Sequence record: MK524178.1 | Length of the DNA stretch: 64,000 nt | From: Escherichia phage PHB12 | Strand: one strand, 5' to 3' | Shown here: piece by piece, positions 1-64,000 of the stretch | Position numbering within the stretch: the first letter of the stretch is position 1 | How the letters are laid out: each line of letters starts with the position of its first letter | Notes under the pieces: generated by a model | What the model saw: the letters and a program-made list of their open reading frames with translations, nothing else | Database searches by the model: none | What the model was told of the DNA's origin: nothing | Program-made: the position numbers and the translations under genes

Positions 1-1009
1 ATGTGTCAGTGAATTCTAATACAGCTTTTGTGTAAAGCGCAACTACTTCTTTCTTAGGAGTAGAGGAATCAATTTCTACACGCACAGTATCTGGGTCGTA
101 TTCAAATGTCGCATGAGGATAATCCTTAAAAACTAACTGGATTACAGGGACACCTTTAGAGATGGCTTCAATAGAACTATTCTCTACCGTACCTGTGTTA
201 GGACACGTATTAATAAGTGCTTTAGCTGTTTTAAGACGTTCCATGATTTCACTGTGTGGAGCATCAATAATAACAGGATATTTAGCTGGTGGTGCCCATT
301 TGCTTGGACAGTATCCTACACCATTTTCGCCTAGTGCTTTAATCGCTTCAAGAGCAACATCAGTACGACGCATTTTAGTGTCATAACGTTGTGCACTAAT
401 AATCAGATCAGTCGCCGGAAGAACTTCAGGTTTCTCATTCAAACAAATAACCGGATAATCTTCGGCTTCAAACAACGGATTTGCTCGCCAATAATCATAA
501 TCAATTTTGTCAGTCAGACCTGAAGTCATATAACAATATTTGCGTTCAAATTCACGGAAGGCTTTAGTAGGAGCATAACTCTTACCACCATTCTTATGAA
601 TTTGAATAGTCTGGTCCCAAATTTGAACAATGCCACGAGATACAGGTTCAAATGGTGTTGCCATAAAATTCTTATGAACTTTAGAGAGACCTGCGTCTTT
701 AATTGCCTGAACGGTTAGTTTAGTCGGTTCCATAGTAACAACAAAATCGTATTCATGGATGCCGGCTAGTTCAACAATCTTACGAGCCATAGTATAACTC
801 ATACCTAGACTGAATTTAGTCAGATGACCAACAGGATGGTGTGTAACTTTCCAGTCACCAAACGTGTCATTATCAAAACCGATATAATCAATATCAGCAC
901 CAATAGAAACTAAATATTTCAACACATTTAAATGTACTGCTTCAAGGCCACCTTGTACACGGTCAGGATTAAATGGGACTGCACGAGATGGGATAAACAT
1001 AACTTTCAT
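1..1009 (-). CDS. GT-B fold glycosyltransferase, N-terminal ~336 aa (C-terminus lies beyond window edge); candidate DNA sugar transferase
   Basis: Minus-strand translation from ATG at 1009..1007 gives MKVMFIPSRAVPFNPDRVQGGLEAVHLNVLKYLVSIGADIDYIGFD..., open to position 1; absent from ORF track because its stop is outside the window. N-terminus resembles GT1/GT4 and T4 alpha-glucosyltransferase (hydrophobic strand, then GG-x-E). Confidence 0.5.
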   Translation of the reverse strand, partial: MKVMFIPSRAVPFNPDRVQGGLEAVHLNVLKYLVSIGADIDYIGFDNDTFGDWKVTHHPVGHLTKFSLGMSYTMARKIVELAGIHEYDFVVTMEPTKLTVQAIKDAGLSKVHKNFMATPFEPVSRGIVQIWDQTIQIHKNGGKSYAPTKAFREFERKYCYMTSGLTDKIDYDYWRANPLFEAEDYPVICLNEKPEVLPATDLIISAQRYDTKMRRTDVALEAIKALGENGVGYCPSKWAPPAKYPVIIDAPHSEIMERLKTAKALINTCPNTGTVENSSIEAISKGVPVIQLVFKDYPHATFEYDPDTVRVEIDSSTPKKEVVALYTKAVLEFTDT

Positions 1010-1034
1010 AATTAAGCCTTATTAAATTAAAATG

Positions 1035-1052
1035 AAGCTCCCGAAGGAGCTT
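1035..1052 (-). terminator. hairpin terminator after gene 39 (UUCG loop)
   Basis: AAGCTCC-cgaa-GGAGCTT on plus; U-rich tract follows on minus strand. Confidence 0.5.
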
Positions 1053-2868
1053 AGGACATCCATTCTTTACGAAGTTCTGAATCATCACCCAACAACATTT
1101 CAAAGAGTTCTTTCCAATTTTCAGGAAGTTTAACTACGTCGTACACAGGGTTTTGAATCATTTCACGATATTCTGACTTTTCAAGGGAGCCCAATCCCTT
1201 GATGTATCGAATACTATGCTTAGGCAGTGTATCTTTAGCTTCTTCATACTCAGCTACAGTATAAAACCATTTTTGAGTTTTGCCAATTTGTGCAATAATT
1301 ACAGGCGTTTTAACAAAGCGAATACGTCCTTGTTCAAACAATTCAGGCCAATTACTAAAGAAAGCAAGCAAAGCCGGATAAATACTTCCAAGACCGTCAT
1401 GATCGGCATCGGTCATAATTGCAATATTACGATAGTTCGTATTCTCTGCCTTTTCACCAAGAATAAGACCTGTGATAGCACAGATATCAAAGAGCTCTTT
1501 GTTCTTCATCATATCAGCATATGACATACCCCAGCTATTCATTACCTTACCACGTAATGGGAACCCGCCGTGTAGTTCACGGTCACGAACATCAATGAGA
1601 TAACCAATTGCCGAATCACCTTCTGTTAAAAACAATGTCGTATCTGCATCTTTACCACATTGGTTAGCTTTAATATGCTTATGAACCTTAGCTTTAGTTG
1701 CCTTTTTAGCTGCTTTAGTTTCTGCAGCCTTTTCTGCTGCCAATTTACGAGCTAATGCTGCTTCAACAATAGGCATAATCAAGGCTTCGTTTTTAAGAAG
1801 TGCCTGAGCAATTTTCTTAGTATCTAATTGGATATGATTACGAATATCACCATACGTTGACGTTAAACGTTCTTTAGTCTGAGAATCAAAACGCATGTTG
1901 CTCATGTCTCTAATAAACATCAACATTGTGAGACATTCTTTAACACGAGCTTTAGTGACTTCAATACCCTTATATTTCTTTTTAATACCAGGCAAAAGAT
2001 GTTCGCAGATATCATCCATTACACATTCAACGTGATGACCGCCATTTTTAGTATGGATGTTATTCACATAAGTTAAATGTCGGAAGCCATCTGGTGATGT
2101 TGTGAATGCTATAGAGACTTTATCATTTTCTTGAATGATGTTATCTTCGCCAAATTGTTTAGCAAATCGTTTAAAATTACCATCAACCTTTTTACCATTA
2201 AATGTGAACTTGATATCAGGATAAACGACTGCCAATGTTTGAAGTCGGTCTAAAGTAATATCTAAATAAATTTGAGATAAATTATGCTCTTCAAATGAAG
2301 AGAAATCAGGAGTGAAGATTACTTTAGTGCCTTTACCTTTAGATTTCTTAGAAGACCATGATTTGTTTTCCATTCCGTTTGAACAGTTAACAGTGATTTC
2401 ATTTTCGCCATCTGACGTGATGCCTGTAAACAACGTAGAGAAGATATTAGTTAAACTACTCCCGACGCCGTTCATACCACCAGTCTTACGTTCAGAGTCA
2501 TCGCCAAAGTTACCACCAGCCTTTGGAATAGTCCAGGCTGCTACAGGCCCAGGAATTTGTTCACCTGTTTGGTCGGTAACTAAACCTTGAGGAATACCAC
2601 GCCCGTTATCTTCCACCGAAACTTGATTATTTTTAATTTGCACATCAATTTTATTTGCAAACTTAAATGATGTACGAATAGCTTCATCAACCGAGTTGTC
2701 AATAATCTCATCGATTAATTTAACCAGACCAGGAACATATTCAACTTGTTGATATTTACCAAACAAAAAACGCTCGTGGGCTTCTTTGGCCGAAGAACCA
2801 ATATACATGCCACTACGTTTCTTAATATGTTCTACATCTGACAATACCTTAATTTCATTTTTAATCAT
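1051..2868 (-). CDS. 39: DNA topoisomerase II large (ATPase) subunit, fused 39+60 form
   Basis: 605 aa; N-terminus MIKNEIKVLSDVEHIKKRSGMYIGS and GHKL motif DNGRGIP match T4 gp39; length implies the region that is separate gene 60 in T4 is fused in. Confidence 0.9.
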   Translation of the reverse strand: MIKNEIKVLSDVEHIKKRSGMYIGSSAKEAHERFLFGKYQQVEYVPGLVKLIDEIIDNSVDEAIRTSFKFANKIDVQIKNNQVSVEDNGRGIPQGLVTDQTGEQIPGPVAAWTIPKAGGNFGDDSERKTGGMNGVGSSLTNIFSTLFTGITSDGENEITVNCSNGMENKSWSSKKSKGKGTKVIFTPDFSSFEEHNLSQIYLDITLDRLQTLAVVYPDIKFTFNGKKVDGNFKRFAKQFGEDNIIQENDKVSIAFTTSPDGFRHLTYVNNIHTKNGGHHVECVMDDICEHLLPGIKKKYKGIEVTKARVKECLTMLMFIRDMSNMRFDSQTKERLTSTYGDIRNHIQLDTKKIAQALLKNEALIMPIVEAALARKLAAEKAAETKAAKKATKAKVHKHIKANQCGKDADTTLFLTEGDSAIGYLIDVRDRELHGGFPLRGKVMNSWGMSYADMMKNKELFDICAITGLILGEKAENTNYRNIAIMTDADHDGLGSIYPALLAFFSNWPELFEQGRIRFVKTPVIIAQIGKTQKWFYTVAEYEEAKDTLPKHSIRYIKGLGSLEKSEYREMIQNPVYDVVKLPENWKELFEMLLGDDSELRKEWMS

Positions 2869-2914
2869 GTTGTCTCCTCGTTATGAAGGTATTCTATCAT
2901 CCGAAATCTAAAGC

Positions 2915-2933
2915 AAAAAGGGCCGAAGCCCTT
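2915..2933 (-). terminator. hairpin terminator (GGGC-UUCG-GCCC + U-run)
   Basis: aaaaaGGGCcgaaGCCCtt on plus; sits between 2932..3357 and gene 39. Confidence 0.5.
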
Positions 2934-3357
2934 ATTTAAATTTAATTTTCTGAAGTGCATCAATTGCAGCCAAACGCCCTTGTTCACTTTTAACTGTAAT
3001 GACCACATCACCTGATACGATCACCGAACCATCAACAAATTCTACAGAGCCTTTTTTGAAATCGACAGATGTATCTGGTTCCGGAACTTCTTCAAAGAAT
3101 TTAAATTCTGCACCATAAAGCAGAATATCACCTTGCATACTATGAATAGTTCGGCCATAATCGCCTACGGCTTCTACGGCAATAACCGAAACGCCGTAAC
3201 CAATCATCTCTTCCACAATAAAATCTTTGGACAATAAAGTAGTATGCAGATTAGTATTAAGACGTTTACCAGTCGTATTAAGAATTCTCAAGAAATTATC
3301 TTCCTGTCCTTTGATAATACGATATTTCTTACCAACTTCAAAACCTTTAAAAGCCAT
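2932..3357 (-). CDS. hypothetical protein (39.1 position)
   Basis: 141-aa ORF directly upstream of gene 39, co-directional; no recognisable motif. Confidence 0.4.
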   Translation of the reverse strand: MAFKGFEVGKKYRIIKGQEDNFLRILNTTGKRLNTNLHTTLLSKDFIVEEMIGYGVSVIAVEAVGDYGRTIHSMQGDILLYGAEFKFFEEVPEPDTSVDFKKGSVEFVDGSVIVSGDVVITVKSEQGRLAAIDALQKIKFK

Positions 3358-3359
3358 AA

Positions 3360-3539
3360 TTAACCCTTCTTAAGTAAGTCGTAAAAACCACCGTTCACAT
3401 GTTTAGGAGCAGAAACCCGACGAGTAGACAGACGATGACATTCAGGGCAAACATCGTTTTCTCGTTCAGAAATTCTTTTAATTTTTTCATATTCATGGCC
3501 ACAATCTTCAGATTGACATTTATAGTCGTATAACGGCAT
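3360..3539 (-). CDS. small zinc-ribbon protein, FmdB-like (59 aa)
   Basis: Not in ORF track (<60 aa). MPLYDYKCQSEDCGHEYEKIKRISERENDVCPECHRLSTRRV... has two CxxC pairs and the MP-x-Y-x-Y-x-C start typical of FmdB zinc ribbons. Confidence 0.4.
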   Translation of the reverse strand: MPLYDYKCQSEDCGHEYEKIKRISERENDVCPECHRLSTRRVSAPKHVNGGFYDLLKKG

Positions 3540-3541
3540 TA

Positions 3542-3970
3542 TTATTCCTTAAAATGTGCTTTCAACATTTGATACAAAGACCATGCCTGGTCGTTATTTT
3601 CGATAGTAATCGTCATCACCGGAAATTCAGACAATTCGCCAAGTTCACCAGAATCTTGCTCTTCGGACGCTTGATATGGATTTCCCACTTCATCAAAAAA
3701 CTCTGCTTCACTAGTAGAGAGCCAGATAAAGTTTTCATCAAGGATATCACCGCCTGTTGCGTATCCAACCGTGCCAGTAGATGTCACAATTTTAGTAGGA
3801 CGACCAAGATGGTCAACATCTAATACTTTAAATGGTTCCATGCCAAGACGTCGTGCATAAATCCCATTATCAGTGTGGTTTTTAATAAACTCTTTTTGGG
3901 TACGTTTATCTTTAAATTGGTACCATGAGTTAACGCGGAATTTATTAGCCATTAGTAAGTTTCCTTCCAA
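3542..3970 (-). CDS. hypothetical protein
   Basis: 142-aa ORF in the 39-dexA interval; no motif. Confidence 0.45.
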
Positions 3971-4224
3971 TAAGTTGTACCGTTTTCAGTGATTTCACGG
4001 AAGATACCATAGATAGGCATTTCGTCACCGAGTTTTTCGTAAACGTAAACCACTTCGGTGTAGCATAAAAATTCGGTCCAGTTTTTCTGTACAACAACTA
4101 AATCAGGATTAAACAGAACATCTTCAAACTCATCGATGTTTGAATCAGTAGTTACGTTTTTAATGATTTGACGTTTCATAATATTCTCCTCTTGTTTTGA
4201 TAGGTCTATAGTATCATAGACCAT
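3952..4224 (-). CDS. hypothetical protein
   Basis: 90-aa ORF; promoter-like palindrome upstream near 4201-4240. Confidence 0.4.
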
Positions 4225-4236
4225 AGTTGTTGTACA

Positions 4237-4761
4237 TCATTTTAGCAAAATAAAATCAACTTGTTCTGCCAATGAACGTCTAAACATTAATTGACAACTT
4301 CCGAGGATGAAATCAGGTGCTTCATAGACCGCGATGTAGTATCCTTTAGCTTTCAAGAGTTCAACATCCACCTGGTCATCAAACCATGCATAAACCGCGT
4401 CAACACTTTCAAATCCAAAATAGAACCCTTGGGCCCAATCTTCACTCAATTCAAATGTGTGCTCAATTCTATAGTATCTTAAGATATTTTGTTCAAGGAG
4501 TTTGTCTTCATTTACTGTAGGACGATTAGGGACATTATAGTTGTCACCGTGATGGTAGAAGTTACCTGAGATTATTCCATGTTTATCAAGGAACTCCCAT
4601 GTTTCTTCAGAGTTGTCGGTGCCCGACCAACCGTATGGTGAACGAGGTTCTTTATTCCAAGAGGTTTCCCAAATTCTGACGGCTTTACCGTCTTCGATAG
4701 CAATTCCTGGTAATGATTCACGTTGAGTACAAAAACTACGTTCTACACGATAAACTAACAT
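4237..4761 (-). CDS. hypothetical protein (start moved to internal ATG after GAGGAG)
   Basis: Track ORF 4237..4818 begins upstream of the promoter; MLVYRVERSF at 4761 has RBS GAGGAG. Confidence 0.45.
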   Translation of the reverse strand: MLVYRVERSFCTQRESLPGIAIEDGKAVRIWETSWNKEPRSPYGWSGTDNSEETWEFLDKHGIISGNFYHHGDNYNVPNRPTVNEDKLLEQNILRYYRIEHTFELSEDWAQGFYFGFESVDAVYAWFDDQVDVELLKAKGYYIAVYEAPDFILGSCQLMFRRSLAEQVDFILLK

Positions 4762-4787
4762 ATTATTCTCCTCTGGTTGATATGGGT

Positions 4788-4816
4788 ATAATATCAAAAC
4801 CAGAGGAGAAGTAAAC
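4788..4816 (-). promoter_or_regulatory. early promoter (-35 GTTTAC, 17-bp spacer, -10 TATTAT) nested in 11-bp inverted repeat
   Basis: Minus strand GTTTAC-ttctcctctggttttga-TATTAT; arms 4768-4778 and 4798-4808, downstream arm carries the RBS GAGGAG. Confidence 0.55.
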
Positions 4817-4820
4817 AACT

Positions 4821-5240
4821 TTATGCGAAAGCAGCTGGGGTATATTTTTTAATTTGGAATTCAGGAACTACCATGAACTGACCAGCGAAAACGATGTTAT
4901 AAAGCTTAACACCATCTTCAACCCATTGGTCGCTGATAAATCCGGCGATTTGCTTAGTTTTCCACGGTGTTCCATCAGTTGCCGCAGCAATAGTGAATTC
5001 ATGGTCTTTTTCAACAGAAACTGATCTGCATAGTCCCCATTTGAACGCTTTTTCTTCTGGTTCAATGAATTGGCTTGAGACGTAGCCAATATTACCATTA
5101 GCATCACGAACTTTAACTTGGTTACGACCAAAAACCGGATCACTCACAGAAAGAACTTCAACCAACTTCCCGGCAACTTTAGAGCGAGAAGCAACAGATA
5201 CATATACGTAATCACCTGTAGAGAGATTTACAATATTCAT
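4821..5240 (-). CDS. hypothetical protein, member 1 of tandem paralogue family
   Basis: C-terminal FISDQWVEDGVKLYNIVF shared with the next two genes; N-terminal SVASRSKVAGKLVEV shared with 5250..5705. Confidence 0.5.
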   Translation of the reverse strand: MNIVNLSTGDYVYVSVASRSKVAGKLVEVLSVSDPVFGRNQVKVRDANGNIGYVSSQFIEPEEKAFKWGLCRSVSVEKDHEFTIAAATDGTPWKTKQIAGFISDQWVEDGVKLYNIVFAGQFMVVPEFQIKKYTPAAFA

Positions 5241-5249
5241 AATAATTCC

Positions 5250-5705
5250 TTAAGCTTTACGAGGAGACACATAGCGAGTGATTTCAGATTCTTTAACAAC
5301 TCGGAAGTCACCTAAGAATACGATATTGTATAACTTTTCACCATCTTCAACCCATTGGTCACTAATGAAGCCACACATAGTATCAGTTTTGCTTGGATAA
5401 CCGTATTCATCGATGAAGTCAAATTCTTTATCAGTCTGGAATTCAACGCCTTTGCAAAGGGCCCATTTGAACTGTACATTAGGTTCAGTGGAAGCAAAAT
5501 GAGCGCTCACAGGAGTTTCCAAGAATTTAGGACTTACGTAAGCGTACTGAGTATCCTGACGTCCAAAACTAGGAATGATTCGAACTTTAACTTCTTTAAT
5601 ACGTCCCATGCCATTTGTGCGAAGTCCGATAACTTCAACCAGACGACCTGCGGCTTTAGACCGGGATGCAATTGATACACGCTTAATTTCACCAATAGTA
5701 ATCAT
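5250..5705 (-). CDS. hypothetical protein, member 2 of tandem paralogue family
   Basis: GFISDQWVEDGEKLYNIVF and SIASRSKAAGRLVEV motifs. Confidence 0.5.
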   Translation of the reverse strand: MITIGEIKRVSIASRSKAAGRLVEVIGLRTNGMGRIKEVKVRIIPSFGRQDTQYAYVSPKFLETPVSAHFASTEPNVQFKWALCKGVEFQTDKEFDFIDEYGYPSKTDTMCGFISDQWVEDGEKLYNIVFLGDFRVVKESEITRYVSPRKA

Positions 5706-5734
5706 AATTTCTCTCTCTTTGTTAAATTGAATTC

Positions 5735-5764
5735 ACTATACTCCATCCGTCCTTGGATGTACAA
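5735..5764 (-). promoter_or_regulatory. early promoter-like (TTGTAC / TATAGT)
   Basis: Minus strand TTGTACAtccaaggacggatggagTATAGT upstream of 5250..5705. Confidence 0.4.
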
Positions 5765-5766
5765 CA

Positions 5767-6261
5767 TTAATTAAGGATATTAACCACAGCACTACGTGGA
5801 ACTACACTAAAATCACTTGAGTGAACAACGTTCAGAAGTTCAACACCGTCTTCAATCCATTGGTCAGTTACCCATCCATTTACTGGACCAGCGAATGGGC
5901 GTCGAATTGAAACATATTTACACAATAAATCAGTAGGCTCAATAGGCTTAATCAGAGTACCGTACATACAAGCGATATCCATATCAATACAGATGTCTTT
6001 AACGGGTTCTACTTCTTCAATCAACAGTTCAAAGTCGGTGCTTGGGATGGCAGTAGTAGAAATTGTACCGTATGAATTTTTAATTTCTAAGAATAACCAA
6101 GGGCCTTCAGCTTGTTTAATGAAGTTAACAATAGTGAAACTATTACCTTGAGTGGCACCTAAAATTTCACAAAACTTTTCATAAGCTCGCACTGAAGCAC
6201 CGTACCAGTTGATTTGTTTTTCGTCTTTCAGGATGTAAGTAGCCGTAGTATTGATATTCAT
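5767..6261 (-). CDS. hypothetical protein, member 3 of tandem paralogue family
   Basis: C-terminal GWVTDQWIEDGVELLNVV motif; own early promoter upstream. Confidence 0.5.
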   Translation of the reverse strand: MNINTTATYILKDEKQINWYGASVRAYEKFCEILGATQGNSFTIVNFIKQAEGPWLFLEIKNSYGTISTTAIPSTDFELLIEEVEPVKDICIDMDIACMYGTLIKPIEPTDLLCKYVSIRRPFAGPVNGWVTDQWIEDGVELLNVVHSSDFSVVPRSAVVNILN

Positions 6262-6292
6262 AATGTTTTTCCTGTTTGGTTAAGATAGAAAG

Positions 6293-6322
6293 ATTATACT
6301 CCAACCATCCTTGGTTGTAAAC
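6293..6322 (-). promoter_or_regulatory. early promoter (GTTTAC / TATAAT)
   Basis: GTTTACAACCAAGGATGGTTGGAGTATAAT; near-identical copies at 46653-46682 and 47643-47671. Confidence 0.55.
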
Positions 6323-6327
6323 TGGTT

Positions 6328-7005
6328 TTATCGCTGTTTTACACTTAACGGGTCAGGATTCTCAGGGACATCTTCAAGGCCAAGCGCATAACGCTGAGCA
6401 TATTTTAACATCAAAATATCTTTAGCACAATCATGAATACTATCATGGGCAACGAATCCTTTTAACGTACCCATCGGTAATGGACACATACTTAATCCTC
6501 GTGTCAACGAGTAAGCTTCGATTGCCGTACGAATATCGCGTTGAGCCCAGAATTTAACTGGTTCTAAGTTATCAGTATCGATCTCTGGTTCAAGAACACC
6601 TTCATCACGATAGAGGTCACGAATCAAATCGACCAAGATCGGGAAGTCAAAGCTCATACCACGGCACCACATCTGTGATTTCCATTGGTCGACTTTATTA
6701 GCTCGGCAATAGTCTAAAAAGATTTTAATACCTTCAAGCGTAGTGACATCGTCTTCAGACGGAGCCAAGTTTTTACGTGCTTCAGCCGATTGTTCTTTCC
6801 ACCATTTCATAGTGGATTTAGCGAAAACTCGCTTCCCTTTCTGAGAAGCTAAATTAAATTTAATTCGCTTACCTCGTTGAACAAGTTCTTCAAATGATTC
6901 AACAACTTCAGGGTCGGAATTATATGCAATAACCGCAAGGTCAATAACAGCCGCTTTTGATGTATTGCCGAATGTTTCAAAATCTATAATAACATCAGTG
7001 CTCAT
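6328..7005 (-). CDS. dexA: exonuclease A (DEDDh 3'-5' exonuclease)
   Basis: 225 aa; DFETFG (Exo I) and HDSIHDCAKD (Exo III) motifs; sits immediately before dda as in T4. Confidence 0.75.
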   Translation of the reverse strand: MSTDVIIDFETFGNTSKAAVIDLAVIAYNSDPEVVESFEELVQRGKRIKFNLASQKGKRVFAKSTMKWWKEQSAEARKNLAPSEDDVTTLEGIKIFLDYCRANKVDQWKSQMWCRGMSFDFPILVDLIRDLYRDEGVLEPEIDTDNLEPVKFWAQRDIRTAIEAYSLTRGLSMCPLPMGTLKGFVAHDSIHDCAKDILMLKYAQRYALGLEDVPENPDPLSVKQR

Positions 7006-7014
7006 AATTTTCTC

Positions 7015-8328
7015 TCAAATAAAATGGACGTCAAAACGACCACGAGTTGTACCGACATACAATAACTGTTTAGCTAATTCTGAATCGGCATAATGGATAC
7101 ACGGTGTATAAACAAAGGCCGTGTCAACAGACATACCCTGGGCCTTATGGAAGGTTGATACTGGTAGTGCCTTCACCTTAGTGAACATACGTTTAGCATC
7201 CCAGAATTCGCTCCATGGAGCTTTACCACCTTTATTCCAAAATTTGTATGTTTCTGCGGTCTTAGCCAAAAACAAATTGAATTTATAAAGCTCTTCTTCA
7301 GAAGAAATAACCTTTATATCTTCGCGGATGTATTCTTCATCATCCCCATATGTTTCTACTGTAAGATTCCAGTATCGTATCATATATTCGCCTGAAACAC
7401 CACGTGCTTTAACGAATGTAGACGTTTCTACAGCATCTCGAATACGAACGAATTGGCCGTTATTGAAAAGCATTTCGGTCATATTTTTACCATCTAGCTT
7501 ATATGTCTTAGTAAATGGCTCTTGTAGAACAATGACTTCGTCTTTAATAAATGGTTTTTCTGTTTCAAGAAGTTTTCGTCGAATAATTGAATTTAACTTG
7601 TCCACTGACTTATTTGTGAATGCCATCATTCGATTTTCGAAAAGGTCTTCAGGAGTTTTAACGACGTTAAAATAGTTCATCATATACGATTTAAGGTCTG
7701 TATATCCGTGAACACCGTGCCCATCAACTACTTTATCGTAAATCCATTTGCCATTACGAATATCAGTCGCAACATCAATAATTGGTGCATTGCTACGTTT
7801 AACTTCTGTAAGGTTGCATTGCACGAAGTCTTTGTGAGTGAAGAAAGGACTTAGATACGCAGTTGATTCGCCTGGGTCTACCGGACGAATCTGGCATCGG
7901 TCACCGATTCCAATTACTGTACACCATTTAGGGATACTAGCTAACATTATTTTAAACAGAGAACGGTCGCACATTGACGCTTCATCAAATAACAGTACAC
8001 GGCACAAGGCTAAGTCGGGGACCTTTTTCTGTTCAAACAATACGTTTTCTTCGTATGTAGTTGGGTTGATTTTAAGAATGCTATGAATAGTCGATGCTTC
8101 TTGACCAGCAAGTTTGCTTAGAACCTTTTTAGCAGCATGTGTAGGGGCTGCTAAAATAATACCTGATTCTCCAGAAGAAATAAGGGCTTCAACGATGAAT
8201 CTAGTAAGGGTTGTTTTACCTGTACCAGCAGGCCCATTAATAGTTACGTGATGTTTCTTTTCTTTAATAGCGTTCATAACAACGTTGAAGGCGTTTTTCT
8301 GGCCTTCAGTCAAATCATCAAATGTCAT
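7015..8328 (-). CDS. dda: Dda DNA helicase (SF1)
   Basis: 437 aa; Walker A GPAGTGKTT, Walker B LLFDEASM, T4 Dda-like N-terminus. Confidence 0.85.
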   Translation of the reverse strand: MTFDDLTEGQKNAFNVVMNAIKEKKHHVTINGPAGTGKTTLTRFIVEALISSGESGIILAAPTHAAKKVLSKLAGQEASTIHSILKINPTTYEENVLFEQKKVPDLALCRVLLFDEASMCDRSLFKIMLASIPKWCTVIGIGDRCQIRPVDPGESTAYLSPFFTHKDFVQCNLTEVKRSNAPIIDVATDIRNGKWIYDKVVDGHGVHGYTDLKSYMMNYFNVVKTPEDLFENRMMAFTNKSVDKLNSIIRRKLLETEKPFIKDEVIVLQEPFTKTYKLDGKNMTEMLFNNGQFVRIRDAVETSTFVKARGVSGEYMIRYWNLTVETYGDDEEYIREDIKVISSEEELYKFNLFLAKTAETYKFWNKGGKAPWSEFWDAKRMFTKVKALPVSTFHKAQGMSVDTAFVYTPCIHYADSELAKQLLYVGTTRGRFDVHFI

Positions 8329-8636
8329 CGTAAAGTCCCTGCAATTGGAATACTAACAATACGGCCTGTATCCAGGATTCGTTGATACAATTTTTGCGTC
8401 TCCGCATCTAGTTTAATGTGTTTCATTTCAAGCTTATTAAACCAGAACTTACGCGGAGTTTCGACCATTCTTAGAACTCCCATTTTTAAATCTGTTTTAT
8501 ATTGGGTTTTCAAAGTATCGAAAACTTTATCTGCAATATCCTTTCTAAAAAATACTGCAGGACGATGCTCATCAAGTGGAACCGGGACAGTAAATCCTTC
8601 CATATCTCGATAAACTATTGCATATACATAAACCAT
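8325..8636 (-). CDS. hypothetical protein (dda.1 position)
   Basis: 103-aa ORF overlapping dda start by 4 nt. Confidence 0.4.
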   Translation of the reverse strand: MVYVYAIVYRDMEGFTVPVPLDEHRPAVFFRKDIADKVFDTLKTQYKTDLKMGVLRMVETPRKFWFNKLEMKHIKLDAETQKLYQRILDTGRIVSIPIAGTLR

Positions 8637-8638
8637 AA

Positions 8639-9385
8639 TTAACCTTTAATCAGTTGGAATAATGATGCGCTAAGTGGTAAGCCACGTTTCAATTTTAATT
8701 TACCAATGAAACCGATCTTTTCAAAACGTTGCAGACCTTGGATAACTTTATCATATGTATCGAAAAGCGATTCAGCGTCAGTTAATTTAGTTTTAGTTTT
8801 CCAGTCAGAGCCTTTAAGAAGAACGTTGAGTTTAGTAAGTTCATGGCCTTCTGCTTGATGTGAGCCATTAATGCGTGCTTTCAAAGCAACAATTCTAAGT
8901 TTAGATTCGTTAGATAAAGGTTGATTTTTCATCATGTTCGCCATATGCTTAACACGATTTTCACGTTTTGCTCGGATTTTTAAAATAGTACCATAAACCT
9001 TTTTAATTTGGGCCCATTTCTTCTCGTCGAGATTAAGTTTCTCTACTTTACGGACAGAAGGATTAGCGATACGTCTTGCAATGGCATCACGTTTTTCAAT
9101 AAGTTCTTCTAATGTTAAATCAGAACGAGCCGTGTTATATTTTTTCTTAACTGGGATAACATTACCTTTAATGTAGCCTATATCATTATTAAAACGTTCT
9201 AAGGATAATTTCTCACCTTCAACAGAGTTATTGAAAGATTCACCTGAGTAAGCGCAGACCTTTTGATCAAGAATGTTTTTAAGGTAATTAAAGTCTAAGT
9301 TAAAATCCTTAGAGCGTCTCTTCGCAGAAGCTCTGGTGTGGTCAAGACGACGATTAATTTTGTTAATTTTATTATTTGATAACAT
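8639..9385 (-). CDS. hypothetical basic protein with HNH-like motif
   Basis: 248 aa; CAYSGESF...LERFNNDIGYIKGNV resembles His-Me finger/HNH endonuclease signatures; lysine/arginine rich. Confidence 0.4.
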   Translation of the reverse strand: MLSNNKINKINRRLDHTRASAKRRSKDFNLDFNYLKNILDQKVCAYSGESFNNSVEGEKLSLERFNNDIGYIKGNVIPVKKKYNTARSDLTLEELIEKRDAIARRIANPSVRKVEKLNLDEKKWAQIKKVYGTILKIRAKRENRVKHMANMMKNQPLSNESKLRIVALKARINGSHQAEGHELTKLNVLLKGSDWKTKTKLTDAESLFDTYDKVIQGLQRFEKIGFIGKLKLKRGLPLSASLFQLIKG

Positions 9386-9435
9386 AATATTTTCCTCTGT
9401 CTTACGGACGTTAGGTCATTTAGCTGATAGGTCTT

Positions 9436-9464
9436 ATAATATCATGCCCTCAGGTAGTGTACAC
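9436..9464 (-). promoter_or_regulatory. early promoter-like (GTGTAC / TATTAT)
   Basis: gtGTACACtacctgagggcatgaTATTATaagacctatc upstream of 8639..9385. Confidence 0.4.
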
Positions 9465-9538
9465 TCTTTTTTCGTAAAATGCTTTAATTTTTTATGTGTT
9501 ATAATGGTTCTGAGTTCCATCCGGTTATTCCAATCTAG

Positions 9539-10147
9539 TCAGTAACCGACAATAGACAGATTCCAGATTGTATAACTTCCATCTTGAATAATAGAATCTA
9601 CACGCAGTGTAGTCCCTATAGGGAGCATAAATTCACATTCGTCAGATATAAGTCTAGCATTAGACCGTCTTGTCGCTTCAGGGAAAGCTCCATTGAACTC
9701 ACAAGATGGCGCAGCCAGAATCATATTAAGCATATGTTCACGGAAGTTGAAAGCAAATGGTGCATCTTTGACGCAGAACATATTAAATGTTCCATAAAAA
9801 TTATATGAAGCGAAGTTACGTGCTACACCGAACACTGGACTAAAGCTCATTACTCTGTCAAATTTAATAATACTACCAACGCCTTTATCGTCGAGTGTGG
9901 ACATAGTTTTCTTAGAGATTCCACGATACATTGTCTCAGGAACAGAAGACGACCAATTTCTACGAACAATTGCACTTAAATCTTGTTGGATGCTGTCTGG
10001 CTTGTTTTCCATACATTGCCACAGTACACTTTGTTCAATGTCACTGAATTGCTCATCGATTTTGTACTGAAGTTCATCCTGATAGTCTGGGCATTGAGCA
10101 CGTCGAACCATTTCTTCAATTTCACACTCGTTATACGGCATAAACAT
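9539..10147 (-). CDS. modA: ADP-ribosyltransferase, ModA/ModB-like
   Basis: 202 aa (T4 ModA about 200 aa); candidate R-S-E triad: YRG, FS, DECEF; position after dda as in T4. Confidence 0.5.
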   Translation of the reverse strand: MFMPYNECEIEEMVRRAQCPDYQDELQYKIDEQFSDIEQSVLWQCMENKPDSIQQDLSAIVRRNWSSSVPETMYRGISKKTMSTLDDKGVGSIIKFDRVMSFSPVFGVARNFASYNFYGTFNMFCVKDAPFAFNFREHMLNMILAAPSCEFNGAFPEATRRSNARLISDECEFMLPIGTTLRVDSIIQDGSYTIWNLSIVGY

Positions 10148-10175
10148 TTAGGTTTCTCCTGTGGTTGATAAAAGT

Positions 10176-10204
10176 ATAGTATCATCGTCGGTAGAGTTTG
10201 TACA
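10176..10204 (-). promoter_or_regulatory. early promoter-like (TGTACA / TACTAT)
   Basis: Upstream of modA-like start; a second GTTTAC/TATGAT element at about 10306-10334. Confidence 0.4.
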
Positions 10205-10494
10205 CTAAAAATTCAACATTTTCAAATGAATGTTTTTGTTAGGTATTCGCGTTCTTGAAGTTCAGATTGACATGTCATGATAGACCTCCATTTAAAGATA
10301 AGCCTATCATAACACGAGAGGAGGGAATGTAAACTACTTTTTAAGCTTTCCTACTAAAGGTCCATCAGGACCAGGTTGTTCTAACATGAATAAGGATGCT
10401 TTAAAAAGCAATGTCAACCCTTTCACCATTCGATACCATGTCTCAAAGTCTTTTTCCTTGATTTCTAGTAAGAATTTCTCTTTAAATTTCTCTT

Positions 10495-10683
10495 TCATTT
10501 CCAAGGACTCCATGGTGGAGGGTCGTCATAATAAGAGGCAAGGTCTTTCAAGGCTTCAACAGGTAAACTAAAGCCATGTCGTTGTATAATACTATCTAGT
10601 TCATCAACAAGTTCACTACGATGCACTTTAGGAGCCTCAACTTCAGGCTCATCAAACATACTCATCAAGTCCATATTATTCAC
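10495..10683 (-). CDS. hypothetical acidic protein
   Basis: 62-aa ORF. Confidence 0.35.
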   Translation of the reverse strand: MNNMDLMSMFDEPEVEAPKVHRSELVDELDSIIQRHGFSLPVEALKDLASYYDDPPPWSPWK

Positions 10684-11140
10684 CGAGATAAAAACTAGCA
10701 GGTTCAGAGAATGTTTCTAGTGCTACACCTTTTGTCTTAAAAAATTTCCAAATAGCTCGTTGCAAATGGATTAAATCTGCTAATGATGTAATAAAGTATT
10801 TTTTGGCAAAATACTTATGGTCTCGCTTTTCAAACAAGTCTAAACGCTTTTCAGGATTCACATAAACGGCATTTTCCGTAGATTCATAACCTAAGTCCTT
10901 TATGCCTTCTTCAAGACTAAATGGAGAATTTTTAGAACGAGTAATAGCTCCAACTCGCTCTACACGAATTTTGTAACCTTTAGGAATCTGCAATTTGCAG
11001 AATTCTTCTACGATATATTGCGGATTATTTAGACTTTTGTTAATGAGAATAGCTATTTCTAGTGGAGTCTTATCTTCTACTGGTATATGTTTAAATGACT
11101 TGGCTTCAAGCAAATACATTTTAAATAACATAGCATCCAT
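10676..11140 (-). CDS. hypothetical protein
   Basis: 154-aa ORF. Confidence 0.4.
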   Translation of the reverse strand: MDAMLFKMYLLEAKSFKHIPVEDKTPLEIAILINKSLNNPQYIVEEFCKLQIPKGYKIRVERVGAITRSKNSPFSLEEGIKDLGYESTENAVYVNPEKRLDLFEKRDHKYFAKKYFITSLADLIHLQRAIWKFFKTKGVALETFSEPASFYLGE

Positions 11141-11315
11141 TATAATTTCCTCGATGGTTCACCCATATAAAGTTTTACAATACGTTCGCCTTCATCTTCG
11201 ACGAGCTTCTCTTCATGTTTCTGGAGTTCTTTGACCATTTTCTCTTCAAAAACATCTAACCAATCTTCTGGTCCGACTCCATCATTCCAGCTTTTAAACC
11301 ATTTTACTATTCTGT

Positions 11316-11516
11316 TCATTCACAGCTCCCTGAGCTTGAACCACAATCAGAATAACTTGACCCAGAATCACCAGGCCAAGACGATACGTATGAATGATTA
11401 TAACTTGAAGAGCTTGAAACATTAACCTGTTTTGTTTTTGGACGAACAACTTCTTCCATCATTCCATCACCGATATATTCCCAACTTTTTTCATGTGTAT
11501 CAGGAATAGGCATCAT
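11316..11516 (-). CDS. small protein with serine-rich C-terminus
   Basis: Internal start MMPIPDTHEK...; C-terminus SSSSSYNHSYVSSWPGDSGSSYSDCGSSSGSCE. Confidence 0.3.
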   Translation of the reverse strand: MMPIPDTHEKSWEYIGDGMMEEVVRPKTKQVNVSSSSSYNHSYVSSWPGDSGSSYSDCGSSSGSCE

Positions 11517-11529
11517 ACCTTCGCCTGGA

Positions 11530-11759
11530 TTAACAGCAAACAACTTCTTCAGTATCGTAAGCATTAATTGTTCCTCGAACAAAACGAACACCACCGTCAT
11601 CCCAGCGGATTTCGGCATTAAATTTGACGTCTTCACCGTCCATCATGAATGAGTGTACGACTACATCATCATAATATCCAAGACCGTATTTCAACGAAAC
11701 TTCTTGAGCAATTAAAGCACCTAATGTGTTATTAGGTTTAATCCAACGATTTAACATAT
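11530..11759 (-). CDS. hypothetical protein
   Basis: Start moved to MLNRWIKPNN after GAGGAG, downstream of promoter. Confidence 0.35.
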
Positions 11760-11823
11760 TGTTCTCCTCTTGAGTAAGTAAGAATATCTTAACACAGTTT
11801 TTAGTGGTTGTAAACTGTAGAAA

Positions 11824-11853
11824 CAAAAAAAAAGGAATCCCGAAGGATTCCTT
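11824..11853 (-). terminator. strong rho-independent terminator after soc
   Basis: 9-bp stem AAGGAATCC/GGATTCCTT, loop UUCG, then nine U on minus strand. Confidence 0.7.
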
Positions 11854-11860
11854 AAATTAT

Positions 11861-12097
11861 TTAACCACTTACTGGTGTAGGGGTAAACATTGCAGCATTC
11901 TTAGTTTTCCAAGTTGCTGCATCAGAAACTACAGTAGAATATGCTGCCTTTTCTGATGGAAAGATTTGGTAATGAGAATCTGCAATCCGATGTTCGTTTG
12001 AATAAATCTCAAACGGTACAGAAACTTCCATACCTTTAACTTCTTTACCTTCACCGGCAGGATGCGTAAAGGTTTTGATGTTTACATAACCACCCAT
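11861..12097 (-). CDS. soc: small outer capsid protein Soc
   Basis: 78 aa; GYVNIKTF...HYQIFPSEKAAYSTV matches T4 Soc; UUCG terminator directly downstream. Confidence 0.8.
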   Translation of the reverse strand: MGGYVNIKTFTHPAGEGKEVKGMEVSVPFEIYSNEHRIADSHYQIFPSEKAAYSTVVSDAATWKTKNAAMFTPTPVSG

Positions 12098-12142
12098 AAT
12101 TAACTCCTTTGTTGTTTAATTACAGGTGTATTTATAACTTAA

Positions 12143-12664
12143 TCAGTAACCATTATCCTGGCGTTCAAAGTTGTGTTGGTTTTTCAAGTAGTAAAGTTTA
12201 AAGATTTCTTCAGCGGAAAGACCCAGACCTTGGAACATATTCAGAACGAAATGCAGAATATCAATCATCTCGAATTTAATTTCAAGCTGGTCTTCAGGAG
12301 ACAGTTCATCGATACGACGATTTCGATATTCAGCATGTTGAGCTTTCCAAGGCTTCCATACAGAGCTAGCGGCTTTTTCACCATTGCTCATACCACCAAG
12401 TGAAGTCAGCAGTTCACGGAATTCATCATCAATATAATCTTTTTGATTACGCAGCCAATCAACAACATCGCCAGCAGTGGCCAATTCATCAGGATGTTTG
12501 TTATGTTCAGGCTTGTCATTTGCCAGACGAACCTGTAAAGATTTCTGCATATCAAGCATTACCTGCAGAGGGTCTTTATCTTCGTGAATCAGAGCATTAA
12601 AATAAGCTTCTTCTGCTTTATCAACACCAGAAATAAGTTGTGAACATTCGTTAAAGTGTGCCAT
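12143..12664 (-). CDS. 56: dCTP pyrophosphatase (MazG-like)
   Basis: MAHFNEC...DPLQVMLDMQ...LEIKFE..IDILHFVLNMF...FKLYYLKN..NF.RQDNGY matches T4 gp56. Confidence 0.85.
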   Translation of the reverse strand: MAHFNECSQLISGVDKAEEAYFNALIHEDKDPLQVMLDMQKSLQVRLANDKPEHNKHPDELATAGDVVDWLRNQKDYIDDEFRELLTSLGGMSNGEKAASSVWKPWKAQHAEYRNRRIDELSPEDQLEIKFEMIDILHFVLNMFQGLGLSAEEIFKLYYLKNQHNFERQDNGY

Positions 12665-12754
12665 TATTTTTCCTTTCAATTCAGTATAAGAGAAGTTAAT
12701 TCTAACATTAATTTTATAAAGCGTAATAAATAATAAGGTAACTAAGGAGATATT

Positions 12755-12952
12755 ATGTTTAAACTTCCATCGTTAATCAACGCTATTAAAGGCAATAAAA
12801 AGAAAACTGCTATCGCTGCAATAGTTGTAGGTGGCATTATTTCATGGAACTTCGGGATTGCACCATTGTTAGTTGCTAATGGTATTATAGTTCCTTCTGT
12901 TCCATTGGATACTGTAGTTGATTTGGCCTTTGCTATTATAGGGCTTGTTTAA
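12755..12952 (+). CDS. small hydrophobic membrane protein on plus strand
   Basis: 65 aa; RBS AAGGAG 6 nt before ATG; two hydrophobic helices; convergent with gene 61. Confidence 0.35.
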   Translation: MFKLPSLINAIKGNKKKTAIAAIVVGGIISWNFGIAPLLVANGIIVPSVPLDTVVDLAFAIIGLV

Positions 12953-13971
12953 ATCTTAGAATAACGAGATAATCTCATTTTAGCATGCAACCCACTTGAA
13001 ATATTCTGTTTCATATATTCTAAAATTTCTTGTGGTGTTGCATTTTCTTTCATTACCATATCATTCACATCCTTTGATCTCCATGGAGCTCGGTCCCAGA
13101 ACATAACACGTTCGCCTGCATCAACTAATCGCTTCATGCGAGCTATAGTATCCGGATGCCTAGGTTCATTATCCATTACCCATACCCGACGTTCTTTAAA
13201 TGGTGCCACATCTAAATCTATTGAGCCGCCTGTAATAGCGATTGCATTGGGTATGAATAAACTATCAATAGGGCCTTCCATTACCCAGACGTCTCCTTCC
13301 TTAACACGTTCAACACCATAAATTTTTGTTGCAGACTCAAACGCTTTAATAGTGATATATTTCTGAGGAGCATCTTTACGAAGTGCACGTCCTTGGAATG
13401 ACTCGGCCTTCCCGTCTTTATTAAAAATAGGAATCACTAAACGTGGTTCGGGAATCTCTTTCTTATACGTACCAGGTTGAATCTTGTTGACCAATTTAGG
13501 CCATTCTAATGTGAACCATAATCTGTTCCATGATTCTTTAGGAATGCATCGAGACTTAACATATTTCACAATAGGATGCTCTTCAGGCAGCTTGTCCAGA
13601 CGAGAACAAGACGGCAAAGAATTTATAGTCTTTTTCTCTGGCTCCGGCTTAGCTTCAGGAACCTTTTCAATCTTTGGTTCCATTCTAGCTTTTTCTTTAC
13701 GAACTTCCATTAGATACTCGCGATAAAGCTCTTCATCATACTCTTTTAAGTATCCGGAAATTGTATTGTGGTATTGACAATTATAGCAATGTACATTACC
13801 AGGAGTACCACCATAATACCATCCGCGGGCTTTCATTGCATCTGTCTGAGAGTCACCACAAACTGGACATCGAAATGTTAATTTAAACGTGCTTGAATTA
13901 TTGATTTGTCTAAAACGAGGTAGGTGAGAAAACGCACGATAAGCAAATTCATTATCTATCCATTCAGCCAT
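12949..13971 (-). CDS. 61: DNA primase
   Basis: 340 aa; zinc motif CPVCGDS...CYNC; strong match to T4 gp61 N- and C-termini. Confidence 0.9.
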   Translation of the reverse strand: MAEWIDNEFAYRAFSHLPRFRQINNSSTFKLTFRCPVCGDSQTDAMKARGWYYGGTPGNVHCYNCQYHNTISGYLKEYDEELYREYLMEVRKEKARMEPKIEKVPEAKPEPEKKTINSLPSCSRLDKLPEEHPIVKYVKSRCIPKESWNRLWFTLEWPKLVNKIQPGTYKKEIPEPRLVIPIFNKDGKAESFQGRALRKDAPQKYITIKAFESATKIYGVERVKEGDVWVMEGPIDSLFIPNAIAITGGSIDLDVAPFKERRVWVMDNEPRHPDTIARMKRLVDAGERVMFWDRAPWRSKDVNDMVMKENATPQEILEYMKQNISSGLHAKMRLSRYSKI

Positions 13972-14010
13972 AGTATTCTCCAGAGGCCTTAAATTAATAA
14001 GGCCATCATA

Positions 14011-14505
14011 TCACAACTTATTAATATTTACTTTAATTCGCTTTCTTTTCTTGGAAGGAATTTGTTCTGGACCTTTATTTACGACTGCACCTGTAGTTGT
14101 TCCTGATGCAATAGCTTGAGGACTACCGCCTGAATCACCAGCAACCATATCCTCAAATAAAGGGAGTTCTTTAAATATTTCTTTCTGTTGTTCTTCCGTA
14201 ATGTTATAGCGTGAAGCTACAGCACTCCAGGCAGACATCATTGAGGCCATTCCATTAAGACCTGGAACAGTGCTCATCATTCGCTTCATTGAACGAACTG
14301 AAGCATGAAAAGGTGTATACGCCGCTTTCTCTTCGGGAGTAGAAGGACGTTTAAGAACACTTCCACGTTCATCGATGATTTTGGCTTCGTATGCTTTCCA
14401 TTCGGTAAAAGGTTTTTGCATTAGTCGAATAAACTTATATGCATAAACAGAATCTATTGCAGTGTTAATAATACCCATAGGTACCTCCTGAGTATATTTA
14501 ATCAA
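14011..14505 (-). CDS. hypothetical protein (61.1 position)
   Basis: 164-aa ORF. Confidence 0.4.
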   Translation of the reverse strand: MIKYTQEVPMGIINTAIDSVYAYKFIRLMQKPFTEWKAYEAKIIDERGSVLKRPSTPEEKAAYTPFHASVRSMKRMMSTVPGLNGMASMMSAWSAVASRYNITEEQQKEIFKELPLFEDMVAGDSGGSPQAIASGTTTGAVVNKGPEQIPSKKRKRIKVNINKL

Positions 14506-14695
14506 TTACAAAGATTGCTTTGTCACCATTTATATCTGTGACTTCATATGTAGTGCCTTCATACTGTGGAATATTCCAAATTACACCGTCATTGGCTTTT
14601 ACGCTAATATGGTATTGGTGTTTTGAAACAACTTCATAATCTTCAAAACTTGTAAAAACACTAATTTTGGAACCAGTGCAAATTGCAGTAGTCAT
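14498..14695 (-). CDS. hypothetical protein
   Basis: 65-aa ORF, overlapping neighbours. Confidence 0.3.
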   Translation of the reverse strand: MTTAICTGSKISVFTSFEDYEVVSKHQYHISVKANDGVIWNIPQYEGTTYEVTDINGDKAIFVID

Positions 14696-14696
14696 T

Positions 14697-15356
14697 TTAA
14701 CCTCGATTCATAAATGCATTAAATATTTGGTCATCAACAGAAATTTCTAATTCGACTTCAATTGTTTCAGCCTTTTCTTCAGGTGGTAATTCGTATCCAC
14801 ACACTACAATTTTTTCATCGATATCAAAATATACAGAAGCAATACGATTAATGTTATTTTCGGTTAAGTCTAAATCAACATCAACGTCTTTTTGACCTAC
14901 ACTTAAAGGATAACTAATACGGGTTATTTTATTATCTTTAACAAAGAGTCCACCGACATACTCTGTACTACGTTTGAAGTTTACACGTTTCCGAAATGAA
15001 AGATATGATGCATCTTTACCGTGAGCTCGGCTCATAGGACATAATGAATAGCTAGAATAAGAGATGTCAAATCCTACACCTTCAATATGAGCCAACGCGT
15101 CATGATTAAACCAATTATAATCATATGCCAAATCCATTATATTGTAATATGTGAAAGGCACCGGATTAACATCGTACGTTGTACCTTTAAAATCTGCCCA
15201 GGCAACGATTTCGTTATCTTTAACAATTACAAAAATTACACCAATATGGTATCCGTTATTATTTTCATTCGGCGTTATATTATAACATTGTGCATTAGGA
15301 AATTTACCATATTTAAACGGCGCATTTTTGTGCATATAATAAATCATATTATTCAC
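14697..15356 (-). CDS. hypothetical protein (61.2 position)
   Basis: 219-aa ORF. Confidence 0.45.
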   Translation of the reverse strand: MNNMIYYMHKNAPFKYGKFPNAQCYNITPNENNNGYHIGVIFVIVKDNEIVAWADFKGTTYDVNPVPFTYYNIMDLAYDYNWFNHDALAHIEGVGFDISYSSYSLCPMSRAHGKDASYLSFRKRVNFKRSTEYVGGLFVKDNKITRISYPLSVGQKDVDVDLDLTENNINRIASVYFDIDEKIVVCGYELPPEEKAETIEVELEISVDDQIFNAFMNRG

Positions 15357-15642
15357 CTGTGATTTCGGTTACGATATCTTTGTTATCGAAATTAGGGTCA
15401 CAATACAAAACATAATTGTACTGCATGATACCACCAGACTTAAGTTGTTCAACAACTTTATTAACCATATTAGGACGGTCTCGTTTAGTGATGTTCATGA
15501 TATCAGAGAAGATTTGTTGTTCAACATCTTCTTGATTTGCAGTCATTGACCACTCACAGAGGTCTTTATCATAACCTGCCGTAACTGGAGCTGGTGCACA
15601 TGATACTGCAAGTAAGATTGCTGCCAATGATAACTTTTTCAT
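15349..15642 (-). CDS. sp: spackle periplasmic protein
   Basis: 97 aa with signal peptide; GYDKDLCEWSMTA...SGG.MQYNYVLYCD matches T4 Sp. Confidence 0.75.
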   Translation of the reverse strand: MKKLSLAAILLAVSCAPAPVTAGYDKDLCEWSMTANQEDVEQQIFSDIMNITKRDRPNMVNKVVEQLKSGGIMQYNYVLYCDPNFDNKDIVTEITGE

Positions 15643-15705
15643 TTTAACTCCTTAGTTGATTTGATAGGACTACTATACTATAGTCCATCTATAATGTAAA
15701 CAAGT

Positions 15706-15954
15706 TTATTCTTTTTCGCGAATAATAATTACTTGTTGAGGCTGCTGAGCAGATTTCTTTTCGGCAACGATAGACCAAATTAAAGTTCCAATCCAACCAA
15801 TCATCGTCCAGTTAAAGAGTAAAGATACAAAGAAGATTGCTGTTGTGCTTTTTGTGCCACGAATAAGTGCGATTACCCAAGGCAACATGTAAATGATGAT
15901 TGAACCAATACCTGCGATTAAAACTGCTACTGAACTAGCTACGAATAATTCCAT
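15706..15954 (-). CDS. small inner-membrane protein, Imm-like
   Basis: 82 aa, two TM helices, motif PWVIALIRG similar to superinfection-immunity family. Confidence 0.45.
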   Translation of the reverse strand: MELFVASSVAVLIAGIGSIIIYMLPWVIALIRGTKSTTAIFFVSLLFNWTMIGWIGTLIWSIVAEKKSAQQPQQVIIIREKE

Positions 15955-16015
15955 GTTAATTTCCTCTTGATTTGTTATGTTTATAATATCTTGTTTTAAC
16001 TTTGGTGTAAACCAA

Positions 16016-16384
16016 TTAATTAAATTTGTTTAAACGTTCAATACACTGGACGTAGTTATTCGCAATTTGTTTCTGGGTAGGCTCTTTACCAGTTGTTTCA
16101 ACATGGCGAATGAATGCGATTTCAGTAGCCTGTAGACAATGTTCTTTAACGCGTTGTTCTTTTGACAATGCTACAGTATCAGAATCACGATAACGTTGAG
16201 CATGAGCATCAGCTTGAATCATTCGATTGCCTACAGTAACCGGGTCTTCCACTTCAACTTTAGGTTGGTCGTACTGTTTAACATTCGGATTGTAAATCAG
16301 TTGGCCAACGTTATTAGGGATAAAGCCATGGGCACCACATCCAGTTAATCCAAATATCATTGTTAAAGCGATTAATTTTTTCAT
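16016..16384 (-). CDS. lipoprotein
   Basis: Signal peptide with lipobox LTGC (MKKLIALTMIFGLTGCGA). Confidence 0.5.
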   Translation of the reverse strand: MKKLIALTMIFGLTGCGAHGFIPNNVGQLIYNPNVKQYDQPKVEVEDPVTVGNRMIQADAHAQRYRDSDTVALSKEQRVKEHCLQATEIAFIRHVETTGKEPTQKQIANNYVQCIERLNKFN

Positions 16385-16454
16385 TTTAATTTCCTCTGTA
16401 GTTGATAAAAAGATAGTAACACAGTATGTGGTGCTTGTAAACAGTTATTTAAAA

Positions 16455-16643
16455 TTATCGAAAATCTGCTTCGAAAACTTTCTCGTCATTAACAAATGCT
16501 TTAACTAATGCGTTGTTCACTTCAGCAAGTTGTACCGCAACCCACTCGATTTCTTCGCGATCACCTGATAACATGATATCTTTAGTGAACATCTCACCGC
16601 TTTTAAACCAACCAATAAAAGTAACTTTAGTTAATTTGCTCAT
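16455..16643 (-). CDS. dmd: Dmd antitoxin (inhibitor of host RnlA/LsoA)
   Basis: MSKLTKVTFIGWFKSGEMFTKDI...AEVNNALVKAF.ND.KV.E.D.R matches T4 Dmd (about 60 aa). Confidence 0.75.
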   Translation of the reverse strand: MSKLTKVTFIGWFKSGEMFTKDIMLSGDREEIEWVAVQLAEVNNALVKAFVNDEKVFEADFR

Positions 16644-16957
16644 ATTTCCTCGCAAAATGCCCATTCAGCGTGATAAACTGTGGCGCCTTTAGTATTATTC
16701 ATTTGAACTACGTCTACCGGAGAAATTACTCGATAGAGACGTGGTTCACCTCCATAAGAGCGTGCTGCTCGTCCTGCATAAATCTTTGCTAAACCGATAT
16801 CTTCAGTAAAGAATACACGATCCAAGTTTTTCTTACGTCCAGTTTCAGACAGAACTCCTGTTTCCTCAGGAGGACAAAGCATGTTTTCGATGTTAGCTGA
16901 ACTACTTGAACCGTGATAAAAAATCTTAAATTCTGCTTTACAATCGATGGTTTTCAT
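16640..16957 (-). CDS. hypothetical protein
   Basis: 105 aa; stop overlaps dmd start (ATGA); promoter within RBS-sequestering inverted repeat upstream. Confidence 0.45.
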   Translation of the reverse strand: MKTIDCKAEFKIFYHGSSSSANIENMLCPPEETGVLSETGRKKNLDRVFFTEDIGLAKIYAGRAARSYGGEPRLYRVISPVDVVQMNNTKGATVYHAEWAFCEEI

Positions 16958-16983
16958 TTTGTTCTCCAGTAGTTGATAGGTCT

Positions 16984-17012
16984 ATAATAACACAACTACT
17001 GGAGAAGTAAAC
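16984..17012 (-). promoter_or_regulatory. early promoter (GTTTAC / TATTAT) nested in 12-bp inverted repeat
   Basis: Arms ctccagtagttg (16964-16975) and caactactggag (16993-17004); downstream arm contains the RBS. Confidence 0.55.
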
Positions 17013-17387
17013 TTAAAAATGTAATTTAGATATATCTGCGTTGATTTCGTTTTGGTTTGCGTCATATGCAATTAAACGAACCGCTTTAGATGGGTCATTC
17101 AATGCATAGAAATGATGGAACATTGCTCGAACGATATCACCATTTACGAGTTTTACCTGGATAGGAGAACCTTTTTCGAGTTGGAAATGTTCATAAGCTT
17201 TGATGGTTCGCAGATAATCAAGTTTTTGATTTCCGGCTCCAACAATTTGTACGATACGTTTGCCCATGTTTTCCATACGAGATACAATAGTTTTAGGAGC
17301 AAGAATAACATAGGTTGCCAGCGGAGAATCTACTTCAACAGTTGTGTTTTCGGTGATTGCAGTAAAAATTGCTTGAGACATATTCAT
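17013..17387 (-). CDS. hypothetical protein
   Basis: 124-aa ORF with promoter at about 17417-17446. Confidence 0.45.
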   Translation of the reverse strand: MNMSQAIFTAITENTTVEVDSPLATYVILAPKTIVSRMENMGKRIVQIVGAGNQKLDYLRTIKAYEHFQLEKGSPIQVKLVNGDIVRAMFHHFYALNDPSKAVRLIAYDANQNEINADISKLHF

Positions 17388-17416
17388 AGTGTTTTCCTCT
17401 TGGTTGGTGTAAGTAC

Positions 17417-17446
17417 ATCATATCATGCCTAGAGGAAGATGTAAAC
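17417..17446 (-). promoter_or_regulatory. early promoter-like (GTTTAC / TATGAT)
   Basis: gGTTTACatcttcctctaggcatgaTATGAT upstream of 17013..17387. Confidence 0.45.
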
Positions 17447-17452
17447 CCCGAA

Positions 17453-17475
17453 AGGAGACCGAAGTCTCCTTTTTA
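17453..17475. terminator. hairpin after gene 41 (orientation ambiguous)
   Basis: AGGAGAC-cgaa-GTCTCCT followed by TTTTT on plus; on minus followed by UUUCGGGG. Confidence 0.4.
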
Positions 17476-18918
17476 TTAAAATTTTAACTCATTGGCTAAG
17501 CTATCTAGGTCAGCACGTGTTGTTTTGGCTTTACCTACGCGTTCCGTACGATTCACCTCTGCCTGACGCATCTGAGCACCTGCGTTTTCATTTACTGTGT
17601 TAGGTGTGTTCATGCCTTCTTGCTCAATCTCAATCCATTTCTGGTTGCCTTTACGTACACCCATCAGGAATTTATTCCACTTATTCTTATCACCATATCG
17701 TGATTTGATTTGTTTGATAAGTTGTTGTTCAGCTTGTGCAAGTTCTTCGGTTTCAATTACGGCCAACATGAAATCTGCCGTTGCTGGTAAACCTGCTGAT
17801 TCTGCAATATCGCGCATGTTCATATCCGAAGCATCCCATGCTGCACGTCCTACTTGAGCTGCAGTCCATAGAACTGTTTCAGATTCTACTGCTAATGCAC
17901 GAAGTTCTTCTGCGATAGCTTTAACTAATGTGTAGCTATTTTCAGTGTAAACTCTGATACGACAAGACCCACAAATACCTAAGTAATCAACCATGATTAC
18001 AGATGGCACAAAGTTCTTCTTAAGTTTTAACTCATTAAGCAATGCACGGAATGTATTAGCATTAGCTCCGCCAGTAGGATACTGTTTAACTACTAAACGT
18101 CCTAATGTGGATTTTGAACGCCATTTTTCCATCTTGGCTTTATATTCAGCATAAGATACGTTACCATCATCAATATCATCAAGTGATACGTCAAGCATGT
18201 TTGCATCTATACGCTTAGCGCAAACTTCTTCAGCCATTTCCATGGAAATATAAAGAACATTATGACCTGTTTGAAGATAATCTGCAGCAAGTGAACAAAG
18301 GCCTAAAGATTTACCAACGTTAACACCGGCCATTAAAACATTCAGTGTACCGGTTTCAGCACCACCTTTAGTGATTTTATTCAGAATGTTTAATTTGAAC
18401 GGGACCTTACGTGCTTTGTTCAGATAAGAAAGCCAGCGTGCTTCATAGTCTTCCATCCAGTCATGCCCAACATAACTATCAAACGAAATTGAAAGTGCTT
18501 GACGCATAATATCAGGAATAGCTCCTACGTCAGGCATTTTCTTGTTACGTTGTTCTGGAGGTAGTTCAGCATTAGATTGAATCTCAATGATTTTAGATGT
18601 AGCATTATACATCGCTTTTTGCTGGACATATTTCTCAGTTTCTTTAACCAACCATTCGTGGTCTTCAGGAGTATCAGCCAATTTTTCAATTAGGTCTGAA
18701 GTTCCTTTATATTCGGCTTCAGTTAAAGAACTGTTATCTAAAGCCACCTTTAACGCATTGATAGATGGCATTGCATTATATTCGTTAACGTGGCTCTTTA
18801 TAATTTTAAAGACGTTTTTTGCCGGTCCACGCTCAAAATACTCAGAATCCATATAAGGCCAGACCTTAGAAAAATAAGCCTGGTCATATACTAGATGAGA
18901 CAAAATAATTTCTACCAC
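17476..18918 (-). CDS. 41: replicative DNA helicase (DnaB-like)
   Basis: 480 aa; Walker A GVNVGKS and RecA-like core; T4 gp41-like. Confidence 0.9.
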   Translation of the reverse strand: MVEIILSHLVYDQAYFSKVWPYMDSEYFERGPAKNVFKIIKSHVNEYNAMPSINALKVALDNSSLTEAEYKGTSDLIEKLADTPEDHEWLVKETEKYVQQKAMYNATSKIIEIQSNAELPPEQRNKKMPDVGAIPDIMRQALSISFDSYVGHDWMEDYEARWLSYLNKARKVPFKLNILNKITKGGAETGTLNVLMAGVNVGKSLGLCSLAADYLQTGHNVLYISMEMAEEVCAKRIDANMLDVSLDDIDDGNVSYAEYKAKMEKWRSKSTLGRLVVKQYPTGGANANTFRALLNELKLKKNFVPSVIMVDYLGICGSCRIRVYTENSYTLVKAIAEELRALAVESETVLWTAAQVGRAAWDASDMNMRDIAESAGLPATADFMLAVIETEELAQAEQQLIKQIKSRYGDKNKWNKFLMGVRKGNQKWIEIEQEGMNTPNTVNENAGAQMRQAEVNRTERVGKAKTTRADLDSLANELKF

Positions 18919-18927
18919 GATAACTCC

Positions 18928-19269
18928 TTAAAAGAATTTAAATTTTTTCTTGGTCCGTTCATTAAAAGCTTGTTGTACTTGCATTGTAACACATTTTTCA
19001 ACATGTGGTGCAAGTTCTGCTTTTCTGTCCTGGTCAAGAACTGCAAAGTCCATTACGATTTTACCATCAACCCAGTCTAGTTTTGTAATATAGACTATAT
19101 GATGAGAACCATCTTCAAGTGTAATCAGAATCTCTTGAATGACATTTTCCATTGCTGAACGGATAATTTTAAGAGATTCATTAAACACTCGTTCTTTGCG
19201 AATGTCTTCCCCTTCCGAAGAAGGGGATTCATCAACGATTTCTAGATTTAAATCATCGAGATTATTCAT
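18928..19269 (-). CDS. hypothetical protein at gene 40 position
   Basis: Between 41 and uvsX as T4 gene 40; start moved to MNNLDDL. Confidence 0.4.
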   Translation of the reverse strand: MNNLDDLNLEIVDESPSSEGEDIRKERVFNESLKIIRSAMENVIQEILITLEDGSHHIVYITKLDWVDGKIVMDFAVLDQDRKAELAPHVEKCVTMQVQQAFNERTKKKFKFF

Positions 19270-20434
19270 CGAAATCTTCCATTTCGTCAAGGTCGTTTTC
19301 TATATCTGCTGCAGACGGAGCATCAGAAGTTTTAACTGGAACTTTAGTTGTTGCTTTGCAATTAATAAGGTCGTTAACAGCGTCATCAACTTCTTTAATA
19401 GAAGAGATAGCACCTAGTTTATATTTAGTTTCAATTGCATCTCGGAAAGGTTTGTGTTTAAACAAAGGTCCCCAGAATTCTACACAATCAGTAGCTTTAG
19501 CACGCCATGATTTCTCTTCACGAATCATTTCGCCTGTTTCTTCGTCAAGGAATTCTCGAGCATACCACCCGGCTTTAGGCTTAACTACAAAACCAATTTC
19601 AGTTGCCATTTCTAACAAGCCACTGAATGGGTCAATACCACCATCAAAATTAACCGTGATCGGGAAAGTAGATTTTTCTTTAACGGTTCGAGATTTTTCT
19701 GCTTTCAACGTGAAGTCATAACCGGTCAATTCTGTGCCTTCTTTAACCTGACGTTTAGAGATAAAGAATACAGTGTTAGCAGAGTAAAGAATACCTGTAC
19801 CACCACCCATAATCTCTTTAGGATATAGACCGCCGATTTCCATTGCTGTATGGTTGATTGCAACACATGGAATATCTTTAATAGTCAGATAAGGAGTCAC
19901 AATGCGGAACAGAGATTTAAGTGCCTTAGCACGAGACATATCACCTACGACTTTCTCGTTCAATGCATCTTCGGTTTCTTTCTTAGATGCAGTATTACCA
20001 ATCGAGTCAATAAAGATAATAACTTTATCACCACGTTCAATCGCGTCAAGCTGATTAGTCATATCAACTTTAAGTTGTTCGACAGATTGAATCGGAGTAT
20101 GAACTACACGGTCTAAATCAACACCCATTGAACGAAAATAAGATTCTGAAGCACCAAATTCTGAATCATAGAACAAACAAATTGCATCTTTATATTTCTT
20201 CATATATGCTGCAACCATGGTCAGTCCAAACAACGTTTTAAAGTGTTTAGAAGGAGCAGCAAAAATAGTTAAGCCTGATTGCAACCCAGCATTCAGTGCA
20301 CCACCTAATGCAATATTCAACATCGGAATACGAGTAGGGACTTCATCGCGATTATTAAACAACTTAGACTTAGTCAAGTCTGCAGTCATTTTAGAAGTAG
20401 AAGCTTTAATCAGACGAGATTTTAAATCAGACAT
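19262..20434 (-). CDS. uvsX: UvsX recombinase (RecA/Rad51 family)
   Basis: 390 aa; MSDLKSRLIKASTSK... N-terminus and RecA core match T4 UvsX. Confidence 0.9.
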   Translation of the reverse strand: MSDLKSRLIKASTSKMTADLTKSKLFNNRDEVPTRIPMLNIALGGALNAGLQSGLTIFAAPSKHFKTLFGLTMVAAYMKKYKDAICLFYDSEFGASESYFRSMGVDLDRVVHTPIQSVEQLKVDMTNQLDAIERGDKVIIFIDSIGNTASKKETEDALNEKVVGDMSRAKALKSLFRIVTPYLTIKDIPCVAINHTAMEIGGLYPKEIMGGGTGILYSANTVFFISKRQVKEGTELTGYDFTLKAEKSRTVKEKSTFPITVNFDGGIDPFSGLLEMATEIGFVVKPKAGWYAREFLDEETGEMIREEKSWRAKATDCVEFWGPLFKHKPFRDAIETKYKLGAISSIKEVDDAVNDLINCKATTKVPVKTSDAPSAADIENDLDEMEDFDE

Positions 20435-20533
20435 TGTATTTTTCCATAGGCATCATTATATTTTACTCATGTTTAAAAGATAAGACGATTATATACTAAG
20501 GGTTATACAGCATTTAAAACTTTAAACAGGCTC

Positions 20534-21082
20534 TTAACGAGCCCATTTGATAATTTCTGTAATCAAATTATTACGTTCGCTTGCATTAAATCCTATAACT
20601 TTGTTAGCACCATCATGATTAAGTAATTGATACGTTTGGATTTTGTTATGAATTGCAAACTCTTCAAAATATGAAATGACTGTATTAAAACCAAATGAAG
20701 ACAAAGTAATAAGGTCGTCTTCAAAACTTTCAGTCATTTCGTTACGTGTTAAAATAATTGTGAACACATCATGGTTTTGGCAAAGACGAACATAATCCTG
20801 TTCATAAACGTCAAGAACCGAGTCCACATCTTGTCGAATACGTCCATAAACCCAGTTACTAATATATCCACGGTCTAACAGATAAATCTTAGTAGGGTCT
20901 AAATAATTCAACATCGTTTCGAAACAGCCAACTTCATTTCGAGACTTAACATCGAAACGTCCATCAACTGTTCGTTTAGGGAAATCAATCTTTACATATC
21001 TTTCACTAATTTCCATTATGTCATTAATGAAAGTTGTTTTACCAGCATTATCCGGGCCATCTACTAAAATAATTTTAGCCAT
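20534..21082 (-). CDS. P-loop kinase-like protein (nucleoside/nucleotide or sugar kinase fold)
   Basis: 182 aa; Walker A GPDNAGKTT at residues 9-17; DRGY lid-like motif; not a T4 gene at this position. Confidence 0.5.
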   Translation of the reverse strand: MAKIILVDGPDNAGKTTFINDIMEISERYVKIDFPKRTVDGRFDVKSRNEVGCFETMLNYLDPTKIYLLDRGYISNWVYGRIRQDVDSVLDVYEQDYVRLCQNHDVFTIILTRNEMTESFEDDLITLSSFGFNTVISYFEEFAIHNKIQTYQLLNHDGANKVIGFNASERNNLITEIIKWAR

Positions 21083-21083
21083 T

Positions 21084-21983
21084 TTATTCCTCGATTATGA
21101 CATCTTCGTATTTAGGTATATTATACGGTGAAGAAATTAAAGCATTAAAGTAGATGAACTCACCAAGACCTGGATGGAATACTTCTTCAGGATTTTCGAA
21201 ATATTGAATCTTCGGCCGTCCTTTAAGAATTTGATAGTACTCAGTTTTAGTTGGTTTAAAAATTCGAATCAGTGCTTCTTCAGGATACTTATTTCTGTCG
21301 AAGCTATTATTTGGATCGGTTATATAAAGCGGTTGACCTAATTGAATTGCACATTCAACCACTTGTTCAAAACGATAACACGGGTCACTAATTCGAAATG
21401 GATGAAAAATACCATCTAGATGAATAGGAGCCAAATCACCTACAAGACGCTGCATGATGGAAGGACGTATAACTTTCTGCGTTACGATAATCTTATTACC
21501 ATCTGCACCTGCGTTAACCAGCACTTCTTTTTGACGTTCATTCAACACAGTAGTTTGAAGTGAACGATTAACAGACAACATGTCGGTTTTTAAGAATTCG
21601 TCAATATAAAAACGTGGTTTATTAGAGTCTGCAGTAATATTGAAATTGAATTCTACGTCAAAAGTGCCGTCATATCCAGTGATATCTGTGATTAGAAAAT
21701 CACAATCATAATAATCAATTAATGAATCAACCACAAATTCATTTTCAGACCAGAAATATTTACGAGTGTTATATGCGTTATCTTTATACCATAATGGAAC
21801 AAACTTAAATTCTGGGAAAAGACGTTCACATTCTTTAATATCAGATGCATTACGTGGATATGTAATTACATCACCCGGATTAGCACGGTGCAAATGAAGT
21901 TGGAAGTTGCCATCCTTAAGGATAGCATACTGTCCAGTTTCATAAGACCGCATACTCAAGATAGGTACGCGGAAAATAGCCAT
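21084..21983 (-). CDS. hypothetical protein at the beta-glucosyltransferase position
   Basis: 299 aa; no resemblance by eye to T4 Bgt; tightly packed between P-loop gene and gene 42 homologue. Confidence 0.5.
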   Translation of the reverse strand: MAIFRVPILSMRSYETGQYAILKDGNFQLHLHRANPGDVITYPRNASDIKECERLFPEFKFVPLWYKDNAYNTRKYFWSENEFVVDSLIDYYDCDFLITDITGYDGTFDVEFNFNITADSNKPRFYIDEFLKTDMLSVNRSLQTTVLNERQKEVLVNAGADGNKIIVTQKVIRPSIMQRLVGDLAPIHLDGIFHPFRISDPCYRFEQVVECAIQLGQPLYITDPNNSFDRNKYPEEALIRIFKPTKTEYYQILKGRPKIQYFENPEEVFHPGLGEFIYFNALISSPYNIPKYEDVIIEE

Positions 21984-22699
21984 TAGTCAAGGAATCCTTT
22001 AACATAATCAAAATCACGTTCAAACACATGGGCACTTACCATGGTATGAGTATAATCACCAACTTCTACACCACATTCGTTAGCGATATAATGAAGTAAT
22101 TTTCCTTGGAGATAAAAATCCAACTGCATAACAACAGCACAGTTCTGAGAACGCATATGACAGTGGGTATAAAGCTTACCATCACGAATATAATAAGTCA
22201 CTGAGTCAGTACATGGATATTCAAGTGTTTCATCCGAATCAAGCAAAGCCTGATCTGAACTTTCAAGAATTTGAAACACAACTCTTCGTGAATTAGGTTT
22301 CTCTTTAAGTTCTTTTAGAAGAGTTGGTAACTGGGCCGCAATGCGAGGACCATAGAAAGTGTTGAAGTTCGCAGGCAAAGCATCTGATTTTGGTTTAGAA
22401 ATAAATTTAGCGACGTTAGGATATGCCTTAAATGCTTCTTCTGCATCAGTACCACCAGAAATCATAAATTTCCAGAAATCTTCAGCATATTCATAAGAGA
22501 TGCGATTAATACGTGGGTCGGTCATTTTGAATGATGAAGGGGTATCAACAACTACTGTCATAGACCCAATTTCATTACAACGTCCAATACGAGAGTCAGT
22601 AACGAACTGTGGATTTTCTAAAATTTCACGATTGACAGCTTTAAATGCGGATTGAAAATCTGCGGCTTTAATATATTTCATTGTGTTATGTTTTCCCAT
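21983..22699 (-). CDS. 42: thymidylate-synthase-fold pyrimidine C5 hydroxymethylase (gene 42-like, divergent)
   Basis: 238 aa; catalytic-Cys block YPCTDSVTYYIRDGK...HMRSQN parallels T4 gp42 FMCTNTVQYLIRD...NMRSND. Confidence 0.6.
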   Translation of the reverse strand: MGKHNTMKYIKAADFQSAFKAVNREILENPQFVTDSRIGRCNEIGSMTVVVDTPSSFKMTDPRINRISYEYAEDFWKFMISGGTDAEEAFKAYPNVAKFISKPKSDALPANFNTFYGPRIAAQLPTLLKELKEKPNSRRVVFQILESSDQALLDSDETLEYPCTDSVTYYIRDGKLYTHCHMRSQNCAVVMQLDFYLQGKLLHYIANECGVEVGDYTHTMVSAHVFERDFDYVKGFLD

Positions 22700-22978
22700 G
22701 TTTACCTCAATACAGTTATTATATACTCAATTCATAAAAGCTTATTTGAATTTCTTAGCGATGTTGATATAACGTAAAGCTTCAGCATCGATACTTCCAA
22801 GAACACTATGAAGAAATGCATCAGCGTAGTATTCTAGTTGAACAGGTTTCTTTAATCACTTTAGCCGCTTTAGTTTCAAACAGGCCCATAAGGGCCTTTT
22901 TAAGAATTTGTTCGTTGCTGTTAATTTTCATAGTCAAAATCTCTTCATTAAGTTGGTGGTTAAAAGTTTTTCTAGAAA

Positions 22979-24139
22979 TCATTCCGGGTACCTCAAAGCG
23001 TCATCAGAGTTAGTTATATCAATAATAGATATAGAGTTTTCTGCTAACCCATTTTTAGATAACTGACGTTTATAATATCTTTCACAATATGTACACGTCG
23101 TCCCGCAGATTTCATTAGCACAATCGAAATCTGGATGTCTGAACCACCTTTTTTCTAAAAAGCCATCTAACAAAGAGGTTTCAATATTTACTGTATGTGA
23201 AAACTCGGTTTCGTTTTCAAGAGTGAAAATAGTCTCTAAAGGCTTCCACAATTCCAACAAATTACCTTCAAATTTTTCAGAAGCATAAGCTTCAAGAACT
23301 TTCAAAATGTAGTCTGTGCTACCTGTACGTCCTGAAACTTTGAATTGAGTGATACCAATATCATTATAAAGTTTCAAATCTTGAGGACGAACAAAACGAG
23401 TTCTCAACCAGTTAAATGGGTCTGTATCACGAGCTTTAATACAGTGTTGCATTGGATATCCATTTAAGGATTTGGCATCATCTACTGTAACGTCGGTGCT
23501 ATGGAAAATATAGCAAGAGTCACGATAGCTACAATGTGTTGTATACCCTTTACCAGCATTAGAACAGAACTCATTTACAAGAACTTCAAATATTATATTG
23601 TTCTTATTACAAAACTCTGCTGCGCGTTTCAGGAAAGAAACTGAACGGTTCTTATGAATTCCACAGCAGACCTTTTTGATATTATATTGGTCATGCAAAT
23701 ATTTGATTTGAGTTACAGCATCAACATGTAGAATTGTTGAAACTTCAATCTCAATGTCTTTATTGACTTCACGAACAATTTCCATAACAACAGGGTTAGC
23801 GATAGTAATACGCCATACGCCTATTGACCAAAGATACTGAACATAATCCTGAATAGCTTTCTTCTTCCACTCAACTAGTTCTCTTTTTGAACCAGGATTT
23901 ATCGTGTTGAGTGTATAGTTAAAGCAAATACCTAATTCGTTACAACGTTTAACATAATCTTCTAACATCTTTTTGTCAACGTCAGGAAGCCTAAAATCAG
24001 GTCTGGCTGCTACAAAAGCCATTTCTCTTGTAGAGCCGTATACTTCGTTTATCAAGCTATTAGGATAAGTTTTATTGAGCTCTACGATTTTATCAAGAAG
24101 AGCTAAATCAAAATTCGTTCCGATTTTAAAGGTATTCAT
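22979..24139 (-). CDS. cysteine-cluster enzyme-like protein, unknown function
   Basis: 386 aa, 14 Cys including C-terminal CANEICGTTCTYC (C-x3-C-x3-C-x2-C); possible Fe-S or Zn site. Confidence 0.5.
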   Translation of the reverse strand: MNTFKIGTNFDLALLDKIVELNKTYPNSLINEVYGSTREMAFVAARPDFRLPDVDKKMLEDYVKRCNELGICFNYTLNTINPGSKRELVEWKKKAIQDYVQYLWSIGVWRITIANPVVMEIVREVNKDIEIEVSTILHVDAVTQIKYLHDQYNIKKVCCGIHKNRSVSFLKRAAEFCNKNNIIFEVLVNEFCSNAGKGYTTHCSYRDSCYIFHSTDVTVDDAKSLNGYPMQHCIKARDTDPFNWLRTRFVRPQDLKLYNDIGITQFKVSGRTGSTDYILKVLEAYASEKFEGNLLELWKPLETIFTLENETEFSHTVNIETSLLDGFLEKRWFRHPDFDCANEICGTTCTYCERYYKRQLSKNGLAENSISIIDITNSDDALRYPE

Positions 24140-24193
24140 TTTTGCATCTCGCGTTAATTGTTGCGATGGTTTTTGCAGGTCTTACTTAAATTA

Positions 24194-24595
24194 TTATAGA
24201 TTCGGTTTATATGATTTAAATGTTTCGAATTCGCCTTTATTCATAAGAGCTTTGAATTCGTCAGGACGCATAGCTTTGTCGTCGATAATCCAATCATATA
24301 CTGGTTTATGTGTTAGCAAATTATGGTACTTCAATCCAATGTTTGCCAAGTTCTGAATCAGACTTGGGAGAATGTCAATTGCTATACGACCAGGACCGAC
24401 TGACTTCATACCGCGAGCAGTGTAAAGAGTTATTGTATGCCCTGCATCATACAGGGCATTAATGGCAGACACCATTTCGACGTCTGGTTTGAAGTTCACG
24501 TAATCACGATTGTTATTCCACTCTGTTATACAATCATCGACATCAAAACAAAGATTAAGCATGTTTTCTACACGGTGCATTAGATTCGTTCCCAT
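24194..24595 (-). CDS. HAD-superfamily phosphatase-like protein
   Basis: 133 aa; motif I FDVDDCIT and motif II TLYTARG. Confidence 0.5.
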   Translation of the reverse strand: MGTNLMHRVENMLNLCFDVDDCITEWNNNRDYVNFKPDVEMVSAINALYDAGHTITLYTARGMKSVGPGRIAIDILPSLIQNLANIGLKYHNLLTHKPVYDWIIDDKAMRPDEFKALMNKGEFETFKSYKPNL

Positions 24596-26265
24596 TGATG
24601 AGTGATATCGCCACCGATTGGACGATAGGAAACACCAGTTTCTTTATCAGTTAGTACCCATTTACCAGGATTTTTTGTAATCAGAGTAGCCGTTACAGGT
24701 TCTGCTACGTCATAACTAATAGAGCCGTCTTGAAGTACACGGCCCATGTTACGTAATTGCTTAGTCAGAAGTTCCATACCTTTATAATATGCGGCTACCG
24801 CTTTAAGTGGATTATTCTTGAAATAACCACCTAATGCAATCCAGATAATTGCTACAGCCAAATGATGATATTCATTAAACGAACTCATCTTTCCATATTT
24901 GTAAACTAATGGATTGATGTTAATAGTCACATTACAAGTTGTTTCATCAATAGTAAACTGTCCCCAGGTCGGATTAGCGTTGAATTCATCATAACCTGAA
25001 ACAGCATAAAGCACTTTAGCTTCATCGTACAATTTTGGCCCATAAATCTTGGTTTCGCCAAAATATCCACGAGGGTCGATAAACTTAACTTCGCCGTTAT
25101 CAGTAATCATAGTATTACTGAAGTTCGGGTCACCATGAATAACAGAGTACTGTCCCTGAGAACGATTATGATAACGAATAAGGTGTTCTAAAGCTTGTTT
25201 CAGCATTGGCTTCAGACGTCCAATCTTAGTGTAGTTCACATGTGTGATTTTACCAAATGAATCAATCAATGGTTGAATGCTTTCACAACGATCAATAACT
25301 TTCGTATAGAATTCTTTAGTGAAATCACGACGAACAGTTTCAGGACTTACAAAATAAGTGTCTGTGCTGAATTTCAGTGCATCTAAAATTGCATCAACAA
25401 TTTGTGGACGAGCAAGACTCGATTTGGATTTAATATATTCAAATGCCGGCTTACCTTTAATGCGTTCCATTTCAAAGTTATTTTCATTAACAGAAACTAA
25501 CTGAGGAACTGAATCTGATTTCACTTTAAGATACCATGAAATCTCATCTTTCTGAAGAGCTCGGCCCTGTTCGGTTAATGCGAATTTAGTTACAGTTTCT
25601 TCACCAATTTCAACTGCATTAAAACTACGATTAAGTTCACGAACTTCATGAGCTTTTTCAAGTTTAGGCATATCACCTAAATCAATTAGATTCATAAGCT
25701 CTGATTTATTGAATGCGCTGCCGTAAAGGAATTCTACGAAATCACGTCCTTTGCAGTATTCATGAATTTCCTCATCAGTAGAACCCATATAGAATTCCCA
25801 GTCTTTGAACTGATAAATTCCTACAACATTACCACCTGTTGAACCTACGTTAGTGATATTTTCACCGTCGAAATTATATCGACATTCGTCACCCTTAACA
25901 TAGATTGCGTTAACATTCCAAGACCATGAGCCAAAATCAGGAATAATATCACACCAGTTAACAATTACATTATGGCCGTCTAAATCTTTGTGTAATTTAG
26001 CAAGAGCATAAGCAGAACCATACGCTTCATCAACTGTACGAATAGTCACATTGAACCCTTCTTGCTCACAATAAGCTCGAACAGTTTCAGCAAATTTTGA
26101 ATGAACTACTACAATAATTTCATCTGCGCCAAGGTCAGAATAAATTGTATACAAATTGCTCAGAATAGTGTCTTGTTTATAGTTAACAAGCACCTTAGGA
26201 ATATGATGCGTTATTGGATACAAACGAGTTGCCAGTCCAGCACCAAGAATAACAGCTTTTTTCAT
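24580..26265 (-). CDS. bifunctional sugar-1-phosphate nucleotidyltransferase / APH-like sugar kinase
   Basis: 561 aa; N-terminal ILGAGLATRL (NTP-transferase G-x-G-x-R) and C-terminal HGDPNFSNTM...IDPRG (kinase catalytic/DFG-like). Confidence 0.65.
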   Translation of the reverse strand: MKKAVILGAGLATRLYPITHHIPKVLVNYKQDTILSNLYTIYSDLGADEIIVVVHSKFAETVRAYCEQEGFNVTIRTVDEAYGSAYALAKLHKDLDGHNVIVNWCDIIPDFGSWSWNVNAIYVKGDECRYNFDGENITNVGSTGGNVVGIYQFKDWEFYMGSTDEEIHEYCKGRDFVEFLYGSAFNKSELMNLIDLGDMPKLEKAHEVRELNRSFNAVEIGEETVTKFALTEQGRALQKDEISWYLKVKSDSVPQLVSVNENNFEMERIKGKPAFEYIKSKSSLARPQIVDAILDALKFSTDTYFVSPETVRRDFTKEFYTKVIDRCESIQPLIDSFGKITHVNYTKIGRLKPMLKQALEHLIRYHNRSQGQYSVIHGDPNFSNTMITDNGEVKFIDPRGYFGETKIYGPKLYDEAKVLYAVSGYDEFNANPTWGQFTIDETTCNVTININPLVYKYGKMSSFNEYHHLAVAIIWIALGGYFKNNPLKAVAAYYKGMELLTKQLRNMGRVLQDGSISYDVAEPVTATLITKNPGKWVLTDKETGVSYRPIGGDITHQWERI

Positions 26266-26306
26266 GTTGTGGTCCTCATTGGTAAGTAGGAGTATTGTAC
26301 ACTATT

Positions 26307-26450
26307 CTAGTTAAAGCATTCATACTTTGCTTGTAGTCCAATCATAATCCATCCGATTATAAGAGTCGGAATCATTACTGGAGCCGTTAAGCTCCAGTAG
26401 ATAGTCATGACAAGCATCAATAGTAAAAGTCCTATTGTTATTGCTTTCAT
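26307..26450 (-). CDS. small hydrophobic ORF coupled to isomerase gene
   Basis: 47 aa MKAITIGLLLLMLVMTIYW...; ATG overlaps stop of 26447..27082 (ATGA). Confidence 0.3.
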   Translation of the reverse strand: MKAITIGLLLLMLVMTIYWSLTAPVMIPTLIIGWIMIGLQAKYECFN

Positions 26451-27082
26451 TGTTCGCCTCGTAACATGGCACCTAGTGCACCGCCAGGGTGGAACTTAAG
26501 GAAGTCATTAGAGGTAAATCCACGTTCAGACGAAAGGTTGATAGCAAACGTATCGATAAGCGCTAACAACAATGTAGTGGACATGGTCGGAGCCAGAGAA
26601 TTCTCATCGACCTCTACTGCGATGCCTGTACAGAACGTATAATCAAAAAGAGCTTCGTATTCTTGTGGAATGTCTGGGTTACAATGCAACAGAATCTGTT
26701 TGACGTTCGGACGAATCATTTTAAGATGCTTAGCCACGCCTATCATTTCTTCAGTTTTACCGGAACGACTAATATGAATCAACACATCATTAGGCGCAAT
26801 GAATCCTGCATCACCGTGAGAATAATGCCCAGTGTTCAAGTACATACTCGGGATACCGAGTGAAGCAAATGTCTCAGAAGCTTTAGTTGCAATATTAGCA
26901 TTCTTACCAACACCTGTAATAATTACTCGGCTTTCATAATTACTAAGTCCAGGGCGTCGAAGAGTTTCTAGAATAGCATTATAACGAGCAGGGTTTTGAC
27001 TAATTACTTTGGCCATAGCGGCCAAAGAAGAAGCTTGTTTTATGATTGCGTCAATAGCGATAGTAATAGGAGTAGTTTTCAT
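26447..27082 (-). CDS. SIS-domain sugar-phosphate isomerase (KdsD/GutQ/GmhA-like)
   Basis: 211 aa; VIITGVGKNANIATKASETFASLGIPS and SRSGKTEE resemble SIS phosphosugar-binding motifs. Confidence 0.65.
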   Translation of the reverse strand: MKTTPITIAIDAIIKQASSLAAMAKVISQNPARYNAILETLRRPGLSNYESRVIITGVGKNANIATKASETFASLGIPSMYLNTGHYSHGDAGFIAPNDVLIHISRSGKTEEMIGVAKHLKMIRPNVKQILLHCNPDIPQEYEALFDYTFCTGIAVEVDENSLAPTMSTTLLLALIDTFAINLSSERGFTSNDFLKFHPGGALGAMLRGEQ

Positions 27083-27122
27083 ATTTCTCTCATTTAATTA
27101 GTTTGCCGTCAATGTCATTATA

Positions 27123-29834
27123 TCAAAAATCGAACATATCGAACAGAGATGCTTTCTTCTCGTAATCGAGTTTCGCTGCTGATGTGAATCCTTCAAGTGG
27201 TTTAATAAATGTCTTCTCAAGGAGAACAGTGTAGTCCATCCAATGAAGTACGTCGTCTTTAATTAAATCTGTGATTTCAGTGCCAGAAGGCCATGCGATA
27301 CATTTATCACCGAATGGGTTTCCTTCACGTAAAGGCAGAACATATACTTTTTCACCTTCTACAACTTGTGGTGCATCGATATTACCTTTGATAGCCCGGT
27401 TATACGTCAGAATTCCACGAATATGGAATGGGCATTTGGGACCAGGGAATCCACCTACGTCATATTTAGCAATGTTATTCGCAGAAGATACCGACGCGAT
27501 GCTAATATAATTCAATTGACGGAATTCTTTTTCAAACTCTTTAAAATATTCTTGTAATGATTCTTCACCTTCTTGAAGCATACGACGAATACATTCTTTA
27601 AGAGCTTTCTGTACTGCTTTAGGAGTCGAAGATTTCTGAGTCTCTAGACCCATGATTTTGAGTTTAGGCTCAGCGTAACGAGTACCTTCCATATCCCACA
27701 CGTTTAATGCATAACGTTTCTTACCAGTCCAGAATCCACCAATACCTTTAGAACCTAATGGAGGCCCAGCGATAGCTTCTCGGTCCATGAACATTAAGTG
27801 TTGTTTATTGTTCATGTATTCACACATTTCACGGAAACCTCTATCAATAGCTGGTTCCATACGTTCACGTGCAAACTTATCTAAGAAGTCTACCCAATGG
27901 TTGGTATCACGGAATTTAGATTCACCAACCTTATCGATAATTTTATCAGCAGATACGTAAATAGAGTCTGTATCACCATAAAGAACGAAAGCTTCACCTT
28001 CTGTACCACAAACTTCATTCAGATATTCATTAACTTTACGTTCAATCCACTGTAAAGCCATTTGACCAAATGTTGTGATTGCAGTAGCATTACGCAAATC
28101 ATAATAACGGAACCAAACGTTTCCAAGTGCACCATAAAGTGAGTTGATAAGCAATTTACGGTTAATTTGAGCAGTCATACCTGCAACTTCAGTACGTTGA
28201 GCTCTAAACAACATTTCATTAAGAGATTTAGCAGACAACTTTTTAATCTTTTCTTTAATCTCATCACTGAAGTCGAAACGATAATCAACATCTAATGGTT
28301 CGTCAACAGAAAGATTAGGATTATGCAATGCCTCTTTAATTATTTCACCATTACGTTGAGCTGCAAGCATGTAACCTTTATGTTCTTTACGTTGATTAAA
28401 GACCTTAGTGATTTCAGTTGGAACTACACCATCACGGTCTTTATAATACATCATGCCGTTAGGAGAGCAACTGTACACATCTGAAGGACGTTCAGCAACA
28501 GCGTTAATATAATCATGCAATGGAGCTACTTTAAACGTTCCTGCTATTGTTTCTGGGCTAATATTCACTTGGCGAATAATACTTGGATACAGAGATGTAA
28601 GGTCGAAACTCATTACATATTTGTATCGATTCGGAATAGGTTCCTTAACAAAAGCGCCGGGATAAGGTTGAACCGGGTGAGAACGACCTTGTGGAATCAC
28701 CTTGTTCTGCTCTTTAAGGCTATTAAAAATAATAGCATCCCATGTTTTAATTGGACTAAACACAGATTGAATCTGTATCTTAGCATAATAACCCATGTCC
28801 AAACTCAAGTTGATGAACTGACGCTTAGCATCAATTTGCAATACACGGTACACGTCGATAATGTTATAAGAAATATATCGTTGGTGATTGCTTTCACGAA
28901 GCTTAGAAATAGGGCCGTCATATTTCAGTTTACCAACGTTCAATTCAAATTCTGAAATGTAATCCAGAGAATATGATGGTTGATTGGTAAAAGAGAATTT
29001 TTTGTAAAGGTCAATGTAATCAAGAACAGAGATACCGAACAATGTAATGATTTCACGAGAACCATACATGTTTTCGATAACTTTAACACGAGTTTTACGA
29101 TGTGGTGATAAACGTTTCGCAGTAGATTCGCCAAAAATATTCTTGATTCGGTTATACACATACGGAATATCAAATGACTCAACGTTCCATCCAGTCAAAA
29201 TGACAGGAGTTTTCTGTTGCCAGAAGTTGAGATATTCCATCAACAATTCTTTTTCGTTATCGAACGGCATATAAATGATTTTATCGATAATTTCAGATGG
29301 AACTTCATCACCACCTTGTTCTTGAAGCTTAGCAGCGATTTCAATAGACCATTCTTCTACATTACCATATGGAGAATTCAATAGATCAAATACATAGAAC
29401 CTGTCGTCAATTGAGTCATAATGGGTGATAGCATCAATCGGATGTTTTGCTTGTGACGGCTCAGGGAACCCATCCGGAGATGTTACTTCGATGTCGAAGT
29501 TAGCCACACGAATTTTTGTATGGTCATATTTGATTTCATAGTTATAAGTGTCAGACAAATACGCCAATTTGAAATCGTCCATGCCAAGTGCTTCAAGTCC
29601 GATATCTTCCATGCGTTTAATCCATTGGGAGGCATCACGCATATTGGCGAACAACTTACGAGTACACGGCTTACCGTAGATATCGAAATATTTCGTAGCC
29701 TGACTTTCTGGGCAATGAGCAAACAGTGATGGTTTATATTCTACTTCACGAGTACGTTCACGGCCATTAGAATCGATGTAACGTTCAAAAATTGAATCAC
29801 CAATCTGTTCAACCGTTAAGTAAAATTCTTTCAT
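27123..29834 (-). CDS. 43: DNA polymerase (family B)
   Basis: 903 aa; MKEFYLTVEQIGDSIFERYIDSNGRERTREV...; exo motifs FDIE and YNIIDV, pol motifs DLTSLYPS and YGDTDS; matches RB69 gp43 from memory. Confidence 0.97.
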   Translation of the reverse strand: MKEFYLTVEQIGDSIFERYIDSNGRERTREVEYKPSLFAHCPESQATKYFDIYGKPCTRKLFANMRDASQWIKRMEDIGLEALGMDDFKLAYLSDTYNYEIKYDHTKIRVANFDIEVTSPDGFPEPSQAKHPIDAITHYDSIDDRFYVFDLLNSPYGNVEEWSIEIAAKLQEQGGDEVPSEIIDKIIYMPFDNEKELLMEYLNFWQQKTPVILTGWNVESFDIPYVYNRIKNIFGESTAKRLSPHRKTRVKVIENMYGSREIITLFGISVLDYIDLYKKFSFTNQPSYSLDYISEFELNVGKLKYDGPISKLRESNHQRYISYNIIDVYRVLQIDAKRQFINLSLDMGYYAKIQIQSVFSPIKTWDAIIFNSLKEQNKVIPQGRSHPVQPYPGAFVKEPIPNRYKYVMSFDLTSLYPSIIRQVNISPETIAGTFKVAPLHDYINAVAERPSDVYSCSPNGMMYYKDRDGVVPTEITKVFNQRKEHKGYMLAAQRNGEIIKEALHNPNLSVDEPLDVDYRFDFSDEIKEKIKKLSAKSLNEMLFRAQRTEVAGMTAQINRKLLINSLYGALGNVWFRYYDLRNATAITTFGQMALQWIERKVNEYLNEVCGTEGEAFVLYGDTDSIYVSADKIIDKVGESKFRDTNHWVDFLDKFARERMEPAIDRGFREMCEYMNNKQHLMFMDREAIAGPPLGSKGIGGFWTGKKRYALNVWDMEGTRYAEPKLKIMGLETQKSSTPKAVQKALKECIRRMLQEGEESLQEYFKEFEKEFRQLNYISIASVSSANNIAKYDVGGFPGPKCPFHIRGILTYNRAIKGNIDAPQVVEGEKVYVLPLREGNPFGDKCIAWPSGTEITDLIKDDVLHWMDYTVLLEKTFIKPLEGFTSAAKLDYEKKASLFDMFDF

Positions 29835-29846
29835 TTAATTTCCTTT

Positions 29847-29862
29847 AGACGAGTTATTGTCT
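29847..29862 (-). promoter_or_regulatory. gene 43 translational operator hairpin (autoregulation site)
   Basis: Minus strand AGAC-AAUAACUC-GUCU immediately 5' of RBS AAGGAAA and ATG; same architecture and loop core as the T4 gp43 operator. Confidence 0.6.
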
Positions 29863-29892
29863 TTTGTTTGTTGATGAACTTATTATACTCCA

Positions 29893-29912
29893 AATGGGAC
29901 CGAAGTCCCATT
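29893..29912 (-). terminator. hairpin after regA (8-bp stem, UUCG loop)
   Basis: AATGGGAC-cgaa-GTCCCATT immediately 3' of regA stop; separates regA from gene 43. Confidence 0.5.
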
Positions 29913-29915
29913 GCT

Positions 29916-30293
29916 TTAATTACCAATTGTATATTTTGCTTTCAAAGTCCAGTCATCTTTCTGTTTAAAAGAGATAACACGGAAGTTATTAGTCAGGCCA
30001 AACAGATCTTCACGAGCAGAGTCTTCAATAACAATCAATCCCCAGTCTTCAAGCAACTGAGCAATCGAATCACGTCGCTGATAGTCTTCACCATCAATAT
30101 CAACCTGACGTCCGTCCATACGCAGCATTTCTTTAAAGTGGACGATGTAATATTTACCTTGCTTTTGGAGGATATGACAAGACTGGTAAAGGACTTTATC
30201 CTTGTTATTAGCGATGCCCATACGGGTCAGAGTCTCTTTGACTTTCAGAAAATCTTCAGGGTTCTTCAATTTAATTTCAATCATTTTTACCAT
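29916..30293 (-). CDS. regA: translational repressor RegA
   Basis: 125 aa; [41 protein letters not shown]... matches T4 RegA. Confidence 0.9.
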
Positions 30294-30871
30294 TCCAATG
30301 CTAATTTTTTAAATTGTTTTTGTTCTTTCACGTTTTTGGTAACTTCTTTGAGAAATTCATCAGTGACCATGGCCTTCAGTTCTTTAAGGACTATCGGCAA
30401 CTTGTTATTTTTTTCAAGGAGCCGCTTATACTCAGTAGCATCGTTCATGTTGATTGTGTAATGTTTCATCAACAGTTTGATAACTAGTAACTCTGAAGTG
30501 TCTTCTACTAGTTTAGCCCATTTAGAGAATCGACGACCACGCGGAATTGCCGCCATCATATAGTTGAAGTGCGCTTCATCACTTAATTCAGAACCGACTA
30601 AGTTCATCATGTAAACAGCTGGCATACATTCTGGGAACTGGGATAATGAGTTCTCAACCATAAATTTTGAGTAGTCGACCTGAGCAATTGACATAGATTT
30701 CTTTTCATTAATAGCATTAATGATTTTAAAGAATTCATTCTCAGGTTTTTCTTTAAACATATCAGCACATTTTTGAATCGCATCAGTGTCATTAGACTTC
30801 CATGCAATTTGGTGCTCGTTAAGCCGGACGTCATCATCGAATAAGTTCATATTATTTCCAAGTAAGTTCAC
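30287..30871 (-). CDS. 62: clamp loader small subunit
   Basis: 194 aa; LNEHQ.AW...[20 protein letters not shown]...KEQKQ.KKLALEW matches T4 gp62. Confidence 0.85.
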
Positions 30872-31814
30872 AGGTCAGTTGAAGAAGCATATACATAACA
30901 TGTAATTCAATATTACTTGCTAATCCATGAAACTTATTGTTTTCGCCTGCAATTTCATAAAGCGAAATAATACTTTTACCAGGTGCAACTTGGTCATAAC
31001 ATTCTGAAACTAATTTATCGATGAACCATGAATAATCTGCGGCATATTTTGGAGCTAATGCACGAAGCTGTTTGATATCTTTGTTCTTCATTGCTTCAAT
31101 AACATCAGAGACTGTGCCACGGTCATTAGTTACGATAGACAAAATACCTGCATCAAGAACACCTTTAGACGAGTACTGGTCTAATTGACCAATTGTGCGA
31201 CGAAAGTCTGGGAAGTTCTTTTTAACCAGAGCTGCAACAACTTTCATATCAGCGATTTCGATATTTTCGTTCTTACAGATTTCAACCATACGATGAATCA
31301 TTTTCTTCATCATCGAGATTTTATCTTCTTCGGTTGGACGTCCGAATTCGATAACTCGACAACGACTACGTAATGGTTCAATAATTCCATCGATGTTGTT
31401 AGCAGTAATAACAATAGAGCAGTTACTAGAGAATTCTTCCATAAACGTACGAAGGTGACGTTGTGATTCGGCGAGGCCACTACGGTCAAATTCATCAATA
31501 ACAATAACTTTAGGCTTGCCTTCCATTGAGACTGAACGAGCGAATGCGGTTAACGGACCCCGCACAAAATCAATCTTACAATCAGAACCGTTGACAAACA
31601 TCATTTCGGCATTGATATCATTGCATAATGCTTTTGCCACGGTTGTTTTACCTGTACCAGGAGAAGGAGAGTGCAAAATAATATGAGGAAGTTTTCCTTT
31701 AGATACTAAAGACTTGAATGTTTCATGGTCATACGCAGGCAGAATACATTCGTCAATGGAAGAAGGACGATATTTCTGTTCTAGAATGTGTTCTTTGGAA
31801 TTGATAGTAATCAT
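30852..31814 (-). CDS. 44: clamp loader ATPase subunit
   Basis: 320 aa; Walker [15 protein letters not shown] box, SRC motif; overlaps gene 62 start as in T4. Confidence 0.9.
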
Positions 31815-31889
31815 GTAATTTTCCTCATTATCATTAAACTGGAGGATTTCTCCTCCATAATCGTATCACAATAAACGTAAAGCTTTGAC

Positions 31890-32576
31890 TTAGAAGTCGT
31901 GAGTAGAATCGGCTTCCATCGCAATAACATAACTTACTTGAGAGCTTTCAAACTTGGCTGCAACTTTATCACCAGCTCCCCACAACATTACTTTATAGTT
32001 ACCTGGCTGGATTTTCATATTAGCCATATTGATTACGAAGTTAAAGTTGTTAGAACCATCATAATCGGTAAGAGTCAAAGAATACTTAGGACGAGTTAGT
32101 CCGGAATCTTCAACTTTATTATAGCCATTGATAACAATTTTACCATCTTTATTTGTAATAGCAATTGTATCAATCTGAAGACCACGTGAAACTCGAAGCA
32201 ATTGTTGAAGGTCTTCAGCTTTAATTTCAGTAATCACAGAAGCCACTGGGAATTGAATTGGCTTATTAGGAAAAACAATGGTGCTCTTGTCAGCGGCAGG
32301 CCAATAAACCGTGGAACGTGTATCTGCAATTTTAATATTGCCATCGGTGTGCATTGAAATTTCAGCATCATCAGACACTAGACTCAAAATGCTTAAGAAG
32401 CTATTCAAATCATAAAGTGCTACGTCAAAATCAATTTCATCAGAGATATTTGCTTCCGCATAAGTGGTGCCGTTAACTGCACGAGTCATAATAAATTTAC
32501 CTTGACTCAGCAGAATGCCGGAGTTAATAGAGGCAAAGTTTTTCAGAATAGCGATAGTATCTTTAGACAGTTTCAT
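31890..32576 (-). CDS. 45: sliding clamp
   Basis: Start moved to MKLSKDTIAILKNF (RBS AAGGAA); matches T4 gp45 throughout. Confidence 0.9.
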   Translation of the reverse strand: MKLSKDTIAILKNFASINSGILLSQGKFIMTRAVNGTTYAEANISDEIDFDVALYDLNSFLSILSLVSDDAEISMHTDGNIKIADTRSTVYWPAADKSTIVFPNKPIQFPVASVITEIKAEDLQQLLRVSRGLQIDTIAITNKDGKIVINGYNKVEDSGLTRPKYSLTLTDYDGSNNFNFVINMANMKIQPGNYKVMLWGAGDKVAAKFESSQVSYVIAMEADSTHDF

Positions 32577-32618
32577 TTTATTTCCTTTCAAGACAATTCA
32601 AAGTTTATAACAAATTTA

Positions 32619-33035
32619 TTATGCAGCAACCATCTGCTTTTTAATAGCTTCAGGCAGTGATTCAATATATTCTGGAATTTTGGAAGCAACAATTTCGCCA
32701 GCTGCAATTAGTTGTTCGTCGGCATCAACACAATAGAAATCTTCCAGACGCTCAGAACCGTCTTTATCAAGAACGATTTTTCCGCCGGCTTCAATAGAAT
32801 CTTTATAGTGCTTACGCATCAGATGAATCCACATATCAGATACATCGTTATCAATAAAACCATAAATCATAAAACGAGTTTCTTGTGGCAAAGATTGGAG
32901 TTTTTTAGCACTTGCGTCATCACAATGCAGGACCCATGCTTTACGAACACGATTATGGTTATGTGGGTTAGCGTCAGTACGGATAGAAGTAACTTTCAGA
33001 TCAGCAGCAGTGAAACCTTTAGCAGTAGTAAACAT
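32619..33035 (-). CDS. rpbA: hypothetical protein at rpbA position
   Basis: 138 aa, directly downstream of gene 45; assignment positional only. Confidence 0.4.
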   Translation of the reverse strand: MFTTAKGFTAADLKVTSIRTDANPHNHNRVRKAWVLHCDDASAKKLQSLPQETRFMIYGFIDNDVSDMWIHLMRKHYKDSIEAGGKIVLDKDGSERLEDFYCVDADEQLIAAGEIVASKIPEYIESLPEAIKKQMVAA

Positions 33036-33047
33036 ATTATTTCTCTC

Positions 33048-33248
33048 TTATTCGTAGAAGTCGGTAACTGTCCATGCGGAATTGCGATTAGACATTATTT
33101 TATTATACTCATCTTTAAAAGCAGATTTGAGCATTTGTTCAGTAACAATATGTTCTTCACCTGAAAACGTATTGGTCAAAACATATTTTTTAATTTCAGG
33201 GACAACGAGAAGATGTTGGCCAGTTGAATACTCCATGTTGTTCTCCAT
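33048..33248 (-). CDS. hypothetical protein (45.2 position)
   Basis: 66-aa ORF. Confidence 0.4.
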   Translation of the reverse strand: MENNMEYSTGQHLLVVPEIKKYVLTNTFSGEEHIVTEQMLKSAFKDEYNKIMSNRNSAWTVTDFYE

Positions 33249-33290
33249 TTAATTTGATGTGGTCATTATAACCACATCGTGTTAAAGCGT

Positions 33291-34979
33291 TTATGAAACA
33301 GTCATTACAGTAAATCGTCCAACTTTGCTCATTTGAAGATGTTGTCCATAAGCTTGTGGGTCATGGTCTCTGTGACTAATTATAAACACGTTTGCATCGG
33401 TTAGAGAGTTAAGAATTGTTGAAATAGCTTTAATACCTTCAGAATCAGTCGCGGAATCCATGACTTCGTCCATAATTAATGTATTGATTCTAACACCAGA
33501 GACCTTTTCAGCAATATCTCGCCATGTAAACAACAATGCGATATCGATACGCGCTTTTTCGCCTTGACTAAATGAAGCATAACTGAACTCTTCACGGCCA
33601 CGTGATTTTATAGATTCATTGAATTCTTCGTCAATAGAAAACACGTAATCAGCTTCCATGATTTTAAGATAATGGTTAATCTGCTTGTTGAACAGAGGCA
33701 CATATTTTTTAATGATAGCACCTTTAATACCAGAATCTTTTAACATATCTGTGATAATACCACGATGGTATTTTTCAAGAACGATATCTGATTTTGTTTT
33801 AATGATTTTATCAAGTTCTTTTTGAAGCAAAGCTATCTCATCGGCATGGTCGATAAATTCAGCTGAGGCTTGTTCTATTGCAGCTTTAACTTTCTTAGCT
33901 TTATCAATAGTGGCAATCATTGCTTGTTTCTTGGTACGAATATCAGATGCAAGGTCCTGTTTAGTCTTAACATTAGCTCTATATTCGTCCACTAGGACAC
34001 TCAGATTATCTCTGTGACATGTAAGTTGCTCGAATGAGTGATTACATTCTTGAAGCTTATTGGTAATCTTAGAGACAATAGGATCACCCTGGTGCAACTG
34101 TGATGCACAAGTAGGACATGTACCACCGTCATGATACATCTTAATAACTTTGTTATATGAGTCGATTTTAGATTTAATCAAGAATGCTTCTTGTCCGATC
34201 TTGTTGAATGCCTCAGTAGGGTCTTCGTCAAGAACGATATTAAGTAGTCGCTCATTAGCTTCTTCGATTTCTGCTTTTAATGAACGAGCTTCTTTGGCTA
34301 GGTCGTCATACATATTCTGTAGACGCGCTACATTATCACCAGATAATTTCTTTTGACGTTCGATATTCTCGTTATAAATCTTAATTTGTTGGATAATACC
34401 ATCTTTCTTGGCATCGAGAACTTGTCCTTGGGAATTAAGTTCTCGAACTTGAGACTTATTGATTTTATCCATTTCAGCGAGTGTGCCGACTTCTAAAAGG
34501 TCTTCGACAAGTTTTCTACGAGCAGGGGTGCTAAGAGCCATGAAAGGGGTATACCCTGCCGTCCCAAGCACAACGATTTGTTTAAAAGACGAGTATGACA
34601 TTCCGATGCTACGTTCAAATTCTTCTTGGAAGTCCCGACTGCTGGCAGATTCATCAAGACGAACACCGTCAACGGAGATTTCGAAAATATTGGGCTTTTG
34701 GCCACGTTTAATGAAGTATTTTTTATCATCGAATTCCATCCAAAGCTCAACTAAGAGCTCTTTCTTGTTCGTGCTATTAATGATTTGTCCTTTCTTAACA
34801 TCACGAAATGGTTTACCGAAAAGTCCGAAAGTAATGGCTTCTAACATCGTAGATTTACCACCGCCATTTTTACCAGTGATTAATGTCTTTTGGACTTTAT
34901 CTAATTGGATATCAATAGGATTCCCACCTACTGACATGATGTTTTGATAACGAACACGATTTAATTTAAATGATTTCAT
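33291..34979 (-). CDS. 46: recombination nuclease ATPase subunit (Rad50/SbcC-like)
   Basis: 562 aa; Walker A GKNGGGKST, coiled-coil with CPTC zinc hook, signature SQGEKARIDIA, Walker B LIMDEV. Confidence 0.9.
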   Translation of the reverse strand: MKSFKLNRVRYQNIMSVGGNPIDIQLDKVQKTLITGKNGGGKSTMLEAITFGLFGKPFRDVKKGQIINSTNKKELLVELWMEFDDKKYFIKRGQKPNIFEISVDGVRLDESASSRDFQEEFERSIGMSYSSFKQIVVLGTAGYTPFMALSTPARRKLVEDLLEVGTLAEMDKINKSQVRELNSQGQVLDAKKDGIIQQIKIYNENIERQKKLSGDNVARLQNMYDDLAKEARSLKAEIEEANERLLNIVLDEDPTEAFNKIGQEAFLIKSKIDSYNKVIKMYHDGGTCPTCASQLHQGDPIVSKITNKLQECNHSFEQLTCHRDNLSVLVDEYRANVKTKQDLASDIRTKKQAMIATIDKAKKVKAAIEQASAEFIDHADEIALLQKELDKIIKTKSDIVLEKYHRGIITDMLKDSGIKGAIIKKYVPLFNKQINHYLKIMEADYVFSIDEEFNESIKSRGREEFSYASFSQGEKARIDIALLFTWRDIAEKVSGVRINTLIMDEVMDSATDSEGIKAISTILNSLTDANVFIISHRDHDPQAYGQHLQMSKVGRFTVMTVS

Positions 34980-35230
34980 ATGTATTCTCTTCGAATGAAG
35001 TCCTCTACATATTTTAACATGTCATCTCTATCAGCAAAATATTCATCTAGTTCTGCATACATAACAACACCTGGTGCGTACTCACAGGTAACATACATTG
35101 TTCCAAAGAAACGAGGAGTTGATTCCTCGCAATTCTCAGTCCATTCAACGATACCAATATAACCGTCACCAATACTAAATTCATGACGATGGATTTCATA
35201 ATCAGTCTTCGTCATTATACGCATCCTCAA
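34976..35230 (-). CDS. hypothetical protein (46.1 position)
   Basis: 84-aa ORF. Confidence 0.4.
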   Translation of the reverse strand: MRMRIMTKTDYEIHRHEFSIGDGYIGIVEWTENCEESTPRFFGTMYVTCEYAPGVVMYAELDEYFADRDDMLKYVEDFIRREYI

Positions 35231-35459
35231 TACACGCTTCAGCCATTTTAAGAATAGAGCCAGGAGTATCGTTGTCCATTATATTAAAGCTAAATTCAAT
35301 AGCCCAGTCGGTACAAACATGAACAGCTTTAACTTCATTGCCTTCAACACGTAATGGTTCAATCCAATACGTGATAGTGTTCTCGAATCCATCATCATCT
35401 TTAACGTCCATTTCAACTTCAAGCCCGAGCCCAGCATTGTTAAATTCATCTAAAGTCAT
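35202..35459 (-). CDS. hypothetical acidic protein (46.2 position)
   Basis: 85-aa ORF. Confidence 0.4.
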   Translation of the reverse strand: MTLDEFNNAGLGLEVEMDVKDDDGFENTITYWIEPLRVEGNEVKAVHVCTDWAIEFSFNIMDNDTPGSILKMAEACIEDAYNDED

Positions 35460-36475
35460 TGTGTTGCCTCAATATAAAGTTCGTTGGAATATTTGACCAG
35501 TGCTTCTCTGTCTTCGTCTGAGATATCTGGAATCGCGTCAATATATTCTTTAATGATATCTTGAAGTGATTTAATCTCGATTTCCTGGTCGTCATCAGAT
35601 TCAACACTGTTATCAACTTTAGAAACCATACGAAGAGAGTGAACTACTTTTTCAAGTTCAGATTCAAACTTAGTCAACTCTGAATCAATTTCTGATACTA
35701 TAACACGTAAGGCTAGATTAGTATAATCAGAATAATTGATTTTGCCTTTAAACGGATAAGTGATTCGTCGATGCCATGTTGTTTCATTAGGAATAAATTC
35801 CATACGTTCAACATCAGTGTCAAATACCCAGAATCCGCGCGGGTCGTTCTCATCACCCGCAGTAAGGGTCCATGGTGTCCCAATATATTTGACGTTAGCA
35901 GCTTCAGAGATTGTGTGGAAGTGGCCGGACCAGACTTGTTTATAGGTCTTTAAGAAATCAGGTTCAAGCCCATGAGACTTCATTCCTTTATAGAAATAAA
36001 AGCCGTTCAGTTCCCAGTGCCCAACACAATACGCTGCAGAAGAAGTCTTGATGTGCTCTAAGATTTCACCTGTATTTTCTTCACACATCCATGGAACGAT
36101 ATCAATCAGACATCCGTCAAAATCTACAGTAGTTGGATGTTCGTAAATAGTAAAGTTTTCAAATTGAGTTAACAATTCAGAAACAGTGTTAGGTGTTATT
36201 GTATTCTTAAACGCCATGTCATGGTTTCCTATCGTGACATGAACGTGAATGCCTGCTTTAGAAATCATATCAACGATTTCACGATTGAATTCCATTGTAC
36301 GATGTGTAATTGCTTTACGGACGTCAAACCAATCACCATACTGAATCCAAGTTTTAATCCCGTGTTTCTTAGAGTATTCAATTGCTTGACGAATACCATC
36401 ACGTTGAATATCTTGGACCCATGGGTCGTCTTGTTTGACTCCGATATGGAAGTCGCCTAAGTGCAAAATTTTCAT
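35456..36475 (-). CDS. 47: recombination nuclease subunit (Mre11/SbcD-like)
   Basis: 339 aa; phosphoesterase motifs MKILHLGDFH, GDWFD, GNHD. Confidence 0.9.
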   Translation of the reverse strand: MKILHLGDFHIGVKQDDPWVQDIQRDGIRQAIEYSKKHGIKTWIQYGDWFDVRKAITHRTMEFNREIVDMISKAGIHVHVTIGNHDMAFKNTITPNTVSELLTQFENFTIYEHPTTVDFDGCLIDIVPWMCEENTGEILEHIKTSSAAYCVGHWELNGFYFYKGMKSHGLEPDFLKTYKQVWSGHFHTISEAANVKYIGTPWTLTAGDENDPRGFWVFDTDVERMEFIPNETTWHRRITYPFKGKINYSDYTNLALRVIVSEIDSELTKFESELEKVVHSLRMVSKVDNSVESDDDQEIEIKSLQDIIKEYIDAIPDISDEDREALVKYSNELYIEATQ

Positions 36476-36521
36476 ATTATTTCCTCATTAGTTAATTCAT
36501 TCTATCATCCGTTTATAAAGC

Positions 36522-36545
36522 AAAAAAGGAACTCCGAAGAGTTCC
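36522..36545 (-). terminator. rho-independent terminator (GGAACTC-UUCG-GAGTTCC + U6)
   Basis: aaaaaaGGAACTCcgaaGAGTTCC on plus, between small ORF 36545..36718 and gene 47. Confidence 0.65.
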
Positions 36546-36718
36546 TATCCACATAGTACACCGTACAGAGGCTCATTTGAACTTTTAAATCGAATGGGCT
36601 TGTACGTAATAGTTCCTTCGGCTTTAGCTTTATCATAAGACTCTTTAAAACGTCTCATTCTTTCTGCTTTGCCTTTACGGATTTTATCGAAATTTTCAGA
36701 AGTCGGGATGTTCGTCAT
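36545..36718 (-). CDS. small basic ORF (57 aa)
   Basis: Not in track; MTNIPTSENFDKIRKGKAERMRRFKESYDKAKAEG...; terminator hairpin at its 3' end. Confidence 0.3.
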   Translation of the reverse strand: MTNIPTSENFDKIRKGKAERMRRFKESYDKAKAEGTITYKPIRFKSSNEPLYGVLCG

Positions 36719-36757
36719 GCATAAGCACCTCTCAGAAAATGCCTAAATCGATTTCTC

Positions 36758-36979
36758 TCATCGTTTCCACCATTTCTTAACTTGAAATGAATCAACCCAC
36801 ACGAGTTGTTTTGGGTCTGCCTTTACAATAGGCGGACAAATTTCTGTAATAGAACCGTCGTGATATTCCTTTTCGGAAATTTTAACACAAAGAGGACCAC
36901 CCAATTTAACGGTGAACCCTGCGTTCAGCTTCAGACGTTTAAACTTTGTTTGAACTAGCGCCATTAATGATGTCCTCAA
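36758..36979 (-). CDS. hypothetical protein
   Basis: 73-aa ORF. Confidence 0.35.
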   Translation of the reverse strand: MRTSLMALVQTKFKRLKLNAGFTVKLGGPLCVKISEKEYHDGSITEICPPIVKADPKQLVWVDSFQVKKWWKR

Positions 36980-37262
36980 TAGCCTGACGAGTAGTAACCC
37001 ACTGGATTTTAATTAACTTGTCATTATACGGTTGTCGTAGAATACCCCGAGATTTCTTAATAGCATATTCGTAAGCTTCGAAGTTGTTTTGAATTGCTGC
37101 TTCTTGAGCATGTGCATAAAGACGGTTTAGTTCAAAACGATTCTTTTTAAGAATCTTTTCGGATTTTTTACGTGCTTCAGCTTCATTTTTCTTTTGGATT
37201 TCTTGTAGCATTTTAGCTACTGCATCTTCTGCTTCTTTATTTTCAATAATCTCGGTAGTCAT
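36939..37262 (-). CDS. hypothetical protein
   Basis: 107-aa ORF. Confidence 0.4.
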   Translation of the reverse strand: MTTEIIENKEAEDAVAKMLQEIQKKNEAEARKKSEKILKKNRFELNRLYAHAQEAAIQNNFEAYEYAIKKSRGILRQPYNDKLIKIQWVTTRQAIEDIINGASSNKV

Positions 37263-37263
37263 A

Positions 37264-37479
37264 TTATCTCATTAAATTAAAATAAAAACGTCCGTCCTCT
37301 TCAATGCAGAACTCGTACTCAACCGGAGTCCCATTTATCGAAAATGACACGTCGTGTGGGTTCAAAGGATCGATGTCAAAATTAATTTTAAATTCTCGAC
37401 CCAACAGTTTTACCAAATAAGGGATTGCTTCGTCAAAAGGTTCTTCTAAGTAGTTAGAGATATCAATTGTCATCCTCAT
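37264..37479 (-). CDS. hypothetical protein
   Basis: Start moved to internal [10 protein letters not shown]. Confidence 0.35.
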
Positions 37480-38020
37480 ATAAAAAATCCAAACTAGGCG
37501 AATCGCTAACAACTTCCTTCTTTTCAGCCCCAGGAGCTTTATAAGCGGATTCTTCATAATGCGTCATTTTATCGTAGATGTCTTGAATAAACGTTTCATC
37601 TACCAACGCTACCATATCATCGTCATGACTGTCGTAGACATTATGAACGAAGTAACTATATTTCTTTGCAACTTCCTTACGTTCTTTTTTGATACGTTGG
37701 ACAAAAGCATTAAAACAAGCTCGAGTTATGTATGCATGTGGGTTATTGTACTTAGTTTCGTCGAAATTATGAAGTCCCTTAATAGAGGCTTCAATCCCAT
37801 CTGCGATCATCTCCTGCTTCCAAGACTGGGTGTATCCTGAAAAGTTGAAACGTTTGGACAGGCCTTCGGCGATAAGCATAATTGCTAAACCGATGGTATC
37901 ATTCTGACGAATAATTTTGTTTGGGTCTTTATTATTTAAGAGCTCCTTTTTCCACTCGATTATAGCGGCGAGAAGCTCTTTATTATTCACATAGTTATTT
38001 TTAGGTTTTTGTTCAGTCAT
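37463..38020 (-). CDS. 55: late-transcription sigma factor
   Basis: 185 aa; [33 protein letters not shown] parallels the T4 gp55 N-terminus. Confidence 0.85.
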
Positions 38021-38175
38021 AAGTACCTCTTAGCTCAATTCATAGGTCTATTATATCATAATATTTAGAGACCTATCTTAAAGCACGAGATACTATCAAA
38101 GATACATAACTTTCATAAAGTTGTTGACTTAAAATTCACCAAACTTTTCTTCAGTTATACTGATTCGAGTTAATT

Positions 38176-38403
38176 TCATTCTAGTTCCTTTGCTGCTTCA
38201 AGAGCAGCATCCAGCGAATCAAATTGGTCAACGAAATCAATATTCAACGCATCGTCAACCGTAGCATATAACCACCATTGTTTGAATTCATATTCTAGGA
38301 TAAATCCAGGCCCTTCAATCTGAGGAAGACCTAGGCTATTTGTACCAACTTCGTAACCAGCTAGACGCAGGTCATTAATCAAAGTTTCTGTTAATACGCT
38401 CAT
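38176..38403 (-). CDS. hypothetical acidic protein
   Basis: 75-aa ORF. Confidence 0.4.
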   Translation of the reverse strand: MSVLTETLINDLRLAGYEVGTNSLGLPQIEGPGFILEYEFKQWWLYATVDDALNIDFVDQFDSLDAALEAAKELE

Positions 38404-38732
38404 TTTACCGCCTTAACAATTTTCAGGTCAACGAATTTTTTCTTACGTTGATTTTTCATACGACGGATAGTCTTTTCAGAGATTTCATGTTTCTGATAAG
38501 CTTTAGATTCAACACCAAATGCAGCAACGTCAAATTCAGAAAGAATATATTGTACTAGAATTTCGCGAATAGAATTACGTCCAATTTTCTGGCCATGTTT
38601 TTGCATGATTTCATAAAGACGGAATTCCCACGCGTCAAGAACTTGAGGAGTAACAATATTGCCGGATTCCAGAAGAGCAACAACTTTATCGAAAGCGAAA
38701 GAATTAACTACGTTTTTGATTTTAGTAGACAT
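38400..38732 (-). CDS. hypothetical protein
   Basis: Start at MSTKIKNVVN with RBS GAGGAAA. Confidence 0.4.
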   Translation of the reverse strand: MSTKIKNVVNSFAFDKVVALLESGNIVTPQVLDAWEFRLYEIMQKHGQKIGRNSIREILVQYILSEFDVAAFGVESKAYQKHEISEKTIRRMKNQRKKKFVDLKIVKAVK

Positions 38733-38797
38733 ATTATTTTCCTCGGTTATTTTATTATCCAACTAGAGAATTATACTCATCTCTCAAGAGTTGTATA

Positions 38798-39037
38798 TTA
38801 TTTTTTAAGCATGAAAAGTAAGTAATTTGTATCACGTGGAGTGATATCAACACCCATATCAAAGATGCCTTTATAGATTGGGTATTTGTTTTCGGTTGTA
38901 TCGAAGCTGAAACTATTTCCATCACAACTAACAGTAATAGCATCTGTTAAAATGTCATACTCAATCCTAACAATTGAATCCCCAATTTTAACGTCGAGGT
39001 GTTTTTTGAATTTGATAAAATCTAATTCTTGGGCCAT
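38798..39037 (-). CDS. hypothetical protein
   Basis: 79-aa ORF. Confidence 0.4.
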   Translation of the reverse strand: MAQELDFIKFKKHLDVKIGDSIVRIEYDILTDAITVSCDGNSFSFDTTENKYPIYKGIFDMGVDITPRDTNYLLFMLKK

Positions 39038-39100
39038 GATATTTTCCTCATTTTAAGACGATAGGAAGATAATAACATGTCTTCCTATCGTTGTACATTA

Positions 39101-39301
39101 TTAACCGAACTTTTTAGCGCCTTTCCAGCCTTCGTACATAACTGCACAAGTCAGTAGTACAGCGTGCTGGAATTCTTTGTATTTGTAAATCCAGAACCAA
39201 CGTAAGAAGTCTTCATCCTCAACGCCGTTGAGTTTCATATTGGCAAAGAATTCTGCACGTTCTTCACGAAGTTGCCATGACACAATATTTTCAGGATTCA
39301 T
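39101..39301 (-). CDS. hypothetical protein
   Basis: 66-aa ORF. Confidence 0.35.
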   Translation of the reverse strand: MNPENIVSWQLREERAEFFANMKLNGVEDEDFLRWFWIYKYKEFQHAVLLTCAVMYEGWKGAKKFG

Positions 39302-39440
39302 TTAAATTTTCCAGTTACCGTTTTCATCAATAAATTTAATCCAGTCATTTACTGACCACTTAGTTGTATCGCCTTTTGGAGCAGAATTTAAAGTGTAGAA
39401 CCCTTGCTTAAAAAGCCAGCGTTTGATATTCATAATTTCC

Positions 39441-39734
39441 TCAACTGTAACGATAACATTCGTTAGCTTTACGTTTGGCTTCAGTATGAGAAGTATTATA
39501 ATCATAATCTTCTTTACTGTAAACATCTTTTTTCAACTTACGAACTTCTTTGCGGAGTTGTCGATTCATTTCGTTCTTGACTTCAGAATCAACACCTTTC
39601 ATACGTTTCCATTTATCTGAGCGGAAGATGTTTTCAACCATGTCTTTGTGGCTAACACCGTCAGGAGCTTTACGCTTACCAAAATAGTCGTAATCGCGAA
39701 CTTTCAAATCTTTACGACGATATGTTTTACCCAT
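39441..39734 (-). CDS. small highly basic protein (possible nucleic-acid binder)
   Basis: Start at MGKTYRRKDLK; Lys/Arg-rich throughout. Confidence 0.4.
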   Translation of the reverse strand: MGKTYRRKDLKVRDYDYFGKRKAPDGVSHKDMVENIFRSDKWKRMKGVDSEVKNEMNRQLRKEVRKLKKDVYSKEDYDYNTSHTEAKRKANECYRYS

Positions 39735-39741
39735 AAGTACC

Positions 39742-39990
39742 TCAGAGGTTGATTGATACAATGCGTTTGATAAAATTCACTTCACTTACTGAAAGGTCTT
39801 TAAGACCGATTGATTCTAAACGCTGAGTAAGCGTCAACATTGGGATATAGTCCCAATGAGTTTTATTTGCTTGATAAGTACGAACGCCATTAGCAATTTC
39901 AACATGCAAATCGGAAATGGTAATGAATACCGGATGCTCGTCATTAACTTTAAGGGTTAGAACAACCTTCTTTGAATCTAAACTAATCAT
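39742..39990 (-). CDS. hypothetical protein
   Basis: 82-aa ORF. Confidence 0.4.
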   Translation of the reverse strand: MISLDSKKVVLTLKVNDEHPVFITISDLHVEIANGVRTYQANKTHWDYIPMLTLTQRLESIGLKDLSVSEVNFIKRIVSINL

Positions 39991-40169
39991 GGCTTAATTT
40001 CCTTCGCAATTGAACAGAAGATACTACGGTCACAAAGCATTTCACCAATTTCTGGATATTTGATTGAACGGTACCAAACATCCAGGCTTGAAACTCCGGT
40101 TATCTGTACTGCGTTACCGTTGACAGAATAGTACTGGTCAACCTTAATTTCTTTATCTTCAATTGTCAT
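39987..40169 (-). CDS. hypothetical protein
   Basis: Start moved to MTIEDKEIKV after AGGAAA. Confidence 0.3.
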   Translation of the reverse strand: MTIEDKEIKVDQYYSVNGNAVQITGVSSLDVWYRSIKYPEIGEMLCDRSIFCSIAKEIKP

Positions 40170-40335
40170 TTTGTTTTCCTCTATAGCAGTTGGTTTAATC
40201 TTAACACATCTATCGAGGATGTAAACTGTTTTATGAAAAATATTTTTGATTTGAGAGGGGCACAAGGAGATAGTGAAGTGAAGATTCCAATGGATTATAT
40301 TAGAAATGAGATAAAGAAGACCAGGCGGCACCTGG

Positions 40336-40659
40336 TCAATCTTCTATGATATCAGAGTCGTATCCTAATGAAATCAAGGACTTTTTAAACTCTGCAATAT
40401 TCTTTTGTTTCTTATCATTTAAAAATATGACAGGATAACGAATATTAAGTGAAGTGAATCCTGCACGTTTAGCAAGAGATACAATTAAAGGACGGTCGTA
40501 TTCAATCTTACCATTATTAGTGAGGACTTTATAAAATGTATAAGGAGCATTGAGCTCCTTTAAAAGTTTTGTAACAGTATAACATCCCGGACAACGTCCT
40601 ACTTCTTCAGGGATGCCATAGATTTCAATCTTGTTCTTTAAGTTCGAGTTTTGTTCCAC
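40336..40659 (-). CDS. thioredoxin/glutaredoxin-fold protein with CPGC motif (NrdH-like)
   Basis: IEIYGIPEEVGRCPGCYTV...YPVIFLND; start uncertain (GTG at 40659 after AAGGAA). Confidence 0.4.
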   Translation of the reverse strand: MEQNSNLKNKIEIYGIPEEVGRCPGCYTVTKLLKELNAPYTFYKVLTNNGKIEYDRPLIVSLAKRAGFTSLNIRYPVIFLNDKKQKNIAEFKKSLISLGYDSDIIED

Positions 40660-40942
40660 GAGAAATAATTCCTTGGTAAGCCCAATAAGGAGGATTAACA
40701 GAATCCTCACCCGAGTTTTCTTCAGGAAAATAAACCTGGATAACGAAGCCGGATTCATCAAATGTAAAATAAACTGTAGGCAGTTCACCTAACAATTCGG
40801 CACGAGCATTAATTTCTTCGAGATCTCGTTCACGTCCAGCCCAAAAACTAGGATTTAGATTACATTCGTAAAAATAATAGTCATTACCGAACATATCAAA
40901 CCCATTCCAACTCTCTACCACGTACCGCTCAAAACTAATCAT
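40625..40942 (-). CDS. hypothetical protein
   Basis: 105-aa ORF. Confidence 0.4.
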   Translation of the reverse strand: MISFERYVVESWNGFDMFGNDYYFYECNLNPSFWAGRERDLEEINARAELLGELPTVYFTFDESGFVIQVYFPEENSGEDSVNPPYWAYQGIISRGTKLELKEQD

Positions 40943-40944
40943 AA

Positions 40945-41160
40945 TTAAGCCTTTTTATCAAGAACAGAATTCAGTTTGTTAGTAATTTTGTCCAAACGTT
41001 CATTGAATTCGCTGGAGGATAATCCCTTTTCCGGAGAAATTAAACTAATCACGAAAAATACAACAGTAAAAGGAATAAGAAAAATAGCTCCAACTGCCAT
41101 AAACAGAAAGAATGTTACAGTTGTAAGAAAATCAGCTAAACCTTTACGAAATTTATACAT
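40945..41160 (-). CDS. small membrane protein
   Basis: 71 aa with central hydrophobic helix. Confidence 0.4.
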   Translation of the reverse strand: MYKFRKGLADFLTTVTFFLFMAVGAIFLIPFTVVFFVISLISPEKGLSSSEFNERLDKITNKLNSVLDKKA

Positions 41161-41274
41161 ATTTTACCCTAATTGATTAACCAAGCATTGATAAGCACTA
41201 AACTATACTGCGAATAAAATTCTGGACCAAAATGAAAAATCATATCATTTATAGTATCCATAATATAATTCAAT

Positions 41275-41745
41275 TTAATCATGTTTCCACACCCCATCGG
41301 TATTTGACCAAAGTCGCTGATTATCTGATCCTCGCCACAGTTTTTTGGTCGGAAAATTTTTCTCATACTTCCCATCAATAATAACATCAACATATTTAAG
41401 CATTTCTAGTTGTTTAATATCTTCAAACTTATATCCTGTCCACAACCAAATGCTTTTATTGGGATAAAGATTTTTTACTGTTTGAGCAATGCAATGAACA
41501 ACATCTCTGTTATCAGGATAGAGAGGGTCTCCTCCAGTTATAGTTAATCCTTCTATATAATCATTATTCAAACATTCAATTAATTGTTCTAGCGTTTCAT
41601 CCGTGAATGGAATACCATTTCTAGCATTCCATGTTGATTTATTATAACACCCTTCACATTTATGCAAACAACCTGTAACGAAAAGAACGACCCTGCATCC
41701 AGGGCCATTCACAAAATCGCAGGGATAAAATCTATCATAATTCAT
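41275..41745 (-). CDS. nrdG: anaerobic ribonucleotide reductase activating protein (radical SAM)
   Basis: 156 aa; CLHKCEGC (C-x3-C-x2-C) near N-terminus. Confidence 0.9.
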   Translation of the reverse strand: MNYDRFYPCDFVNGPGCRVVLFVTGCLHKCEGCYNKSTWNARNGIPFTDETLEQLIECLNNDYIEGLTITGGDPLYPDNRDVVHCIAQTVKNLYPNKSIWLWTGYKFEDIKQLEMLKYVDVIIDGKYEKNFPTKKLWRGSDNQRLWSNTDGVWKHD

Positions 41746-43559
41746 TGGTGTTTAACCCTATGCATGATTTCTTTATTTTTACCGAGATTAAATCCGCGTT
41801 CGTTCGGATTTCCAAGATAACCGCATGTTCTTCTTATGGTGTTCATCTTTTTAGGATCAGTTTCTCCACAAACTGAACAAACAAATCCGTTTTCAGTAGG
41901 AGTCATTTCATGGGTACTTCCGCATGTAAAACATTTATCTACTGGCATGTTAACACCAAAATAATCTAAATGTTGCGCAGCATAATCCCATACGGCCTCA
42001 AGTCCTTTTAAGTTATTTTTCATATCAGGAAGTTCAACATAAGAAATGTGTCCGCCGGTCGCAATGAAATGATATGGTGCTTCGCGAGAAATCTTTTCAA
42101 ACGGAGTAATATTTTCTTCTACCGAAACGTGGAAACTATTAGTGTACCAGCCTTTATCAGTAACATCTTTTACACTTCCATATTTCTCAGTATCAAGTTT
42201 ACAGAAGCGATAGCACAGGTTTTCAGCGGGTGTAGAATACAAGCTAAAAGCAAAACCAGTTCTTTCGGTCCACTGCTTAAGACGAGCATTCATTTTAGTT
42301 AAAATTTCTTGTCCAATATCACGACCGACAAGAATATTCAATTCGTGAATACCAATGTATCCTAAGGACACCGAACTTCTACCGTTTTTAAATAACTCAA
42401 TTATATCATCGTCAGGTTTCAGACGAACCCCAAATGCACCTTCTTGGTAAAGAATAGGAGCAACTGTTGCTTTAACTCCTTTTAATGAACTAATTCTACA
42501 CATCAATGCTTCAAAACACAGATCCATTCGTTCATTAAATAGCTCAACAAATTTCTGTTCATTGAATTGTGTTCCAATATAAGAATCTAACGCAATACGA
42601 GGAAGATTCAGTGTTACAACACCAAGATTATTACGTCCATCAAGAATTTCATTACCAGTCGAATCTTTCCATACACTCAAGAAACTACGACAACCCATTG
42701 GAGAAACAGGAATAGATGAACCAGTGATAGCTTTATTGTTCTTAACTGAAATAATATCAGGATACATTCTTTTGCTTGCACACTCTAGAGCAAGCTGCTT
42801 AATATCATAGTTCGGGTCGTCTTTATAAAGATTGACACCCTCTTCAACGAACATAACAAGTTTAGGGAAAATAGGAGTTATTCCATCACGACCAAGGCCT
42901 TTAATGCGGTTTTTAAGAATTGCCTTCTGAATCATTCGTTCAGTCCAATCGGTTCCCGTACCAAATGTAATTGTTACAAAAGGCGTTTGTCCGTTTGAAC
43001 TAAAGAGAGTATTTACTTCATATTCATAAGCTTGGAATGCATCGTATACGTCTTTTTCTGTTTTAGATTGGGCATAATTCAACGCATCAGCGATTTGCCA
43101 TTTTTCTGCATCCTCAATATGTTTTGCATAGGTGCGTTTAACATAAGGAGAAAGTACTTTATCTACATTCGCAAAAGTCGTTCCGCCATATTGATGGGAA
43201 GCGACCTGTGCAGTAATTTGTGCCATAATTGCAGTAGCAACACCGATCGATTTAGGCGTTTCAATTTGAGCATTACCTAGCTTAAATCCGTTCTCAAGCA
43301 TTCCTTTTAAATCTACTAAACAGCAATTAGTAAACGGAAGAGCAGGAGAATAATCAATATCATGGAAATGGATAATTCCGCTTTCATGTGCTTTCATAAT
43401 AAAAGACGGGACCATATTTTTGGCAATGTGCTTAGACACAATACCAGCCATAAGGTCCCGTTGAGTTGGAAAAACACGAGAATCTTTATTAGCATTCTCG
43501 TTCAAAAGATCTTTATTAGTTTTATGAATTAATCCTTCAATTTCTTTTTCAATTTTCAT
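41742..43559 (-). CDS. nrdD: anaerobic ribonucleotide reductase (glycyl radical enzyme), uninterrupted
   Basis: 605 aa; C-terminal Zn cysteines and glycyl-radical motif RTCGYLG; continuous frame, no intron. Confidence 0.95.
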   Translation of the reverse strand: MKIEKEIEGLIHKTNKDLLNENANKDSRVFPTQRDLMAGIVSKHIAKNMVPSFIMKAHESGIIHFHDIDYSPALPFTNCCLVDLKGMLENGFKLGNAQIETPKSIGVATAIMAQITAQVASHQYGGTTFANVDKVLSPYVKRTYAKHIEDAEKWQIADALNYAQSKTEKDVYDAFQAYEYEVNTLFSSNGQTPFVTITFGTGTDWTERMIQKAILKNRIKGLGRDGITPIFPKLVMFVEEGVNLYKDDPNYDIKQLALECASKRMYPDIISVKNNKAITGSSIPVSPMGCRSFLSVWKDSTGNEILDGRNNLGVVTLNLPRIALDSYIGTQFNEQKFVELFNERMDLCFEALMCRISSLKGVKATVAPILYQEGAFGVRLKPDDDIIELFKNGRSSVSLGYIGIHELNILVGRDIGQEILTKMNARLKQWTERTGFAFSLYSTPAENLCYRFCKLDTEKYGSVKDVTDKGWYTNSFHVSVEENITPFEKISREAPYHFIATGGHISYVELPDMKNNLKGLEAVWDYAAQHLDYFGVNMPVDKCFTCGSTHEMTPTENGFVCSVCGETDPKKMNTIRRTCGYLGNPNERGFNLGKNKEIMHRVKHQ

Positions 43560-44029
43560 TTTAAACTCTTTCTAAGCTGCTTTTTGAATGAAGCTATTAA
43601 TTGTGTTTTGGTATCAGATTCATTATATTCAAATCCTCTTTGAAGCATCTCAGCCATCATTTCCTCTTTACCTAGTCTTGAGAACTCTTTAGTTTTGTCT
43701 GGAACAAAATTAGGATGGATATTATTATCAGAATAATCTTGTTTCAAATAAGCAAGAAGAGCTTCAAGCCATTCTAAGTAGTCAACGTTTTGTCCTTTCA
43801 AACCGGAACGGTTGAACTTATGCTTCATTTGGCCTTCTGCTGCGTTGCACAGATTACAGAGTAACCCACGAACTCTACCTGCTTTTGGCCCGTTTAATTC
43901 GTGGTCGTGGTCAAGATGGTTACCTTGAACATCAGGGTCTAATTCACGGTGGCAAATAGGACACTTACCATTCTGTGCATCATAAAATTTTTGTTTTTCT
44001 TCTTTATATTTTGCGCCTGATAATAACAT
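43556..44029 (-). CDS. 49: endonuclease VII (Holliday junction resolvase)
   Basis: 157 aa; CPICHREL, HLDHDHE, CNLCN motifs; TATAAATA late promoter upstream. Confidence 0.85.
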   Translation of the reverse strand: MLLSGAKYKEEKQKFYDAQNGKCPICHRELDPDVQGNHLDHDHELNGPKAGRVRGLLCNLCNAAEGQMKHKFNRSGLKGQNVDYLEWLEALLAYLKQDYSDNNIHPNFVPDKTKEFSRLGKEEMMAEMLQRGFEYNESDTKTQLIASFKKQLRKSLK

Positions 44030-44058
44030 GATAAACCCTTACCTTAAATAGATAAGGG

Positions 44059-44066
44059 TATTTATA
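44059..44066 (-). promoter_or_regulatory. late promoter TATAAATA upstream of gene 49
   Basis: Exact TATAAATA on minus strand about 30 nt before the ATG. Confidence 0.55.
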
Positions 44067-44068
44067 AT

Positions 44069-44239
44069 TTAGTAAACGTTATAAAAGTTACGATGAGAAC
44101 GTTTAGCTTTGCGAAGCTGACGTTTAGTAGGACGAACTGTAAATGGTTGTCCAGAGAAAAAATTCGGATCGGTTTTAATAAGCAAATACCAATCATGCTT
44201 GCCATTTTTTAATAAACGGTACAATAATTTAACTTGCAT
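44069..44239 (-). CDS. small basic protein
   Basis: Start at MQVKLLYRLL. Confidence 0.3.
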   Translation of the reverse strand: MQVKLLYRLLKNGKHDWYLLIKTDPNFFSGQPFTVRPTKRQLRKAKRSHRNFYNVY

Positions 44240-44367
44240 AATAATCTCTTCCCATTTCCATATCAATTAATTCATTTATTGAAGGCTCATCATAACATGT
44301 TTCTTCGTCGTTGTAAACTGTTTCGACGTCTGGCTCAACAGTCTCCCATCGAGCCGAATACCACGGT

Positions 44368-44703
44368 TTAACCGCGGAGCTTATTGAGCTCTTCATAATA
44401 AATCCAGGATTCTAGCCCAGACGGCAAATCAGATTCAACATTCCACAGAAGCTCTTCGATGGCTTGTAGGCGATTATATTCTTCAACAGTAATAGTAACC
44501 ATTGTTTCAGGCTTTTTAACCATCATGTCATTCATCAGAATGTACAGGTCTTCACAAACAGCCGGGTCGTCCCATGTCCATATTTCAGCATCTCGAACCA
44601 ATGAAGTCGGAATCGAATTTAAAACTTCAAGCTTAGTAGGAGCGTCAGGGCCGAGAAGAGTTGCTACAAATTTATATGCTTTGGCGAAATCAATATCGTT
44701 CAT
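44368..44703 (-). CDS. hypothetical protein
   Basis: 111-aa ORF. Confidence 0.4.
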   Translation of the reverse strand: MNDIDFAKAYKFVATLLGPDAPTKLEVLNSIPTSLVRDAEIWTWDDPAVCEDLYILMNDMMVKKPETMVTITVEEYNRLQAIEELLWNVESDLPSGLESWIYYEELNKLRG

Positions 44704-44963
44704 TTAAAATATTCTCGCAGTTGGTCGAATCCACCAATATGACTTCCGTCAGGAGCAAACACTTGAGGCATAGTCAATCCGACTTGTGATTCACGTCCAA
44801 GCTTAACCAGAAGCTCAGCAATTTTCTCATCATCAAAAACACCCTTTTCTGGCATAACATTAATGAATTCGAATGGCTGTTTCTTAACAGTCAGCAATCG
44901 TTTCGCATTATCGCAATAAATGCATTTATGAATAGTAGAGTCGTACCCGTACACTTTAAACAT
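44700..44963 (-). CDS. nrdC: thioredoxin (glutaredoxin-like)
   Basis: MFKVYGYDSTIHKCIYCDNAKRLL...FAPDGSHIGGFDQLREYFK matches T4 NrdC. Confidence 0.85.
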   Translation of the reverse strand: MFKVYGYDSTIHKCIYCDNAKRLLTVKKQPFEFINVMPEKGVFDDEKIAELLVKLGRESQVGLTMPQVFAPDGSHIGGFDQLREYFK

Positions 44964-45369
44964 TATTTTTCCTTTCATCAATTAAATATGCAACGCCAAA
45001 TACAATACATGTAATAAAACCTGTGATACAGATAGAAACCAACAACACTGTACCAAAGAACCAAATCAAGTTATCTTTAGTAGTTTGTTTGATATCCATC
45101 TCACGAATTTCTATAGCTATCGTATCACCTTTATTCAGAAGCGTATAAAACGATGGCGATACACGCCTGTCAAAAACTCGACCTTGTTCATCTTTATAAA
45201 CTGCAATAAATTCCAATTTAGAATATTTTCCTGTAGATTGTCCTGAAATTAATTCCACTACCTCTACAGGAATTACTTTAGTTTCCATGTAAGTATTCTG
45301 GCTGTTCCAAATGAATGGAATGATGGCAAAAACTAAAGCTGCAATAAAACAACGAAGGCTATATCTCAT
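44956..45369 (-). CDS. membrane protein
   Basis: 137 aa with N- and C-terminal hydrophobic helices. Confidence 0.4.
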   Translation of the reverse strand: MRYSLRCFIAALVFAIIPFIWNSQNTYMETKVIPVEVVELISGQSTGKYSKLEFIAVYKDEQGRVFDRRVSPSFYTLLNKGDTIAIEIREMDIKQTTKDNLIWFFGTVLLVSICITGFITCIVFGVAYLIDERKNNV

Positions 45370-45674
45370 TATAATGTTCTCTCAAATTTGTGGAAGCATT
45401 TACGGCATTTCAATTTCAAGTTATCAGTGGTCCAGTTAACCAGTTGGACTTGGATAGTTCCACATTCCGGGCATGGATGTTTTGCTGCCGATTTGGCAGC
45501 ATTTTCACGTCGTTCAACCATTTTCATTATTTCGTTCCATGCCGGAGGAACGAACTCTTCTTCACCGTGGATTTTATCTCGCTGAACAAATTCAATCTTT
45601 GAACTATCGTCAATAAACTTAACCAAGCCATGATTAGTGCTCATATCAATATCCTCTAAAAGACGTAGTTTCAT
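45369..45674 (-). CDS. zinc-ribbon protein
   Basis: 101 aa; CPECG...CRKC. Confidence 0.4.
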   Translation of the reverse strand: MKLRLLEDIDMSTNHGLVKFIDDSSKIEFVQRDKIHGEEEFVPPAWNEIMKMVERRENAAKSAAKHPCPECGTIQVQLVNWTTDNLKLKCRKCFHKFERTL

Positions 45675-46624
45675 TATAAAACCTCAATAGCATTTCGTAA
45701 ACCATCAGCTTTTGCATTCAGAGCTTTTAATGATTTAGTTTGTTCTGCAATCTGGGCTTCGACTTCTTTCAGACGAGATTTGAGATATTCGCGTTCTTCT
45801 CTTAAATTATCAACTTTTTCTACTTTAGTCTCTTTAATAGGCTTAGGTTTATACTCGTTAGGGTTCTTCAACTTAATTTGAATGCGAGAACTGTATAACA
45901 TTGAACCATTATCTTCAGTTTCATCATACATTTCTACCACGTCCATAGTCTGTAACATCATACGAAGTTTATAAGACAGCGAACGAACGGTTTTGTTGCG
46001 CTTATTAATTTCTTCGGCTTTCATGGTACCGAGATTACGTGAGTAGTAATAAGGAACCTGGATATCAATTGATAACGATGCAGCGCCATTACCGGTTGGT
46101 TTGAATACTGCAGTAACCCAATCTTTAACATGAACTTTATTTGTACGACCATCACCGCCTGTGAATAATTTACGTGAATGTTTAAAAAGCATATTCACTT
46201 GGTTATTGAATTCACAAGCAAATTTATCAGCAAATTTAGTTTCAGGAATGGTAGATAACCAATCAGCCAAATGAGTCTTTTTAACATCGTTAATAATAGT
46301 AAATTCAACCAAATCAGTTTTAGATGTCACAGATTTAATAAAGCTCGGCTTCATAAAGTTTTTAATGTTATCTCGAGCTACAGTAGAAGATAATAAACGA
46401 GAACGTTTGAACCATTGAAGCAGTGTCCCTAATGAATGAGAATACGCATTCTGAGTATCTTTACAGATATGATTTTCTTGGCCTGTGTATGTACCAAAAT
46501 CGCGAAGAATGCCACTTACTACAACTCGGTGTGGAACATCAAATCCTAATAAACCAGAAGCACGTTGGGCATGAACGTTAGCGATAAGACCTGCAAAATA
46601 ATCAACATAATGTGAACGTGTCAT
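45674..46624 (-). CDS. hypothetical protein with C-terminal coiled coil
   Basis: 316 aa; identical early promoter copy upstream. Confidence 0.5.
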   Translation of the reverse strand: MTRSHYVDYFAGLIANVHAQRASGLLGFDVPHRVVVSGILRDFGTYTGQENHICKDTQNAYSHSLGTLLQWFKRSRLLSSTVARDNIKNFMKPSFIKSVTSKTDLVEFTIINDVKKTHLADWLSTIPETKFADKFACEFNNQVNMLFKHSRKLFTGGDGRTNKVHVKDWVTAVFKPTGNGAASLSIDIQVPYYYSRNLGTMKAEEINKRNKTVRSLSYKLRMMLQTMDVVEMYDETEDNGSMLYSSRIQIKLKNPNEYKPKPIKETKVEKVDNLREEREYLKSRLKEVEAQIAEQTKSLKALNAKADGLRNAIEVL

Positions 46625-46652
46625 AATATTTTCCTCTCGTTAAGATAGAAAG

Positions 46653-46682
46653 ATTATACTCCAACCATCCTTGGTTGTAAAC
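46653..46682 (-). promoter_or_regulatory. early promoter (copy of the 6293 element)
   Basis: Same ~45-bp sequence gttaagatagaaagattatactccaaccatccttggttgtaaactg. Confidence 0.55.
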
Positions 46683-46686
46683 TGAT

Positions 46687-47616
46687 TTATGATTTTAATG
46701 CATTCATTGCATTAAAAAGTTTAGAGTATTGCAACTGGAGTTTGGTAACTACTTGTTGAGCATCACGAAGCTTAGCTTGTGCTTTGTCAAGTTCAACAGA
46801 CAGTTGGTCCACAGTGGCTTTGATTTGATTATAATAGTAATCTTCGGCAGGAAGAAGACCGTTAGAGATTTCCAGTTTAGTCGACGGTGTGCCGTTAAAC
46901 ATAACAGGTTGTGCTGAAGCTGCATTAATCTTACCGATAGTCGGGGCGACAATAATTGACGCTTCGAACGTTGCATTTTCCTTTTTAAGATTTTGATAGT
47001 ATTCAGAGTCTTTGTGCCACCATGGCGCAGGAACCTTTTTACCAATAGATACACGAGCCTGGATAGCGATATGGCCCTTATTCTTGATAACGTCGATAAT
47101 ATTAAGCTCACGAGAATAAATTGCTTTAATCTGGTGGATATTATCACCTAACACTTCCAACGCTTGGTGGAATACACGAGCAACGTTATCATTCTTAGGT
47201 TTATACGTAAGAGTGAACTCGTTCTCACTGATAACCATGATTTCTAACTTATCGTAAGTATATTTCAAATGTTTCATGTTAATTGCTTGAGGACGAATAC
47301 GAGAAGCAATGGCCATCAGATTGTTAAGGTTATTCCGGAACTGCTTAGCGAAATATTGTCCTTCACCGCCAATACAAAAATTACGAAGTTTCTGTTTGGC
47401 TAATAAACGGCTGAACTCACCATTTTTAATGAACTCTTTAACGGGTGTGTTAGTAACGCATTCAAATTGAGTAAACTTACGAGAAGTAATCCCATAATAT
47501 GAACAGATTTCCTCAATCTCTTCAGGAGTCTTTACAGGCATACGGATAGGATTAGGACCTGGGGTATATGCGTTAGAGGTAAATTCTTTGATAAGTTCTC
47601 TACGTGTAATAGCCAT
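46687..47616 (-). CDS. hypothetical protein with C-terminal coiled coil
   Basis: 309 aa; near-identical promoter copy upstream. Confidence 0.5.
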   Translation of the reverse strand: MAITRRELIKEFTSNAYTPGPNPIRMPVKTPEEIEEICSYYGITSRKFTQFECVTNTPVKEFIKNGEFSRLLAKQKLRNFCIGGEGQYFAKQFRNNLNNLMAIASRIRPQAINMKHLKYTYDKLEIMVISENEFTLTYKPKNDNVARVFHQALEVLGDNIHQIKAIYSRELNIIDVIKNKGHIAIQARVSIGKKVPAPWWHKDSEYYQNLKKENATFEASIIVAPTIGKINAASAQPVMFNGTPSTKLEISNGLLPAEDYYYNQIKATVDQLSVELDKAQAKLRDAQQVVTKLQLQYSKLFNAMNALKS

Positions 47617-47642
47617 TTTATATTCCTCATGTTGAAAAATTT

Positions 47643-47671
47643 ATTATACTCCAACCATCCTTGGTTGTACA
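47643..47671 (-). promoter_or_regulatory. early promoter (variant copy, -35 TGTACA)
   Basis: ttattatactccaaccatccttggttgtacatc upstream of 46687..47616. Confidence 0.45.
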
Positions 47672-48667
47672 TCATTCCTTAAGAAGTTTTACTACTTGAA
47701 TAAGATTAGCTCGTTCTGTTTTATTTTTACTGTTTAAGCCTGCTAATCGTGAGATTTCATCATCAGTCTGTTGAATAGTTACATTAAGTTCGCTAATCAA
47801 AGCTTCAAAGTATTTGATTTGCTCAGCATGTTTTGATTCAAATTTCTGAACCGGAATAACGTCCTGGTTTAGTTCATCAATAAGGTCTTTAAGAGCATCT
47901 TCTTGATTGATATCATATTCAACTTCTTTTATTTCTTCAACGAGCTCGTCTTTATATCTAACGTCTTTTAGTCCTGGTGATGGTCCTGAAATCTCTTCTT
48001 TAAGAGTACAAACATATCCAATACGGTATCCAATGCCGTCTCGCTTGATATCAACTTCGTCAATAAATCCACAATGTTTAAGACCAGAGCCGATTAGGTC
48101 AAAATATCCTTGACGTCGTCCTTCAAACGTTACACGAACTACTAAGACAGTTTTACCTGCAACCTTTTGAAGCTCACATTTATAAAAGTCTGTTGAACCT
48201 GAATAACGTGGATGAGTTTTAAAGTTCATCTGACGATCTAGGCCCATTTGTAAGCGTGCTGATACGGCCATAAAACGTGTTTGGTTCTCGTTAAGATGAG
48301 CAACAATCCATTTCAAAGGCATTTTACACTGTTCACGACCGAACAAATCAGTACGTCCTAGATTACGCAGGATGTTGTTAGAGTTAATCATCGACAGAAC
48401 GTTAAGTTTATTCAGCGCGCTGAAGATTCCATCGGCCATTGATTTTCCGTAACCTTTACACGCTTTAATAAGCGCTCGCGGTAGATTAGTATAAATTTCA
48501 GACGGCATATGAAAATCAAATTTACTAGTCAGTAATTGATGAACTTGGATAGCAATTTGCTCATAATTAAGTGCTCTGCGATCATTATGGTCTTTAAACC
48601 ACACTTTAATCTGTGAAGCACATAAACCGTTAATTTCATGTTTTACCGCATCAGATGTAATGCTCAT
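47672..48667 (-). CDS. hypothetical protein with C-terminal coiled coil
   Basis: 331-aa ORF. Confidence 0.5.
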   Translation of the reverse strand: MSITSDAVKHEINGLCASQIKVWFKDHNDRRALNYEQIAIQVHQLLTSKFDFHMPSEIYTNLPRALIKACKGYGKSMADGIFSALNKLNVLSMINSNNILRNLGRTDLFGREQCKMPLKWIVAHLNENQTRFMAVSARLQMGLDRQMNFKTHPRYSGSTDFYKCELQKVAGKTVLVVRVTFEGRRQGYFDLIGSGLKHCGFIDEVDIKRDGIGYRIGYVCTLKEEISGPSPGLKDVRYKDELVEEIKEVEYDINQEDALKDLIDELNQDVIPVQKFESKHAEQIKYFEALISELNVTIQQTDDEISRLAGLNSKNKTERANLIQVVKLLKE

Positions 48668-48729
48668 AACTATTTCCTCAGATTGAATTGGAACTCAAAA
48701 CCATTATAACCCGTCCTTGGGTAAAGCGT

Positions 48730-49257
48730 TTATGCGTGAACCGTCTTTAAACGTTCTTCAAATTTCCGAAGAGTACTAATACGTTCTGCTTTCTGTTTTG
48801 TATAGTTTGCAATACGTTCTGAAGTGAGAGCGTATCGTTCGTTTACTGTTTCTTTCATGAAGTCAGGGATTTCACGAGAAGCTTTAATTTCATCAAACTT
48901 ATCGAGTACTGCCTGGTCTTCAGCGATTAAATTTTCGTACATCTCGATATCTTTCTTGATAAACTCGATATCTTCCTGGGTTACTTTGGATAAACGAGAT
49001 GCTTTATCCTTTTTGTACTGCTCGTTAGTTTCACGAGACCAGAATAATGTACGTTTTTTGTTAGTGTTTTTGTAGACTTCCACAATTCCAACTGAATCGA
49101 TGATAGCAATCCAATTCCAGTGAGATTTGAAAATCTGACCTCCGTCCACGGTAATCTCGTTACCATAAGCAACGTCATTAAAGAACTTGCTTTGTGCTTC
49201 AGATTTAAATTTACCGTCGTTATAATTTACCAGGTTGAAAATATCTTTAGCGTTCAT
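48730..49257 (-). CDS. hypothetical protein
   Basis: 175 aa; RBS GGAGG; promoter upstream. Confidence 0.45.
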   Translation of the reverse strand: MNAKDIFNLVNYNDGKFKSEAQSKFFNDVAYGNEITVDGGQIFKSHWNWIAIIDSVGIVEVYKNTNKKRTLFWSRETNEQYKKDKASRLSKVTQEDIEFIKKDIEMYENLIAEDQAVLDKFDEIKASREIPDFMKETVNERYALTSERIANYTKQKAERISTLRKFEERLKTVHA

Positions 49258-49284
49258 GTTTTACCTCCAGTAGTTGATAGGTCT

Positions 49285-49313
49285 ATAATAACATAACCAT
49301 AGACCTTGTAAAC
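49285..49313 (-). promoter_or_regulatory. early promoter (GTTTAC / TATTAT) with ATAGACC palindrome around -10
   Basis: GTTTACaaggtctatggttatgtTATTATagacctatc; inverted repeat AGGTCTAT / ATAGACCT at 49279-49306. Confidence 0.55.
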
Positions 49314-49315
49314 AA

Positions 49316-49657
49316 CTAAAAGAAACTTTTTTCGGTATTTTTTCCACTGAACCAAGCGGATTGGGTAGTATTTTTCCGTTGGTGTTCGATACGAATGCGA
49401 TATTCATTCCTGATGGCGCAGAGTTCACCTCGGAAGTCGCCTGCCAACTTTACCTGCTTTCGGTCTAGATTTATTAAGGCCTGAGTCTTCGCGGCCAAGA
49501 GCAGTCTCTTGTAGTCTCCTTCTTCACAATCGGTTTTATAAACTCTATTGGTATATCCGTTGATAACTTCTTTATCATAGTCCTCGACGGATTGTTTCAT
49601 AGCTTTGGAAAAAGTCTGACCTGCGTTATAAAGATTGTAAATAAATTGTTCAAACAT
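49316..49657 (-). CDS. hypothetical protein
   Basis: 113-aa ORF. Confidence 0.4.
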   Translation of the reverse strand: MFEQFIYNLYNAGQTFSKAMKQSVEDYDKEVINGYTNRVYKTDCEEGDYKRLLLAAKTQALINLDRKQVKLAGDFRGELCAIRNEYRIRIEHQRKNTTQSAWFSGKNTEKSFF

Positions 49658-49667
49658 AATTTCACCT

Positions 49668-50648
49668 TTATTTCAGAAGTGTAACTTCAGAGATTTCCTC
49701 CCAACCGTCTTTATCAGTTGAAATAAAATCTGCTACATAAAGAGCCGTACGTAATGATACATTGCGAAGACGAGATACGTTAGCCTTCATCCAGGACAAT
49801 GCTTTATACGTTTCTGCATCTGTCAGACCACGTTTCTGCATCATGTCAGTAGATAATATTACATCTTCAACTCGAACCATAATCTCTTCATTAGAGTGTA
49901 CTCCAAGGTCGAGATACACTGAACGAGATACTAAAGCTTGAAGGTGCGGGGCAAGCTTCGAACCGCGTTCTAACTCTTTATCGATATCAACGTTTGTAAT
50001 GAAAACGATAGTACCTTCAAACACAAATTCTTTATCAATACCCTTATCATCGAGATAAGACGACGCAGTGCTCCAGCAAACTTTGCGTTTATCTCCAGTA
50101 TCTAATGCTGCTTTAAGAAGGTTCAAGATGTCCATATCCGAGAATACGTCAACGTCGTCGATTAAGAGAACGCTGTCTGCATCACGGTTGAGCCAAAGTT
50201 GTTCGTAAAGGCCTATACCAGAGATTTTACCATTAATGCTTTTGTATTTGATGAAACCGTTATCATTAGCATTATTAAGCGCTTTATCCAGAGAATACGT
50301 CTTACCAATACCTGCTGCACCTGAAATAATGAGTGAACGAATTTTGCCATCGATAATGCCATTCGTCATCATGTTCATTACTTTAAAGCGTTTGTTGATA
50401 CGAGTTTTCATATCTTCACTGCTTTCAACAACTGCAACTGGTGATGTCTCAGCTCCTTCCATTACGATGTCTGATTTGAAGACCCATACTCCACGTTCAG
50501 AACCATCAATCATAACGAAAATTTTACCATCACCTAAGTGGGAACATTCAGGATTAAGCTTTGCCGGGAACCATGTCTTTGTGGCAACATAAGAACCAGA
50601 GATTTCGTTATTACGATAGATACCTTTTTTGATTTGAACGTTGAACAT
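49668..50648 (-). CDS. P-loop ATPase (AAA-like), unknown function
   Basis: Walker A ISGAAGIGKTY and Walker B VLLIDDVD; start at MFNVQIKKG after GGAGAA. Confidence 0.5.
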   Translation of the reverse strand: MFNVQIKKGIYRNNEISGSYVATKTWFPAKLNPECSHLGDGKIFVMIDGSERGVWVFKSDIVMEGAETSPVAVVESSEDMKTRINKRFKVMNMMTNGIIDGKIRSLIISGAAGIGKTYSLDKALNNANDNGFIKYKSINGKISGIGLYEQLWLNRDADSVLLIDDVDVFSDMDILNLLKAALDTGDKRKVCWSTASSYLDDKGIDKEFVFEGTIVFITNVDIDKELERGSKLAPHLQALVSRSVYLDLGVHSNEEIMVRVEDVILSTDMMQKRGLTDAETYKALSWMKANVSRLRNVSLRTALYVADFISTDKDGWEEISEVTLLK

Positions 50649-50686
50649 TTTATTCTCCAATTTACTCATTTCGTTTCGATAGGTCT

Positions 50687-50715
50687 ATAATAACATGTTT
50701 AAAGCAAAAGTAAAC
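50687..50715 (-). promoter_or_regulatory. early promoter (GTTTAC / TATTAT)
   Basis: GTTTACttttgctttaaacatgtTATTATagacctatc upstream of the P-loop ATPase gene. Confidence 0.55.
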
Positions 50716-50717
50716 AA

Positions 50718-50936
50718 TTATTTGCGACGAGATTTTTTGGTAAGAGGTTGAAAGAACACTGCTTTACCTGCAGGAGTCAAAGTAACTCGTAATGCATTAC
50801 CGATTCCCAAGGATGCTTTAACAAGACCTTTAGATTTCAGTTCACCGAATGCTTGACGTTGGTCTGCATCACGAGTGTTAACCATAAGACCTTTATCACC
50901 AGCTTCACGAATCATTTCTAACATTTTGGTTTTCAT
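50718..50936 (-). CDS. small hypothetical protein
   Basis: Start at MKTKMLEMIREAG after GAGGAG. Confidence 0.35.
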   Translation of the reverse strand: MKTKMLEMIREAGDKGLMVNTRDADQRQAFGELKSKGLVKASLGIGNALRVTLTPAGKAVFFQPLTKKSRRK

Positions 50937-50964
50937 TTTGTTCTCCTCTTGTTTTGATAGGTCT

Positions 50965-50993
50965 ATAATAACATATCCTAAAAGCATGTACAC
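50965..50993 (-). promoter_or_regulatory. early promoter-like (GTGTAC / TATTAT)
   Basis: GTGTACatgcttttaggatatgtTATTATagacctatc. Confidence 0.45.
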
Positions 50994-51021
50994 CACTTTT
51001 TAAAAATATTTTGACCCCCTA

Positions 51022-51039
51022 AAGGGCCCGAAGGCCCTT
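51022..51039 (-). terminator. 3' stabilising hairpin after nucleotidyltransferase gene
   Basis: AAGGGCC-cgaa-GGCCCTT; weak U tract on minus strand. Confidence 0.35.
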
Positions 51040-51040
51040 A

Positions 51041-52030
51041 TCATTTATAGTACGAATTGTGGTTTTCTAAGTAGACTTGCTCAAGGAAATCATCCCAGAA
51101 ACTCATATCTACTTTTTGTTGCATACCGTTCTTGGCAGCTTGTTCTGATGCTTGTTCAACTTTGTCAACGATATCTTCTAGGAATTCTTGTACAGTTTTA
51201 AACGTATGTTTACCAAGCTTAACATCTAGAATAAATGGAGCATCCCGAAGTGGGTAAACCAGGTCGCCGGTTTTATAAATTTCTAATAGTTGAAGTCCAC
51301 CACGACATGCATGACTCAATGCTTTCCAGTCAATACCTTCGTTAGCTTCTGCCTTACGAGCACGTTCGCCATAGTTCTCTTCCAGTTTAACCAGGATGGC
51401 ATTGAACTCTTTATTGGTTAATGTGTCTTGGAATTTACGGTCTAACAGATTATAGAACGTTTGCTTACCTGTTTTCTCGTTTTCGGTTTCAACCCACGAA
51501 GCAAATTCACCTACGGGCAGAACATTCTTCATATGTGATAAACGAATTACTGCACCATTATCAAAGTATTGTCCCCATTCGTTAGAACGTTTAAGGGCTT
51601 GTCGAAGAACAGCCAGTCGAGAACCCTTGACACCATATTTAGAAGCTTGCTTACGGACATACCCTAAATAAGATTTCATGTTAGTAGTATAGAAACGAGA
51701 CCTGTTGTCTTGAATATACTTCCACACGTCAGGCAAATCAGATTTAACTACTAGACTTTGCGGAGTGTGAAGCATATCTAATGCGACAGTTTCACCATCC
51801 ATAGCTAGTTTAAAGAAATATTTGAGACTATACAACTCGTGGTCCACGTCGTCTTTTGTGTTCTTAGAAGATGTGTTATTCGTGTTCTTGCTCATGTGTT
51901 CTTTAACGTTACCAGTCAAGATATCACGAGCATGAGGGACATAAATTTCTTTAAAATCGACGTCAGATTCAGGAGTAGACGTTCCATAAAGGTGACTACC
52001 AAAGTAGCCTTTCATAATTGTTTTCATCAT
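51041..52030 (-). CDS. Pol-beta-superfamily nucleotidyltransferase, unknown substrate
   Basis: 329 aa; N-terminal GSHLYGTSTPESDVDF (G-S...D-x-D). Confidence 0.5.
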   Translation of the reverse strand: MMKTIMKGYFGSHLYGTSTPESDVDFKEIYVPHARDILTGNVKEHMSKNTNNTSSKNTKDDVDHELYSLKYFFKLAMDGETVALDMLHTPQSLVVKSDLPDVWKYIQDNRSRFYTTNMKSYLGYVRKQASKYGVKGSRLAVLRQALKRSNEWGQYFDNGAVIRLSHMKNVLPVGEFASWVETENEKTGKQTFYNLLDRKFQDTLTNKEFNAILVKLEENYGERARKAEANEGIDWKALSHACRGGLQLLEIYKTGDLVYPLRDAPFILDVKLGKHTFKTVQEFLEDIVDKVEQASEQAAKNGMQQKVDMSFWDDFLEQVYLENHNSYYK

Positions 52031-52500
52031 TTAGCCTTATATTCAAGAGTAGGACAGACTTTTTCTTTACGAGCTTTAAGGTATTCACCTATTAATGATT
52101 TCTTACGTTCAATAGGCTCAAGTCCATTTTTAATTCGTTCTTGGTTTTTCGCAATGAGCTCGATTTCTTTATAATATTTTCTGTCGTTATATTTGTCTAA
52201 CAACCAAGACGGACCAATTATCAACCCGGCAGCAATAAAAGCCATGACTGCTACTATTAAAATGCCTACGCCAATTGAGGCTGGAACTAATGTCCATAGA
52301 CTGCTAAAAACAAAGAATTTAGTTAAAATTTCCTGGCCAATGATTACGACTGCTGCTAAAATCGCAAATCCGATAATTGAAACAGACAATACCGGGATTA
52401 ACGTTTTCCAAAAATAAGCACACAACGTTTTCGGGCGATTCCATGTACTATTGAACGCGGCATAAATTTTAAAGTGCCAAGAGTTTTCATTGATAATCAT
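52027..52500 (-). CDS. membrane protein
   Basis: 157 aa with two or three TM helices. Confidence 0.4.
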   Translation of the reverse strand: MIINENSWHFKIYAAFNSTWNRPKTLCAYFWKTLIPVLSVSIIGFAILAAVVIIGQEILTKFFVFSSLWTLVPASIGVGILIVAVMAFIAAGLIIGPSWLLDKYNDRKYYKEIELIAKNQERIKNGLEPIERKKSLIGEYLKARKEKVCPTLEYKAK

Positions 52501-52509
52501 AATAATTCC

Positions 52510-53040
52510 TTATTTCAAAGTCGGGATAATAGAATCAAGATAAGCTTTAAGAGCAACTGCTTCATCTTTGTCTAATGTAATGATATGTTGACGAAGGTCA
52601 TCAATTTGACGAATAACTACGACATCACCATCTTCATAAGAAGGATTAACGCCTAAGACCGTTGTAGAGTCAGAGTTGGCCGGATTTGTAATAAAAGCAT
52701 TACGGCATTTAGCCCATTGAAGTTTGGCCTTTTTGGCTGTTTCAGATTCCACGAATTCTTTCACCTTAGTGACGAATGTTTTCCAATTATTAATAGAAAA
52801 ACATTCGTCTTCAGTTTCGATATTAACCCCACTATAAAGTCCATGATAAAAACGAACTTGAAGGTCTTCGTCAATGTTAATTACAGATGCATGGCCCGGT
52901 GGATTGAGTTTCAAAATCTTGTCCAGTTCCATAGGAAGAATAGTAACCGCATCATCTTCTTGTGTCAGAACGTAAGCACAACCACGTTTTTCTATACATA
53001 AATCACCAAACAACTCAGTCGTTTCAATTACCGTTTTCAT
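52510..53040 (-). CDS. hypothetical protein
   Basis: Start at ATG MKTVIETTELF (track start is TTG). Confidence 0.4.
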   Translation of the reverse strand: MKTVIETTELFGDLCIEKRGCAYVLTQEDDAVTILPMELDKILKLNPPGHASVINIDEDLQVRFYHGLYSGVNIETEDECFSINNWKTFVTKVKEFVESETAKKAKLQWAKCRNAFITNPANSDSTTVLGVNPSYEDGDVVVIRQIDDLRQHIITLDKDEAVALKAYLDSIIPTLK

Positions 53041-53385
53041 ATTATTCACCAATTAAAGTTTCAACAAAATTCACTAAATCATTCTGACAAGCATCAACCT
53101 GATTTTCATAAAAATCTCCGTTATCATTTACCGCGTGATAAGCTACATCATTCAAATCTGAATCGGCTTCACGTAAGTCACGGATAAGGTCCATCAATTT
53201 ATTAGCTTGTTCACGGGTCATTTTACCATACTCGTTTCAATAAGATTCACTATGCCGTTTACCATGTTATAAGTAAACATCGGATAATTGTATTGTACTA
53301 CAACATAAGCGATAAGCAAAAGTTTCATTTTGTTCTCCATTTGTTTTGGTAGGATTACTATATCATAGTCCTACCAAGACGTAAA

Positions 53386-53619
53386 CTACCGATTGTGTTT
53401 TAAATGTTGATAAAGCTCTTCAACTTGTTTAGGGTCCAAAACAATTAAGTCATTTTCTTGGCGAAGATAAATCCATCCCTTATCCCCAGGACCATTTTTA
53501 CAAAACATCACCACCGTATCATCATCTTCAGCGCTTTCAGGTAAAAGTTCAAGTACACCGTCTTCAGATTTTCCAGTATAATCGTAAAGCATAATGACCT
53601 CACATAATCTCGTTAACAT
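53386..53619 (-). CDS. hypothetical protein
   Basis: 77-aa ORF. Confidence 0.35.
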   Translation of the reverse strand: MLTRLCEVIMLYDYTGKSEDGVLELLPESAEDDDTVVMFCKNGPGDKGWIYLRQENDLIVLDPKQVEELYQHLKHNR

Positions 53620-53779
53620 ACATTTGCAATTCGGTGTGGGCAGATGCCATCTTTTTCATTGCCTTATTGATATCGATATCACCGTCTTCACACCCGTGGG
53701 CATTTTCCCAATCGGATACAGCGTTAGCGTACTCTTCAATCAAAAACATTAACTTAGAAATTTTTTCTTTACGTGACAT
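53600..53779 (-). CDS. hypothetical protein
   Basis: Start at MSRKEKISKL after GAGGAG. Confidence 0.35.
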   Translation of the reverse strand: MSRKEKISKLMFLIEEYANAVSDWENAHGCEDGDIDINKAMKKMASAHTELQMYVNEIM

Positions 53780-53806
53780 AACGTTCTCCTCTAGTAAGTA
53801 AGGTCT

Positions 53807-53835
53807 ACTATAACACAACCTGAGGAGAAGTAAAC
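53807..53835 (-). promoter_or_regulatory. early promoter (GTTTAC / TATAGT) flanked by CTCCTC/GAGGAG repeat
   Basis: GTTTACttctcctcaggttgtgtTATAGT; 6-bp arms at about 53786-53791 and 53822-53827. Confidence 0.5.
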
Positions 53836-53845
53836 TGCTAAATGC

Positions 53846-53874
53846 AAAAAAAGCCCCAACCTTTCGGAAGGGGC
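53846..53874 (-). terminator. rho-independent terminator, repeat copy 1
   Basis: aaaaaaaGCCCCaaCCtttcGGaaGGGGC on plus; U-run on minus strand after hairpin. Confidence 0.65.
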
Positions 53875-53879
53875 TTTGA

Positions 53880-54437
53880 TTAGTTTTTGTAATATCGTAA
53901 AGGGTTGATATGGAATGAAAGCATTGCGCGTGGAATAGGACGACTCAAAAGACTCTTAAGTTTCCAACCACAATAAACACGCAGATAAAATGTAATACCA
54001 CCAACCTTAAGATAAGGTATAGCAGCGAATAATCCCCATGCAGACTCGTTCCAAACTAAAAGATATCCATGATGTGCCGGATCAGGAGATCCAGATTTAG
54101 TTTCGGCGTTGCCTTTATAGTGCCATTCTGATGAAGCTTCGCGACCTAAAACATGATACGAAAAATTATATGCTTTGTTGCGCCATAGCCAAGCTACGCG
54201 TTGAGCATATTTACCTATAACAGGAATTTTACGTATTTTAGACCAACGTTCAACATGGCCGCGGTCACCATCGATAGGATTATCGTAAGTCATCATCCAG
54301 TCAAAGCCATAAGGTAGTTTACCGGTTTTTTCACTATGGAATGGAACTACAAATGGTGCTAGAATAATTGCTAAAATCGCTGCGATCCAATCTATAGGAA
54401 CAAGAACAACCCAACTTATATATTTTAAAAATTTCAT
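53880..54437 (-). CDS. membrane protein with late promoter (rI.-1 position)
   Basis: 185 aa, N-terminal TM helix; TATAAATA upstream; bracketed by two identical terminator hairpins. Confidence 0.5.
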   Translation of the reverse strand: MKFLKYISWVVLVPIDWIAAILAIILAPFVVPFHSEKTGKLPYGFDWMMTYDNPIDGDRGHVERWSKIRKIPVIGKYAQRVAWLWRNKAYNFSYHVLGREASSEWHYKGNAETKSGSPDPAHHGYLLVWNESAWGLFAAIPYLKVGGITFYLRVYCGWKLKSLLSRPIPRAMLSFHINPLRYYKN

Positions 54438-54461
54438 ATATCCTCTCTTAGTTTACAAGGA

Positions 54462-54469
54462 TATTTATA
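54462..54469 (-). promoter_or_regulatory. late promoter TATAAATA upstream of 53880..54437
   Basis: gTATAAATAtccttgtaaactaagagaggatatATG. Confidence 0.55.
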
Positions 54470-54470
54470 C

Positions 54471-54497
54471 AAAAAGCCCCAACCTTTCGGAAGGGGC
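54471..54497 (-). terminator. rho-independent terminator, repeat copy 2 (identical)
   Basis: aaaaaGCCCCaacctttcggaaGGGGC, identical to 53848-53874, directly after rI. Confidence 0.65.
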
Positions 54498-54504
54498 AGG
54501 TAAA

Positions 54505-54807
54505 TTAGATAGATGTAGGCTCTAATTTTATTTTCATGAACTCGGCAAATTGTCTGGCAGTTTTTATGCCTTGTTCATGACATTCAAATGCATCATCACA
54601 GGGGCTATTTTTGTAATGCTTTACCATATACTTATAGAATTTTTCAGAATTCTCGACATTTTGAATTTCAAACAAAGTATATACGTTTTTAATCCCTGAT
54701 TCCATAAAGTTATCAAAATATGGGTCGGTATACGCAGTGCCAACGATAGGAGTTGTTGCTGCAAAAAACCCCAGCATCGCCACAATGGCTATCGCTCTTA
54801 AGGCCAT
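54505..54807 (-). CDS. rI: lysis inhibition protein RI
   Basis: 100 aa; signal anchor MALRAIAIVAMLG, FMESGI..VY.LFE, YKN.PC...FEC match T4 RI. Confidence 0.8.
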   Translation of the reverse strand: MALRAIAIVAMLGFFAATTPIVGTAYTDPYFDNFMESGIKNVYTLFEIQNVENSEKFYKYMVKHYKNSPCDDAFECHEQGIKTARQFAEFMKIKLEPTSI

Positions 54808-54819
54808 ATAGGCCTCCTG

Positions 54820-55032
54820 TTAATTTTGGCCAGTATTTATTTTTCGCCTTTGGACGGCCTTAACATCTGCGAGGTATTTTTCCAGCTTACGCTTACGAGT
54901 ATAATCTGCTTTAGAACCGGTTTGACGGATATCCTCATTTAAATGAGAAATAGAATGTCCTAATTCTCTTCGGATTTCATCCAATTGGGTTACAGTAAGA
55001 TTACGAAGTTGTCTTTCGTTTAATTGCTGCAT
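54820..55032 (-). CDS. hypothetical protein
   Basis: 70 aa; TATAAATA late promoter upstream. Confidence 0.4.
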
Positions 55033-55056
55033 ATATACCTCTTGGTTAGATATTAG

Positions 55057-55064
55057 TATTTATA
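55057..55064 (-). promoter_or_regulatory. late promoter TATAAATA upstream of 54820..55032
   Basis: gttaTAAATActaatatctaaccaagaggtatatATG. Confidence 0.5.
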
Positions 55065-55641
55065 ACAACCCTGTCAAATCATTCCAATGCTTCCGGCATA
55101 ATGACACATATCTATCGGTGTCACCAATTTCAATTTGACTGCCATCTGTAATTGGAAGTCCGTCTTCAGTGACTCTAGCTACCATTGTGGCCTTTTTACC
55201 ACAATGACAGACACCTTTAAGTTCAACAAGCTTATCGGCAATAGCCATTAATGCTTGAGAACCTTCAAATAGATTACCTTTAAAATCTGTTCGTAGTCCA
55301 TATGCCATTACCGGCACATTGTATACGTCAACAATACGACTAAGTTGATACACCTTTTCAGTAGTTAAGAACTGAGCTTCGTCAACAAATACACAATGAA
55401 TATCCTTTTGTGCTGCAGCCCATTTATAGAATTCAAAGATATCCATGTCTTTTGTAATTATATTGGCGTCCTGACGAATACCAATACGAGAGACTATTTC
55501 ACCTTTTGAATCGCGAGTATCAATAGCCGGTTTAAGAACTAATACACCCATGCCACGTTCTTTATAGTTATGTGCGGCAGTAAGTAATGAAGCAGACTTA
55601 CCAGCGTTCATAGCGGCATATGTAAAAATTAAACTAGCCAT
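55060..55641 (-). CDS. tk: thymidine kinase
   Basis: 193 aa; MASLIFTYAAMNAGKSASLL P-loop, CHCGKKA zinc site; matches T4 Tk. Confidence 0.9.
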   Translation of the reverse strand: MASLIFTYAAMNAGKSASLLTAAHNYKERGMGVLVLKPAIDTRDSKGEIVSRIGIRQDANIITKDMDIFEFYKWAAAQKDIHCVFVDEAQFLTTEKVYQLSRIVDVYNVPVMAYGLRTDFKGNLFEGSQALMAIADKLVELKGVCHCGKKATMVARVTEDGLPITDGSQIEIGDTDRYVSLCRKHWNDLTGLL

Positions 55642-55831
55642 AAGAGTCCTTAGTTAAATTTTCTAAATATGTTTCTAAATCATTTTCAGCTTTATCGATA
55701 GATTTTACTAATTCGTAGTATGTTTCAGCATCTCCATAATCCGAAGCCAATTCAAAAGATAAATCTCGTTCTAAACCAATAATTTCGCTGATTAAAAATC
55801 GTATTTCATTCTTTTGTTCGCGAGTAATCAT
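55634..55831 (-). CDS. hypothetical protein (tk.1 position)
   Basis: 65-aa acidic ORF. Confidence 0.35.
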   Translation of the reverse strand: MITREQKNEIRFLISEIIGLERDLSFELASDYGDAETYYELVKSIDKAENDLETYLENLTKDSYG

Positions 55832-56019
55832 AAGGAATTTATATAATCAATAAGTTCTTGTTCTTTATCGTCGAAATCTTTACACAGTTCTTCATATTCA
55901 TCGGTATTAAAAGGACCGCATTCATCACAAACTTTTTCCAATTCATTGTTTTTATCCATAACTTCATGAATAAGAGAAAACAGTCTGTCTTTTTGTTCTT
56001 TGCTTAAACTCATAACCAT
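55828..56019 (-). CDS. hypothetical protein
   Basis: 63-aa acidic ORF. Confidence 0.35.
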   Translation of the reverse strand: MVMSLSKEQKDRLFSLIHEVMDKNNELEKVCDECGPFNTDEYEELCKDFDDKEQELIDYINSL

Positions 56020-56237
56020 GTCACCTTTAAGCAGTATTCTTCTACATGTTGTTTACGACCTTTCTTATCAATAAAGGTATATTCAACGAATGTTCCAATG
56101 TAGTCTTTATCTACATCATGTGGACTATTAATTGGGCATTTAGTACGACAAATGCGTTCCCATTGACGAATAATTACTGCCTTATTCTTTGGGTCGTATG
56201 GATGTGGATAATGTATATTCATAATAATGGTTCCCAA
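56010..56237 (-). CDS. hypothetical protein
   Basis: 75-aa ORF. Confidence 0.35.
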   Translation of the reverse strand: MGTIIMNIHYPHPYDPKNKAVIIRQWERICRTKCPINSPHDVDKDYIGTFVEYTFIDKKGRKQHVEEYCLKVTWL

Positions 56238-56716
56238 TCAACAATCACAATTTCTAGTTTAGTGGAATACGTATCTAAAATCTCTTCGATGACAACCCAG
56301 TTTCCACCACCGATACCTGCACCAATTCTTGGCATATAAATTACAGGCTTTGTTATCTTATTCTTTCCGAATTCATTTAATTCTATTATACAATTCATTA
56401 AAGCAAAGTACTCAAAATTAGGTCCCGGCTCAAACTGTGTATAAAGATTAAAGCAATAAGCTTTATGGGTCTTAAAATATTTTTCATAAACCGAATAAGT
56501 CCCGAGTTTAGACTCGTCTCCGAATTCGGTTTGAAGTTTATCGGCTTCTAAAATTTTTGGATAAGCCTTTGCTAATTGTCCTGCCACACCAGCGCCCATT
56601 GTATGAAAACAATTACACCCATGAGCAATATTATTACCTTTAGAAAACAGGGCGACAATATCGCCCTTGATATAGTTTTTAATCACTTGCTGCAAGTCCT
56701 CTAGTATAAGAGTCAA
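56219..56716 (-). CDS. macro-domain protein (ADP-ribose binding/hydrolase fold)
   Basis: 165 aa; GCNCFHTMGAGVAGQLAKAYP and PRIGAGIGGGNW resemble the two macro-domain glycine-rich motifs. Confidence 0.55.
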   Translation of the reverse strand: MTLILEDLQQVIKNYIKGDIVALFSKGNNIAHGCNCFHTMGAGVAGQLAKAYPKILEADKLQTEFGDESKLGTYSVYEKYFKTHKAYCFNLYTQFEPGPNFEYFALMNCIIELNEFGKNKITKPVIYMPRIGAGIGGGNWVVIEEILDTYSTKLEIVIVDWEPLL

Positions 56717-57026
56717 CTAGACGGTCCACCATAGAATTGCATGCTGCCTTATCTTTAGGTTCCGCCACCGAGCATTCTAATATTTGCCATTTTTTATGAT
56801 ATCGTTTAATTAAGGTAGACGCCTTGAACCTACTAGACGCCCCATCTTTTTCTCCGTCTTTATATGCGTATAACAATTTTTGTGAAAAATCTACTTTACA
56901 CTCTTGACTTTTACCACAATAATCAGATGCCGTTCTGTTTGTATACTCCGTTACATCAGTATATGTAGTATTAGCAAGAGCGTTAAATGAAACCAAGCCA
57001 ACTATTAAAGCCAACATTTTGGTCAT
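56679..57026 (-). CDS. secreted protein
   Basis: 115 aa with N-terminal signal peptide; four Cys. Confidence 0.4.
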   Translation of the reverse strand: MTKMLALIVGLVSFNALANTTYTDVTEYTNRTASDYCGKSQECKVDFSQKLLYAYKDGEKDGASSRFKASTLIKRYHKKWQILECSVAEPKDKAACNSMVDRLVDSYTRGLAASD

Positions 57027-57565
57027 TCTTTTATTTCCAGTAGTTTATTTGATTTAAGGTAATTAGCCTTTTCTAGGACTTCAGAAGCATATTTACTTCC
57101 AGCACTTGTCTTCCATCCCGCATTATATGAGGATATAGCTTTTCTTATATCCCCGTTATGTATATTTAACCAATAAGAAAATTCGATATAAGCCCATCTG
57201 GCTGAATTAGACCGCTTAGATAGCATTTTCTTAATTTGGGCATCAGTCATATTATAACCAAGCTGGTTAATTCTTGCCCTCATTGTCGGTAGATAATTTT
57301 GGAACATTCCATACGCATGGTGACCTTTCTTATCTTTAAGATTAATACCGGCAGATGATTCCTGCCATAGTATTGCGGCCATTATGTATCCAAGTCCTTT
57401 CTTATGCATATTTTCATGCGTTTTAAATTTTCCATCCTTAGAAAACTGTTCCCCAAACTGATAAGCATAATTCAAGTTATCGAGTTGGACATTACTAAAA
57501 GTATGCTCGGAGCTATGTGCTGATAACGAAAGAGCAAATAGACCAGCGAGTAGTGCTTTTCTCAT
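57023..57565 (-). CDS. secreted lytic-transglycosylase-like protein (SLT domain)
   Basis: Signal peptide MRKALLAGLFALSLSA; WQESS, AYGMFQ, SSYNAGW motifs. Confidence 0.55.
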   Translation of the reverse strand: MRKALLAGLFALSLSAHSSEHTFSNVQLDNLNYAYQFGEQFSKDGKFKTHENMHKKGLGYIMAAILWQESSAGINLKDKKGHHAYGMFQNYLPTMRARINQLGYNMTDAQIKKMLSKRSNSARWAYIEFSYWLNIHNGDIRKAISSYNAGWKTSAGSKYASEVLEKANYLKSNKLLEIKE

Positions 57566-57573
57566 GTTTACCT

Positions 57574-58032
57574 CTAGATTTTAATCACTGCTTTAGAAGC
57601 TTTTCCTGGTAGTCGTTTATTGTTAATAATAGCCATTCTGCATTGAAGAGTCTTCATTTTGAATGCTGGATTTTCACGACAAACTGTAAGTCCTAACCAA
57701 AGATTTCCATCAGTTATTTCTAAACGGCCTGGGCGATATTCGACACCTTCGACAAAATCTTCATCAACATCTGGACGGGCCGGCATTGATAAAAATTCTG
57801 CAACTTCTTTAACATGATTTTTTACTTTACGAAATAATTCAAAAACGTAGTTCTCATCTATTTCTCTCTGGATGGCACGATCTAAGAGATGTTGAGAATA
57901 CTTGATATGAAAGCCTGGTAGTCCAAGAGACTTTGCAGCATCTTTTATACCGGCATTTATTTTGCGGAACTCCGTTTCAAAGATTCGACGGAGTTTATTA
58001 CGGCGGATAAAAACGTCTGAATTGATAGTCAT
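57574..58032 (-). CDS. regB: endoribonuclease RegB
   Basis: 152 aa; FIRRNKLRR.FE.EFR.IN, YSQHLLDRAIQREIDE, GRLEITDGNLWLG match T4 RegB. Confidence 0.85.
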   Translation of the reverse strand: MTINSDVFIRRNKLRRIFETEFRKINAGIKDAAKSLGLPGFHIKYSQHLLDRAIQREIDENYVFELFRKVKNHVKEVAEFLSMPARPDVDEDFVEGVEYRPGRLEITDGNLWLGLTVCRENPAFKMKTLQCRMAIINNKRLPGKASKAVIKI

Positions 58033-58060
58033 TTTGATTTCTCCTCTAGTTGACAGGTCT

Positions 58061-58089
58061 ATAGTAACACAACTAGAGGAGAAGTAAAC
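58061..58089 (-). promoter_or_regulatory. early promoter for regB (GTTTAC / TACTAT) nested in 12-bp inverted repeat
   Basis: Arms ctcctctagttg (58041-58052) and caactagaggag (58070-58081); downstream arm holds the RBS GAGGAG. Confidence 0.55.
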
Positions 58090-58093
58090 TACT

Positions 58094-58309
58094 TTATTGA
58101 TAAAATGGAGTTAAAGCCCAAGATTCTTTAGATACCATGTTGGCGAAATGCCTCATCTCTTCGATTTGGCGACGACGCTGGTCAGCATAGTCTTCTTCGC
58201 CTTCTTCCTTACAATCTTCAAGGTCTTCTTCAAGATACTTTAAGTATTCACTACAAATTTTGTTGACCTTTTCTTGAAAGTCCAATAACCCAGTAATAGT
58301 AGAAGCCAT
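58094..58309 (-). CDS. hypothetical acidic protein
   Basis: 71-aa ORF. Confidence 0.35.
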   Translation of the reverse strand: MASTITGLLDFQEKVNKICSEYLKYLEEDLEDCKEEGEEDYADQRRRQIEEMRHFANMVSKESWALTPFYQ

Positions 58310-58575
58310 TAGTATTTTTCCTCAGGTCGAAATACTGCACGACATGCCCACATGCTGGCTTCTTTTAGATGTTGCTTAGCATACTTAAGAGCCTGCACTG
58401 CATCCATATCTTCTTTGGTTTGTTGCTCTGATTCATTTTCTTTCAAGATATATGCTTCTTCAATCAGAGCATCAAACATCAATCCAAGACGGACTTCTGC
58501 ATCTTTAATAGCGTTCACTTTACTGATTTTATCATCGGTATGCGGCTTGTAGCCTTTGATGTCTTCAATCGACAT
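58309..58575 (-). CDS. hypothetical protein
   Basis: Start at MSIEDIKGYK after GAGGAAA; the track's longer N-terminus is out-of-frame overlap. Confidence 0.4.
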   Translation of the reverse strand: MSIEDIKGYKPHTDDKISKVNAIKDAEVRLGLMFDALIEEAYILKENESEQQTKEDMDAVQALKYAKQHLKEASMWACRAVFRPEEKY

Positions 58576-58789
58576 AAGGAATTTCCTCATCGGTGGCAAG
58601 GTCATATTCGACCAATTGGATAGGCTCGTTAATACCATATCCACGTACAGTGATATCGGTTGTCGGATATTTTCCAGTAATATCACCCATTCTAAATGCT
58701 TCAGTGAATGATTGCTCGCCTGAGCAACTAAACCAGGCGGCAAAACATTTTAAAACATCTTCAGACCCTTCTATAATCAATTTAGCCAT
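58565..58789 (-). CDS. hypothetical protein
   Basis: 74-aa ORF. Confidence 0.35.
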   Translation of the reverse strand: MAKLIIEGSEDVLKCFAAWFSCSGEQSFTEAFRMGDITGKYPTTDITVRGYGINEPIQLVEYDLATDEEIPYVD

Positions 58790-59151
58790 TATAGACTCTC
58801 AGTAAAGGTACGAGCGATAACGTCGCGTTGCTGTTCTGGAGTCAGAGAGTTAAAGCGAACTGCATAACCGGATACACGGATGGTCAGCTGTGGATATTTT
58901 TCCGGATGCTTAACTGCATCTTCCAGAGTTTCACGACGCAGAACGTTAACGTTCAGATGTTGACCACCTTCAATTTTAACTTTAGGTTGATGTTCAATTT
59001 CAATTTCACGGGCATTCAAACCGTAGAAAATTTCCGGGTCTACAATAGCGTCTTCTTTAAAAGTCTTAGAGACGATAATCCGGGCTTGAGTACCGTCTTC
59101 AAAATAAATAGTGCCTTTATGTGCACCTTCAAGAATTTGATATGCTTTCAT
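58789..59151 (-). CDS. autonomous glycyl radical cofactor (GrcA/YfiD-like)
   Basis: 120 aa; C-terminal [56 protein letters not shown] is the glycyl-radical domain of PFL/GrcA (radical Gly in RVSGYAV). Confidence 0.8.
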
Positions 59152-59157
59152 ATAACC

Positions 59158-59466
59158 TCAATTAGAAAATAAATTTATCCAAGATTTTTCTTTAATCAAA
59201 AATGGGTCGGAATTAAACGCCATTAAACTTTGAGTGATTAATCCCTTAAATGGCCCATCAATAAATTCCATTTTGAAATGTGGAATACTAGTCATCAACC
59301 GTGCATTAGGAGCAGTACAAAGAACGTGCTGCCCTGCGAACGGACCTTTAGTCAAACGATATCGTTTAGGTTTAAAATGGTAAATCTCGTAATTTTCTAC
59401 AAGAGCCCTTTTATTGCATACTGGGCTGTTATAACAATACTCAAAAACTTCAATAGTGGTCATCAT
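59158..59466 (-). CDS. hypothetical protein
   Basis: Start at MMTTIEVFEY. Confidence 0.4.
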   Translation of the reverse strand: MMTTIEVFEYCYNSPVCNKRALVENYEIYHFKPKRYRLTKGPFAGQHVLCTAPNARLMTSIPHFKMEFIDGPFKGLITQSLMAFNSDPFLIKEKSWINLFSN

Positions 59467-60002
59467 TGCATTCCAATCACAAAAAATTGAGGACGAGCAA
59501 TACCGCCGATGCAATATTTGCTTTTGCAGCAGTGCTGTACTGATTTAATATGGACATTGTAAATCTTATCCATATCAGGAGCTTTAATAGGCTCGTCAAT
59601 TATATACAGAATACGAGAAAGCGTTAATCCACGGAATTTAGAACCTTCATTGCCAATAAAACTACGGACAGAATCAGTAAATAAACGGAATCGAATATCA
59701 TCGCTAGAATAACGAGAAAATTCTTTTTTAATGTTGCCAACAGAAATTTTAGCATAAGCTGAAGTATTAGAAAGAACAATAACTGTTCCACCGTCGTACA
59801 GCCAATTAACAGCAAAATTAGTTACTGCGGTCGATTTACCTGATTGTCTGCCGCCGTCTAAACGAAGTGTACAGTACTGCTTGAGTACGTCTTCAAATGG
59901 CGGGATATAACCATTCTTACAAATTTCTTCTACTCTAGCATCAGAATGGTGTGTAAAAGCATTCATCAGGGATAGATAAGGTCCGGTTAAAAATGTTCTC
60001 AT
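59463..60002 (-). CDS. small P-loop NTPase
   Basis: 179 aa; Walker A GGRQSGKST, Walker B ILYIIDEP. Confidence 0.45.
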   Translation of the reverse strand: MRTFLTGPYLSLMNAFTHHSDARVEEICKNGYIPPFEDVLKQYCTLRLDGGRQSGKSTAVTNFAVNWLYDGGTVIVLSNTSAYAKISVGNIKKEFSRYSSDDIRFRLFTDSVRSFIGNEGSKFRGLTLSRILYIIDEPIKAPDMDKIYNVHIKSVQHCCKSKYCIGGIARPQFFVIGMQ

Positions 60003-60243
60003 TTAGTTTCTCTTTTAGGTTGGGCTGTTCCGTGGCACATGAATTGTCCATTTCTGTATTTACCCATTACCGCACTTGGGCTCGACCTTATTACAGGTTG
60101 GCGGGAATCCCTCATAGAATCATGAGGTCCAGGTTGTTCCCATGTTATTTGAATGTAAATATTTTTGCCTTAATACTTATACCAGTGTGGCTTCATTAAA
60201 ATTTTTTCATCGAGTCATTTTACCTCTCCAAGTAATTATGAAT

Positions 60244-60273
60244 ATACTATCACAATTTTAGGAGAAAGTAAAC
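60244..60273 (-). promoter_or_regulatory. early promoter-like element heading a ~250-nt untranslated leader
   Basis: GTTTACtttctcctaaaattgtgATAGTAT; next sizeable ORF starts at 60002. Confidence 0.45.
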
Positions 60274-60275
60274 TG

Positions 60276-60578
60276 TTATTTACCTTTAATTACTTTAGCT
60301 GCTTCGATAGCCGCTTGCTGAAGGTCGTCCATAGACATACCGAATTTAGAAGCAAAGTTATCAATTTTCTTTTCGACAGCATTCAAAGGCTTGGCCTGTT
60401 TACCTTCATTAGCGCCAGGAAGAGCGAGAATACGCTCTTTGTCAATATAAAGGCTTACAAGTTTCTTACGGTCTTTATCGGATAAATCATGAAATGAATG
60501 GGCCTTTTTATTTATAGCGGCTTCTAATTTACCTGCACTCACTCGCGCTTCAGTAATAAATTCTTGATATGTTTTCAT
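60276..60578 (-). CDS. ipII: internal protein II (capsid-targeted)
   Basis: 100 aa; capsid targeting sequence MKTYQEFITEA. Confidence 0.7.
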   Translation of the reverse strand: MKTYQEFITEARVSAGKLEAAINKKAHSFHDLSDKDRKKLVSLYIDKERILALPGANEGKQAKPLNAVEKKIDNFASKFGMSMDDLQQAAIEAAKVIKGK

Positions 60579-60619
60579 ATGTTTCCTTTAAATGTAAATA
60601 GGCCTAAGTATCGGCCTTA

Positions 60620-61198
60620 TTAATTACCACGGGCTGCATTAGCAACGGCATAAGCGTACTGAACATTAGCGTCTTTAAACGTACCTTTAGAGGTGTCTAT
60701 TTCTGCCTTAAAGCCGCCTTTAGCCATAACATCGGCAAATTCTTTACGGAAGGCCATTGCATCAAGACCCTTCCATGATGATTTATGCTTGGCAAATTCA
60801 AGACCTGCGAAGTTGACAGCTTTAGCCAATTTATTATCAATGACCCATTTACCGGCTTTAGGCACAAACTTCGGGCCTTTTTGTTTAGAGAACAGTTTTA
60901 AATTCCAGCGACGAAGATCACTGTCGGCTTTAACAAAAGCTGCGTCTAAGTTACTAGCAACAACATCTTCAATATGAGCAAATTTAAGTCCGTCAACTTC
61001 AATATTTAGATCGTTACGCCAGCGAAGTCCTTCCCAAGCGAAGGCTTTAAAATCAGAAGCTTTTGTGGCTAGATATCGTTCAAGTGGAGCAGTTTTAGGG
61101 TCGAAGCCGTTTCCACCACGATAAGTCCACTCGTCCTTATTAATGCCTTGAGCTTTTCCTGCAAAGGCCTCGGCGATAAATTCTTTATATGTTTTCAT
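60620..61198 (-). CDS. ipIII: internal protein III (capsid-targeted)
   Basis: 192 aa; capsid targeting sequence MKTYKEFIAEA. Confidence 0.7.
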   Translation of the reverse strand: MKTYKEFIAEAFAGKAQGINKDEWTYRGGNGFDPKTAPLERYLATKASDFKAFAWEGLRWRNDLNIEVDGLKFAHIEDVVASNLDAAFVKADSDLRRWNLKLFSKQKGPKFVPKAGKWVIDNKLAKAVNFAGLEFAKHKSSWKGLDAMAFRKEFADVMAKGGFKAEIDTSKGTFKDANVQYAYAVANAARGN

Positions 61199-61228
61199 TT
61201 TTGTTTCCTTGTTTGTTTTGATAGAGTA

Positions 61229-61258
61229 ATTATACCATATTAATACTTAAGCGTAAAC
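61229..61258 (-). promoter_or_regulatory. early promoter for ipIII (GTTTAC / TATAAT)
   Basis: GTTTACgcttaagtattaatatggTATAAT. Confidence 0.5.
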
Positions 61259-61261
61259 TGT

Positions 61262-61522
61262 TTAAGCTTTACCGCCGGAAATAATTCCGAAGTTGTTAAA
61301 ATCGTATCCAATATCGTCGACATCTACTTTAGGGCTTGCTACAACATAAGCAATTTCACTACGTTTTGCATAGGTGTTGATTTCTTTACCATCGCCACCT
61401 AAGAAAGAATACCCATTACGTTTTAATGAGCCAAAGTCTTCCGCATCACCAATGAAAGCTTTAACTTTAAATTTGGGGTCTTTGGCATCTGCTTCAATGA
61501 TAAATTCTTGATACATTTTCAT
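61262..61522 (-). CDS. internal-protein-like ORF with capsid targeting sequence
   Basis: 86 aa; MKMYQEFIIEA then unrelated cargo. Confidence 0.55.
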   Translation of the reverse strand: MKMYQEFIIEADAKDPKFKVKAFIGDAEDFGSLKRNGYSFLGGDGKEINTYAKRSEIAYVVASPKVDVDDIGYDFNNFGIISGGKA

Positions 61523-61530
61523 TTTTTTCC

Positions 61531-61944
61531 TTAGTAAATTGATTTACCATAGTATTTGTACCAAGTCGGACGTTGAGCAATTTTTTCATCTAAGCGTGCT
61601 TGACTTATCGCAATGGACGCTTCGGACGGGACGTAATTATTACGAAATTCTACAGGAATGTCGGAAATATCCTGGACTGTCGTGTCCTTGATTTTGAAAC
61701 CACGTTTCAAACATTCGGTGATTAGCTCGATTTGACGTAAACGTAAAAATTCGAGTTTGTCGTAAAAGAATGTTACGTGACCTGTGCCTAAGATAAATGT
61801 TGGAGAGATTTTAAAATCTTTTACACGTTTACCGTTTTGAACATGTTTACGGACTGCACCAAATACGCGTGGTAATTCACGATACTCAGCCATAAGATGT
61901 TGGTCGGTCAGTTCGGAAACGAGTGTTAAATTGATACGAGTCAT
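61531..61944 (-). CDS. denV: endonuclease V (pyrimidine dimer DNA glycosylase)
   Basis: Start at [34 protein letters not shown]; near-identical to T4 DenV over its length. Confidence 0.9.
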
Positions 61945-61971
61945 AATTTCCTCCAAGTAGTTGATGAATGT

Positions 61972-62001
61972 ATAGTATCAAAGTCCTTGGAGGAAGTAAA
62001 C
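61972..62001 (-). promoter_or_regulatory. early promoter for denV nested in 8-bp inverted repeat
   Basis: GTTTAC at 61996-62001; arms CCTCCAAG / CTTGGAGG at 61950-61957 and 61986-61993, downstream arm holds the RBS GGAGG. Confidence 0.5.
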
Positions 62002-62002
62002 A

Positions 62003-62284
62003 CTATTTTTCTGAAGCGCCCGAAATATATTTTTCAAGACGTTGTTTCATCAGCGAGCCGTTCTTAGCGATTTCTTCCGGTTTATCGCACATACGCAACA
62101 AGGCTTCAAGCTTAACGATATCACTGGTACGTTCAAATTTGCGAGTATCTATCTTACTAGCAAGTTCAGAAATACGTGCTAATAGACTTTCAGCTTCAAC
62201 CAAAGCTGCACCTAGCTTAGTTGCAAATGTGTCAGTAGCTTCGTTAAGAATAGATTCTGATAAAAATTCACTATATGTTTTCAT
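62003..62284 (-). CDS. internal-protein-like ORF with capsid targeting sequence
   Basis: Start at [11 protein letters not shown]; ATG overlaps lysozyme stop (ATGA). Confidence 0.5.
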
Positions 62285-62769
62285 ATATACGCTTTCCAAG
62301 TTCCTGTTTTAAATGTTGAGATTACGCGTTTCGCGCGATTAGGTGTCTGACGATACCATTTAGATTGGGCTAGATTTACTGCCGCTTCGTCCCAACGTTT
62401 CTGTTGAAGCATACGAAGAGAATTAGTAAAACCAGCGACGCCTGCTACACCCATTTGGAAGACCATATTGACCAATGCACATCGACGAACTGCATCTAAA
62501 GAATCATATACCGGTTTAAGTTTAGCATTACCCAAGATTCCGCGAACGGCTTTATCAACGTCTTCATTAAATAGCTTTTCAGCCTCATCAAGGGTAATTG
62601 TACCGTTGCATTTACGTCCGATCATTCTGTCAAGTTCAGCTTTAGCTACGGCTAAAGACGGGTTCTTTGTTACTAAATGGCCTATGCCAATCGTCCAAAA
62701 GCCTTCAGTGTCTTTGTATAAAGACAGTCTAAGACCTTCGTCATTACGAAGCATTTCAAATATATTCAT
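62281..62769 (-). CDS. e: lysozyme (endolysin)
   Basis: [32 protein letters not shown]... near-identical to T4 lysozyme; catalytic E11, D20, T26 conserved. Confidence 0.9.
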
Positions 62770-62772
62770 AAT

Positions 62773-62794
62773 ACCTCCCACGTTTATAGGAGGT
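62773..62794 (-). promoter_or_regulatory. lysozyme RBS-sequestering hairpin with late-promoter-like box in loop
   Basis: Minus strand ACCTCC-TATAAACGTG-GGAGGT-ATT-ATG; downstream arm is the RBS. Confidence 0.6.
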
Positions 62795-62803
62795 ATTTAT
62801 TAC

Positions 62804-63262
62804 TTATAAGAGGGTAGTGAGCACCTTATATAATGATTTGCCCATTACATATTCCCATTGAGAAGGTTTAATTAAAGCGAATGCATCAAATTCAGGAATC
62901 TGTCGTCCATCCGGGAACGTATGATAGGAATTACAAACACTGTTTCTGAATTGCTCGTGCTCTACAGGGATGGTATATAAGAACAGATGAATATTCTTAT
63001 TGTCTGAGTAATGATGTTCACCTAGGTCTTTCAGGAAGGCAGGGTCATATTGTGTAAACCCAGTTTCTTCTTCGCATTCACGAATAGCGGCTTCGATAGG
63101 AGATTCACCGGGCTCGACACGACCTTTAGGAATATCCCACCGATGAGCTAATGCACCTTTAGGACGAGAACCAGTTACACGGCCCATGAATAACTCTTTA
63201 TCTTCGGTAAGGAAAATAATACCGGCTGATAGTTCTTTCACTTTATTTTTCTTACTCATCAT
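62804..63262 (-). CDS. nudE: Nudix hydrolase
   Basis: 152 aa; Nudix box GRVEPGESPIEAAIRECEEETGF. Confidence 0.85.
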   Translation of the reverse strand: MMSKKNKVKELSAGIIFLTEDKELFMGRVTGSRPKGALAHRWDIPKGRVEPGESPIEAAIRECEEETGFTQYDPAFLKDLGEHHYSDNKNIHLFLYTIPVEHEQFRNSVCNSYHTFPDGRQIPEFDAFALIKPSQWEYVMGKSLYKVLTTLL

Positions 63263-63503
63263 CTCGGTCCCATGATTTGGCCATTAATTCGGACATAAAT
63301 TCTTCAATGCGCGTTTCTTTAGATGGACTTTCACTATTAGAGACCGCAAGTTTGTAATCTGCAATAGGACAGAACATATCAAGGTCCATATTAAGGTCGT
63401 CTTTGATTTTTTCTTCTGACACATCTTTATCGTATGTGTACAGATAACTATCACATGATTCTGATTTAATGTAAATTGCTATACTCATCTCAAATTCCTG
63501 CAT
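63252..63503 (-). CDS. hypothetical acidic protein
   Basis: 83-aa ORF. Confidence 0.4.
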   Translation of the reverse strand: MQEFEMSIAIYIKSESCDSYLYTYDKDVSEEKIKDDLNMDLDMFCPIADYKLAVSNSESPSKETRIEEFMSELMAKSWDRDDE

Positions 63504-63964
63504 TCGGTAATAAAACGTTCAACTTCATTATTCTTGGCTTTTATCTTGTCTTTATGTTCTTGTAAACTACTTTTAATAAGATTAATAATGATGGCGGCGG
63601 TACCGCCGCCAATGATGCCACCAACAACGCTTATGATACTAGATGCTAATAAGATAGCAATAATATCAACAAAACCGAAAGAACTCACCTTAGTACTGAA
63701 AAACCATATAGATGGTACAAATATAATCCATCCTGTTATCCATTGGCACTTATTGAAAAACTTTTCAAGCTCAGCTTGAGTTGTTCGTATTACTTCATCG
63801 ATAGGTTGATATCCATTAATGTATCTGTTCACGATAATACCTGCTGGCTGGTCGATTTTAAATTCTTGGCAAATATGTTTCACTAAGTAGGATGGACATC
63901 CTGTCCAATCTACTGAATAGTATGAAATACCTTCATTGCCATCGTCTATATTATTGTTAATCAT
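63485..63964 (-). CDS. membrane protein
   Basis: 159 aa with glycine-rich TM segment VVGGIIGGGTAAIII. Confidence 0.4.
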   Translation of the reverse strand: MINNNIDDGNEGISYYSVDWTGCPSYLVKHICQEFKIDQPAGIIVNRYINGYQPIDEVIRTTQAELEKFFNKCQWITGWIIFVPSIWFFSTKVSSFGFVDIIAILLASSIISVVGGIIGGGTAAIIINLIKSSLQEHKDKIKAKNNEVERFITECRNLR

Positions 63965-64000
63965 TACCAGCCTTCCATAGGGAATTCCAGATAAACTTGA

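Follow-up and report, generated by a model that had tools for sequence, protein, structure and literature searches.

The gene vs.6 in the 64,000-nucleotide stretch of Escherichia phage PHB12 analysed here (sequence record MK524178.1; the window) very probably encodes a GrcA-type spare part for the pyruvate formate-lyase (PFL) of the host, with a 3′ half derived from Escherichia grcA. The functional kind of vs.6 is already known from its T4 ortholog (Vs.6, or Y06I), characterised in 2001, and GrcA is the name that many records already give the gene, so that the functional novelty is very small. What is added to existing knowledge is the nearly host-identical 3′ tract of the gene, together with a pattern that suggests recurrent host-to-phage gene conversion.

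Gene, neighbourhood and protein of vs.6

The open reading frame runs from ATG to TAA and specifies a product of 120 amino acids and 13.8 kDa on the minus strand (Table 1), so the gene proposed in an earlier reading of the letters (the sequence-only reading) was borne out as complete. Its stop codon overlaps the start of vs.5 (TAATG). Scans for a promoter or terminator of its own gave nothing above shuffled expectation, and no MotA box was found within 2.4 kb upstream; lacking its own promoter, vs.6 is taken to be read within a leftward vs.8-vs.7-vs.6-vs.5-vs.4 unit. The surrounding 2 kb are 97.6-98.5% identical to RB69-like phages (Mosigvirus). Judged by sequence, the window is that of an RB69-like Mosigvirus and its vs.6 is the Mosigvirus (RB69-type) ortholog of T4 vs.6/Y06I. 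The RB69 gene, also vs.6 (RB69p120), has the product name ‘autonomous glycyl radical cofactor GrcA’ and lies in the leftward block vs.8-vs.7-vs.6-vs.5-vs.4-(ORF117)-regB-vs.1-vs-tk.4-tk. The order is the same in T4, where vs.6 is likewise flanked by vs.7 and vs.5, with vs.4 (Acb2) and regB downstream. T4 thus carries such a gene in the same neighbourhood, as had been supposed: both proteins have 120 residues, 113 of them identical (94%), including all 63 from residue 58 to residue 120. The seven substitutions (A10T, T21I, A35S, I36F, N46H, H54P and K57T) all fall in the N-terminal half.

Table 1. Features of vs.6 and its context, numbered from the first letter of the window
Feature	Coordinates	Strand	Evidence
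vs.6 CDS, phage GrcA/YfiD-type autonomous glycyl radical cofactor	58789..59151	-	ORF, Pfam, TIGR04365, 6owr, RB69 annotation, phrog_1209
vs.6 5′ part (N-terminal half)	58974..59151	-	alignment, BLASTP against GrcA N-terminus, dS/dN, GC3
Host-identical tract, end of codon 60 to codon 118, encoding the glycyl radical domain	58799..58973	-	
Glycyl radical loop RVSGYAV, residues 92-98	58858..58878	-	sequence read, motif search, alignment with 6owr and 1h16
Radical glycine Gly95, equivalent to GrcA Gly102 / PflB Gly734	58867..58869	-	
Shine-Dalgarno GAGG, 4 nt upstream of the vs.6 ATG	59156..59159	-	
nrdG, anaerobic ribonucleotide reductase activase (context only)	41275..41745	-	Pfam Fer4_12 / Radical_SAM
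nrdD, phage anaerobic ribonucleotide reductase (context only)	41742..43559	-	Pfam NRDD, E=8e-172

Two neighbouring genes were inspected as well. The vs.4 ortholog (58309..58575, minus strand), two genes downstream of vs.6, has a Pfam PF24729 Acb2/Tad1 hairpin domain (E=3e-17), and its product is Acb2, an anti-CBASS cyclic-nucleotide sponge; the ORF list extends this frame to 58743 with a TTG start, and the RB69 annotation starts at the equivalent of 58575. The vs.8 ortholog (59463..60002, minus strand) weakly resembles the N-terminal ATPase of the terminase large subunit (Terminase_6N, E=0.0096; phrog_2, E=1e-6) and is named a P-loop NTPase in some records.

The C-terminal half of the vs.6 protein is a PFL-type glycyl radical domain. 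Residues 57-120 correspond to GrcA 64-127 with 64/64 identities and align with PflB 696-759 with 49/64 (77%), and the Gly loop RVSGYAV is identical to that of PFL and GrcA, which bears out the C-terminal match claimed from the sequence. The PROSITE-type signature [STIV]-x-R-[IVT]-[CSA]-G-Y-x-[GACV] is present as TIRVSGYAV at residue 90. Similarity to GrcA beyond chance, on which the sequence-only reading had staked its proposal, is plain from the match to the E. coli GrcA structure 6owr (E=2e-42) and to Pfam Gly_radical PF01228 (E=2e-18); the PflB structure 1h16 was matched with E=3e-26. The protein is small and standalone and has no catalytic barrel. It is therefore no enzyme by itself, and the labels ‘pyruvate formate-lyase’ and ‘2-ketobutyrate formate-lyase’ on phage homologs are misnomers.

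The N-terminal half had been called different, and it has indeed diverged, with about 28% identity to GrcA over the first 60 aligned codons; it is nevertheless still homologous to GrcA. The N-terminal 58 residues alone matched the GrcA N-terminus by BLASTP (E=1e-5, 37% over 38 aa), a weak but significant match, the NCBIfam GrcA profile TIGR04365 aligned with residues 18-120, and the motifs ARxIVSK, FxED and REIxIE are retained in this half across phage genera. Given this homology, the whole of vs.6 is a diverged GrcA and not a PFL tail fused to a novelty. The TIGR04365 score of 159.1 bits lies below the curated equivalog cut-off of 170 because the N-terminus has diverged, and vs.6 is therefore placed within the GrcA kind as its phage Vs.6 branch rather than among the strict equivalogs of bacterial GrcA.

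The profile phrog_1209 was matched over its entire length (1-121/121) by residues 1-120 (E=9e-63). In PHROGs this family is labelled ‘unknown function’, and labels for vs.6 in phage records range from hypothetical through ‘pyruvate formate-lyase’, ‘2-ketobutyrate formate-lyase’ and ‘acetyltransferase-related’ to GrcA, the name already used in the RefSeq records of RB69 and of phages SF and phi25-307, among others. In record OK274152, vs.5 is also labelled GrcA and vs.7 is labelled RegB-domain. A useful point of annotation is thus that PHROGs and many GenBank phage labels miss the GrcA-type identity of vs.6. A further family, phrog_21327 (760 positions), was matched at positions 697-759 by vs.6 residues 57-119; a full-length PFL-like protein is apparently present in some phage or prophage records.

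Host-like DNA in the radical-domain half

The two halves of vs.6 differ sharply in their distance from E. coli grcA. Within 58799..58973 the DNA is 97.7% identical to grcA, with 4 mismatches in 175 nt, all of them synonymous; host identity sets in with the final two bases of codon 60 (58973), and the last three codons differ. Comparison of the first 60 aligned codons was saturated (93 differences in 180 nt, dS~1.5, dN 0.76), whereas the last 60 codons had 7 differences, all synonymous (dS 0.17), a contrast between 5′ and 3′ halves with a Fisher P of 2e-26. The equivalent stretch of T4 is identical to E. coli grcA at 178/178 nt and that of RB69 has 2 mismatches; the tract holds 4 private synonymous changes in the window phage, against 0 in T4. 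All complete E. coli genomes searched (5,426/5,426) matched, with identities of up to 96.2% for the window tract and of 98.9% for that of T4, and a 185-nt block with the same start base and 95.7-99.5% identity to E. coli grcA occurs in 638 phage records. A megablast search of the 64-kb window against the 5,426 E. coli genomes found no other E. coli-matching DNA.

The 180-nt C-terminal blocks of the phage genes were compared with those of a sample of 80 bacterial grcA loci. Phage tracts lay closest to E. coli, at 2-7 nt; the next genus, Citrobacter, stood at 15-20 nt and the remaining bacteria at a median of 27-29 nt. Neighbour joining put T4, RB69 and the window in one clade with Escherichia (98% bootstrap). 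The 5′ half has a GC3 of 0.18-0.25 (window 0.25) and the tract one of 0.35-0.43, the E. coli value being 0.43. The near-identity, the distances, the tree and the GC3 shift together show that the transfer went from host to phage, with Escherichia as the donor. Codon bias was rejected as the cause of the DNA identity, given the 31 synonymous differences in Enterobacter phage EC-W2 and a binomial P(<=7 differences) of 4e-8. Two bacterial loci call for comment in their own right: the genome of Vagococcus sp. WN89Y has an enterobacterial-type grcA (91% to E. coli) and looks mislabelled or contaminated, and grcA of Klebsiella sp. WOUb02 lies on a 275-kb ‘plasmid’.

Among the 80 loci, near-identity to a host grcA was confined to the T-even phages of E. 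coli. The corresponding blocks of Klebsiella (pKp20), Enterobacter (EC-W2), Krischvirus (Phi1), T5-like, Aeromonas and Vibrio phages were 19-66 nt from every sampled bacterium. A bacterial donor is hinted at in Klebsiella phage pKp20, whose residues here are of the Klebsiella/Salmonella type (LLDAVEH) and whose GC3 is 0.60 in this block but 0.23 in the 5′ half; with K. pneumoniae outside the grcA sample, a second case of host tracking is unproven.

The history of the tract was followed in the vs.6 genes of six Tequatrovirus and four Mosigvirus phages. Their 5′ 178 nt differ at 16-21 positions between the genera (mean 10.5%), whereas the tract shows no fixed difference between them (mean 2.7%); each of the ten phages departs from the E. 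coli sequence by 0-5 changes private to it, with tract identities of 97.7-100%. Within Mosigvirus the tract differences (4-9) slightly exceed those of the 5′ part (2-6). Tequatroviruses whose 5′ parts are only 0-2 nt apart lose host identity at different points within the last five codons, its right-hand end moving stepwise from phage to phage: the codons read TTC ACC GAG AGT TTG in Sf21, TTT ACC GAG AGT TTG in ECML-134, ACT GAA AGT TTG in T4, ACT GAG AGC TTG in APTC-EC-2A and ACT GAG AGC CTG in OES_C-2, with TTT ACT GAA AGC CTG in E. coli. The private changes, the missing fixed differences, the shifting end points and the tract's standing as the sole host match support repeated conversion. 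From these comparisons we give about an even chance to the reading that, in the T-evens of E. coli, the half of vs.6 encoding the radical domain has been overwritten repeatedly by homologous recombination with host grcA while the N-terminal half stayed phage-specific. Alternatively, the tract may have been captured once, recently, and then passed between phages by recombination with breakpoints precisely at its borders. Should recurrent conversion be the cause of the mosaic, vs.6 would be a clean natural case of continuing host-to-phage recombination in T-even phages, and a natural, ongoing marker of recombination between lytic phages with hmC-modified DNA and their host.

Probable function and a possible tie to anaerobic nucleotide reduction

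The proposed function draws on the T4 protein. According to Wagner 2001, a study from Knappe's group (BBRC 285:456; pmid 11444864), as reported in PMC8683613, both T4 Y06I and E. coli YfiD receive a glycyl radical from the PFL-activating enzyme, and either radicalised protein forms with oxygen-cleaved PFL a complex that regains activity. The rescue of oxygen-cleaved PFL in vitro, put forward as a check on the sequence-only reading, has by that account (Wagner 2001, via PMC8683613) in effect already been done for T4 Y06I. YfiD's N-terminal half (residues 1-60) is disordered and is required for binding to cPFL and for efficient activation (PMC8683613), and the radical is passed from GrcA Gly102 to PflB Cys419 in vivo (PMC12338860). 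By analogy with the T4 ortholog, we infer that the window protein is radicalised by PflA and rescues cleaved PFL. The protein would be produced early in infection, its N-terminal half helping to bind host PflB that oxygen has cut at Gly734 or that is inactive for another reason, and its C-terminal domain would substitute for PflB residues ~696-759. The PFL-activating enzyme of the host (PflA, radical SAM) would take hydrogen from Gly95, the Gly95 radical would generate a thiyl radical on PflB Cys419, and the restored PflB would again convert pyruvate and CoA to acetyl-CoA and formate. The 3′ half of the gene, on this reading, was acquired from Escherichia grcA through homologous recombination. 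The phage would presumably benefit from the supply of acetyl-CoA/ATP and formate in oxygen-stressed fermenting cells, fermentative ATP and formate being maintained in micro-oxic or anaerobic hosts. In the literature searched, which lacked most journals behind subscription (the T4 genome review among them), neither a phage phenotype for vs.6 nor a published description of its mosaic was found; it yielded citations of Wagner 2001 and the Pfam note of Nolan 2006.

As a mimic of the PFL/GrcA radical domain, the protein could in principle instead be a decoy that titrates host PflA or occupies PflB and so shuts down or redirects fermentation. Host-protein mimics are common in phages, and the half that has diverged in phages is the N-terminal one, which governs YfiD binding and activation. 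A pure blocker, however, needs no radical glycine, and in vs.6 Gly95 and the entire catalytic loop are strictly conserved, with dN = 0; moreover, T4 Y06I restored PFL activity in vitro, as PMC8683613 relates. We consider a decoy very unlikely.

Repair or supply of glycyl-radical enzymes in general, suggested from the sequence together with the phage's own nrdD and nrdG at 41275-43559, is supported for host PFL, in line with the T4 Y06I work, but not for such enzymes at large, in view of the PFL-type loop. The two nrd genes were confirmed by Pfam, but they lie 15 kb from vs.6, and a physical link did not stand: the association is thematic. The gene for endonuclease VII (gp49; 43556..44029, minus strand) sits immediately upstream of nrdD, its stop codon overlapping the nrdD start codon. 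Read broadly, this idea would make vs.6 a spare radical domain for phage NrdD, with phage NrdG as the activase. The window contains both genes, NrdD is likewise a glycyl radical enzyme cleaved by oxygen, a role in nucleotide metabolism was guessed by Nolan et al. 2006, and in Aeromonas phage phiAS5 a homolog directly follows nrdD-nrdG. The sequences speak otherwise. Window NrdD has the loop RTCGYLG (Gly580) behind a cysteine ribbon (CFTCG...CSVCG); vs.6 has RVSGYAV, with neither an RNR-type loop (R-x-C-G-Y-L-G) nor Zn-ribbon cysteines, and BLASTP found no similarity between the two proteins (E=2.6), whereas the vs.6 C-terminus is 100% identical to GrcA and 77% to PflB. The loop sequence governs activase specificity, PFL-AE accepting an RVSGYAV peptide as substrate but not the RNR loop RVCGYLG (PMC13450708), and T4 Y06I acts with PFL and PFL-AE according to the account in PMC8683613. 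With a PFL-type loop and no BLASTP similarity to NrdD, a spare part for NrdD was rejected on sequence and is scarcely credible; the radical domain is therefore taken to be supplied to host PFL, not to glycyl-radical enzymes generally.

A metabolic tie between vs.6 and nrdD is nonetheless plausible, in that class III RNR is reduced by formate, a product of PFL. Such reduction by formate is attributed to Mulliez 1995 in the citing literature, and T4 NrdD belongs to the NrdD1/NrdDc subclass, the same as the E. coli enzyme. Formate from rescued PFL could thus act as the reductant of formate-dependent class III RNRs, the group that includes T4 NrdD. In phiAS5 the genes run nrdD-nrdG-grcA-like-nrdC-nrdH, and the grcA-like gene (2501..2878 of a 3444-nt locus) overlaps the end of nrdG. 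This operon-like nrdD-nrdG-grcA-like arrangement, which is absent from T4 and RB69, fits a functional link with the anaerobic synthesis of dNTPs, and the path from PFL through formate to NrdD, taken with the phiAS5 gene order, provides a concrete hypothesis for what the phage gains.

Conservation across phages fits a selected function as a spare part for host PFL. Homologs of vs.6 were found in 1,588 phage records, 1,534 of which hold an intact full-length ORF; they occur in T4-like phages of Escherichia, Shigella, Klebsiella, Enterobacter, Citrobacter, Yersinia, Aeromonas and Vibrio and, at ~52% identity, in T5-like siphoviruses. Between vs.6 and GrcA, dN is 0 over the C-terminal 60 codons. 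Enterobacter phage EC-W2 has the same 60 C-terminal residues despite its 31 synonymous changes, which indicates strong purifying selection on the protein. The vs.6 gene of Escherichia phage OES_C-2 (Tequatrovirus) has a 6-nt deletion before the radical domain (REIETQPT against REIEIEPQPT) and an annotated CDS of 118 aa (89..445 of the extracted locus), so the linker tolerates indels. The least credible reading of all is that vs.6 has no function and is a mere passenger, a fragment of host grcA picked up through illegitimate or homologous recombination that has yet to be lost, since, for all that the 3′ tract is nearly identical to host DNA and the only host-like DNA in the window, the ORF is intact in the great majority of records from T4-like genera and T5-like siphoviruses, the N-terminal half is phage-specific and the EC-W2 protein sequence has been held constant.

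Comparison with known systems

Besides T4 Vs.6, a close known counterpart is E. coli GrcA (YfiD; 6owr; TIGR04365 / IPR011140), which is likewise small and standalone, has the RVSGYAV loop within a 64-residue C-terminal domain 100% identical to that of vs.6, and has an N-terminal region that can be aligned with it (ARxIVxK, FxED, REVxVE). The phage protein is 7 residues shorter, and its gene lies in the early block of a lytic phage, whereas E. coli grcA adjoins ung. With the radical domain of PflB (696-759; 1h16) and with that of TdcE, vs.6 has in common the Gly loop and the preceding beta-strand; it has no catalytic barrel of ~700 residues with Cys418/Cys419.

For the mosaic, the nearest parallel is cyanophage psbA, for which host-phage intragenic exchange was reportedly seen by Zeidner in 2005 and Sullivan in 2006. 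That gene, too, is a phage copy of a host metabolic gene in which mosaic segments have been swapped with host alleles. In vs.6, by comparison, the exchange would be limited to one half of a very small gene, the other half being phage-specific, and it would take place in coliphages with hmC-modified DNA.

Follow-up and report, generated by a model that had tools for sequence, protein, structure and literature searches.

Several kinds of structured RNA known from phages and bacteria bear on the element described here. The species 1 and 2 RNAs of T4, encoded by rnaC and rnaD, are tRNA-sized, structured and co-oriented beside tRNA genes. Covarying stems around invariant junction nucleotides are the classic signature of an aptamer. 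The put RNAs of HK022 consist of two adjacent stem-loop domains of ~70–80 nt, are promoter-proximal, and act in cis as polymerase-modifying antiterminators. ToxI repeats comprise a hairpin followed by UUAAGUGC, and the PeSL cassettes of T4-type phages, which flank novel ORFs, consist of a stem-loop and then an early promoter. In a survey of IMG/VR, Fremin, Bhatt and Kyrpides (2023, PMC10690425) reported 8,495 covariation-supported RNA candidates, including tRNA-like and gene-upstream ones, in a text that leaves T4-like phages unmentioned. In the T4 dual-omics paper, RNAC and RNAD are the sole such RNAs mentioned, and vs.8 and denV are absent. Neither the core sequence of the present element nor an RNA at the vs.8 locus was found in the literature searched. 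The RNA family is thus apparently undescribed, being outside Rfam 15 and possibly within the IMG/VR catalogue, among whose 8,495 unnamed candidates the element may figure.

The window, that is, the whole stretch of 64,000 nt that was analysed, comes from a Mosigvirus-type T4-like phage of the RB69/HX01 group, and the region is 96–97% identical to NHEP29, AV117 and HX01. On the minus strand the order is denV, three internal-protein genes of which ipII is the last, the gap under study, vs.8, vs.7, and vs.6, and the synteny from vs.8 to vs.6 is shared with T4 and RB14. The vs.8 homologue matches phrog_1488 with E = 1.6e-77, its residues 3–179 covering profile positions 2–177 of 177. The genes and the main parts of the gap are as follows.

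61531–61956, minus strand: functional denV (ORF list)
60276–60578, minus strand: ipII-like ORF (ORF list)
60244–60273, minus strand: T4 early-type promoter-like element, with GTTTAC, an 18-nt spacer and TGA-TAGTAT (sequence reading)
60142–60230, minus strand: internally deleted denV relic (collinear matches to T4)
60022–60141, minus strand: whole conserved RNA part (T4 counterpart 64,819–64,938)
60003–60021, minus strand: spacer with a weak Shine–Dalgarno motif, AAGAG (60010–60014), of vs.8 (sequence)
59463–60002, minus strand: vs.8 homologue of 179 aa, P-loop-like, the first gene downstream of the gap (ORF list)
59158–59514, minus strand: vs.7, 3′ of vs.8
58789–59151, minus strand: GrcA-like vs.6 (Gly_radical match)

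The earlier note had singled out positions 60003–60275, between ipII and the P-loop gene, as one non-coding stretch following a promoter. According to the ORF list the gap is indeed uncovered by either ORF, and both promoter boxes, GTTTAC (60268–60273) and TAGTAT (60244–60249, with TGA before it), can be read where they were placed. What did not hold is the view of the gap as a single entity: it is a composite of two unrelated halves, a 5′ part (~60142–60273) made up of the promoter and the denV relic, and a 3′ part (60022–60141) that holds the conserved RNA.

The promoter-like element (GTTTAC...TGATAGTAT, 60244–60273) shares 90% identity with the T4 ipII–denV spacer and 78% with the promoter/leader that precedes the functional denV of the window (61951–62001), and transcription is predicted to start near 60237. 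A generic sigma-70 scan misses this promoter because T4 early −35 boxes differ from TTGACA. The relic carries a Shine–Dalgarno sequence, GGAGAGG (60223–60229), and the codons ATG ACT CGA TGA (60207–60218). Its first 8 nt, ATGACTCG, are those of the T4 denV start, with divergence afterwards, and it continues with a degenerate denV 3′ end (GATGAAAAAATT..CACTGGTATAAGTATTAAGG) and then an A/T-rich spacer, ATTTACATTCAAATAACAT. In the comparison with T4, TAAAATGACTCG coincides at 12/12 positions with the ribosome site and opening codons of denV, and GATGAAAAAATT matches the 3′ part of denV, near its end, likewise at 12/12, while 346 nt of denV are absent between the two matches. The blastn matches of Tequatrovirus to the gap come in three pieces that straddle denV. 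From these collinear T4 pieces and from the presence of the same promoter/leader before the functional denV, we infer that ~60142–60273 consists of a second copy of the denV promoter and, after it, a denV with an internal deletion. The upstream 110 nt of the gap would then be rearrangement debris lying outside the RNA fold, and the promoter of the relic may still be firing. As regards the PeSL cassettes defined above, an early-type promoter is present at 60244–60273 but belongs to the denV relic, and the RNA lies downstream of it and is promoterless in T4.

The broad sharing of the gap between phages is limited to its 3′ 100–150 nt, as seen in a blastn search against 50,697 phage records, which returned 999 records. 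The 51-nt core alone is present in at least 1,050 GenBank phage records. An RNA annotation at the core is absent from all 60 matches listed, in which the feature beneath the core is none, a 'hypothetical protein', no annotation in the record at all, or, in T4, vs.8. Conservation in related phages had been put forward as a check, and the 3′ 120 nt are shared far more widely than the flanking genes. Even the Vequintavirus phage navn has a 43-nt string, CCAACCUGUAAUAAGGUCGAGCC-N-AAGUGCGGUAAUGGG, at 95% identity; blastn aligns query positions 171–213 alone there and leaves the flanks unaligned. Pattern scans of IMG/VR and metagenomes, together with the GenBank matches, gave more than 40 distinct versions in five contexts. 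The carriers are T4-like phages (Tequatro-, Mosig-, Dhaka-, Jiaoda-, Gelderland- and Tegunavirus and Karam-like phages), Vequintavirus, N4-like Schitoviridae (e.g. Klebsiella phage Pylas), and Pseudomonas phage KIL1 (Flaumdravirus), the fifth context being one unplaced metagenomic contig. According to the covariance model described below (R1), the element is single-copy in the 64-kb window; Karam-like phages have two tandem copies, and duplicated copies are also found in Jiaodavirus. A blastn search of 5,426 E. coli genomes yielded no match to the element. When 185,579 species genomes were scanned for a 16-mer, 66 matches came up, none of which extends into the core and all of which, although preselected for the same 16-mer, score ≤27 bits with R1. 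An origin of the element in the host was rejected on these grounds, the 66 occurrences being attributable to chance. Comparison between phages thus shows the 3′ 120 nt (60022–60141, minus strand) to be a member of a widespread family of predicted structured phage RNAs, ~80–120 nt in size.

The fold of the RNA was derived from comparison of these versions and captured in the covariance model R1, which was built from a trimmed alignment. Its parts in the window are as follows.

60061–60141, minus strand: conserved structured RNA core (R1, 70.1 bits, E ~1e-16)
60137–60141 with 60103–60107, minus strand: helix P1, GGGAA/UUCCC
60122–60127 with 60110–60115, minus strand: helix P2, inside P1
60100–60102 with 60062–60064, minus strand: helix P3, GCC/GGU
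60095–60098 with 60085–60088, minus strand: helix P3a, 4 bp, with loop GUAAUA at 60089–60094
60065–60084, minus strand: near-invariant 20-nt strand CGAGCCCAAGUGCGGUAAUG, which may form a mini-hairpin, P3b
60022–60060, minus strand: T4-like-specific 3′ extension, AAUACAGAAAUGGACAAUUC + AUGUGCCACGGAACAGCCC (a block retrieved in 45 versions)

The model shows a hairpin domain, in which P1 encloses P2, abutting the short helix P3, which would close a small three-way junction composed of P3a (loop GURRNA), the tentative P3b, and the invariant strand GGUAAUG. The earlier note had pointed to a palindrome in this region: the palindrome itself is real, reading CCTCAT-GATTCT-ATGAGG at 60110–60127 on the minus strand, and is helix P2 of the conserved RNA, its given coordinates being ~4 nt off. 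P1 has 4–7 bp, its 3′ strand adjoins P3, and its sequence is group-specific, with the variants GGGAA/UUCCC, GGGAG/CUCCC, AAAGG/CCUUU, AAAGC/GCUUU, AAAGA/UCUUU, GAGUG/CACUC, GAAUG/CAUUC, GUGUAU/AUACAC, GGAAC/GUUCC, GGGG/CCCC, and GGAG/CUCC; its interior is a 13–15-nt loop in the N4-like phages and the hairpin P2 elsewhere. P3 (3–4 bp) occurs as GCC/GGU, ACC/GGU, ACU/AGU, GGC/GCC, GCC/GGC, GAC/GUU, CUGG/CCAG, and CCC(U)/(A)GGG. P3a is ACCU/AGGU with loop GURRNA, replaced by GCCU/AGGC in two lineages and, in KIL1, by GCCA/UGGU. The near-invariant strand has the consensus CGAGC-NNN-AGYGCGGUAAUG, in which variation falls mainly at NNN and Y, and the 20-nt strand and the loop positions are invariant in 41–47 distinct sequences.

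Compensatory changes are found in all four helices. The inner pairs of P3 are CG in 32–34 sequences, GC in 5–10, and UA in 5; the outer pair of P3a changes from AU to GC in two lineages and its closing pair from UA to AU in KIL1; P2 changes from CCUCAU/AUGAGG to CCUUAU/AUAAGG and shows, in addition, a paired co-deletion; and one P1 pair is CG in 10, GC in 9, and AU in 1 sequence of a gap-free MAFFT alignment of 21 type-B sequences. When 47 distinct natural sequences were fitted to the model, 92.7% of the cells were paired and 9 of the 11 pairs showed two-sided change. For percentage paired, covariation score, and the numbers of two-sided pairs and cells, no shuffle out of 500 reached the observed value; the number of further pair types was reached by 4 of 500, and slid registers gave 29–60% paired. 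With P3 and P3a only, in 41 sequences, 94.4% of the cells were paired and 4 of 7 pairs showed two-sided change; none of 500 shuffles reached the percentage paired, two-sided cells, further pair types, or covariation score, 5 of 500 reached the two-sided pairs, and slid registers gave 19–56% paired. The comparative signal is, on these tests of aligned sequences, far beyond chance. The G-U pairs are located on the gene-sense strand, and RNAalifold independently predicts P1, P3a, and P3b. R1 gives 47–70 bits to the phage instances and 24–32 bits to two degenerate tandem second copies, and it recovers the non-seed Gelderland- and Tegunavirus versions at 54–55 bits.

Several qualifications attach to individual helices. 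The 100% pairing of P1 in the trimmed alignment arises partly by construction, because this helix was found by a helix search adjoining P3. In type-B sequences the P3 register is shifted by 1 nt, and the outermost P3 pair fails in about one-third of the sequences. The support for P3b is one-sided only (GU to GC), and in L017 and L019 its pairing is lost. Single-sequence folding was not better than that of shuffles, with z = −1.4 for 286 nt and +0.2 for 171 nt. Other pairings were considered and rejected: a GCCC/GGGU 'D-stem' in the core, since the CUGG/CCAG variants keep P3 and lose that pairing; CCGC/GCGG, which is missing from the type B and N4-like copies; and a helix UACA(U)/(A)UGUG in the 3′ block, which is broken by a common U-to-C change. 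The idea of CsrA sites, with GGA in hairpin loops, leaves the core unexplained. A mimic of the 16S 530 loop was rejected as well: CGCGGUAAU equals 16S 526–534, but the alignment score of 18 compares with a shuffled mean of 18.7–18.9.

The comparison with described families gave no counterpart. The earlier note had suggested a covariance-model search, and this came out negative: among the 4,227 models of Rfam 15, nothing matched the element in positions 59000–61500 of the window at E ≤ 10, the only hit in the gap being a Tetrahymena snoRNA model (E 0.94, 60217–60297) over the promoter and the end of ipII. At six loci from T4, Vequintavirus, N4-like phages, and KIL1, Rfam 15 had nothing at the element at E ≤ 1. 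ARAGORN called no tRNA anywhere in the window; in 11 loci it detected the neighbouring tRNAs but nothing at the element, and the Rfam tRNA model matches the flanking tRNAs alone.

The claim that the minus strand of the gap has no ORF longer than a few codons has to be corrected, as ATG ORFs of 38 codons (59999–60115) and 36 codons (59941–60051) exist there, together with plus-strand ORFs of 68, 39, and 28 codons in the gap region (ORF list). A small protein, made from the 38-codon ORF, from an upstream ORF that starts at ATGTGCC (60038–60040) and is coupled through ATGA, or from a plus-strand ORF, has accordingly to be weighed. Other annotators have called genes here: small ORFs in HX01 and NHEP29 and, in T4, a fusion of the 38-codon ORF to vs.8, so that T4 vs.8 is annotated as 219 aa with its start at the ATG inside P2 and reads through the element. 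Types A and B share the same open frame through the core. In 38 of 45 versions GGA stands 6–7 nt ahead of the short ORF's ATG, and several short ORFs terminate in an ATGA overlap with vs.8. Against coding, the frame relative to vs.8 varies: the ORF that crosses the element continues in frame into vs.8 in T4, ends in an out-of-frame stop overlapping the vs.8 ATG in the window, meets stops elsewhere, and is closed by TGA in navn. The 3′ block AUGYGCCANGGAAYGGCCC could begin a short upstream ORF, but its start is ACG or TTG in 7 of the 45 versions, and its continuations comprise ATGA overlap, early stop, in-frame fusion, and out-of-frame overlap. Changes are mostly non-synonymous (C/R, H/Q, M/T), the 40 nt of the core show no synonymous-type variation between phage families, and the single variable core triplet reads G, R, or W on the opposite strand. 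No conserved start, frame, and stop with synonymous-biased change was seen. The vs.8 family profile, with 177 positions, starts at MRTFL, and covarying stems are unexpected under coding constraint. We argue that probably none of the ORFs of the gap region is coding, and a small protein is a most improbable account of the conservation.

A second explanation places the conservation at the level of DNA or makes it neutral, the element being a recombination or mobile-cassette junction of the PeSL kind, a homing-endonuclease target, or recently exchanged DNA. The element does lie at gene-order breakpoints, beside shuffled ip genes, denV, and endonuclease-gene insertions, its copies are duplicated in Jiaodavirus and Karam-like phages, and the 5′ half of the gap has clearly the character of rearrangement debris. 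A recent transfer would, however, bring flanks along and would not account for five lineages in which the stems change in compensatory fashion about an invariant core, and the strand-specific G-U pattern, with the constant co-orientation with genes and tRNAs, points to a transcript. We regard this explanation as very unlikely.

The suggestion of a structured leader or a small RNA is borne out by the conservation and by the covarying stems with invariant junction nucleotides. As to which of the two it would be, the context in this genome speaks for a leader and that in other phage families for a stable RNA gene. In the T4-like phages the core is followed by the specific 3′ extension, which in the window comprises a GGA (60047–60049) and the conserved block (60022–60040). 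The block, G.GCCA.GGAA..GCCC, was found in 45 distinct T4-like versions, selected by pattern matching part of the same block, and the sequence downstream of it is read in differing frames. Its hairpin GCCA/UGGC, weakened in the window to GCCA/CAGC, was rejected as a helix in the absence of compensatory changes among T4-likes and is retained merely as a conserved sequence block; Vequintaviruses have hairpins of other sequence at the corresponding place. From the block to the start codon there are ~15–45 nt in the T4-like versions, the gene being usually vs.8 and, in Jiaodavirus, also an ip gene. In the T4-likes the element adjoins an ORF start, its 3′ extension ending ~20 nt away, in the manner of a cis-regulator.

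A cis-regulatory leader of vs.8–vs.7–vs.6, with a junction that would act as a riboswitch for a metabolite or as a translational operator for a protein of phage or host, and with a 3′ extension that would be the expression platform controlling vs.8 translation or transcript read-through, is the main rival to an autonomous RNA module and is less favoured than the latter. The element invariably lies 15–45 nt before an ORF start, on the same strand, in Tequatro-, Mosig-, Dhaka-, Jiaoda-, Gelderland- and Tegunavirus and in Karam-like phages. It shares with riboswitch aptamers and with the T4 gene 32 and gene 43 operators an invariant junction, covarying helices, and, in the T4-likes, a position before a start codon. 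The aptamer half of a riboswitch is represented, but no Rfam riboswitch matches and no clear expression platform was seen. A consistent 5′ UTR placement before functionally related genes is likewise lacking: the genes that follow the element in the different carriers are unrelated (vs.8, an ip gene, phrog_3330, tRNAs), and in three other lineages it stands in tRNA arrays or is separated by a promoter from the next ORF, an arrangement at odds with a gene-specific switch. No terminator-like site was found in the gap, no conserved anti-Shine–Dalgarno pairing was seen, and no terminator follows the element in most lineages. An alternative fold would be available in N4-like phages, where the octamer AGGUUAGU lies downstream and can pair with the 5′ strands of both P3 and P3a; this pairing shows no covariation with P3, since the ACC and ACU variants keep the same GGUUAGU. 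Taken together, regulation of vs.8 in cis is possible but on the unlikely side.

In the other lineages the element keeps different company. The N4-like phages carry it inside tRNA arrays and on the tRNA strand, beginning 18 nt past a tRNA in L192 and lying between tRNA-Thr and tRNA-Gly in L172, and in KIL1 it is flanked by tRNA-Met and tRNA-Arg. In Vequintavirus it lies upstream of the tRNA cluster with a strong sigma-70 promoter of its own upstream (11 of 12 consensus positions) and a second promoter between the element and the next ORF and tRNA cluster. The Vequintavirus RNA contains two additional, shorter 'hairpin-CUUGAWAGUGC-helix' modules, and the T4-like 3′ extension resembles its downstream module ('module 3'). 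A module of the form 'hairpin + ..A(A/U)AGUGC' is present three times in Vequintavirus and twice in T4-likes, which is reminiscent of ToxI, as is the notion that a phage RNA might serve as a decoy. The modules are, unlike those of type III antitoxin RNAs, separated, unequal, and loosely alike, and tandem identical repeats of ~34–36 nt, as in pseudo-ToxI RNAs, were not seen, nor did the general Rfam and E. coli blastn searches show a likeness to a host antitoxin.

These positions also bear on the possibility of a cis-acting signal for transcription or RNA fate, either antitermination of the put or Nus-factor kind, which would carry RNA polymerase through untranslated tRNA arrays and early operons, or a processing or stabilising signal for host RNases. 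Two adjacent stem-loop domains of ~70–80 nt downstream of promoters recall the put RNAs, a resemblance that is architectural only and by description, and a promoter lies upstream of the element both in the window and in Vequintavirus. Untranslated arrays, in which Rho tends to terminate transcription, are among the places where the element is found, and its 5′ flanks are A/U-rich. However, similarity to boxA or nut is absent by eye, Rfam has no match, and the element is not always promoter-proximal in arrays: the N4-like copies stand in mid-array or at the array end, not at the start, and the T4 copy follows denV with no promoter near. Such a signal appears improbable, though less so than a small protein or a DNA-level cause.

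The context of the N4-like, Flaumdravirus, and Vequintavirus copies is that of T4 rnaC and rnaD. Kinship with these two RNAs was rejected, as no sequence or structure similarity exists, and R1 has no hit in T4 69500–74500, the region holding both. The T4-like element differs from them in lying upstream of vs.8, outside the tRNA cluster, and the spread of the element over phage families is far wider.

The reading that we favour, at about an even chance on the comparisons made here, is an autonomous factor-binding RNA module, carried in this genome in the vs.8 leader and possibly released as a stable RNA. The RNA would be made within an early transcript into vs.8–vs.7–vs.6, which would start at the relic denV promoter ~95 nt upstream or arise by read-through from the ip genes. 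Since the 40-nt junction is nearly unchanged while the stems drift and compensate, a specific conserved binding partner can be postulated, to which the self-contained module would present its invariant junction; this hypothetical partner would most likely be a protein, possibly a small ligand. Action through pairing with the vs.8 ribosome-binding site is probably not involved. The occurrence of the module among tRNA genes in three other lineages makes a stable RNA domain the leading view, and, as most lineages have no terminator after the element, a free small RNA would need processing, possibly excision by the host enzymes that process tRNA precursors. It would then act in trans as a decoy or scaffold during infection. 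A bolder form of the autonomous-module reading, which we put forward tentatively and hold to be rather doubtful, sees a class of trans-acting, tRNA-sized three-way-junction RNAs that travel with phage tRNA sets in at least four unrelated virulent groups infecting enterobacteria and Pseudomonas. By way of their junction they would bind a conserved host factor and either neutralise or redirect it; an RNA-processing enzyme or a defence nuclease aimed at tRNA or RNA would be examples. One such RNA would have been captured into the early T4-like vs.8 leader.

The fold is well supported, and the proposals on function draw on sequence comparison. The genome of T4 is among the best studied, yet the element lay hidden there inside an apparently mis-extended vs.8 ORF; the probable start of T4 vs.8 is hereby corrected, spurious small ORFs are flagged in many annotations, and a covariance model is ready for the annotation of phage genomes. 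The 40-nt junction is nearly constant across Straboviridae, Vequintavirinae, Schitoviridae, and a Pseudomonas myovirus. The company of tRNA genes suggests a link with RNA processing, translation, or anti-defence, and a conserved partner of this kind would be of broad interest for phage-host biology.

In the window, a copy of the functional denV promoter and leader, 78% identical to the original, precedes the denV relic, the internally deleted denV that occupies the 5′ part of the gap between ipII and vs.8. This duplication is a trace of the rearrangement by which denV came to lie 5′ of the ip genes in the window's lineage. A second repetition involves the region 3′ of ipIII: the string ATTTACATTCAAATAA, from its terminator-like site, is found again directly 5′ of the conserved structured RNA element, as it is in other phages (L009 and L011), and the stretch that bears it resembles an intergenic module that has been reused. 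The gene vs.6, a GrcA-like ‘spare part’ for glycyl-radical enzymes, lies two genes downstream of the RNA element. The window features concerned are:

61951-62001, minus strand: promoter and leader of functional denV
60226-60273, minus strand: duplicated promoter and leader, before the denV relic
60600-60617, minus strand: terminator-like hairpin AGGCCGATACTTAGGCCT, then ATTTACATTTAAA, 3′ of ipIII
60142-60160, minus strand: second occurrence of ATTTACATTCAAATAA
58789-59151, minus strand: vs.6, GrcA-like stand-alone glycyl-radical domain (Pfam Gly_radical, E = 2e-18)

In T4, vs.8 is annotated with 219 aa (L040 2754-3413, corresponding to NC_000866 64253-64912). In the family profile (177 positions) and in all other genera, the gene starts 40 codons downstream of this annotated start, at a codon matched in T4 by the ATG at 64790-64792 (NC_000866). 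Because the 120 additional nt of the T4 annotation are the RNA element, the annotated start is probably mis-assigned.

Some T4-like genomes carry two copies of the RNA element. In Jiaodavirus, as in Klebsiella phage PKO111, one copy precedes an ipII-like gene and the other precedes vs.8, while in Karam-like phages the copies are in tandem and the second, with a degenerate invariant strand, scores 24-32 bits with our covariance model:

L013 128-180 and 652-702: PKO111 copies
L062 5095-5258 and L065 9013-9177: tandem copies, Karam-like phages

The tRNA regions of N4-like Schitoviridae consist of cassettes, each enclosed by two inverted copies of a repeat about 20 nt long (CACAACAGGTAAKRGCATTG ... 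CAGTGCYMTTWYCGTTGTG). Some such cassettes are devoid of tRNA, and the Rfam permuted tmRNA matches there are weak and sub-threshold:

L046 about 10200-11200, also L044, L064, L075 and L162: tRNA cassettes
L064 1737-1844 and L162 2452-2657: sub-threshold permuted tmRNA matches

The 5′ end of L183, a metagenomic contig of unplaced lineage, falls within a divergent copy of the RNA element (1-39) with the loop GUAACA and GGUAACGCG, 3′ of which stands a promoter-like site, TTGACA...TACTTAAAT; this contig may represent a sixth lineage with the element.

The Vequintavirus form is flanked on both sides by strong sigma-70 promoters:

L058 about 516-690, also L033, L035, L038 and L005: Vequintavirus RNA element

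It is also present, at 95% identity, in ‘Campylobacter phage C12’ (GenBank MG065635, 137.6 kb), whose host label looks doubtful for such a genome type. Inside this form are three similar modules, each composed of a hairpin, CUUGAWAGUGC and a helix in this order, a predicted architecture that suggests a repeated binding unit.

Follow-up and report, generated by a model that had tools for sequence, protein, structure and literature searches.

An e-denV Internal-Protein Hotspot in the RB69-like Phage PHB12 Carries Four Leader-Bearing Cassettes, Including Two Families without a Known Target

Introduction

In a 64,000-nucleotide stretch of the Escherichia phage PHB12 genome (MK524178.1; hereafter the window, coordinates counted from its first letter), four genes around denV encode proteins that begin alike and continue into different bodies. 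Here we ask to which families these proteins belong, whether their common start is a capsid-targeting leader, how the genes came to lie in an order that differs from T4, and what the proteins might do in an infected cell. The window belongs to a Mosigvirus, that is, an RB69-like member of the T4-like phages.

Results

Four Minus-Strand Genes Begin with a Capsid-Targeting Leader

Four ORFs on the minus strand (60276-60578, 60620-61198, 61262-61522 and 62003-62284) start with MK[T/M]Y.EF[I/L].E, and all four genes to which a first-pass annotation of this DNA had ascribed a common capsid-targeting N-terminus are thus present. A six-frame scan of the whole 64-kb window finds the motif in no fifth ORF. 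Given the six-frame amino acid frequencies, MK.Y.EF..E is expected 0.0004 times by chance, and it occurred in none of 200 trinucleotide-block shuffles of the sequence. The features of the locus are listed here from e toward ipII; a slash marks a cleavage-type site.

62281..62769, minus strand: e lysozyme, 82.6% amino acid identity to T4 e
62003..62284, minus strand: 93-aa internal protein, assigned to the Ip5 family (= RB69ORF127c); PHROG 3499 "internal head protein", E = 1e-46
61531..61944, minus strand: denV, pyrimidine-dimer glycosylase, between the ip genes; Pfam PF03013, 90.5% amino acid identity to T4 DenV
61262..61522, minus strand: 86-aa internal protein, assigned to the RB69ORF125c family, leader MKMYQEFIIE/A; PHROG 2667 "internal head protein"
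61229..61257, minus strand: sigma-70/T4-early-type promoter-like site upstream of ipIII; promoter scan, 10/12 matches
61169..61210, minus strand: ipIII ribosome-binding site and leader-coding DNA, switch point between RB69-like and T4-like sequence; overlap of the two alignments
60620..61198, minus strand: ipIII homologue, 192 aa, leader MKTYKEFIAE/A; PHROG 5341, E = 2e-117
60600..60617, minus strand: hairpin AGGCCGATACTTAGGCCT between ipIII and ipII, predicted terminator-like; terminator scan
60276..60578, minus strand: ipII homologue, 100 aa, leader MKTYQEFITE/A; PHROG 7857, E = 5e-55
60207..60273, minus strand: fossil ipII-to-denV junction of the T4 type; aligned with the region between T4 ipII and denV and with the PHB12 denV start

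The locus is the known, highly variable e-denV internal-protein hotspot of an RB69-like T-even phage, here with four cassettes. The gene order in PHB12 is nudE - e - IP93 - denV - IP86 - ipIII - ipII - vs.8, as opposed to nudE - e - ipIII - ipII - denV - vs.8 in T4, and the earlier remark that denV lies between ip genes, unlike in T4, is therefore correct. All four internal-protein genes are members of known families, two of which have no known target; because the families of all four (4/4) have already been described, the locus is in itself an ordinary one. Pfam and NCBIfam hold no family for any of the four, the sole Pfam matches being sub-threshold and on IPII (DUF7412 at 17 bits, and Dimeth_Pyl).

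The N-termini read MKTYQEFITEA in ipII, MKTYKEFIAEA in ipIII and MKMYQEFIIEA in the 86-aa protein, and mutual similarity among the four proteins is confined to residues 1-11/13 (BLASTP; hhalign). Mutagenesis of T4 IPIII assigned residues 4 and 7 to targeting and residues 8 and 10 to processing (PMC9026906). Indeed, Y4, F7, I/L8 and E10 are present in all four proteins, which carry gp21-type (L/I)-x-E sites followed by a small residue (ITE/A, IAE/A, IIE/A and LSE/S). The proposal that the leader ends in an LxE site needs one refinement: what is conserved across the Ip5 family is an (L/I)xE at residue 15 rather than the one at residue 10; the 93-aa protein has two cleavage-type sites, LSE10/S at the end of the leader and the family-conserved LNE15/A.

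In T4, the first 10 leader residues alone packaged foreign proteins, and gene 21 is a core gene of the T4-like phages (PMC9026906). RB69, whose backbone is 95-96% identical to that of PHB12, encodes gp20, gp67 and gp68 at 103.9-106.1 kb; the PHB12 head module lies outside the 64-kb window. For the 86- and 93-aa families, the literature searched yielded neither genetics nor proteomic data on virions. We infer that the four proteins are packaged, cleaved and injected in PHB12.

IPII and IPIII Are T4 Orthologues in a Mosigvirus Backbone

The first two genes had been taken for IPII and IPIII, and comparison with T4 bears this out. PHB12 IPII is 93.0% identical to T4 IPII over 100 aa (91.1% at the nucleotide level) and IPIII is 92.7% identical to its T4 counterpart over 192 aa (90.2% at the nucleotide level), with PHROG 7857 (IPII) and PHROG 5341 (IPIII) matched across their full length; by this similarity, the two are orthologues of the T4 proteins. 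The PHB12 pair has the leader, the cleavage site and the adjacency (ipIII, then ipII) of the T4 pair, but it sits in a Mosigvirus backbone downstream of denV, whereas the T4 pair lies upstream of denV. In PHB12, the two genes stand in the place of RB69 ORF124c and ORF123c.

T4 Ip1, Ip2 and Ip3 each block a different GmrSD enzyme, Ip2 inhibiting that of ECOR21 and Ip3 that of ECOR17 (PMC12373910), and IPIII without its leader still works if made in the host (PMC12373910; PMC9391042). By orthology, PHB12 IPII and IPIII would have anti-GmrSD activity as well.

The 93-aa Protein Resembles Ip5 over Its Full Length

The 86- and 93-aa proteins had been described as novel cargo behind the common leader. 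Their bodies are indeed unrelated (BLASTP, hhalign), but they are not novel: one falls into RB69ORF125c/PHROG 2667 and the other into Ip5, and RefSeq relatives are annotated "internal head protein."

The 93-aa protein is an Ip5 homologue by its full-length body, beyond the leader. It is 48-52% identical to Ip5 of T2, RB70, PP01 and Bas37 (47.6% to Bas37_0261) in an alignment that spans 90% of the protein, tblastn against the ip5 genes of T2 and PP01 gives E = 3e-14 to 2e-17, and the profile matches RB70 Ip5 and T2 Ip5 at 132-136 bits. The Ip5 family is named in UniProt Q38378 (RB70) and in T2 and PP01 records, and the 93-aa protein occurs in 496 phage records; it is 100% identical in many Mosigvirus records. 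Shared with Ip5 are K23-L-G, an EAExL...RIxELA helix, an EIAKNGS motif and the (L/I)xE15 site, whereas the PHB12 protein has the extra LSE10 site and a C-terminus 8 residues longer. Furthermore, Ip5 sits at the ipI locus (57B - ip5 - trna.4), as in PP01 and Bas37, while the PHB12 gene lies between e and denV. Bas37_0260, a McrBC inhibitor, was considered as the Ip5 homologue of Bas37 and rejected, since its body differs and the homologue is Bas37_0261.

An AF2 model of the 93-aa protein has three helices (pLDDT 77). Foldseek searches of PDB and BFVD with this model returned just generic helical matches (E > 0.8) and the protein's own family (a VR26 member), and sequence searches for solved structures of the 86- and 93-aa proteins returned nothing below E = 0.28.

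Transposon data in the supplement of a preprint show that the Bas37 Ip5 homologue, just 48% identical to the 93-aa protein, matters in E. coli CFT073: insertions were depleted in this host (log2FC -2.09, adjusted p 0.00000), but not in CFE299 (log2FC -0.01), and the gene is non-essential in K-12, where 18/18 TA sites were hit. The depletion may include polar effects, because these are supplementary data without a clean knockout; bas37_0262, upstream of the homologue, is mildly depleted too. CFT073 carries a GmrSD homologue, c5421. This host dependence is one of the modest new details reported here.

The 86-aa Protein Belongs to the RB69ORF125c Family

The 86-aa protein shares 97.7% identity with RB69ORF125c, and PHROG 2667 matches its residues 1-84 at about E = 3e-21 (2.6e-21); its full-length body places it in the RB69ORF125c family, which occurs in 217 phage records and is also found in Gelderlandvirus Salmonella phages. 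The position after denV is the same as in RB69, with no material difference, and the gene, preceded by an AAGGA ribosome-binding site, starts 8 nt past the denV stop codon.

Word-indexed searches for homologues of the 86- and 93-aa proteins found few relatives, all close. A profile of the 86-aa family, searched exhaustively with HMMER against 1.84 billion representative proteins, added just a handful of leader-bearing relatives as well as repeat-protein noise near E = 1e-4. In these relatives the N-terminus is always the leader or leader-like (MKTY/MKTF/MQTF/MKSF...), while the bodies have strongly diverged. Because the start is kept despite this divergence of the body, the leader is under selection. 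When the 86-aa family is compared by hhalign with T4 IPI and with the Ip5 family, the leader alone aligns, and a remote kinship to either was therefore rejected. For the 86-aa protein, AF2 gave an unusable model (pLDDT 41, from a 5-sequence alignment).

Leader-Coding DNA Marks the Edge of a T4-like Cassette

In nucleotide sequence, the ipIII-ipII pair shares 90-91% identity with T4, compared with 71-80% for the genes on either side. From 61170 to 64000 the window aligns to RB69 at 95.4% identity, from 60603 to 61210 it aligns to T4 at 90.2%, and from 60211 to 60600 it aligns to T4 at 91% (BLASTN). The T4-like alignment at 60603-61210 overlaps the RB69-like one solely at the DNA that encodes the ipIII leader, and this overlap at 61169..61210 is the recombination joint that forms the right junction of the ipIII-ipII cassette. 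Where PHB12 has ipIII and ipII, RB69 has ORF124c and ORF123c, and phi25-307 has all six genes; in phi25-307, the extra ip gene lies exactly between two repeats of ribosome-binding site and leader-coding DNA.

The left end of the cassette keeps a leftover T4-type denV promoter and start. Within 60207..60273 lie a promoter-like GTTTAC..TAGTAT, the GGAGAGG of a ribosome-binding site and ATGACTCG, which corresponds to the opening 8 nt of denV; a stop codon comes next. The surrounding 273-bp gap (60003-60275) was considered as a structured RNA and rejected, with no Rfam match and a folding z of -0.05; it consists of the promoter, the fossil denV start and, out of frame, what is left of the N-terminal extension of T4 vs.8. 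These junction details of the T4-like ipIII-ipII cassette are likewise new here, and they are modest. Across 120 sampled IMG/VR loci, the same leader precedes at least 45 unrelated bodies.

Expression Signals

Early-type promoters are predicted upstream of denV/IP86 and of ipIII, and an exact late promoter TATAAATA is found directly upstream of none of the ip genes. The site before ipIII (61229..61257) reads TTTACG-17-TATAAT, its -10 hexamer preceded by TG. In phi25-307, an ORF124c-type ip gene is under the control of this same promoter and 5'UTR, and the homologous RB69 stretch also precedes ORF124c. The ATG of the 93-aa gene overlaps the e stop codon as ATGA, an arrangement by which the gene is probably translationally coupled to the e lysozyme gene. 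Upstream of e, at 62770-62803, alignment with T4 and RB69 shows degenerate copies of the two late promoters of T4 e (7/8 and 6/8 matches) and a hairpin over the ribosome-binding site.

Discussion

Together, we favor the explanation, at a probability of roughly 0.75, that the locus is a hotspot of leader-delivered, processed and injected anti-defence proteins whose cassettes are shuffled by recombination. The first ~10 residues would act as the T4 capsid targeting sequence does, binding the prohead scaffolding core so that the protein is built into the head. The prohead protease gp21 would then cut after the Glu of (I/L)xE, leaving the mature protein free inside the capsid, from which it would be ejected with the DNA, to act in the host cytoplasm ahead of any phage gene expression. 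IPII and IPIII would each block a different modification-dependent (type IV) restriction nuclease of the GmrSD type. The Ip5-family 93-aa protein and the RB69ORF125c-family 86-aa protein would most likely have a comparable role, presumably inhibiting, as proteins that act stoichiometrically, other first-response defences, ones that recognize the glycosylated cytosines of these phages. The set of ip genes would change through homologous recombination within the short conserved stretches, leader-coding and promoter sequences, found on either side of every cassette.

The suggestion that the two extra proteins are candidate anti-defence effectors is the best-supported expectation, given T4 Ip1-3 (PMC12373910) and Bas37_0260 (bioRxiv 10.1101/2025.11.20.689424), and we put forward anti-type-IV-restriction activity of both as a hypothesis. 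Bas37_0260, a leader-bearing protein encoded at the ipI locus, inhibits McrBC (bioRxiv 10.1101/2025.11.20.689424); it resembles the PHB12 proteins in its leader, its place in an ip hotspot and its type of function, but its body of 77 aa has no kinship to those of the four. Similarly, T4 IPI (Ip1, the inhibitor of the CT596 GmrSD) is small, leader-bearing, gp21-processed and injected, with a mature form of ~76 aa that is like the 86-aa protein in size. IPI has no sequence kinship to that protein past residues 1-8 (hhalign probability 3.7%) and differs in its longer 19-residue propeptide, its basic pI and its locus.

The 86- and 93-aa proteins might instead be injected but act on something besides modification-dependent nucleases, one or both of them inhibiting a defence other than GmrSD or McrBC, such as an arabinosyl- or glucosyl-cytosine glycosylase or a sensor. 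Glycosylases excising glycosylated cytosines, RecBCD-type nucleases and abortive-infection or toxin-antitoxin sensors are possible targets. Such a role would fit the lack of kinship of the two bodies to IPI, IPII and IPIII and the acidic to neutral pI of the mature proteins (5.2 for the 86-aa and 6.3 for the 93-aa protein, net charge about 0 to -1), in contrast to IPI*, IPII* and IPIII*, which are basic (pI 9.0-9.7). Furthermore, glycosylated cytosine DNA is also attacked by defences besides GmrSD (PMC11078745), and Mosigvirus DNA has arabinosylated 5-hydroxycytosine rather than glucosyl-hmC (PMC13390438). However, all leader-bearing proteins with a known target (Ip1, Ip2, Ip3 and Bas37_0260) inhibit type IV enzymes, and RB69/Mosigvirus DNA is cut by the GmrSD-family enzymes CT596, UTI89 and BrxU; we therefore consider a target of this other kind unlikely. 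Were it true, the leader-delivered arsenal would extend past anti-restriction, and the acidic to neutral charge together with the CFT073-specific need for the Ip5 homologue would point to a new target.

Two further readings would give the proteins no injected function. Internal proteins were historically seen as basic, DNA-associated head proteins, and the adjacency and probable co-expression of the four ip genes would suit structural or DNA-condensing head parts (core or scaffold filler, charge neutralization) without a role in the infected cell. With a net charge about 0 to -1, however, the mature 86- and 93-aa proteins would be poor DNA counter-ions; ip genes come and go between phages that are 95-97% identical, and the Bas37 Ip5 homologue is dispensable in K-12 and needed host-specifically in CFT073, which together make a purely structural role very improbable. 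Equally hard to credit is that the common N-terminus is a mere by-product of recombination at the conserved 5' ends of the genes and that the two are ordinary early proteins of the cytoplasm, absent from the virion. A recombination joint does demonstrably lie in the leader-coding DNA, and the predicted early-type promoters and the missing exact late promoter agree with early expression; yet Y/F4, F/Y7, I/L8 and E10 are kept in distant members with strongly diverged bodies, and Ip5 proteins that lack the residue-10 site keep (L/I)xE15, comparable to the residue-19 site of T4 IPI. The coupling of IP93 to the late-expressed e gene and the sufficiency of 10 leader residues for packaging foreign proteins in T4 (PMC9026906) also speak against such a by-product.

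Leader-delivered anti-defence proteins thus remain our preferred reading. Host immunity meets the injected internal proteins before any other phage product, and each characterized one disarms a different modification-dependent restriction enzyme. The PHB12 locus adds no new family to this set; it highlights two widespread families without a target, the Ip5-like and the RB69ORF125c-like proteins, which are reasonable candidates for new inhibitor-defence pairs because the DNA of the genus carries arabinosylated cytosines. Furthermore, its junctions offer a concrete example of how the short leader-coding sequence doubles as a site of recombination through which phages of different genera exchange anti-defence cassettes.

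The ip region encodes four leader-bearing proteins

Four minus-strand ORFs of 100, 192, 86 and 93 aa lie at 60276-62284, and a six-frame scan of the entire 64-kb window found a leader-type N-terminus in no other ORF. By chance, MK.Y.EF..E is expected 0.0004 times (six-frame amino-acid frequencies, 64-kb window), and it occurred 0 times in 200 trinucleotide-block shuffles, in agreement with the first-pass annotation, which had proposed a shared capsid-targeting N-terminus. Past residues 11-13 the four proteins are mutually unrelated by BLASTP and profile comparison, so the claim of unrelated bodies behind a common leader also holds.

Genes and signals of the ip region, in minus-strand order
62804-63262, minus: nudE, first in order
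62281-62769, minus: e lysozyme, between nudE and the 93-aa gene
62003-62284, minus: 93-aa gene, Ip5 family
61531-61944, minus: denV, between the 93- and 86-aa genes
61262-61522, minus: 86-aa gene, RB69ORF125c family; N-terminus MKMYQEFIIEA
60620-61198, minus: 192-aa gene (ipIII); N-terminus MKTYKEFIAEA
60276-60578, minus: 100-aa gene (ipII); N-terminus MKTYQEFITEA
60207-60273, minus: promoter-like GTTTAC..TAGTAT, strong ribosome-binding site GGAGAGG and ATGACTCGATGA, in the T4 ipII-denV alignment
59463-60002, minus: vs.8 homologue (179 aa), last in order, past a 273-bp gap

This order (nudE - e - 93-aa - denV - 86-aa - 192-aa - 100-aa - 273-bp gap - vs.8 homologue) differs, as had been noted, from that of T4 (nudE - e - ipIII - ipII - denV - vs.8). 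Many Mosigvirus (RB69-like) genomes, among them RPN187, AV112, mogra and phi25-307, match the 3.9-kb ip region at 96-97% identity, and the RPN187 arrangement is exactly that of the window.

The 100- and 192-aa proteins are 93.0% and 92.7% identical to T4 IPII and IPIII and match PHROG 7857 and PHROG 5341, respectively, which bears out their initial assignment. The other two had been described as novel cargo, which is incorrect for families and members alike because both families are already annotated and widespread in phage records. The 93-aa protein matches PHROG 3499 ("internal head protein", E = 1e-46), is 100% identical across many Mosigvirus records, and shares 48-52% identity over 90% of its length with Ip5 of T2, RB70 (UniProt Q38378), PP01 and Bas37. 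The 86-aa protein matches PHROG 2667 ("internal head protein") and is 97.7% identical to RB69ORF125c, with relatives at 65-74% in VR7-like coliphages and Gelderlandvirus Salmonella phages. RefSeq names both phi25-307 homologues "internal head protein", and tblastn against 50,697 phage records finds the families in 496 (93-aa) and 217 (86-aa). Pfam and NCBIfam hold no families for the ip proteins. The 86-aa gene starts MKM (61516-61522, minus); in RefSeq phi25-307 gp086 and a number of GenBank records the second Met is taken as the start (MYQEF..., 84 aa), losing the first two leader residues, and the family alignment supports the upstream ATG.

Leader and cleavage sites

Mutagenesis of T4 IPIII showed that the first 10 residues are enough for packaging, residues 4 and 7 acting in targeting and residues 8 and 10 in processing by gp21 (PMC9026906). 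Y4, F7, I/L8 and E10 are present in each of the window's four proteins, the next residue being Ala or Ser. In the Ip5-family alignment the residue-10 site is unconserved (K10 in T2 Ip5, V10 in one relative) and (L/I)xE15 followed by A/S is almost invariant, resembling the residue-19 site of T4 IPI. The 93-aa protein carries both the residue-10 and residue-15 sites, so that maturation could leave either S11 or A16 at its N-terminus. Searched exhaustively by HMMER with the 86-aa family profile, 1.84 billion representative proteins yielded only a handful of true relatives, all starting MKTY/MKTF/MQTF/MKSF..EF/QY..E, whose bodies have strongly diverged despite the kept leader-type N-terminus; the leader is thus under selection and no passive remnant. 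The prohead protease and scaffold, encoded outside the window, belong to the core gene set of this phage group, and RB69 has gp20, gp67 and gp68.

A T4-like cassette and its junctions

The window is 95-96.5% identical to RB69 on either side of 60102-61169 (ipII and ipIII), a stretch without RB69 counterpart, where RB69 has ORF124c and ORF123c in place of ipIII and ipII. Nucleotide identity to T4 is 91.1% for ipII and 90.2% for ipIII, compared with 79.9% for the vs.8 region, 78.4% for denV and 71.0% for e-nudE, which marks the ipIII-ipII pair as a T4-like segment within a Mosigvirus backbone. phi25-307 differs again in having all six ip genes, in the order IP93, denV, IP86, gp085 (ORF124c type), ipIII, ipII, gp082 (ORF123c type).

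On the right, 61170-61210, comprising the ribosome-binding site and leader codons, is the only overlap between the RB69-like and T4-like alignments, and the RB69-homologous stretch likewise stops at the leader codons. Furthermore, the window's ipIII promoter and 5'UTR are those found ahead of the ORF124c-type gene in phi25-307. Leader-coding DNA is a recombination joint here, and the locus a cassette hotspot. At the left edge, sequence downstream of ipII aligns to the T4 ipII-denV intergenic promoter region; here ATGACTCGATGA forms a mini-ORF of three codons, its first 8 nt being the same as the denV start, and the sequence keeps GGAG..ATGACTCG, in which the opening 8 nt of denV run into a stop codon (60207-60218). 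We read 60207-60273 as a fossil of the T4 gene order from cassette transfer.

In PP01 and Bas37, Ip5 lies at another hotspot, the ipI locus (57B - ip5 - trna.4), and in an IMG/VR leader-coding pattern scan the leader was joined to bodies of at least 45 unrelated clusters among the 120 loci listed. The ip loci are reportedly polymorphic, as later papers relate of the work of Repoila et al. in 1994, and the hotspot results fit this long-standing picture.

Among the IMG/VR loci, cluster 0 (L008/L009/L014/L021) and others, including L111, L051 and L115, encode MKTY.EF..E proteins; one leader-bearing family of 161-235 aa is common in environmental contigs, and a few bodies have, to the eye, the look of enzymes, their motifs being reminiscent of ADP-ribosyltransferases or HD-domain proteins. 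The extra locus genes of phi25-307 (L002, 2277-2654 and 3669-3983) and RB69 (L005, 3325-3597 and 3666-3995) are gp082 (ORF123c-type position) and gp085/ORF124c. The leader was confirmed in all three checked (phi25-307 gp082 and gp085, RB69 ORF124c); in gp082 it begins only at residue 17, so RefSeq has probably placed the start of this gene 16 codons too far upstream, and RB69 ORF124c is C-terminally truncated (90 vs 104 aa).

Next to the cassette, a 38-aa ORF (59999-60115, minus; MRDSRQPVIRSSPSAVMGKYRNGQFMCHG...) corresponds to the 40 residues by which T4 vs.8 (219 aa) is extended N-terminally. It is not in the frame of the window's vs.8 homologue, whose start is the internal Met; RB69 vs.8 is likewise annotated in short form. 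Either the start annotated in T4 lies too far upstream or the window has lost the extension. The DNA of the extension region is conserved (~80% identical to T4) and gave no RNA-structure signal.

Expression signals

The 93-aa gene and e share an ATGA, in which the ATG of the former overlaps the stop codon of the latter. Ahead of e, both the window and RB69 retain the hairpin covering the ribosome-binding site, and at the positions homologous to the two T4 late promoters they match these by 7/8 and 6/8. The 86-aa gene has an AAGGA ribosome-binding site of its own and starts 8 nt past the denV stop codon. Promoter-like sites of T4-early type (GTTTAC...TAnnAT) precede both denV and ipIII and also follow ipII. 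No exact late promoter TATAAATA stands ahead of any ip gene, so their late expression is something we infer. The sole nearby copy of this T4 octamer is inside ipII (60509-60516, minus), 62 nt after the start codon, and arises from AAINKK codon choice; T4 ipII (AAVNKK) lacks it. The window holds 5 copies against 7.8 expected, and the one in ipII is probably due to chance.

Probable anti-restriction function

T4 Ip1 inhibits GmrSD of CT596, Ip2 inhibits GmrSD/BrxU of ECOR21 and Ip3 the two-gene GmrSD of ECOR17, cross-protection being absent (PMC12373910), and host-expressed IPIII is active without its leader (PMC9391042). The ipI locus of Bas37 encodes one more leader-bearing inhibitor, Bas37_0260, which acts on McrBC (bioRxiv 10.1101/2025.11.20.689424). 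Mosigvirus DNA is arabinosylated (first reported as ara-hmC, now arabinosyl-5-hydroxycytosine), and GmrSD-family enzymes, including those of CT596 and UTI89 and BrxU, cut it (PMC6024577; PMC13390438). Together, these published activities make it very probable, judging by homology, that the window's IPII and IPIII are GmrSD inhibitors.

Bas37_0261 (Bas37/KarlGJung, MZ501089; 664-921, minus, in L128) is an Ip5 homologue, 96.5% identical to PP01 Ip5 and 47.6% to the window's 93-aa protein. In the HIDEN-SEQ supplement it is non-essential in K-12 (18/18 TA sites hit), its insertions being ~4-fold depleted in UPEC CFT073 (log2FC -2.09, adjusted p reported as 0.00000) and undepleted in CFE299 (log2FC -0.01). 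CFT073 has a GmrSD homologue, c5421 (PMC4437046). The passages of the HIDEN-SEQ main text examined make no mention of the CFT073 effect, and an Ip5-family role there is no more than suggested by these insertion data, in which polar effects are possible and the homologue is 48% identical.

The mature pI is 9.7 for IPII*, 9.6 for IPIII* and 9.0 for T4 IPI*, as against 5.2 and 6.3 for the mature 86- and 93-aa proteins, values which speak against the latter two serving as DNA counter-ions and would suit protein-binding inhibitors. The AlphaFold2 model of the 86-aa protein was unusable (pLDDT 41); that of the 93-aa protein shows, with moderate confidence (pLDDT 77), three helices (4-44, 53-66, 69-87). 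Foldseek with the latter model against PDB and BFVD retrieved its own family only, and neither protein has a PDB sequence match.

Together, the four genes are a genuine set of capsid-targeted internal proteins, known in kind and membership. What the analysis adds is modest: the T4-like ipIII-ipII cassette in a Mosigvirus backbone, supported at nucleotide level with junctions at leader-coding and promoter repeats, along with the denV-start fossil, a refined Ip5-family cleavage site and a CFT073 lead for Ip5. An anti-defence role is the mainstream expectation, well founded for IPII and IPIII and a reasonable hypothesis for the 86- and 93-aa proteins.

Follow-up and report, generated by a model that had tools for sequence, protein, structure and literature searches.

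Gene e, nudE and the leader between them

The 64-kb window (the whole stretch of phage DNA analysed here; GC content 37%) is from a Mosigvirus and is 98% identical to RB69. It carries a lysozyme gene, e, downstream of the Nudix hydrolase gene nudE, and the features of these genes and of the leader between them are collected in Table 1. The product of the downstream gene is 83% identical to T4 e and has a PF00959 domain, its neighbour has a NUDIX domain and the gene order is shared with both T4 and RB69, which identifies the gene as the T4 e orthologue in its nudE-e context. The 1.1-kb nudE-e region shows 98% nucleotide identity to RB69 and to approximately 150 other Mosigvirus genomes, in which the two genes are annotated as nudE and e. 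In the list of open reading frames, nudE and e are tightly packed on the same strand, and the hairpin in the e leader begins 7 nt downstream of the nudE stop codon (62806-62804). An in silico terminator scan found no terminator-like site in the nudE-e interval; by this in silico measure, early transcription could continue into e without meeting an intervening terminator, and early read-through RNAs would enter e from nudE.

In the RB69 GenBank record (AY303349), e is annotated from the second ATG of the reading frame (MLRNDEG...), at 65673 as opposed to the upstream 65688 (L002 2047 vs 2032; window 62754 vs 62769). The upstream ATG is favoured by its Shine-Dalgarno (SD) spacing, GGAGG-N4-ATG, and by alignment with T4 (MNIFEML...), while the annotated RB69 start has no SD. 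The e leader element fixes the true e start codon in RB69-type genomes.

Table 1. Positions in the window of gene e, nudE, the elements of the e leader and other leaders with a potential RBS-masking stem
Feature	Position	Strand	Basis or remark
Gene e, T4-type endolysin, 162 aa	62281..62769	minus	ATG 62769..62767; Pfam PF00959; 83% identity to T4 e over 161 aa
nudE (Nudix hydrolase) gene	62804..63262	minus	ORF list; Pfam NUDIX PF00293, E = 2e-16; synteny with RB69 and T4
Hairpin 5' arm AAUACCUCCUAU	62786..62797	minus	MFE and centroid structures; SD-anchored pair table
Anti-SD CCUCC	62793..62789	minus	Corresponds to -5..-1 of the upstream late promoter
Tetraloop AAAC	62782..62785	minus	Folding
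Hairpin 3' arm GUGGGAGGUAUU, containing SD GGAGG (62778..62774)	62770..62781	minus	Folding; pair table
AATAAATA, proposed functional gp55-type late promoter, A(-13) variant of TATAAATA	62794..62801	minus	Sequence, conservation
Predicted late transcription start (+1)	62788	minus	From box at -13 to -6 (PMC1524935); 62787 (A) equally possible
TATAAACG, loop box; positional homologue of T4 proximal TATAAATA, degenerate at -7 and -6	62781..62788	minus	T4 leader alignment
soc leader	box 12136, ATG 12097	minus	Late box, then RBS-masking stem; RBS-opening rank 8th
Gene 49 leader	box 44066, ATG 44029	minus	Late box, then RBS-masking stem; RBS-opening rank 9th
Leader with late box	box 54469, ATG 54437	minus	Late box, then RBS-masking stem
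Leader with AATAAATA	box 54841, ATG 54807	minus	A(-13) box, then RBS-masking stem
Early-promoter anti-SD cassettes, -35-like GTTTAC	62001 (denV), 60273, 58089, 53835, 40226, 17446, 17012, 4816	minus	

The RBS-masking hairpin

On the minus strand the leader reads ...CTCTTATAAGTAATAAATACCTCCTATAAACGTGGGAGGTATTATGAATATATTT..., with ACCTCC (62794-62789), TATAAACGTG (62788-62779), GGAGGT (62778-62773), ATT and ATG (62769-62767) in that order. Local folding of the leader gives a hairpin (62797..62770, minus strand) with a 12-bp stem, a 4-nt loop and a free energy of -16.3 kcal/mol, and its 101-nt context has a z-score of -3.1 against dinucleotide shuffles. When an early RNA spanning -80..+33 was folded computationally, the probability that the SD is unpaired was 0.000. 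Opening the e RBS (-12..+3) was computed to cost 16.8 kcal/mol, which ranks third among the 86 heuristically called gene starts of the window (median 4.5 kcal/mol). In an RNA initiated upstream, the SD is thus computed to be paired with its upstream complement, as expected of a translational timing element. An earlier sequence-only reading of this locus had quoted the minus-strand string ACCTCC-TATAAACGTG-GGAGGT-ATT-ATG upstream of a lysozyme gene, paired its GGAGG with the upstream CCTCC and likened the arrangement to the regulation of T4 e. The string is exact, the pairing is borne out by the stem energy and the rank of the opening cost, the gene is the T4 e orthologue by identity, domain and nudE-e synteny, and a comparison with the T4 leader (below) shows a leader design that agrees with that of T4 e (PMC3014915).

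Perfect 9-bp hairpins with loops of 3-12 nt occur 11 times (at 8 loci) in the 64 kb, compared with 4.4 times in shuffled sequences, and among them the e leader hairpin sits exactly on an SD. We judge it unlikely that a 9-bp hairpin in precisely this position arose by chance, and conservation is decisive on this point. A search of Rfam 15 with E-values up to 1 found no covariance-model match in 62500..63100.

To follow the leader in other phages, a protein-guided scan of viral contigs was used, which recovered 54 lysozyme loci; the T4-like loci (lysozyme identity down to approximately 60%), together with T4 and the window, comprise 17 distinct leaders. The SD is folded into a stem in all 17 (-7.5 to -16.6 kcal/mol), and its sequestration is kept in all of the 16-18 distinct T4-like e leaders, the number depending on the comparison. 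A column-wise covariation count on the MAFFT alignment was dropped, as the register of the 5' arm differs from lineage to lineage; an SD-anchored pair table was used instead and shows a paired GGAG core in all 16 variants. One stem change is fully compensatory (U-A to C-G in L023), and G-U changes are seen in T4, L013 and L021/L022. As the SD is itself constrained, the support from covariation is thin. The auxiliary pairs are lineage-specific: T4- and RB69-types lengthen the stem toward the AUG (GUAUU with AAUAC) and L012-L020 types lengthen it toward the loop (GAUA with UAUC). The 76-nt e leader matches 660 phage records. The more distant lysozyme loci (L026-L041) have neither box nor hairpin, or have them differently arranged, which agrees with the phages described in the review of Uzan and Miller as having a gene e but no apparent structure.

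Two further observations were made in other viral contigs. At one distant lysozyme homologue (L041, approximately 1150-1200; 49% identity), a terminator-like hairpin with a T-run, GGAGACTTCGGTCTCCTTTTTTTTT, directly precedes AGGAGAAAATATG, with no RBS-masking stem, and the GGAGACTTCGGTCTCC hairpin of this locus is also found upstream of late boxes in RB69 (sites 89887 and 154320). Separately, the layout of ATAAATA, CCTYC, a short loop and GGAGGTATTATG occurs upstream of non-lysozyme genes in IMG/VR contigs (L064/L074, L066/L068 and L067), the products of which start MSAATERQENV..., MWLYNETEF... and MSEENKVV...; the e-type leader design seems to have been reused, or to have arisen convergently, in other viral contigs.

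A hairpin between two genes could also be an intrinsic terminator or attenuator for nudE, with the SD pairing incidental. In the RB69-like phage vB_EcoM_G2285 (MK327933.1 66563-66586; L077 606-629) a "putative transcriptional terminator, -12.00" is annotated exactly on the stem, and promoter-plus-stem-loop cassettes of T4-type phages attenuate transcription (PMC2839356). We consider this explanation very improbable for three reasons. First, the stem is followed by AUGAAUAUAU, which contains no U-tract, and the consensus terminator scan does not call the stem; where a G+C-rich stem followed by a U-tract was sought at the hairpin, no Rho-independent terminator was found. Second, T4 early RNA demonstrably runs into e (PMC3014915). 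Third, the stem involves the SD in every lineage while the other pairs vary, and this constancy of the SD amid changing pairs argues for selection on RBS masking. The terminator reading was rejected on the missing U-tract, the negative scan and the T4 read-through; the MK327933 annotation is probably an automatic mis-call, and the e leader hairpin should not carry a terminator annotation.

The e leader is not the only one in the window in which a stem covers an RBS. Four sister leaders (soc, gene 49 and those with boxes at 54469 and 54841) have a late box ahead of a stem that masks the RBS, which costs 8-10.7 kcal/mol to open. Two of them, soc and gene 49, are known from T4, and the other two appear, from RB69 coordinates, to lie in the rI region. 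A second type of arrangement is associated with early-type promoters (GTTTAC with a -10-like box). In 8 of 27 of these, the -35 hexamer is immediately followed by an anti-SD arm (e.g. TTCTCCTCTGGTT) that pairs with the SD of the downstream gene. The resulting stems are up to 14 bp long (-10 to -24 kcal/mol). As both the -10 box and the start site lie inside the stem, transcripts initiated at the promoter itself would be missing the 5' arm, whereas in transcripts reading through from upstream the RBS would be masked. Among the RBS-opening costs of the window, leaders of this type take ranks 1, 2, 4 and 5, and GTTTACTTCTCC occurs 4 times against 0.23 expected. These cassettes are similar to the promoter-early stem-loop (PeSL) cassettes of Arbiol et al. 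2010 (PMC2839356), for which a role as terminators and recombination sites, and not as RBS masks, was proposed.

Late-promoter boxes in the e leader

Two boxes in the leader resemble the late consensus TATAAATA: AATAAATA, the last four bases of which (AAUA) form the outer part of the hairpin 5' arm, and the loop box TATAAACG. The upstream box is the better conserved. The heptamer ATAAATA is invariant directly 5' of the anti-SD in all 17 leader variants, and ATAAATAC is invariant in the leader alignment, where the base before it varies between T, A and G and the anti-SD always follows directly; it is kept beside the anti-SD even in L012-L020, where it lies outside the stem.

The single deviation of AATAAATA from the consensus is a familiar one. 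Of 50 T4 late promoters that have been listed, 32 are perfect, 9 have A(-13), nearly all of the others have a single deviation and 2 have a double deviation (PMC2988020). No other natural late-promoter variant is as common as A(-13) (PMC2988020; PMC1524935), and A or T often occupies position -13 in RB69 as well as in other T4-like phages (PMC1524935), though caution has been advised as to how strong A(-13) promoters are, relative to others, in vivo (PMC2988020). Among the 31 late promoters predicted in RB69 (Nolan 2006), 4 are AATAAATA and none deviates at both -7 and -6. That HMM scan of RB69 did not list a late promoter upstream of e among its 31; the AATAAATA site at e scored below the threshold of the HMM of Nolan et al., and the list neither confirms nor contradicts the upstream box.

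The use of each box type in RB69 (L057-L060) was estimated by counting the sites that are followed, within 8-75 nt, by an SD and an ATG opening an ORF of 60 aa or more. Such a gene start follows 15 of 26 TATAAATA sites and 7 of 15 AATAAATA sites, compared with 32 of 342 sites for the other single-mismatch variants pooled; the gene-preceding AATAAATA sites include those of e, rI, inh and gene 15. In the window, AATAAATA occurs only twice on the minus strand and exact TATAAATA five times, always on the minus strand. The annotators of Yersinia phage fPS-90 likewise mark only the upstream box as a late promoter.

The geometry of the distal box is also that of a promoter whose transcripts would escape the hairpin. 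CCUCC occupies -5..-1 and the predicted +1, a T, falls at 62788, just past CCUCC, placing the start 3' of the anti-SD. The predicted late RNA, 5'-UAUAAACGUGGGAGGUAUUAUG, retains the SD and lacks the anti-SD. If the true start were a few bases upstream of 62788, part of the anti-SD would be retained.

The sequence-only reading had instead assigned the late promoter to the loop, with transcripts starting inside the hairpin and being translatable. The box it described, TATAAACG, is present as written and is the positional homologue of an exact proximal TATAAATA in T4, for which two late promoters of e are reported (PMC3014915); it retains the first six consensus bases, and variant late promoters are usable in vitro and some of them in vivo (PMC2988020). 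A working promoter at this box, with late RNAs starting further downstream, nevertheless strikes us as improbable. TATAAACG matches the consensus at only 6 of 8 positions, and because 1.1% of all positions in this AT-rich window reach a match of at least 6/8 (approximately 11 per kb per strand), the resemblance is not significant by itself. Its deviations are at -7 and -6; double deviations are limited to 2 of the 50 T4 sites and are absent from the 31 predicted RB69 sites. By the count described above, 3 of 14 TATAAACG occurrences in RB69 precede a gene start, with e itself counted, which is not clearly above the 32/342 background (approximately 9%). Furthermore, its +1 would be 62775, inside GGAGG, yielding an RNA (5'-GGUAUUAUG) with no usable SD.

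The loop is also poorly conserved. T4-types alone have an exact TATAAATA there, and several lineages have unrelated loops (TATACTCA, TATCAATT and TATTAGAG); outside the T4-type and RB69-type phages the loop box is not conserved, and most lineages have no second box. What is conserved in most lineages is TAT after the anti-SD, which coincides with the start region of the distal promoter. With a 6/8 match and a +1 inside the SD, a second, proximal late promoter of the kind present in T4 was not found in this leader. TATAAACG is best read as a degenerate homologue of the T4 proximal late promoter combined with the conserved A/T-rich start region of the upstream promoter.

Taking together its conservation, the T4 literature, the predicted RB69 sites, the genome-wide usage in RB69 and the geometry, the operative late promoter is most likely to be AATAAATA, overlapping the hairpin 5' arm, and not the look-alike in the loop. 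The earlier reading was right to expect that late RNAs initiated within the hairpin would be open to translation; its choice of promoter was probably wrong, and the upstream AATAAATA had gone unmentioned. Late starts upstream of both arms are predicted by neither box.

The constant position of the box bears on one more explanation, in which the main role of the hairpin lies in RNA processing or stability, for example as protection of the SD's GGAG against the RegB endoribonuclease or as a 5' or 3' stabiliser, and late relief does not come through promoter position. RegB cleaves GGAG in SD regions of T4 early mRNAs (PMC3014915), regB is present in RB69 and the e SD is GGAGG. However, RegB is not tied to e by any evidence, and the invariant juxtaposition of late box and anti-SD in all lineages fits relief by promoter position and not a processing role. 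As the main function we therefore hold this to be quite implausible; shielding from RegB might at most be an addition to relief by promoter position.

Proposed timing of e expression and comparison with known leaders

We think it likely, from the combined analyses, that the e leader is the RB69-type version of the translational timing device of T4 gene e. In the early phase of infection, transcription from early promoters further upstream would run through nudE and yield RNA with both arms, in which the 12-bp hairpin would bury the SD, exclude the 30S subunit and prevent premature lysozyme synthesis. Late in infection, RNA polymerase with gp55 would initiate at AATAAATA, the -5..-1 region of which is the anti-SD. 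The late RNA, beginning at about 62788, would lack the anti-SD, leaving the SD open and lysozyme translated. We infer all three steps for the RB69-type phage, with the experimental proof coming from T4 only.

The computed energetics are consistent with this scheme. The RBS-opening cost falls from 16.8 kcal/mol in the early RNA to 6.7 kcal/mol in RNA from 62788, a drop of approximately 10 kcal/mol; in T4 it falls from 13.6 to 4.0 kcal/mol with a start at the distal +1, and the means over 18 leader variants are 14.1 kcal/mol (early) and 5.3 kcal/mol (late). The residual 6.7 kcal/mol is above the window median of 4.5 kcal/mol because GGAGGUAUU pairs weakly with e codons 5-8 (AAAUGCUUC). In the predicted late RNA, the SD region 62778..62770 can pair with 62748..62740 (minus strand; MFE -7.8 kcal/mol). 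This pairing is not present in T4, where the codons differ (AUGUUAC), and it may be coincidental. One could speculate that in Mosigvirus the proximal e late promoter has been lost and the hairpin tightened (an anti-SD that is all Watson-Crick, 12 bp), leaving late lysozyme dependent on a single A(-13) promoter whose RNA partly masks its own SD through codons 5-8. We regard this as a doubtful proposition; if true, the lysozyme programme would differ quantitatively from that of T4, being later or lower. Less likely still, TATAAACG might be a weak late promoter whose e mRNA would lack an SD and be nearly leaderless.

In T4, as the work of McPheeters 1986 is summarized in PMC3014915, early RNAs extending into e form an inhibitory structure and yield approximately 100-fold less lysozyme, while late e RNAs from either of two late promoters have no 5' strand, have their 5' ends inside the hairpin and are translated. 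The same review (Uzan and Miller 2010) describes closely related T4-type phages with similar e leaders, each with a T4-type late promoter in the region of the 5' strand (Fig. 5A; PMC3014915). RB69 is presumably among the phages in that figure, as it appears in none of the three lists in the legend (identical to T4, no structure, no e gene). Our comparison of 17 variants reproduces the statement of Uzan and Miller on related leaders. Since the mechanism was shown in T4 (McPheeters 1986) and its conservation in T4-type phages has been described (Uzan and Miller 2010), the e leader element is already known, in principle for the RB69-type group too. It accounts for lysozyme not being made from early read-through RNA, and its significance beyond correct annotation is small. 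A useful correction is the position of the promoter, an A(-13) box over the 5' arm, with the late 5' end expected at 62788 of the window (65707 of RB69).

The T4 leader reads TTT-TATAAATA-CCTTC-TATAAATA-CTTA-GGAGG-TATT-ATG and contains two exact late boxes. It shares with the leader described here the orthologous gene, the nudE-e synteny, the SD and its spacing (GGAGGTATTATG), the outer stem (AAUAC/GUAUU), an anti-SD directly 3' of a late box and a predicted late start just past the anti-SD. The two differ in several respects. In place of two exact TATAAATA boxes, the present leader has a distal AATAAATA and a proximal box decayed to TATAAACG, which is 2 nt closer to the SD than the T4 proximal box. 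Its anti-SD is CCUCC, with Watson-Crick pairs throughout, whereas that of T4 is CCUUC, with one G-U pair; its hairpin has 12 bp, a 4-nt loop and -16.3 kcal/mol, compared with 11 bp, an 8-nt loop and -13.3 kcal/mol in T4. The T4 soc, gene 49 and I-TevI leaders are similar in having a late promoter within an RBS-masking structure, but they belong to different genes and have different arm sequences, and the soc stem covers the AUG region and not a GGAGG core.
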